Part shown: positions 1 through 32,037 of the stretch, piece by piece
How positions within the stretch are numbered: the first letter of the stretch is position 1
Layout: the number at the start of each line of letters is the position of its first letter
Source of the DNA: Deltaproteobacteria bacterium
GTDB lineage: Bacteria; Desulfobacterota; Binatia; Bin18
NCBI GenBank assembly: GCA_013140885.1
Contig: JABFSC010000304.1
Coordinates: 1 to 32,037 of the forward strand
DNA: 32,037 nucleotides
Reading direction: 5' to 3'
Notes under the pieces: generated by a model
Seen by the model: the letters and a program-made list of their open reading frames with translations, nothing else
Told to the model about the DNA's origin: nothing
The model's database searches: none
Position numbers and translations under genes: made by a program

Positions 1-456
1 ATGCCGCAAGAGCCGGAGTTCGAGATGGGTGGCGGCGGACTCTGTGGCACCGCGCACGACTACATTCGTTTTACCCGAATGATCCTGAACGGCGGCATGC
101 TGGATGGCACGCGAGTCTTGAAGCCGGAAACCGTGCGCGTGATGTCACAAAATCAGATGGGGGACATTGATTGCACGGAGATGAAGACCGTTCTCCCAAG
201 GAGTTCCCACGACGCCAATTTCTTCCCTGGCATGAAACAGAAATGGGGATTCAGTTTCTTGATTAACACCGAGCAGACGCCGCAAGGACGTTCGGCGGGA
301 AGTCTGGCGTGGGCCGGGCTGGGGAACACCTATTACTGGATCGATCCGGTCAAACGCGTGACGGGAGTGCTCTTCACGCAGATTTTGCCGTTCTTCGATC
401 CCAAGGCTATCGGGCTCTTTCGTGCGTTCGAGACGGCGGTGTATCAGTCGATCTAA
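1..456 (+). CDS. Serine hydrolase, beta-lactamase/class C esterase family (C-terminal part, truncated by window edge)
   Basis: C-terminal family motifs GGGGLCGTAHDYIRF and LAWAGLGNTYYWIDP; the SxxK motif would lie upstream of the window. Confidence 0.85.
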   Translation: MPQEPEFEMGGGGLCGTAHDYIRFTRMILNGGMLDGTRVLKPETVRVMSQNQMGDIDCTEMKTVLPRSSHDANFFPGMKQKWGFSFLINTEQTPQGRSAGSLAWAGLGNTYYWIDPVKRVTGVLFTQILPFFDPKAIGLFRAFETAVYQSI

Positions 457-481
457 CCGACACCCAGGGAAGGAATGCCGT

Positions 482-688
482 ATGCGCTATAAAATTGTCC
501 TGCACCAATCCGAAGAAGGTTACAGCGTGTCCTGCCCTGGACTGCCAGGGTGTTGGTCGCAAGGCGTAACGGAGGCCGATGCGATCGAGAATATCCAAGA
601 CGCTATTCGAGAATACCTTGCGACTGTCGACGATCTCCTGCGCGAAACACCGAATGCCGAGGTCCGGGAAGTAGAGATCCCTCTCTAA
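482..688 (+). CDS. hicB: HicB-family antitoxin, short form without DNA-binding domain (68 aa)
   Basis: MRYKIVLHQSEEGYSVSCPGLPGCWSQGVTEADAIENIQDAIREYL matches the HicB pattern; GGAAGGA upstream of ATG 482. Confidence 0.9.
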   Translation: MRYKIVLHQSEEGYSVSCPGLPGCWSQGVTEADAIENIQDAIREYLATVDDLLRETPNAEVREVEIPL

Positions 689-690
689 CC

Positions 691-903
691 ATGCCAAAGC
701 TGGCCGGAATACCTCATCAGCAAGCCGTGCGCGCATTGGAAAAGGTCGGCTTTCGCACCATTCGACAGGGAAAGCATATCATCATGTCGGATGGGGTGCG
801 TATCCTGACCATTCCCCGGCATAATCCCGTCAATGCGATCACCATGGGAGGTATTGTGCGGGACGCTGGGTTGAGCATCGAACAGTTTCGCACCCTCCTG
901 TAA
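691..903 (+). CDS. hicA: HicA-family mRNA interferase toxin (70 aa)
   Basis: RALEKVGF..RQGKHIIM..LTIPRH..GIVRDAGL HicA pattern; ATG lies 2 nt after the hicB stop. Confidence 0.9.
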   Translation: MPKLAGIPHQQAVRALEKVGFRTIRQGKHIIMSDGVRILTIPRHNPVNAITMGGIVRDAGLSIEQFRTLL

Positions 904-923
904 TCACTTATAGCGTGCGGTTC

Positions 924-2111
924 CTACACCTGCTTCACCAAATACTCAAACGCCGCCAGCGCGGCGGAGGCCCCTTCGCCAGCGGCGATGACAATCTGTT
1001 TATCGTGACCGTCCGTCGCGTCGCCAGCGGCGAAAAGTCCCCGGACGCCAGTCTGCCCATGCCGATCCACCTTGATCTCGCCGCGCTCGTTGGTCTCGAC
1101 CAAATCCAAGAGAAAATCGGTGTTGGGATAGAGACCAACCTCGATAAACACCCCTTGCACGTCGAGACGACGCTCTTCTCCGGTCTGAAGATTCTTGAGC
1201 GAGAATCCTTCCACACGCTCCTTGCCATGAATGGCGAGTGGTTGGTGATGCGTGAGCACTTCGACCCGTTTGGCGGCCATCACTTTGTCTTGCAGGATTT
1301 CATCACCGCTCCACTCCCCACGCGAGACGAGGTAGACCCGCTTGGCGGTGCCATTCATCTCAATCGCCGCTTCCAGTCCCGAATTGCCGCCACCAACAAT
1401 CGCGATTTCTAAGTTCTTGAACAGCGGGCCATCACAAGTGGAGCAGTACACCACTCCGCGGCCCGCCAGCTCCTTCTCGCCAGGGATATTGAGTTTGCGT
1501 TTCTGGGCACCGGTAGTGACGATCACGGACTTGGCGCGGATTTCACGGCCAGAGGCGGTGGCAATGACCTTCGTGCGACCCTCGACCTGCATGGTGATCA
1601 CTTTCTCGCCGAGGAGTTTCTCGATGCCATACTGTTCGGCATGTTCGTAGAACTTTTGCACCAAGTCGGGACCGGTCACGAGTTGGAAACCCGGATAGTT
1701 GGCCACTTCGTAGGTCGTGCCGAGCTGACCGCCGAGGTCAAACGCGATGATGATGGTGGCGAGATTCTTCCGCACGGCATAAATCGCCGCCGACAGTCCC
1801 GCCGGCCCCGCGCCAATGATGGCGACATCGTACACTTTGGTTAAATCGACGGTGGCTGTTCGCCCCAAGCGCTGATCGAGTTCCCCGGTGGCATTGAGGT
1901 TCGCGAGATCGTCGTAGCCACCAATGGACACACCATCAAGAAAAATTTGCGGGACGGTCCGTCGGCCCGCGCGCGCGATCATCTGCTGCTGGAGGGTTTC
2001 GTCGGAAGTAACATCAATCTCTTGATAGGTCAGCCCTTTGGACTTGAGCAGGGCTTTCGCCTTGGCGCAGTATGGACACCAATCCTTGGAATACACTTCG
2101 AGCGTGGGCAT
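924..2111 (-). CDS. Glutaredoxin fused to an AhpF/TrxB-like flavin disulfide reductase
   Basis: N-terminal Grx motifs CPYC, TVPQIF, GGYDDL; then GAGPAG, YCSTCDGPLFK, GGGNSGLEAA and FAAGD..KQIVIAAGEG; GGAGG RBS. Confidence 0.9.
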   Translation of the reverse strand: MPTLEVYSKDWCPYCAKAKALLKSKGLTYQEIDVTSDETLQQQMIARAGRRTVPQIFLDGVSIGGYDDLANLNATGELDQRLGRTATVDLTKVYDVAIIGAGPAGLSAAIYAVRKNLATIIIAFDLGGQLGTTYEVANYPGFQLVTGPDLVQKFYEHAEQYGIEKLLGEKVITMQVEGRTKVIATASGREIRAKSVIVTTGAQKRKLNIPGEKELAGRGVVYCSTCDGPLFKNLEIAIVGGGNSGLEAAIEMNGTAKRVYLVSRGEWSGDEILQDKVMAAKRVEVLTHHQPLAIHGKERVEGFSLKNLQTGEERRLDVQGVFIEVGLYPNTDFLLDLVETNERGEIKVDRHGQTGVRGLFAAGDATDGHDKQIVIAAGEGASAALAAFEYLVKQV

Positions 2112-2174
2112 GAGTGGACCTCCTAGAACTTCGATGTCGCACGATCACGGAAATTTCAAGTCCGGTATGGCATT

Positions 2175-2315
2175 TCATCCCGTCGTCGGATCCACCGCGA
2201 CTATTTTCGGTGTGGCATACCGGACGAAATCCTTTGCGCTGAAAGTCACAAGATGAGTGACGCCCTGAACATTCATGCCTGCCACAAGGCGCGCATCATG
2301 CGCCTGAATGCCGGA
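2175..2315 (-). pseudogene. C-terminal remnant of a PIN-domain (VapC-like) protein
   Basis: SGIQAHDARLVAGMNVQGVTHLVTFSAKDFVRY fits the PIN C-terminal HDA.LVA.M..T...DF pattern; the upstream in-frame sequence is unrelated. Confidence 0.65.
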
Positions 2316-2350
2316 ATGGTCCGTACCCCTCGCCCGACGATTTCTCCGAT

Positions 2351-2593
2351 TCACCGTTTCTTGGCTTCTCCGGTTCCTTCCCCACTGGCTTGCCACTCCG
2401 CCAATCGTCGGCGTGCCTCGCCCGGAGTAATCCCGGCGCGGGCGACCATCCAACACGCCATCGGAGCGGCAATGCGTTCTGACGCATGGGCCGCATCACC
2501 GGCAAGCGCTAAGAGATCACGCATCTCCTCAGGCGTCGGGGCATCAACTCCAAGCAGTGTCGCGAATCCAGTCAACCATTCTTTTGCGGTCAT
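2351..2593 (-). CDS. Small helical protein, DUF6457-like (80 aa)
   Basis: EWL..FA..LG...LLALAGDAAHASERIAAPMACW pattern recalled for DUF6457; GGAG RBS before ATG 2593. Confidence 0.65.
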   Translation of the reverse strand: MTAKEWLTGFATLLGVDAPTPEEMRDLLALAGDAAHASERIAAPMACWMVARAGITPGEARRRLAEWQASGEGTGEAKKR

Positions 2594-2700
2594 AAGGGGC
2601 TCCTTCCCGTGCCGTTGCATGTCGCATCATAAGCAGGTAGACCCGCAGGGTCATAGACCCGTCGAGTCCACAACTGTCATACGGAAGGCACCTTTTTCTC

Positions 2701-3963
2701 ATGTCGAACACCACTAACCCGAAAAGCACTGAAGACGCCCCACCTGATTCATCATCGCCGTCCGCGTTCCAACTGCCCAGCTTTCGCCGGTACTGGATCG
2801 CGCGGCTCTGCGGCATTATCGCCACGCAGATGCAAGGCGTGGCGATTGGCTGGCAAGTCTACAACATGACGCAGCGCCCACTGGATTTGGGGTACGTGGG
2901 ACTGGCGCAGTTCCTGCCCGCCTTGTGTCTCACGCTGGTCACTGGCCATGTGGCCGACCGCTATGATCGTCGGCGCGTGCTCGCGCTCTGCACGTTCGTC
3001 GAGGCCATGTGCGCCCTACTCTTCCTCAATCTCACACTCAGTGGCAATACCGACACCCGATGGATTTTCGCGCTGCTCCTGCTTTTTGGCATGGCGAAAG
3101 CCTTTGAGTTCCCAGCGGCGATTTCGCTGATGCCGAACCTGGTCCCGCCGCATCAGTTCGTCAACGCCGCGGCGTGGAACTCGTCCGCCTGGCAAGTCGC
3201 CACCATCGCTGGCCCGGCCATCGGTGGCGTGCTCTATGCTTTTGGGCCACTCGTCGTCTACGCCTGCTGCGGCCTGCTCTTTCTCGTCTCCTCGGTGCTG
3301 ATGAATTTCGTTCGCTATGAACGAGTGGTCACGGAGCGCAAAGCCGCCACCTGGGCCTCGGTCGTGGCGGGAATCACGTTTATTCGACATCAACCGCTAG
3401 TCCTGGGTGCCATCTCACTCGACCTGTTCGCCGTACTGCTCGGTGGAGCCACGGCGCTGCTGCCAATCTACGCCCGCGATATTCTGCATGTTGGTCCGTG
3501 GGGACTGGGGCTGCTGCGGAGCGCCCCAGCCGTGGGCGCGTTGAGCATGGCGATCTGGCTGGCGCGTCACCCCATCACCAACCGCGCGGGCAGTCGGCTG
3601 CTCGGCGCGGTCGCGGTTTTTGGCGGCGCGACGATCGGCTTTGGTGTCTCACAGAGTGTCGCGCTTTCTCTGCTGATGTTGGTCACGCTGGGAGCCGCGG
3701 ACATGGTGAGCGTGGTCGTGCGGCGGGTCTTGGTGCAGGTCGCGACTCCCGACGCGATGCGTGGGCGCGTCAGCGCCGTTGAGTCGGTCTTTATCGGGGC
3801 CTCGAATGAATTAGGCGAGTTTGAGTCGGGGATCACCGCGGCGTGGTTTGGCGTGGTGCCCGCCGTCGTGCTCGGTGGAGCGGGTACGATTGGCATCGTC
3901 GTTTTGTGGACGTATCTCTTTCCGCAATTACGGCGGGTCGATTCGTTGGACAGCGCCGCCTAA
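2701..3963 (+). CDS. MFS transporter (EntS/MFS_3-like)
   Basis: About 12 hydrophobic segments, motif A GHVADRYDRRR, and TPDAMRGRV..FIGASNELGEFESG. Confidence 0.9.
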   Translation: MSNTTNPKSTEDAPPDSSSPSAFQLPSFRRYWIARLCGIIATQMQGVAIGWQVYNMTQRPLDLGYVGLAQFLPALCLTLVTGHVADRYDRRRVLALCTFVEAMCALLFLNLTLSGNTDTRWIFALLLLFGMAKAFEFPAAISLMPNLVPPHQFVNAAAWNSSAWQVATIAGPAIGGVLYAFGPLVVYACCGLLFLVSSVLMNFVRYERVVTERKAATWASVVAGITFIRHQPLVLGAISLDLFAVLLGGATALLPIYARDILHVGPWGLGLLRSAPAVGALSMAIWLARHPITNRAGSRLLGAVAVFGGATIGFGVSQSVALSLLMLVTLGAADMVSVVVRRVLVQVATPDAMRGRVSAVESVFIGASNELGEFESGITAAWFGVVPAVVLGGAGTIGIVVLWTYLFPQLRRVDSLDSAA

Positions 3964-4154
3964 TCCCGCGATACCCGAGCATGCTCATATTCAGAATGCT
4001 CCTCCGTCTTGCTTGACGCTCCGGCGGGTTCCAGGCCCCTCTCGATTCCCAAATTTTTTTTTCACGGCACTATATTTTTTTGCCTTTCCACCGATACGTA
4101 GAAATATCGGCGAGAGTAGCTGTTGTACCGTATGCCGTATTGGGGATTCTTCTT

Positions 4155-5054
4155 ATGAACAATAACATTCCCGCGATTTCTCTTCGGACTTGGGGGGTGA
4201 GCGATGTTGGCCGGGTACGAAACAACAACGAAGACAGTTACCTGATGGTGGACCTCACCACTGGAACACTACTGACCCAAGAAGTCCCCACCCCTTCGCC
4301 AGGATTTCTGCTCATGGTCGCGGATGGCATGGGCGGTCATCAAGCCGGCGAAGTCGCGAGCCGCATGGCCGTCGAGGCCGTATCACAACACGTTTCCCTC
4401 TCTCTCTCAGGCTCCCGTTTTCCGAGCCGTCGGCGATTCGTGGAGATTCTGCGGGAAGCCATCATTGAGGCGAATACGGCCATTTATGATGTCAGCCATG
4501 CCGACGAGGCCCGTCAGGGGATGGGCACAACGCTCACCGCGGCTGGAGTCTATGATGGCGCGGCTTTCTTCGCGCAGGTGGGTGACAGTCGCGCCTACGT
4601 CCTTCGCACGAACACGGTCGCGCGCATGACGGAGGATCAAAATCTCGCGACCAAGCTAGCCGCCGCTGGCACGGAGCCGCTCGACCAATCAACGGTGGCT
4701 CCCTATCAAAATGTGTTGCTGCAAGCATTGGGCGCGGAACCACAAGTCACCGTGCCCGTCTCGTTCCTCGAATTACGACGCGGCGATTGGATTGTCGTGT
4801 GCAGCGATGGCTTGACAAATTTCGTGGGGGACGAAGAAATTCGCGACACGCTGTGGCAGGCCGAAAATCCGCAAGTGGCATGTCACACCCTCGTGGAAAC
4901 CGCGAACGCCAGAGGGGGGCGGGACAACATCACGGTCATCGCCGCGTATTGCAATGGACCATCACTGTCCGCGCCACGGGAGAATGAGCCCCTCGACGCA
5001 CAAGCCTTTGTTCACCCGTGGTGGTACCGATTCGTGCGGTTCTTGGGATATTAA
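4155..5054 (+). CDS. PP2C/Stp1-family Ser/Thr protein phosphatase
   Basis: DVGRVRNNNEDS, VADGMGGHQAGEVAS, GMGTT, VGDSRAY, CSDGL, GGRDNIT; start at ATG 4155 inferred. Confidence 0.93.
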   Translation: MNNNIPAISLRTWGVSDVGRVRNNNEDSYLMVDLTTGTLLTQEVPTPSPGFLLMVADGMGGHQAGEVASRMAVEAVSQHVSLSLSGSRFPSRRRFVEILREAIIEANTAIYDVSHADEARQGMGTTLTAAGVYDGAAFFAQVGDSRAYVLRTNTVARMTEDQNLATKLAAAGTEPLDQSTVAPYQNVLLQALGAEPQVTVPVSFLELRRGDWIVVCSDGLTNFVGDEEIRDTLWQAENPQVACHTLVETANARGGRDNITVIAAYCNGPSLSAPRENEPLDAQAFVHPWWYRFVRFLGY

Positions 5055-5063
5055 AGCGAGCGC

Positions 5064-6713
5064 CTATTCTCTGCGCGTATCCGCTTTCCAGACAAAGCCC
5101 GGCGGCTTCGGGGGCTGCGCGCGGGATTCGACCTTAAGCCAGTCTCCCACTTGAGCCACCGCATACACGCGCGCCCCAGGTTGAAGCCACAAGGCTTCCT
5201 TGCTCGCCCAGGTTGGACTCTCCCGCACCGCTGTCTGCGTGGTAATCCGAAATCGGCGAGGGCCAGGAAAGGGCTGATTGTCCGGTGTCTCCCCCCTGTC
5301 CGATGGCGAACTTGCCGGTGGCGGTCCCTCTCCTGGAGGTAGTGGTTCTCCGGTTTCTCGTGTGGGGTCCAGAGAAGGGTCTTCCCCACTCAGCTCGTCA
5401 CCCTCGGTTGCTGCGACGTCGGTTGGCGATTCTGATGCCGGAGGCACGGGAATCGTCGTCGCTGACGCTGGTGTTTCGGTCTCCACGGGAACAGGAGGCG
5501 TGGAAAGAGACGGGGACTGTGGTTGGGGTTCAATCGTGGTCTCCGTGGTGTTTTCCGGAATGCTGACAGGAGGAGCTAGGGCCGGATCGGGCGACGGGAC
5601 CGCCGCAACCACCGTGGGGTTCTCCGGTATGGGAGACACTGGCGTCGTCGAACCTGCCCCCAACAACCACCAGAGACTCACCACTCCCGCTAACAACAGG
5701 CCACCAACAGGAGCCCACGCAGGATACCATTCCGCGGAAGGTTCTCGTGGTAATACGCGCGGCGGCTCCGCCGGTGGAATGAGGGCCTCGCGTTGCAAAT
5801 GCTCGGTGACGGACGAAGCCGTCACAAGCGGTTGCGCCGGAGCTTGCACCTCAAGCGAAGATGAGGAGAGCGCGAGACACGCGTCAATATCCTTCAGCAA
5901 CTCTTTCGCGTTTTGGTAACGGTTTTCCAGTTTGCGCGAGATCGCTCGTCGCACGAGAGCGGCGAATTCGGCGGGCACTGGCGTCGGAAAGACCGGCACA
6001 TTCTCTTCCGCGGAGAGGACCTTTCCCACCAGCGTGCGTTCATCAATATCCGCGAAAAACGCGCGCCGCGTCACCATTTCATAGAGGACGAGGCCGAGAG
6101 AGTAGAGATCCGCGCGACCATCAATATCCCCATTCGGCAAGATTTGTTCCGGCGCGCAGTAGAGCAGTGTCCCCAACATGAGATCGACACTGGTTTGCAC
6201 GCTCGCGCCTCGGACTTTCGCGATCCCAAAATCCGTGACCACGGCCCGTTGGGAATCGGTTTCCACCAGAATATTCTGTGGCTTAATATCGCGGTGCACG
6301 ACCGCCGTGGCATGACTATGGGCATAATCAAGGGCCAGGGCGACTTGTCGAGTAATCTCCAACGCTTCGCGCACCGAGAGCGGGCCGCGATCGGCCAGGT
6401 ACTCGCTGAGACTCCGCCCCTCGACATACTCCATGACGAAGTAGGGCGTACTCCCATCTTTATCAACATCCGAGACCCGCACGATATTAGGATGATTGAA
6501 CCGCGCCATCACTCGGGCCTCTTGGTGAAAGCGAGTCACCACCTCCGTGTTGTCGCGAAATTCGGCGGGGAGCACCTTCAGCGCGAAAATAGTATCAAGC
6601 GCCAGGTGGCGGACCTTATACACCATGCCCGTTCCACCGCGCCCAGCGAGACCAAGGACTTGATATTTACCGGAAATCAGGGAGAGTTCTTCGTGGGTAT
6701 CTCTGGTAGCCAT
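5064..6713 (-). CDS. Hanks-type membrane Ser/Thr kinase with Pro-rich linker and C-terminal SH3b-like domain
   Basis: GRGGTGMVY, ALK, HRDIKPQN, DFG, APE, DLYSLG; TM GGLLLAGVVSLWWLLG; terminal AVRESP..GDWLKV..GFV; AAAGGA before ATG 6713. Confidence 0.92.
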   Translation of the reverse strand: MATRDTHEELSLISGKYQVLGLAGRGGTGMVYKVRHLALDTIFALKVLPAEFRDNTEVVTRFHQEARVMARFNHPNIVRVSDVDKDGSTPYFVMEYVEGRSLSEYLADRGPLSVREALEITRQVALALDYAHSHATAVVHRDIKPQNILVETDSQRAVVTDFGIAKVRGASVQTSVDLMLGTLLYCAPEQILPNGDIDGRADLYSLGLVLYEMVTRRAFFADIDERTLVGKVLSAEENVPVFPTPVPAEFAALVRRAISRKLENRYQNAKELLKDIDACLALSSSSLEVQAPAQPLVTASSVTEHLQREALIPPAEPPRVLPREPSAEWYPAWAPVGGLLLAGVVSLWWLLGAGSTTPVSPIPENPTVVAAVPSPDPALAPPVSIPENTTETTIEPQPQSPSLSTPPVPVETETPASATTIPVPPASESPTDVAATEGDELSGEDPSLDPTRETGEPLPPGEGPPPASSPSDRGETPDNQPFPGPRRFRITTQTAVRESPTWASKEALWLQPGARVYAVAQVGDWLKVESRAQPPKPPGFVWKADTRRE

Positions 6714-6753
6714 GCCCGCATATCCTTTGTTCGTGACCGAAACGCCACCAGCG

Positions 6754-7146
6754 TTAATACTCCCGCTCTTTCTCAACAGGCTCCGTTTCAGAAGACGCGG
6801 GGGAGAGGAGCTCATCCTTCGTGTCAGCGGTGATCTCGCCAGTCACGGCCAAGTGATGATCTTTTTGGAAGCGCCGCAGTGCGTCCCTGGTCTTTTTTCC
6901 CAGCACGCCATCAAGCGGACCGGGGTCGTATCCTCGCTCTTGTAATACTCCCTGAATCTGACGGATAGCCGGGTCAGACGGTGGTGGAGTTGGCTTGGGG
7001 GAATACACCCGAGGAGAGGGCGCTCTTTCTTCAGGCCGCGGTTCTGGTACGGGCTCCCTTGTCCGCGCACGAGTCGATGAACAGGCGGCCACGACTAAGC
7101 TGAGCAACACCAGGCAGACACTTGCATATCTTTTCACACGTGGCAT
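6754..7146 (-). CDS. Lipoprotein with PG_binding_1 peptidoglycan-binding domain
   Basis: Signal peptide with lipobox VAAC, Pro-rich spacer, then IRQIQGVLQERGYDPGPLDGVLGKKTRDALRRFQKDHHLAVTG. Confidence 0.88.
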   Translation of the reverse strand: MPRVKRYASVCLVLLSLVVAACSSTRARTREPVPEPRPEERAPSPRVYSPKPTPPPSDPAIRQIQGVLQERGYDPGPLDGVLGKKTRDALRRFQKDHHLAVTGEITADTKDELLSPASSETEPVEKEREY

Positions 7147-7161
7147 GGGAGTTTCGCACCC

Positions 7162-7692
7162 TCAGTTACGAGCGGAAGAAAAGAGCGACGCGAAGAACCG
7201 TTTGATACTGGCGAAGAGCCCTGTCTGTTGTTGTTCTTGCTTTCGGCGCGCGGCATCCAAGAGAGGGTAGCTTGCCCGCGAGGCAACCACCGTCATGCCG
7301 GATTGCCAATTCTTAGGAAGGGTCATCCCCGCAACCGCATCGGGTTGAGACTGTTCATTGCCGCCCTTCCCGGCAGTCTGGGCCGCAGGTTGCTCTTCGA
7401 GCAGTTCAATCCGTAGCCAACTCTTCCCGATGATGATTTCATCTCCACTGCTGAGGTCGCATACCTGAATACGATTGTTGATCTCGTTCAGAAACGTGCC
7501 GTTCGGCGTATAAAGATCAGAAAGGGTTACCTTATTGGAATCATTCCGCTGAATCGTACAGTGCCGTCGTGAAACCGACCCGTCGCGCAGGGCCACTTCA
7601 CAATCTTCTCCGCGTCCAATCGAGATCGTTTCTTGTGTCCGCGTAAATACCCGTCCAGTGTCTGGACCCGCCACCACTGTCAGCTTCATCAT
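7162..7692 (-). CDS. FHA-domain protein
   Basis: IGRG..C...L.D.SVSRRHC..L.DL...NGTFLN FHA signature; GGGAG RBS before ATG 7692. Confidence 0.9.
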   Translation of the reverse strand: MMKLTVVAGPDTGRVFTRTQETISIGRGEDCEVALRDGSVSRRHCTIQRNDSNKVTLSDLYTPNGTFLNEINNRIQVCDLSSGDEIIIGKSWLRIELLEEQPAAQTAGKGGNEQSQPDAVAGMTLPKNWQSGMTVVASRASYPLLDAARRKQEQQQTGLFASIKRFFASLFSSARN

Positions 7693-7903
7693 AATTGCTC
7701 CCGCTCCGTCCGCTCTCGCGCAAGACGCCGAAAAAAGGCTCATCACGCTTCGCTCGCGTACCGTTTCACCCAGACTCACCTTACAGATGGGTGAGGGCGC
7801 AACCAAGAGAGCCATATTCACTCACCTCTTGTCACCTACGGACATTTTCGGAGATTCCGCGGATTCCTTTAGTCTCCCGCTCCGGTTTTTGTAGGAAAGG
7901 AGA

Positions 7904-7929
7904 AGGGACAGAGCAAAATCCGTCCCTAC
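7904..7929 (-). repeat. GTAG-type REP-like palindrome
   Basis: Minus strand GTAGGGACGGA-TTTTGC-TCTGTCCCT: GTAG head followed by an imperfect hairpin, intergenic. Confidence 0.45.
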
Positions 7930-8134
7930 AGGGGTCCCACTCACGAGAAACCGAGATTGAGGGAATCAAGCGGGCCACGGGCGACAACCGGGAGACGCGT
8001 GGTGCCAGTACGGTCAAAGTGCGGATTGGAGCGCGCGAAGAAGGCGTGGTTCGGAAACACGTCATCTTCGCCTGCCCAGATACGGGCGTTCCGTGCAGTA
8101 TCCGACCTGTATTGCGCACTCTCCTCACCATACG

Positions 8135-8920
8135 TTAGGACGCGAGAAACGTGGACATCGCTCGCACGAACTCTGCCGGGTTCTCGATCTCGGACCGATG
8201 GCCGACGTTCGCGATCTCGACCACTTTCGCCTGGGGCAGGGCTTTCTGGTAGGCGTCAATACAGCCGCGCGGGACCACGCGGTCTTTCGTCCCCCAGACT
8301 AACAGTGTCGGGACCTTCTTGGCGTTCACGAGTAAATAGGGAAGGCTGGGATTGTGCATATACGGTTCCCAGCCAATGCGAGCCGATTCCGAACGGGCAT
8401 CCTCGAAAGCCTCGAACTGTTCCGGCGTCATCTCCCCACCGTAAATCTTGGAGAACTCCGGGGTGGCCTGATCGGCGACGGTCGCGCGCAGAAACGAACG
8501 CGCGGTCATGGGGAAGATGTCCATGATCTCGCCGCTGGTCGGTTTGATACCCATGGGCGCGACGAGCGCGAGATGTTTCACCATGCGCGGGTCAGCGGCC
8601 GCCATCTCGGCGGCGGTATAGCCACCAGCGGAAAAGCCCAACACATCGAGTGAGTCCAGGTTCATTGCGCGAACCATGATCGCATAGAAGCCGGCGAGAT
8701 CGCGATAGTTGCGGATCCAGTCGAGCCGTGGAGTTTTGCCAAATCCGGGTTGTAGCGGAATAATGAGTTCGTGGGTTTTCGCGAGTTCGTCGTTCCACGT
8801 CATCCAGCCGGGGTAGCCCATCTCGTCATGCAGCACGAGCAATGGTCTTCCCGCTCCACCTCTCACGCAAACCAGTTGTGTACCAGCGATATCGGCCGTC
8901 GTTTCGGTCCAATTTGCCAC
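8135..8920 (-). CDS. Alpha/beta-fold hydrolase
   Basis: LLVLHDEMG, nucleophile elbow GFSAGG, PTLLVWGTKD, GH catalytic His; AAGGAGG before GTG start. Confidence 0.88.
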   Translation of the reverse strand: MANWTETTADIAGTQLVCVRGGAGRPLLVLHDEMGYPGWMTWNDELAKTHELIIPLQPGFGKTPRLDWIRNYRDLAGFYAIMVRAMNLDSLDVLGFSAGGYTAAEMAAADPRMVKHLALVAPMGIKPTSGEIMDIFPMTARSFLRATVADQATPEFSKIYGGEMTPEQFEAFEDARSESARIGWEPYMHNPSLPYLLVNAKKVPTLLVWGTKDRVVPRGCIDAYQKALPQAKVVEIANVGHRSEIENPAEFVRAMSTFLAS

Positions 8921-9044
8921 GGCTACGCCCTCCTTCTCGTCAAAGTATGAGATTTTGTAGCCGCATACCTATCAGAAGAGCGGCGGGCTGTCTTGGGGTG
9001 CGGCGGGCGGCAGTGAACAAGTTGCGCGTTTCGGGTTCCAAGTT

Positions 9045-9272
9045 CCCTCTCTCCCAGCTGGGCAATGGCATTAAGTTAAGGAAGCCCCCACCACCTCGCG
9101 CTGGGGACTGAACTCCCTGTCTCCCCTCACGGCCTCGCTCTGCGAGGCCAAACATGCCGCGGAGCAGCATTTGAGAGTAGCCGGGGGTTTCACCCCCCGG
9201 TGTGTTGCGAGCAGCGCCTTTCGGCTTAACTTAATGCCATTGCCCGGCTGGGAGAGGGCTGGGGTGAGGGGG
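9045..9272. repeat. CCCTCTCCC/GGGAGAGGG-type REP-like palindrome interrupted by the MITE
   Basis: Removing the element and one target copy restores CCCTCTCTCCCAGCTGGGAGAGGGCTGGGGTGAGGGGG. Confidence 0.65.
9063..9242. mobile_element. 180-bp non-autonomous element (MITE) with IS4-like termini
   Basis: Perfect 18-bp TIRs CAATGGCATTAAGTTAAG (9063-9080) and CTTAACTTAATGCCATTG (9225-9242); flanking 10-bp direct repeats CCCAGCTGGG (9053-9062) and CCCGGCTGGG (9243-9252); no transposase. Confidence 0.85.
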
Positions 9273-9291
9273 ATCAAGTGATCTTGCCATA

Positions 9292-10095
9292 CTAATGCAC
9301 AACCGGAGGCATGGGTTCCGCCGCGTCTTGTCGCCCTTGGCGGAGTAGTTTTTCGCGGTACGTTTGCCCACGCTCATAGCCACGCCGGAAGGCTTCTTCT
9401 TGGTACACCGCGCGCTCTTGTTCATGTATGAAGGTAATCGCCTCTTCACACGAAAGTTCAGCCATGCGCGAGTCGAGCGCGGCATCAAACCCCCGCAGGT
9501 ACTCGACTTCGGTGGCGGTCACGCCTTCGTGGAGCATGCCCAGCGCCGCGGCTTTATCATCTTGCAGGCGGTGCCACCAATGGCCACGCGCGTCTTCAAC
9601 TCCTTCCACTCCCAGATCGGCGAATATCTGTTGCGCGGTCGCGATTTTCGCCCCGTCACCAGGAAACACCAGCAGGACATCGCCACCGTGTCTGACGGCA
9701 TCCTCGTAGACGAGGAGGTCTTCATACGACAACGCGGGGTCAAACGTCTTCTGCACGGCATCGCCAGCGGCGGCGCCAACGCCAACTCCCGCTAGGCTCG
9801 CGAGCGCGATGGTTCCCATCGTCACGAACAAACTCCCTTCGGCCATCAGCCATATCGCCACGGCTCCAGCGAGCGCGCCACCCGCGAACCCGCTGATCGC
9901 GCCAACGATATGACCAGCCGTGATGCCGCAGGACCCATGCGGATGCGGCACCGGAAGCCGGCCCGCATGCAAGCCAGTGATCGAGTGTGGGGTGAGCAAG
10001 AGCAGATGATCGTCCGTGAAGCCAGCCATACGAAGCTGAGTCACCGCCGTCGCCGCGGTCGCCGATGAACGGAAAATTCCGATAAGCGTTCTCAT
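9292..10095 (-). CDS. Hypothetical membrane protein with glycine zipper (general-stress-protein-like)
   Basis: IGIF..A..AV..L..AGF N-terminus, Gly/Ala-rich hydrophobic hairpin, YEDAVRHGGDVLLV; GGAGG before ATG 10095. Confidence 0.75.
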   Translation of the reverse strand: MRTLIGIFRSSATAATAVTQLRMAGFTDDHLLLLTPHSITGLHAGRLPVPHPHGSCGITAGHIVGAISGFAGGALAGAVAIWLMAEGSLFVTMGTIALASLAGVGVGAAAGDAVQKTFDPALSYEDLLVYEDAVRHGGDVLLVFPGDGAKIATAQQIFADLGVEGVEDARGHWWHRLQDDKAAALGMLHEGVTATEVEYLRGFDAALDSRMAELSCEEAITFIHEQERAVYQEEAFRRGYERGQTYREKLLRQGRQDAAEPMPPVVH

Positions 10096-10359
10096 CGTAG
10101 CCTCCAATCTGTAATCCGAAGGAATCCAAAAGCAGAACAGGCGGTCTGTCCGGACAAACCACCTGTTCTGGGCGCGGGCAGCGCCATGACTTTATCGTGA
10201 AGGGCCAGGCATCCCGCTGACCGATGGGAGGAACGGTGCTGCTCCCCAAGACCGCTCGCGATGAGAACTCTTCTCAGCCGAGGCTAGACCGGAAGCGCCA
10301 CCCTAAACCCGTTGCGCTATGGCAACATGTGCTTTCCCAGCATTGAGGTTAGGCGCGGT

Positions 10360-10455
10360 CTATGCGGCGGTGGAGTGAGCGTGGAACTCACCTGATGGAG
10401 ACAACATCATCCATCGGAGCGGGCCACGGGGGCCCGGAGGCGTAAGATCTTCCAT
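10360..10455 (-). CDS. Possible 31-aa leader/small peptide MEDLTPPGPRGPLRWMMLSPSGEFHAHSTAA
   Basis: GAGGTG RBS just upstream of ATG 10455, TAG at 10360; no recognisable family. Confidence 0.3.
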   Translation of the reverse strand: MEDLTPPGPRGPLRWMMLSPSGEFHAHSTAA

Positions 10456-10545
10456 ACGACACCTCGTTGGGTTAAACCAGTTGCGCGAGACCCGCGCGGT
10501 GGTCTCGCCCCTTCAACACTCGCCTCTTCCGAGAGGCATAGTGCC

Positions 10546-10575
10546 GCTCTACACCCGTCGTCCCCACTTTGTCAA
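10546..10575 (-). promoter_or_regulatory. Possible sigma70 promoter
   Basis: Minus strand TTGACA (10575-10570), 18 nt, TAGAGC (10551-10546); perfect -35, weak -10. Confidence 0.4.
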
Positions 10576-10658
10576 GTCAGGACATTATCTTCGGGGAAAA
10601 AAAGAAAAATCACCACTAGTCATACGACTCCCAGATACTCCGACCGGAGAGCGCCTAC

Positions 10659-11531
10659 CTATTGACGTGGAGCCAACGCGGCGACAGCACGTTCGTCCGG
10701 CACCATTCCTCCCTCAGGATGGAGTGGCAGGATGCACACGTGCGACGCCCCAGCTTTGGTGTACGCGGCGATACGATCACGGATCGTCGTTTCACTGCCC
10801 CAGGCGATAAGCGCATCAACCAAGCGGTCACTCCCACCGTTGACGAAATCCTCATCACCAAAGGCGATTTCACGCAGCCTTTTGACGTAGTGGTCAACTG
10901 ACAAATACACCTGCATATAGCGACGGGCCGCCGCTCGTGCTTTGGCGGCATCAGACTCTAAGATCACTCCAAGTTCCGCACAGAGCCACGGCTTTGGTCC
11001 TATCGCAGTACGTATCCGCGCAATCTGTTCTCTTGTTGTGAAATACGTATGCGTCCCGTGCGTTGCGGTCGCCGCCAGTTGCAGCATTTTCGGCATCATT
11101 CCAGCCAATACGATCGGCGGTTCGTGTTGCGGAGCAGGCGCGGCATACGGCGCAGCTCGCATTTTTTCCAAGTACGCGCGCATGAACGTGTACGGTTTGT
11201 CATACGGAATACCACGACGAGTATTGCCACGGCTGTTACTCACCCCAAGTCCGAGAAGAAAGCGGGCATCAAACAACTCCCCTAACGTCCGGGAAGCATT
11301 CATGGTGGCAATCGGCTCGTAGGCATACACCACCGCAATGCCCGTCGCGACCACAAGACGTTCAGTTTGACTGAGCAAATAAGAGGCAAAAGAAAAACTC
11401 TCGCGTCCGGTGGTTTCAGCAAACCACAGCGCACCATAGCCCCACCGTTCGACCTTACGGACAAACGCTCCAGTTTGCGCACCGGTCAGTCCGTCCAGGA
11501 AACAAAACACACCAAGTGCATTCAAGTCCAT
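10659..11531 (-). CDS. Luciferase-like monooxygenase superfamily oxidoreductase, probably F420-dependent (MSMEG_4141-like)
   Basis: GYGALWFAE, LVVATGIA, RFLLGLGVS, GGSDRLVDALIAWG, AGASHVCI patterns. Confidence 0.85.
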   Translation of the reverse strand: MDLNALGVFCFLDGLTGAQTGAFVRKVERWGYGALWFAETTGRESFSFASYLLSQTERLVVATGIAVVYAYEPIATMNASRTLGELFDARFLLGLGVSNSRGNTRRGIPYDKPYTFMRAYLEKMRAAPYAAPAPQHEPPIVLAGMMPKMLQLAATATHGTHTYFTTREQIARIRTAIGPKPWLCAELGVILESDAAKARAAARRYMQVYLSVDHYVKRLREIAFGDEDFVNGGSDRLVDALIAWGSETTIRDRIAAYTKAGASHVCILPLHPEGGMVPDERAVAALAPRQ

Positions 11532-11553
11532 ATCACCCCTCTCCCATTTTCCA

Positions 11554-12204
11554 TCAAAATGAAAAATCCTGATTTCCCCACTGGTCGAAATGCGTCACTT
11601 CGGCAACAGGTCGGCGTGAGATTGAACCAAATTTGCCTTGTGGATAACCCATAGGAATGAGGACCACCACACCATACTCCTCTGGAATCGCGAACCGTTG
11701 ATGCAACTCCTCCTCGAAAAACTGGTGCATGGTGGTCAGCGTCGCGCCAAGTCCGAGTCCACGACAGGCCAGTAGGATATTCTGCACGCAGGGATAAATG
11801 GATCCAAAGGACGGAGGCGCCTTCCCTTCGCGTTTGTCTTTCGGAACCACGGCTGGCCAGTCGCGACGGCCACACACGAGTAGGAGGACTGGCACTTCAT
11901 GCAGATGTTCAGCGAGATGCACAGCCGCGCGCCTCATGCGTGCCTGTGGGGACCGATCTCCCGGTTTTGGCTGCACGAGGCCAAAGCGGTGGAGCATCGC
12001 TTGATGATAGTGCTCTTGGAGAAATCGCTTGCCGTCCGGCTCTTGGACCACAACAAATGCCCACGGTTGCGTGTTCTGTCCGCTAGGGGCTTTGGTGCCT
12101 GCTTCAAGCACTTGGCGAAGTACAGCACGTGGGATGGGGTCTGGCTTGAGTCGTCGCATCGACCGCAGCGTGTGGATCACTTCAAAGAGTCCAATCTCAC
12201 TCAT
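11554..12204 (-). CDS. Nitroreductase family protein
   Basis: LRSMRRLKPDPI, APSGQNTQPWAFVVV, QNILLACRGLGLG, IPMGYP; AAGGAG before ATG 12204. Confidence 0.92.
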   Translation of the reverse strand: MSEIGLFEVIHTLRSMRRLKPDPIPRAVLRQVLEAGTKAPSGQNTQPWAFVVVQEPDGKRFLQEHYHQAMLHRFGLVQPKPGDRSPQARMRRAAVHLAEHLHEVPVLLLVCGRRDWPAVVPKDKREGKAPPSFGSIYPCVQNILLACRGLGLGATLTTMHQFFEEELHQRFAIPEEYGVVVLIPMGYPQGKFGSISRRPVAEVTHFDQWGNQDFSF

Positions 12205-12375
12205 TGTTGTCTCCTTCATGCCCCTTTAGCCTTTCCCCCAACATGCTACACGATACATTCACATTGCGGGAGGCTCATGCAGGCAGTGTTCAGGCTGCAG
12301 GATCGAGGCTCTTCACAGACCAGTGTTCTCGTTGTGCTCATCGTGAAAAAGACGGCGCTCGCAGACCACGGAGAT

Positions 12376-12915
12376 TTACAAATGGAGGAGACTCGCTGCT
12401 GCCCCCCAATCTTCTGCTACCAAGGCCCACCGCTCATGGTCGCACCACTCGCCTTGGACCTGGAGATAGCGCCGCGAAAATCCCTCCTGGACAAAACCAC
12501 ATCGTTTGACCAAGGCAAGGGACGCACGATTGCCAGGTTGGATATTGGCTTCGACCCGATGCAACAGCAGTTCTCGAAACGCATAGGTTAATATCAGCTC
12601 CATTCCTTCCCGCATCAACCCTTGCCCAGCAAACGGAGCAAACGCGTAGTAGCCCAGAAACGCATTCTGAAAGGCCCCACGAATAATGTTGTTGAGGTTG
12701 ATGACACCCACGAGATCACCGGTCTGGCGGAGGCAAATGAGGCGGCCATCATTGTCCTCTCTGGCGAGGCGTTGCAGATACGCCGCGAATGCGACTGGCG
12801 AGTCCGGTGCCACAATCCAGGGGTGGTGAAGCGTGCGACTCGCCCGTACAGCCATGAGAAACGACTCACAGTCTTCAGCAGTCGGAAGACGAAGAGTCAC
12901 ATGTTGTGGTGTCAC
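12376..12915 (-). CDS. RimJ/RimL-type GNAT N-acetyltransferase
   Basis: GAFQNAFLGY, GQGLMREG, LHRVEANIQPGNRASLALVKRCGF, WCDHERWAL. Confidence 0.9.
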   Translation of the reverse strand: MTPQHVTLRLPTAEDCESFLMAVRASRTLHHPWIVAPDSPVAFAAYLQRLAREDNDGRLICLRQTGDLVGVINLNNIIRGAFQNAFLGYYAFAPFAGQGLMREGMELILTYAFRELLLHRVEANIQPGNRASLALVKRCGFVQEGFSRRYLQVQGEWCDHERWALVAEDWGAAASLLHL

Positions 12916-12937
12916 GACTTATCTCCTCCCATCTCTC

Positions 12938-13468
12938 TCACACGGTCCTTGTGGCAAGCTCCCGAATATCACTCCAGCCATACGCAACTTCCGTGAGTCG
13001 TGCTGATCCAATCGTGACCTCTTGCTCAGTCACATATTGTCCGCCCAACGCTTCGTAAAAGGCGCGGGACGGATTATCGGCCAACACCCAGACTAGCATT
13101 GACGACAGGCCATGCTGGAGCAAGCCGGTGACCACAGCCTGCGTTAATTGGCGGCCCAGTCCGTGGCGTTGATACGCCGCGAGCAGGTAGATCGCATAGA
13201 GTTCGCCGGCGTGGCGCGGATTGCCAGTCCGCTCCGGCCCACTGTGAGCAAAGCCAACAACTTCTTTTGCCGGAGTCTCTGCCACATACATGGTCGCTGC
13301 ATCACCCAAGATGGAGATATGGTGTTCCCACACTCGCCCTTGTTGCTCATACGAAAGGTTTGCCAGATAGTCGGCAGGGACGATCCCAGCGTAGGTCGTA
13401 CGCCAACTGTCCACCTTGACCCGGGCGATGGCAAGCGCGTCATCGGAGTGTGCTGCTCGGATTATCAT
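12938..13468 (-). CDS. GNAT family N-acetyltransferase
   Basis: SWRTTYAGIVP, ELYAIYLL..YQRHGLGRQL, VWVLADNPSRAFYEALGG. Confidence 0.9.
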   Translation of the reverse strand: MIIRAAHSDDALAIARVKVDSWRTTYAGIVPADYLANLSYEQQGRVWEHHISILGDAATMYVAETPAKEVVGFAHSGPERTGNPRHAGELYAIYLLAAYQRHGLGRQLTQAVVTGLLQHGLSSMLVWVLADNPSRAFYEALGGQYVTEQEVTIGSARLTEVAYGWSDIRELATRTV

Positions 13469-13559
13469 GTGGGACTCTCTGGTAGGCAACGCACGACACA
13501 AGACGGGGCAGCGCTCGGCAGGCGAGATGCCGAGCACGGAGTCAAATCCCTGTCAGCCG

Positions 13560-14282
13560 CTAAAACTTCTCCTTAAACGGACGCACATCGAGTTCCTGTG
13601 TCCACGCACTGGGGTCTTGGTGGGCGAGATGCCAATAGGTTTCGGCAATCGCTGAGGGCTTGAGCATGTCTTCTTCCTTGAGCTGTGGGAACCGTTCGCG
13701 GATCACGGGCATGTCGATTGCCCCATCGACATTGATGTACGCCACATGGACGCCTTGGGGGCCAAGGTCACGCGCGAGCACTTGCGCAAGTCCGCGCAAG
13801 GCAAATTTTGCCGGGCCGAATGCCGCCGAAGAAGGAAACGGTTTGACGCCCGCCGTCGCTCCCGTCAAAAGAATGCTTCCCTTCCCTTTGGCGAGCATGT
13901 CTGGCACGACCTGTTGCGCGCATAAAAACGCCGCCATCATGCTTACGCGCCACGTATTCTCAAACGTGCTCGGTTTGGTTTCCATTAACCGCCCGACTGG
14001 GCGCATGGCAGCATTAAAGAGCAAGACATCTGGTGCACCCAGTTCACGGCGGACACGCTCGAATGCCGCACGAATCTGTTCCTCCTGAGAGACATCGGTC
14101 GAAACGCCCAAGGCACGGCCCCCAGCCGTTTCAATTTCCTTGACGAGAGTATTGAGATAGGATTCGCGCCGTGCGAGCACGGCAACGGTGTAACCAACCG
14201 CGAAGCGACGGGCTAACGCCGCACCAAGTCCTGGCCCAACGCCAACGACAACAGCAACAGGGTGTGAGGGTGATTGGCTCAT
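13560..14282 (-). CDS. Short-chain dehydrogenase/reductase (atypical FxxxK active site)
   Basis: VGVGPGLG, FNAA, TGATA, AFGPAKFALRGLAQ, AWTQELDVRP. Confidence 0.92.
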   Translation of the reverse strand: MSQSPSHPVAVVVGVGPGLGAALARRFAVGYTVAVLARRESYLNTLVKEIETAGGRALGVSTDVSQEEQIRAAFERVRRELGAPDVLLFNAAMRPVGRLMETKPSTFENTWRVSMMAAFLCAQQVVPDMLAKGKGSILLTGATAGVKPFPSSAAFGPAKFALRGLAQVLARDLGPQGVHVAYINVDGAIDMPVIRERFPQLKEEDMLKPSAIAETYWHLAHQDPSAWTQELDVRPFKEKF

Positions 14283-14350
14283 ACGTGGAATCCTCCTTCC
14301 TCGTTATCCATTCGCATAGATCATTGCACGATGATTCCTGTCAAATCGTA

Positions 14351-14490
14351 AGCGTTCAGTCGTCAGCCTTTCGCTTTCAGCAGAAACAAGCGGATACTTA
14401 CGCTAATCTCTCTATCCCGTTTTTGTGGTTGGGTAAAATCTTCAGTGTTTTCTTGTCTGGCTGACAACTGAAAGCTGATCGCTAAACGCT
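14351..14490. repeat. Degenerate heptamer tandem repeats in inverted orientation
   Basis: 14351-14381 AGCGTTC AGTCGTC AGCCTTT CGCTTTC AGC; reverse complement of 14460-14490 AGCGTTT AGCGATC AGCTTTC AGTTGTC AGC. Confidence 0.6.
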
Positions 14491-14494
14491 CACC

Positions 14495-15166
14495 TCAGCT
14501 CTTCGCGAGCGTCCGTAAACACTGGACAATCGCTTCCGGTTCTAACCGATGCGTGTAGTCCGCATCGACGAACGCGAGCGCGATCGTGCCATCTTTCGCG
14601 ACAACGAAGGTACCGGGCATTGGTAGCTCCCAGGACTCGGTTCCGTTATAGGCTGGCAGGTCAGCGCCAATGTTCTTGTAGATTGGCCGTAAAACTTCCG
14701 CCACGGGAAAGACAAGCCCAAACTGTCGAGCAACGGACTGCCCAACATCACTGAGCACCTCGAATTGGACTTCGTCTTTTTCCGCCGTCATAAGGGATTT
14801 GTCGGGAAGCTGCGGTGAGATCGCGATGACCGTGCCGCCGCATGATTGGATTTCCGTGAGTCGATTCTGGTATGCCCGCAACTGCAGGTTGCAGTAGGGT
14901 CACCAGCCGCCACGATAGAAGGTGAGCACCGCGGGTCCTTTGCGCAGGACCTCGGAGAATCGTACCTGTTCGCCACGCACGTTCGGCAAGCTGAAGTCGG
15001 GAGCCTTACTGCCTTCGTGCAATGCGCGCTCGGCGATGCCGGAACGCACTAAATCGGTCGTGGTTTGGGCGAAGGTGTCGAGGATCGGTTGAGGAATCTT
15101 CGGCAACATCTCTTCTTGGAACACCCGGATTTGTTTCTGGAGTTCGGTACTGAGGTTTCCACTCAT
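14495..15166 (-). CDS. Peroxiredoxin-like AhpC/TSA family protein, probable selenoprotein (UxxC, Sec at codon 89)
   Basis: One frame: APDFSLPN..GPAVLTFYRGGW-TGA-PYCNLQLRAYQ..IAISPQ..LSD..ELPMPGTFVV..DYTHRLEP; TGA at 14900-14902; AAAGGAG RBS. Confidence 0.85.
14875..14899 (-). promoter_or_regulatory. Candidate SECIS-like stem-loop directly 3' of the in-frame UGA
   Basis: UGA-CCCUA-CUGCAAC-CUGCA-GUUGCGG-G: 7-bp stem with one GU pair; fit to the bacterial SECIS consensus is not verified. Confidence 0.45.
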
Positions 15167-15258
15167 GTCGTTCATCTCCTTTGTCGCTATACGTGAGGTC
15201 GCGGTCAGAGCTACCGCGCTACGCGTATTGAAGCAACTACCGTGGAGATTGCATGGGA

Positions 15259-15287
15259 GTCGAGACGCTCCAGCGGAGCGTCTCGAC
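15259..15287. terminator. Perfect 13-bp hairpin after the oxidase operon (terminator or stabiliser candidate)
   Basis: GTCGAGACGCTCC-AGC-GGAGCGTCTCGAC; no clear U-tract. Confidence 0.5.
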
Positions 15288-15342
15288 AAGGAATCCGACA
15301 AGGACAAGAGATGAACGGAAGGAGGACTTGGACGAAAAGGAA

Positions 15343-15805
15343 TTAGTGGTGAGTCGCGGGCGGTGGCGTGTGGCGTTGCTGGCGTATGAGCGCTGGGCGC
15401 TTCATGCGAACCTACTGAGGCGGCATCTCCACTGGTATGCGCAGACCCGTGAGCGGGAGCCGGGGGCACGATATCTTTCGGCAGTGTCGCCCAGCCTTTT
15501 GGTCCGGGATTATGCCGGCGAGTTTCCGTGTCTTGCAAGGTAAACGCGAGCAAAATCGCCAACCAAATAAACCCAGCGGCGGCGAACAATTTCGTCAGCT
15601 TGCTCTCGTACTTCACGTGCATGAAGAACAACACCACCAACGTTGTCTTAATCCCAGCAATACCCAGTGCAATAATATTATTAAAGATACCGAAATCTTG
15701 AAACGCGACAGCGACGGTTATCGCAGTCAGAACCATCAACGCCCCGAAGATTTTATAGTACAGCGCAATCGGGGGATGATGGGCGTGTTCGTGGGTGTGT
15801 TCCAT
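15343..15805 (-). CDS. ctaF: caa3-type cytochrome c oxidase subunit IV; 3' end apparently frameshifted
   Basis: YYKIFGALMVLTAITV..IALGIAGIKTTLVVLFFMHVKY; no in-frame stop until 14900, but a shifted frame ends PPPATHH-TAA at 15343. Confidence 0.85.
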
Positions 15806-15827
15806 AGAGGTAATCCGTCTCGTCTTT

Positions 15828-16505
15828 CTAATGACGGCCAATGAGATACAGCAAGGGAAACAGGAAAATCCACACAATATCGACGAAGTGCCAGTAGAGG
15901 CCGAACATCTCAATCGGTGAGTAGTAGTCTTTCGAGAATCGACCACGGATAGCCATGATGATGAGTGGCGTAATAATCCCCGCGCCGATAATCATGTGTA
16001 GCGCGTGCATGCCGGTCATCACGAAATAGAAGCTGTAGAAGATTTGGCTGGGGTTCGCCAGCGGTCCACCATCCGGCCATTGGAAATTATATCCAGGAAC
16101 AAGATGGTGGTCGAATTTTTCCTTGTATTCGATGACCTTCACACCAAGGAACACACAGCCAAGAAAAAGCGTCGCCAGCAGATAGCCTATCAACGGTCGC
16201 TGTTTACTATTCTGCGCGGCGTTGACCGCGAGTGCCATTGTCAGACTGCTCGCGATGAGGACAATGGTATTGAAGCCCCCAAGGGTGATGTCGAGATGAT
16301 GGCTCCCCGCGATAAAAGCTTCAGGGTAATAGGCGCGGTAAACCGTATATCCAGTAAACAACCCACCAAAAAAGAGCACTTCCTGCACCAGGAAGGCCCA
16401 CATTCCCATGGTAACGGCATCCTTTTGCTGCGCCCGATCATTGAACTGATGGGCAACAAAAGGATCGTGGTGAGCAGCGGCTGTCGATGCGTGTGCGTCA
16501 GACAC
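15828..16505 (-). CDS. ctaE: Cytochrome c oxidase subunit III
   Basis: [53 protein letters not shown]; GTG start overlaps the ctaD stop. Confidence 0.95.
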
Positions 16506-18156
16506 CTTTGACCTCCCCTCTGACATCAAGTGTCGCGTATTCGTAGGCTTCTTCATGCACGATGGGCGTCTGATCGAAGTTGCCAGTCTTGGGGGGCGAT
16601 TGGATCGTCCACTCCAAGCCTTTCGCTCGCCACGGATTCGGACCAGCCGCCTCTCCATACTTGAGCGACCAGAGTAAATAGATGAACGGGAGTAGGTACC
16701 CAACACCCAGCACCATCGCGCCACCAGAGGACATCACGTTGAAGATTTGGAACTCGTCAGGATAGGTGTGATAGCGTCGTGGCATTCCCAAGTATCCAAC
16801 CAGGAACTGTGGGAAGAACGTCAAGTTGAAGCCGACGAACACCAGCATCGCGGACAGCTTCCCCATGAGTTCGGGATACCGGCGGCCACTGATCTTTGGC
16901 CACCAGAAGTGGAGCCCGCCAAGAAAAGCCATGATCTCACCGCCGACCATGATGTAGTGGAAATGCGCGACGACGAAGTAGGTGTCGTGCATGTGGACAT
17001 CAAGTCCAACCGCCGCCAAGAAAAGGCCAGTCACCCCGCCAATCACAAACAGTCCCAAAAAGCCAACGACAAAGTACAGTGGGGATTCGTAGGTGATCGA
17101 CCCCTTATACAACGTCGCTACCCAGTTGAAGGTTTTGATCGCCGACGGGACCGCGACCAAGAAGGTAATCAGCGAGAACACCATGCCGGCGTACACCGAC
17201 TGACCACTGACATACATGTGATGGCCCCAGACGAAGAAGCCGATGATGGCGATCCCCAGGCTGGAGAAGGCGACGAACGAATAGCCGAAGACAGGCTTGC
17301 GGGCCACGAGGGCGACCATTTCACTCATCACACCCATGCCAGGCAGAATCATAATGTAGACGGCGGGATGCGAGTAGAACCAAAAGAGATGCTGGAATAG
17401 TACTGGGTCGCCACCCAAGTTTGGATTGAAAAATCCCAGGTTGAATCCACGTTCAAGCACCATCAGCAACAGCGTAATCGCGATCACCGGCGTCGCCAAT
17501 ACCTGAATCAGACTCGTGGCGTAGTGCGCCCAAATAAACAAGGGCAGCCGGAACCACGTCATCCCTGGGGCCCGCATCGTATGAATGGTGACGATGAAAT
17601 TGAGGCCGGTGAGAATCGAGGAGAACCCAGCGGTAAACGCTCCCATACCCGCGAGGATCACATTACTATTCGAGTACACCGTGCTGTAGGGAGTATAAAA
17701 CGTCCAGCCAGTATCGACGCCACCAAAGAGCGCCGCGGTCAGAGCCAACGTGCCTCCCGCCATGAAGATGTACCAGCTCGCGAGATTGAGGCGTGGGAAC
17801 GCAACATCACGCGCGCCGATCATCAGCGGAATGAGAAAATTCCCCAAGATCGCGGGAATCGCCGGGATGAGCACGAAAAAGACCATCACCACGCCGTGCA
17901 TGGTGAACATCTTGTTATAGGTCTCGGCCTCCATCAGGTCTCCGCCTGGCGTCATCAGCTCCAGGCGGATCGTCAGGGCGAACAGCGCCCCCATCAAGAA
18001 GAAGATGGAGACGGAGACCATGTAGAGGATACCGATCCTCTTGTGGTCAAGGGTTAGCAACCACGACTTGATGCTATACCCATCGTTAAGATAACTTTCC
18101 CGCGGCATTTCCCGCGCGGGCGCTTCGGTGTGTGTCGGAACCGCGACTGCGCTCAT
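16498..18156 (-). CDS. ctaD: Cytochrome c oxidase subunit I, A2-type
   Basis: [25 protein letters not shown] (YS motif of A2), [24 protein letters not shown]. Confidence 0.97.
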
Positions 18157-18188
18157 GATTCGGTCCTCGTTTTCCCTTTAGTCATGTC

Positions 18189-19376
18189 CTAGTGATGCTC
18201 GTCCGCTGCTGGAGCGGTGTGGTCTGTTGGCGCAGGCTGGTTTTCCGTGGCTGCGGCAGATGGGTCAGACGGAGCGGCGTGTTCATGTTGATCTGCGGGA
18301 GCGGAGTGTTCATCCACTGGCGGAACGATATGTTCCGTGGGTGGTGAAGGCTGACGCTCTTCAAGCGGTGCGGCTTGCGCCTCGGAGGTGCTAACCACAG
18401 GAGCCGTGGCCGCCGCGCCATGCGCTCCCGCTCCGGCTTTGCTCAAGGATTTAATGTAGGCGATCAGCTGCATGATCGATTCTTCGGTGATTTGCCCTTG
18501 GAAGGTCGGCATGTTCGGCTGATACCCGTTGACGATTTTCGCTTGCGGCGTCACGATCGACTCGCGCAGGTAGTTCTCATCGGCGGTCACGGTTGCGCCA
18601 CCTTGTAGTGTCACTTGCGACCCAAACACACCAGCCAGCAGTGGCGCCATCAGACCGTTAGTCACATGACACGTGTTACAGCGTTGCTCCATGAACAGCC
18701 GCGCGCCAGCGACTTCAGGGGTTTCATTGGTGACCGCCGCCGTCGTGCTGCCGGTTTTGAGCCATTGCTCGTAGTGAGCCGGGTCCAGCACCACCACGCG
18801 ACCAATCATGTGCGAGTGTTTGGTGCCGCAATACTCGGCGCAGAAGATATGGAACTCTCCGGTCTTCGTCGCCTTGAACCAGCTCGTCGTGTAGCGCCCG
18901 GGGACCGCGTCCATCTTGGTACGAAAGGCCGGGATGAAAAAGCTGTGCAACACATCTTCCGACGTGATCGTCAGTTTCACCGATTGCCCCAGCGGCACAT
19001 GCAACTCATTGATTTCTCGTTTGCCGGTGGGATGTTGGATTTTCCACATCCACTGTTTCCCCACGACGTTGAAACTCAACGCGTCGGACGGAGTGCGGGA
19101 GAGGTCGTAGAAAACCACGATGCCCCACACGAACATCACCAGGACGATGCCAAGGGGGATCAGTGACCAAATAATTTCGAGGGGAAGATTCCCCTCGATC
19201 TGTTCGGGAATCTCGTCTTCGGAACGACGCTTGTACTTGACGATGAAAATCGCGGCGGCGGTGTAGACCGCCAGCGACGTCGCCACGGTTACGACGATGA
19301 TGAAGATGTAAAGCAGATCAACTTCCAGGGCGACGGACGATGCCTGCTCGGGCCAAAAAGAAAATTTGCCTATCAT
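18189..19376 (-). CDS. ctaC: Cytochrome c oxidase subunit II with fused cytochrome c (caa3) and acidic His-rich tail
   Basis: LEIIWS, KQWMW, DVLHSF, CuA motif CAEYCGTKHSHM, heme c motif CNTCH and MPTF. Confidence 0.96.
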   Translation of the reverse strand: MIGKFSFWPEQASSVALEVDLLYIFIIVVTVATSLAVYTAAAIFIVKYKRRSEDEIPEQIEGNLPLEIIWSLIPLGIVLVMFVWGIVVFYDLSRTPSDALSFNVVGKQWMWKIQHPTGKREINELHVPLGQSVKLTITSEDVLHSFFIPAFRTKMDAVPGRYTTSWFKATKTGEFHIFCAEYCGTKHSHMIGRVVVLDPAHYEQWLKTGSTTAAVTNETPEVAGARLFMEQRCNTCHVTNGLMAPLLAGVFGSQVTLQGGATVTADENYLRESIVTPQAKIVNGYQPNMPTFQGQITEESIMQLIAYIKSLSKAGAGAHGAAATAPVVSTSEAQAAPLEERQPSPPTEHIVPPVDEHSAPADQHEHAAPSDPSAAATENQPAPTDHTAPAADEHH

Positions 19377-20299
19377 GGTGTATTTCCAACCACCTTCTGC
19401 CGTCGATCGCGGCGCAACGACAGGATGATGAATCCGCCAATCCCCAGAACTGTCGCGGCCCCAGCCAGGCGCAGAGAACGGGTAATCAGCACCCCATACT
19501 TTCCGGTCACGGGATCGTAGTGATAACAGAGCAGCAACAGTTGATCGACCGGAGAGCCAATCTTGCCACCAGCGGCCTCGATGAGACCAAAGCGCACATC
19601 GCGCGGAGCATACTCAACACCGTAGAAGTAGCGCGAAATTCGCCCATCTGGAGTCAGAACCATGATCCCACTGGCATGCGCGTACTCTTTACGTTCCGTG
19701 TCATAGCGGTAACGAAAACCCACCGCCTGCGTCAATCGCTGAATCGTGGCTTCATCACCCGTCAAGAAATGCCATCCCGCCTCGGCCCCCGCGCGACTAT
19801 AACTCTGCAAGGAGGTTTGTTTCTTCATCGCGGCTAGCCGTGGCGTGTCGGTGGGATTGAAGCTCACCGTGAGCACCGTGAACTCATTCCCTGCGGAAAA
19901 GGACAGCGTTCGCAACGTGCGAATCAGCCCATTGATGACCAGGGTGCACAACATCGGACAGTCGTAGTAAGCCAGCGAGAGGATGACTGGCTTCTTACCA
20001 AAGTAGTCACCCAACTGGACCTTTTTTCCACTCTCATCGGAGAAAGTGAGATCAAGCGGGAGTTGCGAGTCCAAACGCTGATCCAATCCAACATCGGGGA
20101 AGGGATTATACGAGGCCGGATCCTTATATGGCGCCGCTGCGTTGTAGGCCGCTAATTGGGCCGACACCGGAGCAATAAGCACGACGAGGAGAAGCACACT
20201 CACGCTCCCACCGCGTACGATCCACGCCACGATGCGGCTCGCGAACCGTCTCACGGACGGCTCGCCTCTCCGCGGCTCATGTTGTCGTCGTTGCGTCAT
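19373..20299 (-). CDS. SCO1/SenC family copper chaperone
   Basis: YYDCPMLC CxxxC motif, YAHASG, C-terminal CYHYDP plus TM; sits between act and cta genes. Confidence 0.92.
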   Translation of the reverse strand: MTQRRQHEPRRGEPSVRRFASRIVAWIVRGGSVSVLLLVVLIAPVSAQLAAYNAAAPYKDPASYNPFPDVGLDQRLDSQLPLDLTFSDESGKKVQLGDYFGKKPVILSLAYYDCPMLCTLVINGLIRTLRTLSFSAGNEFTVLTVSFNPTDTPRLAAMKKQTSLQSYSRAGAEAGWHFLTGDEATIQRLTQAVGFRYRYDTERKEYAHASGIMVLTPDGRISRYFYGVEYAPRDVRFGLIEAAGGKIGSPVDQLLLLCYHYDPVTGKYGVLITRSLRLAGAATVLGIGGFIILSLRRDRRQKVVGNTP

Positions 20300-20304
20300 C
20301 GACT

Positions 20305-20712
20305 TTACTCAGCCTTGGCTTGGTCACGAGTCGGGAGGCCCCGTTTCGCCAGGAGCGCCATCGCTTCTTCCACGGGAATGGCGACCACTCCATTTTTCTC
20401 GTCAACCCAACGATAACTGGTGAGCGCCGCCTGTTCTTTCGCGCGCAACTCAATCAGGTCTTGTCCAGAAGATACCTGGAGCATTGGCGTGGGTGGCATC
20501 GGCGACTGAGAGAGAGAAGACACCGGAGCCTCGGACCGCGCCCAGTTGATGTCGAACGTATGTTGAATGATCTTGACCGTCACGAAGGTCGCGATCGATA
20601 CCAGAATCATCACCACCGCGAAAATCACCACCGGCGTTAGTTGGATGACATTCTCTTCATGCTGGACTTCAGGGTGATGTTCACCATGTCCGTGGGTCAC
20701 GTGCTCGCTCAT
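20305..20712 (-). CDS. ActG-like single-TM accessory subunit of ACIII
   Basis: One TM, P.P.LQ, YRWVD..GVVAIPVEEAM; positioned after actF. Confidence 0.7.
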   Translation of the reverse strand: MSEHVTHGHGEHHPEVQHEENVIQLTPVVIFAVVMILVSIATFVTVKIIQHTFDINWARSEAPVSSLSQSPMPPTPMLQVSSGQDLIELRAKEQAALTSYRWVDEKNGVVAIPVEEAMALLAKRGLPTRDQAKAE

Positions 20713-20714
20713 GG

Positions 20715-21929
20715 TTATGCTCCCTGTACCTGTTTCATGGTTACCGCCTCGGCGCTCTCATACGAATTATCAGGCAGTGGCAACAGCGACCGCTCTTGCA
20801 GTTGCCAGAGGAAGACAAACAACCAGACTCCGCCAATCCCAATCAACGGAACCAGATAGAGCCAATGAAAATGCGACTCTTCCTTGAACGACGGCACGAT
20901 CTGCCAATAGAGATCGGCATAGCGTACGATCAGCATCCAGCCCGCGACCCAAATCAGCTTATTCTTATGCCGTTTGACGTGCCGCGAGAGAAGAACAAAG
21001 AAAGGAACAAAGAAATGGAAGCCCATGAGGAACAACGCCAAGATGAGCCATCCATGACCAGTACGCTGGAGGTACCACGGAATCTCTTCCGGCAGGTTCG
21101 CCGACCAGATAATGAGGAACTGTGAAAATGACCCGTAGGCCCACAACACCACGAAGCCGTGCATTAACTTACCGAGATCGTGAAAATGTTTGTCGGTCAC
21201 TGATTGCGAGAACGGTTCGTACTTGGTCGTCCATGCCGTGAAGACGATCATAAACGCCAGGGTGGCGAGTCCCTGGCCGACCAAGAACAGCACACCGTAA
21301 ATCGTCGAGTACCAATGCGGTTCGAGGGACATCACCCAGTCAAACGAAGCGCAGGTCGTGGCCAGGAAAAACAGCACGGCTCCTGGTCCGCTCCAGTTCT
21401 CCATGCGTTTGACGATGCTCAGGTCTGGGGTTTTCTCGAACTCGCGTGACCCCTTGGAAAGGACGTAAGACCAGATAAACCAGAAAGCGAACAGAATCGC
21501 CGCGCGAATGCCGAAGGCCGTACCATTCAGATAGAACGCCTTCTGCGTCAGGATTTTATCACCCGCGACATGCTTCGGATCCGCCCATTCATAAAGGCCG
21601 TGATGACCTTCAACCTGATCAAGGTTGAAAGCGGCGAACAGAATCGGAATGAACAGCAACAACATCAGGGGGAGCGTCCTCATCCCCGCTTCAAGAGCAC
21701 GACGAGTGGCGTGGCCCCAGTCCCCACCCGTTAGGTGGTGCATCATCACGAAGCCCAGACACCCCAAGGTCAAGTTCATCCAGAACAGGTAGCCCAGGAG
21801 ATAGCCCCGGAAAAAATGCGTCGTGTCGGCCATCGCCCCAATCCCGCTCAACACAAGGGCCGCGGTTCCGACGAGGAGAGCAAGTTTTTGTTTGCTCGCG
21901 AGTTGCGAGCGTAGCGCGTCGAGGTTCAT
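20715..21929 (-). CDS. actF: Alternative complex III subunit F
   Basis: Polytopic; DWVMSLEPHWYSTIYG, HDLGKL, SQFLIIWSANLPEEIPWY. Confidence 0.93.
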   Translation of the reverse strand: MNLDALRSQLASKQKLALLVGTAALVLSGIGAMADTTHFFRGYLLGYLFWMNLTLGCLGFVMMHHLTGGDWGHATRRALEAGMRTLPLMLLLFIPILFAAFNLDQVEGHHGLYEWADPKHVAGDKILTQKAFYLNGTAFGIRAAILFAFWFIWSYVLSKGSREFEKTPDLSIVKRMENWSGPGAVLFFLATTCASFDWVMSLEPHWYSTIYGVLFLVGQGLATLAFMIVFTAWTTKYEPFSQSVTDKHFHDLGKLMHGFVVLWAYGSFSQFLIIWSANLPEEIPWYLQRTGHGWLILALFLMGFHFFVPFFVLLSRHVKRHKNKLIWVAGWMLIVRYADLYWQIVPSFKEESHFHWLYLVPLIGIGGVWLFVFLWQLQERSLLPLPDNSYESAEAVTMKQVQGA

Positions 21930-22519
21930 TGGTGGGCTCCGGCAAGCTCTTGGCGTTTCTCTTGCGGCACGTCGTCGATCTTGGCGTTTTGACTCAACTG
22001 GAGTGCGCGAATGTACGCGATGATCGCCCAGCGGTCTTGCGCCGGAATACGGTCCGAGTAGTCGAACATGGCGCCAAAACCATTGGAGATCACGTTAAAG
22101 AAGTACCCAGGAGGAGATTCACGTAACCGATCAATATGGTACGAGGGCGGTTTTTTCATGCCCCGTTGCACGATGGCCCCCTCGCCATCACCGAGTTGCC
22201 CGTGGCAGGGAGAGCAGAAGATGTTGAACCGCTCCCGCCCACGATGAATCACTTGCTCGGTGACCGGGAAAGGAAAAGTCGTGACGAATTCGTTGTTCAC
22301 GCGTCCGGTGAACAAGTGGTCGTCCTCTTGGAGAGTCCCACGTGCGACCGTGCCCGTCACCAACGGGCGAGCGGAACGCCCATCCGCGAAAAACGAGTTC
22401 GCGCGGAGCGGCTTAAATCTGGGTTGGTCGTGCATGTCTTGACGGCATCCCGCCACCAGCACGAGCCCTCCGAACAGGAGCCCTTGGAGTAATATACGAT
22501 TCATAGCGCGCGATAACAT
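21926..22519 (-). CDS. actE: Alternative complex III subunit E, monoheme cytochrome c lipoprotein
   Basis: Lipobox VAGC, RQDMHDQP, CSPCHG, GFGAM, DRWAIIAYIRALQ; start could be 22504. Confidence 0.92.
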   Translation of the reverse strand: MLSRAMNRILLQGLLFGGLVLVAGCRQDMHDQPRFKPLRANSFFADGRSARPLVTGTVARGTLQEDDHLFTGRVNNEFVTTFPFPVTEQVIHRGRERFNIFCSPCHGQLGDGEGAIVQRGMKKPPSYHIDRLRESPPGYFFNVISNGFGAMFDYSDRIPAQDRWAIIAYIRALQLSQNAKIDDVPQEKRQELAGAHQ

Positions 22520-22526
22520 GAGGTGC

Positions 22527-23077
22527 CTATGGTTCAACTTCCGAGACAGCGTGCGGGTGGCACTGTTCGAGAAATTGCTTGGTCTTTTCACGGTCGAACT
22601 TGGGGTCTTCGGACTCGATACACAAAAAGAAACGGTCATTCGACGCGAGATCGAATCGGGGTGCGTTAAACACCGGGTGATACGGCATCGGCAACCCATT
22701 CAGCGCCAACATCCCCACGACCGCCGCGAGCGCGGCCGAGAGAATCATCAACTCGTAGGTCACCGGAATGAAGGCGGGCCAACTGTGATACGGCTTGCCA
22801 CCAACCATGACCGGGTAGTCAATGACCGAAATGAAGTATTGCAGCCCATACCCCAGGGCGATTCCAGTCAGCCCACCGATAAGCACGATGAGCGAGAGAC
22901 GCGAGGGCTTGAACCCAAGGGCTTCGTCCAGCCCCTCGACCGGAAACGGGGTGTACGCATCCATCTTCCGATACCCAGCGTCATGCGCCTTATGCGCCGC
23001 TTCCATGAGGGTATCGGGCGAATCGAACTCAGCCATCAGACCGTAGATGCTAGGGTCGTGCGCGACAGTCGAAGTGC

Positions 23078-23081
<4 letters not shown>
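22527..23081 (-). CDS. actD: Alternative complex III subunit D (DUF3341)
   Basis: GLMAEFD, DAYTPFPV, VGGKP..SWPAFIPVTYEL, ASNDRFFL; ATGA overlap with actC. Confidence 0.93.
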
Positions 23082-27553
<4,472 letters not shown>

Positions 27554-27557
<4 letters not shown>

Positions 27558-28210
27558 CGGTGACAAATCGAGCAGTTAAGCATTTTGGCTTTATCGACGT
27601 GATGTTCCCTCAGAAGAGTCTCTCCGAGAGCAAGCTGATCTCCCTCGGGCTTCCACCCCATCTGAAAGACGGCATCGCGTGGGCGCAGATGCTGTTCGGG
27701 TTGCTTATGGCACGCGATGCACCACTGCATGTCGAGCGAGTTCGCCTTCATCATCAGCGGCATCTGATCGACGCGCCCGTGGCAGCTCTCGCACCCCACG
27801 CCTTTGCGGACGTGAATGCTGTGATTGAAGTAGACGAAGTCCGGCAGGTCATGCACGCGAATCCATTCAATGGCCTTATCGGTGCGGTAGCTCGCGCGGA
27901 TCGGTTCGAGGATCGGAGCTTCGGTCCAGATTTGCGAGTGACACGTCATGCACGTCTTGACGGGTGGGATGCCCGCGAACGCCACATCCTCGACGGAGGT
28001 GTGACAGTAGCGGCAGTCGAGGCCCAGACCGTTGACGTGATGCTTGTGGCTAAAAGGAACAGGTTGTTCCCTTGGGATGCCCACCATATTCACATACGGT
28101 GAACGGGCGAGTCCCAGGACCAGTGCCAATCCGCCTCCCGCCAGTACTGCCCCAATGACAATACTCGCTTTGGAGAGGATGTTCATCTTGGAAGGAAAGA
28201 TTTGCGCCAT
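27554..28210 (-). CDS. actA: Alternative complex III subunit A, pentaheme cytochrome c
   Basis: MAQIF start, one TM, five CxxCH motifs (CRYCH, CMTCH, CESCH, CIACH, CSICH). Confidence 0.96.
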
Positions 28211-28527
28211 CGAAGTATCTTCTCTCGCTCCCCGCACTAAAGAGTTTCCGGCTCAGCGGCTCTTCTATAGCTAACTGATCTCGCGACCGCTTCCCCCTCT
28301 TGGTCCTCGGCCGCGCCTCAGTCATGAACCGTTCGCCACTCACCCAAGCGCGTTTTTCGCGCGACGTTTTTGCCTGACTCGTTCTTTTCACACAAAATCA
28401 AGAACTTATGTGCCCGCTCACCCTTTCGCTTCTGAATGCCCGCGTCGCCTATGATTAGCGTGACTAACAATTATTCCAGAAGAAAAGTCATATCGCTTTG
28501 TGTGATGCCCCCGCTTGAGGCAGCGGA

Positions 28528-28555
28528 AATATAAAGAACCGGAAAAATTATGCAA
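28528..28555 (-). promoter_or_regulatory. Candidate sigma70 promoter for the act-cta operon
   Basis: Minus strand TTGCAT (28555-28550), 16 nt, TATATT (28533-28528) in an AT-rich intergenic patch. Confidence 0.45.
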
Positions 28556-28628
28556 TGGCCCCCGTGGGGAGAATGAATCGAGGAACCGGAGGGGGGGGAA
28601 ACGGGAAAGGAAACCACGAAAGTCTCAT

Positions 28629-29603
28629 TCACGCCGTTGGCTGCCGTTTGACGGCGACTTGCTGCTCAATCCACGCATAAGTCCGCGCTAGCCCGTCTTC
28701 CAGGGAAATCATGGGCTCCCAGCCCAACACCTGACGGAGCCGCGAGTTATCCGAGTTACGCCCCCGCACGCCTTGCGGGCCAGCGATATGCGTCTTGGTA
28801 ATCCGCGCCCCGGCGATCTTCGCGACCATGTCCGCCAGTTGATTGATCGTCACCATCCGATCCTGACCGAGATTCAGCGGCTGCGCATAATCGGACGCCA
28901 TCAATCTCATCAGGCCGGTCACGCAGTCGTCAATGTAACAAAATGAGCGGGTCTGCTCCCCATCTCCCCAGATTTCAATCTCCGTCTTGCCGGTCAATTT
29001 CGCCAGCGCGACCTTGCGACACATCGCGGCCGGCGCTTTTTCGCGTCCGCCTTCCCACGTGCCCAAGGGACCAAAGATGTTGTGAAACCGCACGATGCGC
29101 GTCTCCATGCCGTAATCCTCGCGATAATGGAGACAGAGCCGCTCGGTGATGAGTTTTTCCCAGCCATAGGCGTCTTGCGGCTGGGCGGGGTACGCATCGT
29201 CTTCCTTGAGCGGCACCACATCGGTCATGGTCTGCAAGAATTCGGGATAGACACAGGCCGACGAGGTATAGAGATAGCGCCCGACCCCGTTCTCGCGCGC
29301 GGCGTCCAACGTGTGGAGATTGATGAGCGCGTTATTGTGGAGAATCTGGGCATGATGCGCGGAGATAAAACCCATGCCGCCCATGTCGGCGGCGAGCGCG
29401 TACACTTCCTCAACCCCGCGCGTGGCGTGCAAGCAATTTTCCCAGCGCCGCAAATCGAGCAACAGAAACTCATCGGCGGCGGTCGCGCAAAACTCCGGCG
29501 CTTTGACATCCACGCCACGCACCCAATGCCCCTGCTGTTTCAGCTCCGTCACTAAATGATGGCCAATGAAGCCTCCGGCTCCGGTGACAACAATTTTTTT
29601 CAT
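28629..29603 (-). CDS. NAD-dependent epimerase, GDP-mannose 3,5-epimerase-like
   Basis: TGAGGFIG, AADMGGMGFI, SSACVYP, PQDAYGWEK, RFHNIFGP.GTW.GGREKAPAA.CRK, GVRGRNSDN. Confidence 0.88.
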   Translation of the reverse strand: MKKIVVTGAGGFIGHHLVTELKQQGHWVRGVDVKAPEFCATAADEFLLLDLRRWENCLHATRGVEEVYALAADMGGMGFISAHHAQILHNNALINLHTLDAARENGVGRYLYTSSACVYPEFLQTMTDVVPLKEDDAYPAQPQDAYGWEKLITERLCLHYREDYGMETRIVRFHNIFGPLGTWEGGREKAPAAMCRKVALAKLTGKTEIEIWGDGEQTRSFCYIDDCVTGLMRLMASDYAQPLNLGQDRMVTINQLADMVAKIAGARITKTHIAGPQGVRGRNSDNSRLRQVLGWEPMISLEDGLARTYAWIEQQVAVKRQPTA

Positions 29604-29621
29604 GGTGATCCTTCAATACAT

Positions 29622-30887
29622 TCACGACGCCAAGGAAAACGTGCGGTCCTCATCGGTGTCCATGGGGAGCCGCGCGCTGACTTTCGGGGCGGGTCTCCTC
29701 ACCAGTTGGTGCAGATACGAAGTGCCGCTGGTGAAGACAAACCGCACCAAGAAATTGCGCACCTGCGGACTCCGGGCCAGAGCCAGAATCAGCCCGCCAT
29801 GCGAGTTAAACGCGGCCTGCTCACGAATCAGACGATCCACCGCCGGCGCGGTCGCCAATTGGAACGCCTCATCAATCTGACTATCCGTCAACCGTTCCGC
29901 GTAGCGTCGGAACCAACGGCCCAACCGCAACTCATTGCCACACCGCGCTTTCCACTCCCGCTCATAGCTCGCGAGCAATTCCTCGGAATAGTCCTCGCGC
30001 ACCAGCGCCTGCTGGGCGGTAGCGACGGCAAGCTCGGCACTGAGCAAACTATAAAAAATCCCGCCACCCGTAGTGGGTTTGGTTAAACCCGCCGCATCCC
30101 CCACCACAAGTGTCCGTGTGGCGAAAGTCCGCGCGAGTGGGACTAAAGGAATGGGACGCCGGCGTAACCGCACCATCTGGCTCGCCCCCATGCGTGCGGC
30201 CACGGGCGCACTGCGCACGAATCGCGCGAAGGCATGTTCCGCTTCCTTCGTCGCCATCAAGCCAATGCGAGCCTTGCGCTGCCCAGTATTGTCGCGGAAC
30301 GGCACGACCCAGGCGAAGGCACCAGGGGCGACCGTGGTGCCAAAGTAGAGTTCAATCTCCGTGCTCCACGGGAAGTCCGCTTCCGCTTGCGCCGTCTGAA
30401 TGAATTGTGTGGGAAGAGGAAGCCCTAGTGAGCGATGCAGGTGATAGGCCGCGCCGGTGGCGAGGATCACGAGTTTGCCGCTGACCTCGCCTTGTGTGGT
30501 GGATAAGACCACGCTCGCGGGAGTTCGTTGCACCTGGGTCACGCGCGCGTCCAACAAAATCCGGGCGCCAGAAGCACGCGCTTGATCCGCGAGGCTGCGA
30601 TCAAACCCCCGTCGATCGATCAGCACGGCTTCTGGCGCATCGGTCTGATAGGAAAGGGCATATCCAGCCGGCGAATGAAATCGCGTCGCGCGCTGGTCGG
30701 CGAGAATGGCGGTCGTGGGGAGCGCAAACCGCGAAAATGCTTCCGTGGCCAGGATCCCCGTACAATGCACCGGTTCACCGATAGCCGAGTGTTCCTCACA
30801 AACCGCGACCGCCCAACCACGTCGCGCCAGACAAGTCGCCGCATGTAATCCCGCGGGACCGCCACCAACAATAAGAACATCATGCAC
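29622..30887 (-). CDS. Geranylgeranyl-reductase-family FAD oxidoreductase
   Basis: GGGPAG, PVHCTG, DRRGFD..LA, PGAFAWVVP, VGDAAGLTKPTTGGGI; GTG start inferred from AAGGAG. Confidence 0.85.
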   Translation of the reverse strand: MHDVLIVGGGPAGLHAATCLARRGWAVAVCEEHSAIGEPVHCTGILATEAFSRFALPTTAILADQRATRFHSPAGYALSYQTDAPEAVLIDRRGFDRSLADQARASGARILLDARVTQVQRTPASVVLSTTQGEVSGKLVILATGAAYHLHRSLGLPLPTQFIQTAQAEADFPWSTEIELYFGTTVAPGAFAWVVPFRDNTGQRKARIGLMATKEAEHAFARFVRSAPVAARMGASQMVRLRRRPIPLVPLARTFATRTLVVGDAAGLTKPTTGGGIFYSLLSAELAVATAQQALVREDYSEELLASYEREWKARCGNELRLGRWFRRYAERLTDSQIDEAFQLATAPAVDRLIREQAAFNSHGGLILALARSPQVRNFLVRFVFTSGTSYLHQLVRRPAPKVSARLPMDTDEDRTFSLAS

Positions 30888-30912
30888 TCTCAGATTTCTC
30901 CTTCCCCAACCA

Positions 30913-31575
30913 CTACCACTTCTTTCCTCGCCGCTCCCATCCCCCACGAAAGGTGATCCAGAATGACAAAAAAATCAGACGCAGGTCCAGACCAAAGCCA
31001 CGACGCGCGATATACCGCGTGTCGTAGCGAAATTTCCGACGCGGCGGAATGTCGCGATCCGCATATATCTGCGCGATCCCCGTCAACCCTGGCACGACTT
31101 GGTGCCGCCGCTGGTAGCCGACGACATCCGCCAACACCACCACCTGACCATCGCCACGGGTGAGAATCTCTCCCACGCGCAGAGCGCGGGGACCAACAAA
31201 ACTCATATCTCCCCGAAAGATGTTCCACAGTTGCGGCAATTCATCCATCGCCGTGGCCCGCAACCATTTCCCGATGCGCGTCACACGGGGATCTTCGAGT
31301 GTCGCCTGGCGAGGGCCAAACCGCTGGTCCGCGTTGGGCATCATAGTGCGAAACTTGAACACTGCAAACGTCCGCCCACCTTGTCCCACTCGTTGGTCGT
31401 AAAAGAAGATCGATCCACCATCCTCAAACTTAATCGCGGCGGCGGCGAGGGCCCACACCGGCAGGGACACGATCAATCCCATCCCCGACAGCGCGACATC
31501 GAAGGCGCGTTTGCTCCAGGGGGTGGGAAGAAGCGGATAGGCTTCGGCGATCGGGTCAAGACAACCTCTAGTCAT
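30913..31575 (-). CDS. Bacterial sugar transferase (monotopic phosphoglycosyl transferase, PglC/WbaP C-terminal type)
   Basis: KRAFD, FKFRTM, DPRVTRIG.WLR..MDELPQLWNI..GDMSFVGPR, PGLTGIAQ. Confidence 0.93.
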   Translation of the reverse strand: MTRGCLDPIAEAYPLLPTPWSKRAFDVALSGMGLIVSLPVWALAAAAIKFEDGGSIFFYDQRVGQGGRTFAVFKFRTMMPNADQRFGPRQATLEDPRVTRIGKWLRATAMDELPQLWNIFRGDMSFVGPRALRVGEILTRGDGQVVVLADVVGYQRRHQVVPGLTGIAQIYADRDIPPRRKFRYDTRYIARRGFGLDLRLIFLSFWITFRGGWERRGKKW

Positions 31576-31581
31576 GCTGTT

Positions 31582-32037
31582 TCACCGCGCCCCAACAAGC
31601 TGTTGAAAAAGGGCGAAGTATTTTTCGACTTGCGGCTTGCGGTCGAATTGCAATCCCGCGAGGCGCGCGTTTTGCCCCAGCCGCGCCGTCAGAGGCCGGT
31701 CGCGATACAAGGTCAGAATTTTCTCGGCGAGATCAGCGGGATCGCCAAGGGTCGCGAGCACTCCGCAGTCATACTGCCGTGTAATGTCGGTGATCTCGCA
31801 GTCGTCCTCCACCGCAGCCACGTAGGGTCGGCCCGCCGCGAGAATGCCATAGAGCTTGCTCGGCACGATGATGCCCGACAACCCTTTTTTCAGGGAGACG
31901 ATAAACACATCAGCGGACGCGAACGATTCCGTCAGCCGCTCCTTGGGAGCATACGGCAGAAAGCGGACGTTCCCTAATCCCAACGACCGCGTCTGTTCTT
32001 CGAGCGCGGCTTTTTTCACCCCCTCGCCCACGAAGAC
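31582..32037 (-). CDS. GT4 family glycosyltransferase (WbuB/WcaI-like), C-terminal part truncated by window edge
   Basis: GEG, NVRFLPY, ADVFIV, IVPSKLYGILAAGRP. Confidence 0.88.
   Translation of the reverse strand, partial: VFVGEGVKKAALEEQTRSLGLGNVRFLPYAPKERLTESFASADVFIVSLKKGLSGIIVPSKLYGILAAGRPYVAAVEDDCEITDITRQYDCGVLATLGDPADLAEKILTLYRDRPLTARLGQNARLAGLQFDRKPQVEKYFALFQQLVGAR

Follow-up and report, generated by a model that had tools for sequence, protein, structure and literature searches.

An in-frame UGA at the redox site of a peroxiredoxin-like gene from an uncultured member of Candidatus Binatia: a predicted selenoprotein with a candidate SECIS hairpin

Described relatives of the gene

The Prx-like selenoprotein family was reportedly first named in a paper of 2004. 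Among the sources that treat the family, the relevant passages of one report 22 Sargasso Sea sequences assigned to pfam00578 that carry a UxxC motif, which is described there as thioredoxin-like (PMC1088965), while 225 sequences named 'Prx-like 1' are given for the GOS data (PMC2398784) and Geobacter is among the Deltaproteobacteria for which the family is recorded (PMC1794560). It is also included in the family tables of two reviews, of 2022 and 2026 (PMC9312934, PMC13188914). Taken together, these parts of the literature place Prx-like selenoproteins, with UxxC or UxxU motifs, in Geobacter, Syntrophus, Desulfotalea and marine metagenomes (PMC1794560, PMC1088965, PMC2398784, PMC9312934, PMC13188914), and they bear out the statement of a first-pass annotation of the DNA studied here that AhpC/TSA-like selenoproteins are known in bacteria, the UxxC Prx-like family being catalogued (PMC1088965, PMC2398784, PMC9312934, PMC13188914). 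The prediction of UxxC peroxiredoxin-like selenoproteins dates back some twenty years, and the gene described below leaves selenoprotein knowledge unchanged. Among the papers listed by a literature search, none dealt with selenoproteins of Candidatus Binatia.

The 223-aa gene product is like the Prx-like thiol:disulfide oxidoreductases in several respects, i.e., a PF00578 match above cut-off, predicted Sec in the first position of a thioredoxin-like UxxC motif, a candidate SECIS element in the coding region directly past the UGA, and widespread Cys homologs. The Binatia branch differs from that family in its length of 223 aa and in two extra N-terminal helices (residues 5-42 of the AlphaFold model). 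Homologs from a Geobacter-type order have the TGA in the same column and nearly the same hairpin in 13 of 61 genomes, and a tree joins them with the Binatia forms (SH-aLRT 84); given these TGA-form homologs, the 223-aa gene likely belongs to the catalogued Prx-like UxxC family.

Four other groups of proteins are close enough to warrant comparison. The Cys-type peroxiredoxin-like proteins of Ktedonobacteria, cyanobacteria and Proteobacteria are collinear with the 223-aa protein over the full length at 44-60% identity and share FYRG.W-x-PYCNLQL, but they have TGC or TGT for the TGA, vary freely at synonymous sites of codons 93-96 and rarely carry the hairpin (2 of 57). PrxU-type Sec peroxiredoxins (TxxU, NF040737) belong to the same superfamily and have the same fold; however, Sec replaces the peroxidatic Cys in PrxU, whereas in the 223-aa protein it would replace a Thr/Ser three residues earlier, and NF040737 gives the latter only 23 bits against a cut-off of 270. 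The SelL-related model NF040769 provides a distant full-length match (residues 54-217), the redox motifs coinciding in position, but, with 41.3 bits against a cut-off of 120, the protein is no member by that model, and its UxxC motif is unlike the UxxS or UxxU of the SelL-related and cd02970 groups. We take cd02970 to be the PRX_like2 group and to be grouped with the SelL-related redox proteins; a selenoprotein of cd02970 with UxxS is noted in a review (PMC13188914). Finally, the ResA/TlpA-type CxxC oxidoreductases resemble the 223-aa protein in having a thioredoxin-like fold whose first helix carries the redox pair at its N-terminus, and ResA structures rank seventh and below in a Foldseek search (TM-score up to 0.83 on the target), but their sequence score is weak (NF002854, 38 bits vs. 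170) and the 223-aa gene has Sec for the first Cys.

The gene, its UGA codon and the genomic setting

The window (the whole stretch of DNA that was analysed, 32,037 nt) is contig C396 of a MAG consisting of 795 contigs, with 84% completeness and 5% contamination. We consider it very probable (roughly 0.93) that it holds one intact gene of an uncultured member of Candidatus Binatia, which encodes a 223-residue, thioredoxin-fold, Prx-like redox protein and in which the UGA at codon 89 is decoded as Sec (Table 1). What the data show is the conserved pairing of UGA with Cys, the translation-type conservation of both halves of the gene, the conserved hairpin, and the presence of tRNA-Sec and SelA; actual Sec insertion, binding of SelB and the substrate are what we infer.

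Table 1. Features of the selenoprotein gene in the window and further candidate Sec genes of the same genome
Feature	Position	Strand	Details or basis
Predicted selenoprotein gene, whole	14495..15166	minus	ATG 15166..15164, Sec codon 89, terminal TGA 14497..14495; 223 aa
In-frame UGA = U89, first residue of the U-P-Y-C redox motif	14900..14902	minus	TGA/Cys column comparison
AAGGAG resembling a Shine-Dalgarno site, 9 nt upstream of the ATG (15166)	15176..15181	minus	direct reading; putative function
C-terminal 128-aa fragment ORF, TTG start	14495..14881	minus	table 11 ORF listing
Proposed SECIS hairpin, 5-bp stem CCUGC/GCGGG, loop AGUU	14875..14888	minus (mRNA)	comparative pairing, 42 Sec forms
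Frozen 22-nt stretch, codons 91-97, with the hairpin and two overlapping alternatives	14875..14896	minus	codon columns, 19 orthologs
Candidate Sec gene: peroxiredoxin, T-G-G-U (FTGG-U-TKEF), PrxU type	same genome		
Candidate Sec gene: paralog of the 223-aa gene, W-U-I-Y-C	same genome		GUA-loop hairpin
Candidate Sec gene: W-A-S-W-U-G-C protein	same genome		GUG-loop hairpin
Candidate Sec gene: formate-dehydrogenase-like, N-R-T-U-H-A-P-S	same genome		

Read with TGA as U, the minus-strand frame 15166..14495 yields 223 residues and a terminal TGA, in agreement with the product length given by the first-pass annotation, and the TGA of codon 89 (14902..14900; context LTFYRGGW-TGA-PYCNLQLR) is the sole internal stop. 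The strand of the gene, minus, was absent from that annotation. The open reading frame list (table 11) has the gene in two parts, the upstream one (14900..15946) stopping at the TGA and also extending upstream; accordingly, the earlier description of a gene split by the ORF caller stands as far as the two ORFs are concerned, while the caller's split itself is deduced from the ORF list. As a point of annotation, gene callers would break such a locus into an N-terminal stub and a 128-aa fragment that lacks its head. The AhpC-TSA model of Pfam (PF00578) matches with an E-value of 4.6e-29 (101 bits vs. a cut-off of 26) and a Redoxin-type model (PF08534) with 58 bits, and both matches cover residues 52-196; hence, the domain spans the TGA. 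The AAGGAG ahead of the start codon recurs in G002, a genome of the same genus. Farther upstream, near positions 15380-15400, there is a 7-nt indel.

When 41 related genomes were searched in six frames, 20 of them proved to have the protein, the window's own genome included, and one of the 20 matches was left out of the ortholog set as a 53-aa contig-end fragment that falls short of the TGA site. In all 19 full-length orthologs (the window's own among them; 51-93% identity) the TGA falls in one and the same column (W-TGA-PYC), and each full-length match has exactly one TGA, except one having an extra terminal TAG. The same search gave no match in the other 21 of the 41 genomes, which include two same-genus MAGs (82-84% completeness) and 15 of the 16 genomes outside the family. 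The terminal stop of the 19 orthologs is TAA, TAG or TGA, and since TGA is the ordinary terminator in 7 of the 19, it is not reassigned in the lineage. A second order, sampled via a MAG labelled Geobacter sp., has the gene in 15 of 61 genomes, with TGA in the same column in 13 of the 15. Homologs with TGA at the same column, a check that the first-pass annotation had asked for, are thus found both among the orthologs and in the second order.

A scan with one genome per species matched at least 600 stretches, of which 586 encode a relative; the 80 best loci were retained. These comprise 26 loci with TGA, 53 with TGC or TGT and one without a match to the motif pattern; counting second copies, the best 80 loci include 57 Cys-type matches, more distant than the orthologs and all with TGC/TGT in the column of the UGA, which confirms the placement of the TGA at the first Cys of the family motif WCPYC. 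The labels of the TGA forms in the scan are mostly Candidatus Binatia or Binatota, and several others are clearly placeholder names. Amino-acid identity to the orthologs hardly differs between the parts upstream and downstream of the TGA (e.g., 92/94, 72/73 and 58/59%), and the 57 invariant columns of the 19-sequence ortholog alignment are spread across both halves. This equal conservation agrees with the earlier observation that both halves are intact in one frame. On this comparative record, the TGA at codon 89 of the 223-aa gene is not a lesion.

In a search of 5.8 billion proteins, the only full-length relatives were of the Cys type, at no more than 60% identity, and NCBI names them 'peroxiredoxin-like family protein'. 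Related genomes hold orthologs at 66-93% identity, yet no full-length protein-database relative exceeds 60%; therefore, protein catalogues seem to lack the whole Sec branch in intact form.

Strain variation is in line with translation past the UGA. Contigs from the public metagenome runs X1, X5 and X6, which come from three studies, cover positions 14900-14902. From 14751 to 14926 they have no alternative letter in the variant table, which has 41 further rows beyond those considered, and the best-matching run may be the source sample. Inside the gene, 28 of the 33 listed variant places (contigs, four metagenome runs; codon positions counted by hand) are at third codon positions, the share being 14 of 15 downstream of the TGA, compared with 14 of 18 upstream. 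No RNA run was among the 20 runs listed with the region of the gene.

The first-pass annotation had predicted that the genome should carry selA, selB, selC and selD, and half of this set was recovered. The tRNA-Sec gene (selC) is on contig C637 (67.6 bits vs. a cut-off of 47; ARAGORN reports a tRNA-SeC with anticodon tca), adjoining selA on the same contig (580 bits vs. a cut-off of 268). The selB and selD genes were not found in the 84%-complete MAG by NCBIfam models, which returned paralogs only, nor by tblastn with the SelB and SelD of the same genus, which gave no true match, and selB was not found by the Pfam model SelB-wing_3 either; the best matches to the selB and selD models resemble CysN/C, ThiL and HypE on reading of the sequences. 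Both genes scored above cut-offs (selB 379-397 bits, selD 305-388 bits) in five of the five relatives tested, i.e., the same-genus genome G002 and four near-complete members of the family, and selD of G002 and G005 has an in-frame TGA. We conclude that Sec is used by this organism, and infer that its selB and selD are in sequence missing from the assembly. The same genome has four other candidate Sec genes, each with its TGA at a classical Sec position (Table 1). The gene would add Candidatus Binatia to the lineages with selenocysteine in thiol-redox enzymes.

The hairpin downstream of the UGA

Evidence for a recoding element comes from the codons that follow the UGA. Of 107 columns with a conserved degenerate amino acid, only four show the same codon throughout the 19 orthologs, namely the consecutive codons 93-96; codons 91 and 92 also show low third-position variation, although they are outside the 5-bp hairpin. 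Cys-type homologs with the same amino acids at codons 93-96 use many codons there. In 42 distinct Sec-form sequences, the 5-bp AGUU hairpin is paired in 100% of 210 cells, a score reached by none of 500 shuffles, while slid controls gave 27-57%; the earlier claim of a hairpin after the UGA is upheld in this form, the stem being paired in 42 of 42 Sec forms. One pair of the stem shows compensatory change (G-C in 36 and U-A in 6 of the 42 Sec forms), and only these two combinations were found even though the selection pattern admitted all four letter combinations at the variable pair. The six U-A sequences are from the second order and probably represent one clade, and hence one evolutionary event. 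The loop AGUU, with G at position 2 and U at position 3, is invariant in 42 of 42 sequences. Among the best 80 loci of the scan, 26 of 26 Sec forms retain the hairpin, compared with 2 of 57 Cys-form matches.

The hairpin spans 14 nt, begins 11 nt past the UGA, a spacing that the minimal E. coli fdhF element has as well, and its UGA-to-loop distance is 16 nt. The bacterial SECIS model, as given in the legend of Fig. 2 of a recent review, has an apical loop of 3-9 nt and an upper stem of 4-16 bp, and the same source specifies a G at loop position 1 or 2, usually with G or U next to it on the 3' side, a distance of 16-37 nt from the UGA to the apical loop and an MFE of -7.5 kcal/mol or lower (PMC13188914). 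Measured against this model, the 5-bp stem, the 4-nt loop and the G-then-U of the loop all conform, and the 16-nt distance is at the lower limit; the energy of the hairpin is -7.2 kcal/mol here, which is borderline against the model limit of -7.5, and -7.7 kcal/mol on average over 26 Sec forms. We therefore propose the 5-bp AGUU hairpin as the putative SECIS, one that fits the published bacterial model in stem, loop and spacing.

Folding of the single sequence gives no signal above shuffled controls (z = -1.24; 28 of 200 shuffles were as stable or more so). The case for the hairpin is comparative; it is made by the TGA in the same column of all 19 orthologs, the frozen codons and the co-occurrence of hairpin and Sec as opposed to Cys. 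The MFE of the 30-nt stretch (-10.8 kcal/mol) comes from another fold than the 5-bp hairpin. Rfam had no match over the whole window at gathering thresholds and only a chance IRES match over positions 14700-15000 at E-values up to 10. If the proposal holds, the element would be a very small natural SECIS candidate, backed by compensatory change, which could serve recoding studies.

Proposed activity, alternative readings and evolutionary history

The AlphaFold model of the protein (mean pLDDT 83.3, pTM 0.85) has a thioredoxin-like fold and places U89 between a strand (79-83) and a helix (90-101), directly before the helix. The nearest solved folds by Foldseek are BCP/PrxQ peroxiredoxins and ResA. 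In a HMMER alignment with an archaeal BCP (2cx3), U89 corresponds to the Ser of S-P-V-C and C92 to its Cys, which we take to be the peroxidatic Cys of that protein; that is, the T/SxxC of peroxiredoxin proper is not found here, with Sec89 in the place of the Thr/Ser. No NCBIfam model scored above its cut-off for the 223-aa protein, and for this reason the call on function is one of fold and motif. Under the mechanism that we propose, a ribosome reaching UGA 89 would insert Sec instead of terminating, and the final TGA of the gene, which has no such hairpin, would terminate translation. Sec89 would then cap the N-terminus of the first helix, with Pro-Tyr-Cys92 next in sequence, in the CxxC geometry of the thioredoxin/ResA type, with the selenol of Sec89 as the attacking nucleophile and Cys92 as the selenenylsulfide partner; the Sec-Cys couple would be recycled by a thioredoxin-type reductant. 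The positions of Sec89 and Cys92 at the helix cap, and in the places of the Thr/Ser and the peroxidatic Cys, favor a Sec-Cys reductase, the most likely activity being thiol-disulfide (or hydroperoxide) reduction via a Sec-Cys redox couple.

Several alternative readings of the UGA need to be weighed against decoding as Sec. The first-pass annotation had itself named a single-base nonsense mutation, which would make the locus a pseudogene of a Cys-type gene; many homologs have TGC or TGT, one base from TGA, and selB and selD were not found in the MAG, but the TGA of 19 of 19 orthologs down to 51% identity and of 13 of 15 homologs in the other order refutes such a mutation, as do the downstream half, which is conserved like the upstream half, and the predominance of third-position changes (14 of 15) among the strain variants listed past the TGA. 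We give this reading next to no weight. Equally negligible, in our view, is an assembly or sequencing error at the TGA: the MAG is indeed fragmented (795 contigs) and 5% contaminated, but the same TGA is present in 18 related genomes that were assembled independently, several as a single contig, and the contigs of three runs from three studies that cover the site show no difference among the rows listed. It is also conceivable, but very unlikely, that the UGA is read through by other means, such as a near-cognate or suppressor tRNA or an altered genetic code, as the selB and selD missing from the assembly might suggest. Against this reading, TGA terminates 7 of the 19 orthologs, the genome has a dedicated tRNA-Sec and SelA, the site is a redox Cys in homologs, and the hairpin goes with the TGA and is lost in the Cys forms, which is the signature expected of SelB-dependent recoding. 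Hence the Sec reading proposed by the first-pass annotation is strengthened, as it accommodates the same-column TGA of 19 of 19 orthologs, the Cys of homologs, the hairpin found with the Sec forms, and the selC and selA of the genome.

Accepting decoding as Sec, alternatives exist for both the activity and the recoding element. The protein might act as a peroxidase, with Cys92 or Sec89 attacking hydroperoxides and the other residue resolving, and this receives some support from the closest sequence and fold matches, which are BCP/PrxQ peroxiredoxins, from the best NCBIfam match, the thiol peroxidase model NF006960 (56 bits vs. a cut-off of 140), and from the other Sec peroxiredoxin-type genes of the same genome. 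However, Sec stands in place of the Thr/Ser of the TxxC motif, no peroxiredoxin model scores above its cut-off (e.g., 17 bits vs. 211 for NF009668), ResA-type CxxC oxidoreductases are equally near in fold, and the motif is described as thioredoxin-like in the passage on this family in PMC1088965; we thus regard the peroxidase role as rather unlikely, though a serious contender. Less likely still, the SECIS might, at least in the Binatia sequences, be one of two overlapping hairpins that begin earlier than the 5-bp AGUU hairpin. RNAalifold on the 19 orthologs picks one of them, fold A (a 7-bp stem with the 5-nt loop CUGCA, starting 5 nt past the UGA), which is also more stable than the 5-bp hairpin (-9.0 vs. 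-7.2 kcal/mol), and the low third-position variation of codons 91 and 92, outside the 5-bp hairpin, would be consistent with fold A or with fold B (6 bp, loop ACC). Over the 42 Sec forms, however, fold A is paired in 98.0% and fold B in 97.6% of cells, with six broken in each, exactly where the 5-bp hairpin shows its compensatory change. Both were set aside because the same two changes in the second-order homologs break A and B in 6 of 42 sequences and keep the 5-bp hairpin. Accordingly, the claim of the first-pass annotation that a stem-loop follows the UGA at once needs qualifying as to the distance: the best-supported hairpin begins 11 nt on, and the earlier, more stable ones are those broken in 6 of 42 sequences.

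As for the history of the Sec form, a quick maximum-likelihood tree of 96 rows (root assumed; one aberrant second copy and rows shorter than 150 aa left out) places 39 of 39 Sec rows and two Cys rows in one group (SH-aLRT 84), which contains a Geobacter-order group of 15 rows (support 99) and a Binatia group of 26 rows (support 84). The fewest Sec/Cys label changes on the tree number two, and this fits, with moderate support, a history of one Sec gain and one reversion to Cys. More tentatively, at somewhat below even odds, we hypothesize that the Sec form and its 14-nt SECIS arose once and were kept in, or transferred between, two phylum-level lineages, Binatia and the Geobacter-type order, with reversion to Cys in one small branch, and that Binatia have a selenoproteome, undescribed in print, that is dominated by the peroxiredoxin superfamily (the MAG has no fewer than four genes of this kind, besides one for a Sec formate dehydrogenase). 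Concerning the neighbourhood of the gene, a COX4-like neighbour was found at 2 of the 98 loci searched, both from one same-genus genome; a functional link to the upstream cytochrome oxidase genes was rejected because this neighbour is common only to the same-genus genome.

Start and surroundings of the selenoprotein gene

The COX4-like gene upstream of the selenoprotein gene lies in the same frame on the minus strand of the window, with no stop codon between the two. Nominally, a single open frame extends from position 15946 to the Sec TGA. In G002, a genome of the same genus, the corresponding upstream ORF ends about 200 nt earlier, and the frame in the window is shifted relative to it by one 7-nt indel and two smaller indels. 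This difference could reflect either a misassembly or natural variation of the COX4-like tail. The selenoprotein gene has retained its own AAGGAG and ATG.

On the other side, the short-chain dehydrogenase gene is the downstream neighbor also in three genomes of genus g10 (78-80% identity), and a 39-aa match to it (90% identity) was found in G002. Apart from this dehydrogenase, the neighborhood of the selenoprotein gene was not conserved among the loci compared.

Cys forms within the Sec group and record labels

Two Cys-type genes, L121 (1683-1715) and L151, were nested within the Sec group of the protein tree. L121 retains the 5' arm and the loop of the hairpin (AAC CTG CAG TTG) and its 3' arm is altered, a pattern that would fit a Sec-to-Cys reversion with a decaying SECIS. 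The Binatia-type Sec gene also occurs in several MAG records titled "uncultured Enterobacteriaceae bacterium", "Methylomirabilota", "Vicinamibacteria" or "Entotheonella" (L047, L048, L050 and L059); since these labels conflict with the position of the gene in the tree, the organism names in the Sec-gene locus set are unreliable.

selD and selB matches among relatives

The selD genes of two relatives, G005 (L040) and G002 (L041), carry an in-frame TGA (KAAG-TGA-AGKLGP) together with a GGC-loop hairpin. In three others (G023, G010 and G016; L042-L044), selD sits within an open frame of 764-782 aa that lacks a TGA, pointing to a fused SelD of the Cys type. The selB model gave two matches of about 186-340 bits in each relative, in frames of 396-494 aa, which we take to be putative EF-Tu. 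The same search returned no such matches in G000, the genome of the window, a further sign that essential genes are absent from this MAG.

Other candidate selenoprotein genes in the same genome

Four further genes of G000 with an in-frame TGA are listed in the table, one of them paralogous to the selenoprotein gene in the window. The paralog has a 7-bp hairpin with a GUA loop, at a UGA-to-loop distance of 21 nt, and the candidate on contig C198 has a 7-bp hairpin with a GUG loop. In the molybdopterin oxidoreductase gene, the TGA occupies the classical Sec position and is then followed by a hairpin whose loop begins with G. A Cys-type copy adjoins the candidate Sec peroxiredoxin on contig C361.

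Features flanking the selenoprotein gene in the window, and other genes of G000 with an in-frame TGA (L, locus)
Feature	Location	Strand	Description
COX4-like gene	window 15167-15946	minus	starts MEHTHEH; about 100 aa plus low-complexity tail; upstream of selenoprotein gene
Short-chain dehydrogenase gene	window 13560-14282	minus	directly downstream of selenoprotein gene
Candidate Sec peroxiredoxin, TxxU type	L130:1253-1636, contig C361	minus	PLAFTGG-TGA-TKEFC; PF00578, 125.7 bits
Paralog of studied selenoprotein gene	L135:1501-1893, contig C190	plus	FYRSANW-TGA-IYCQLQL
Candidate "UGC-containing Prx-like" selenoprotein	L137:1501-1908, contig C198	minus	VSWASW-TGA-GCRFD
Molybdopterin oxidoreductase (formate-dehydrogenase-like)	L126:1501-2058, contig C3	minus	DSCNRT-TGA-HAPSVAGL
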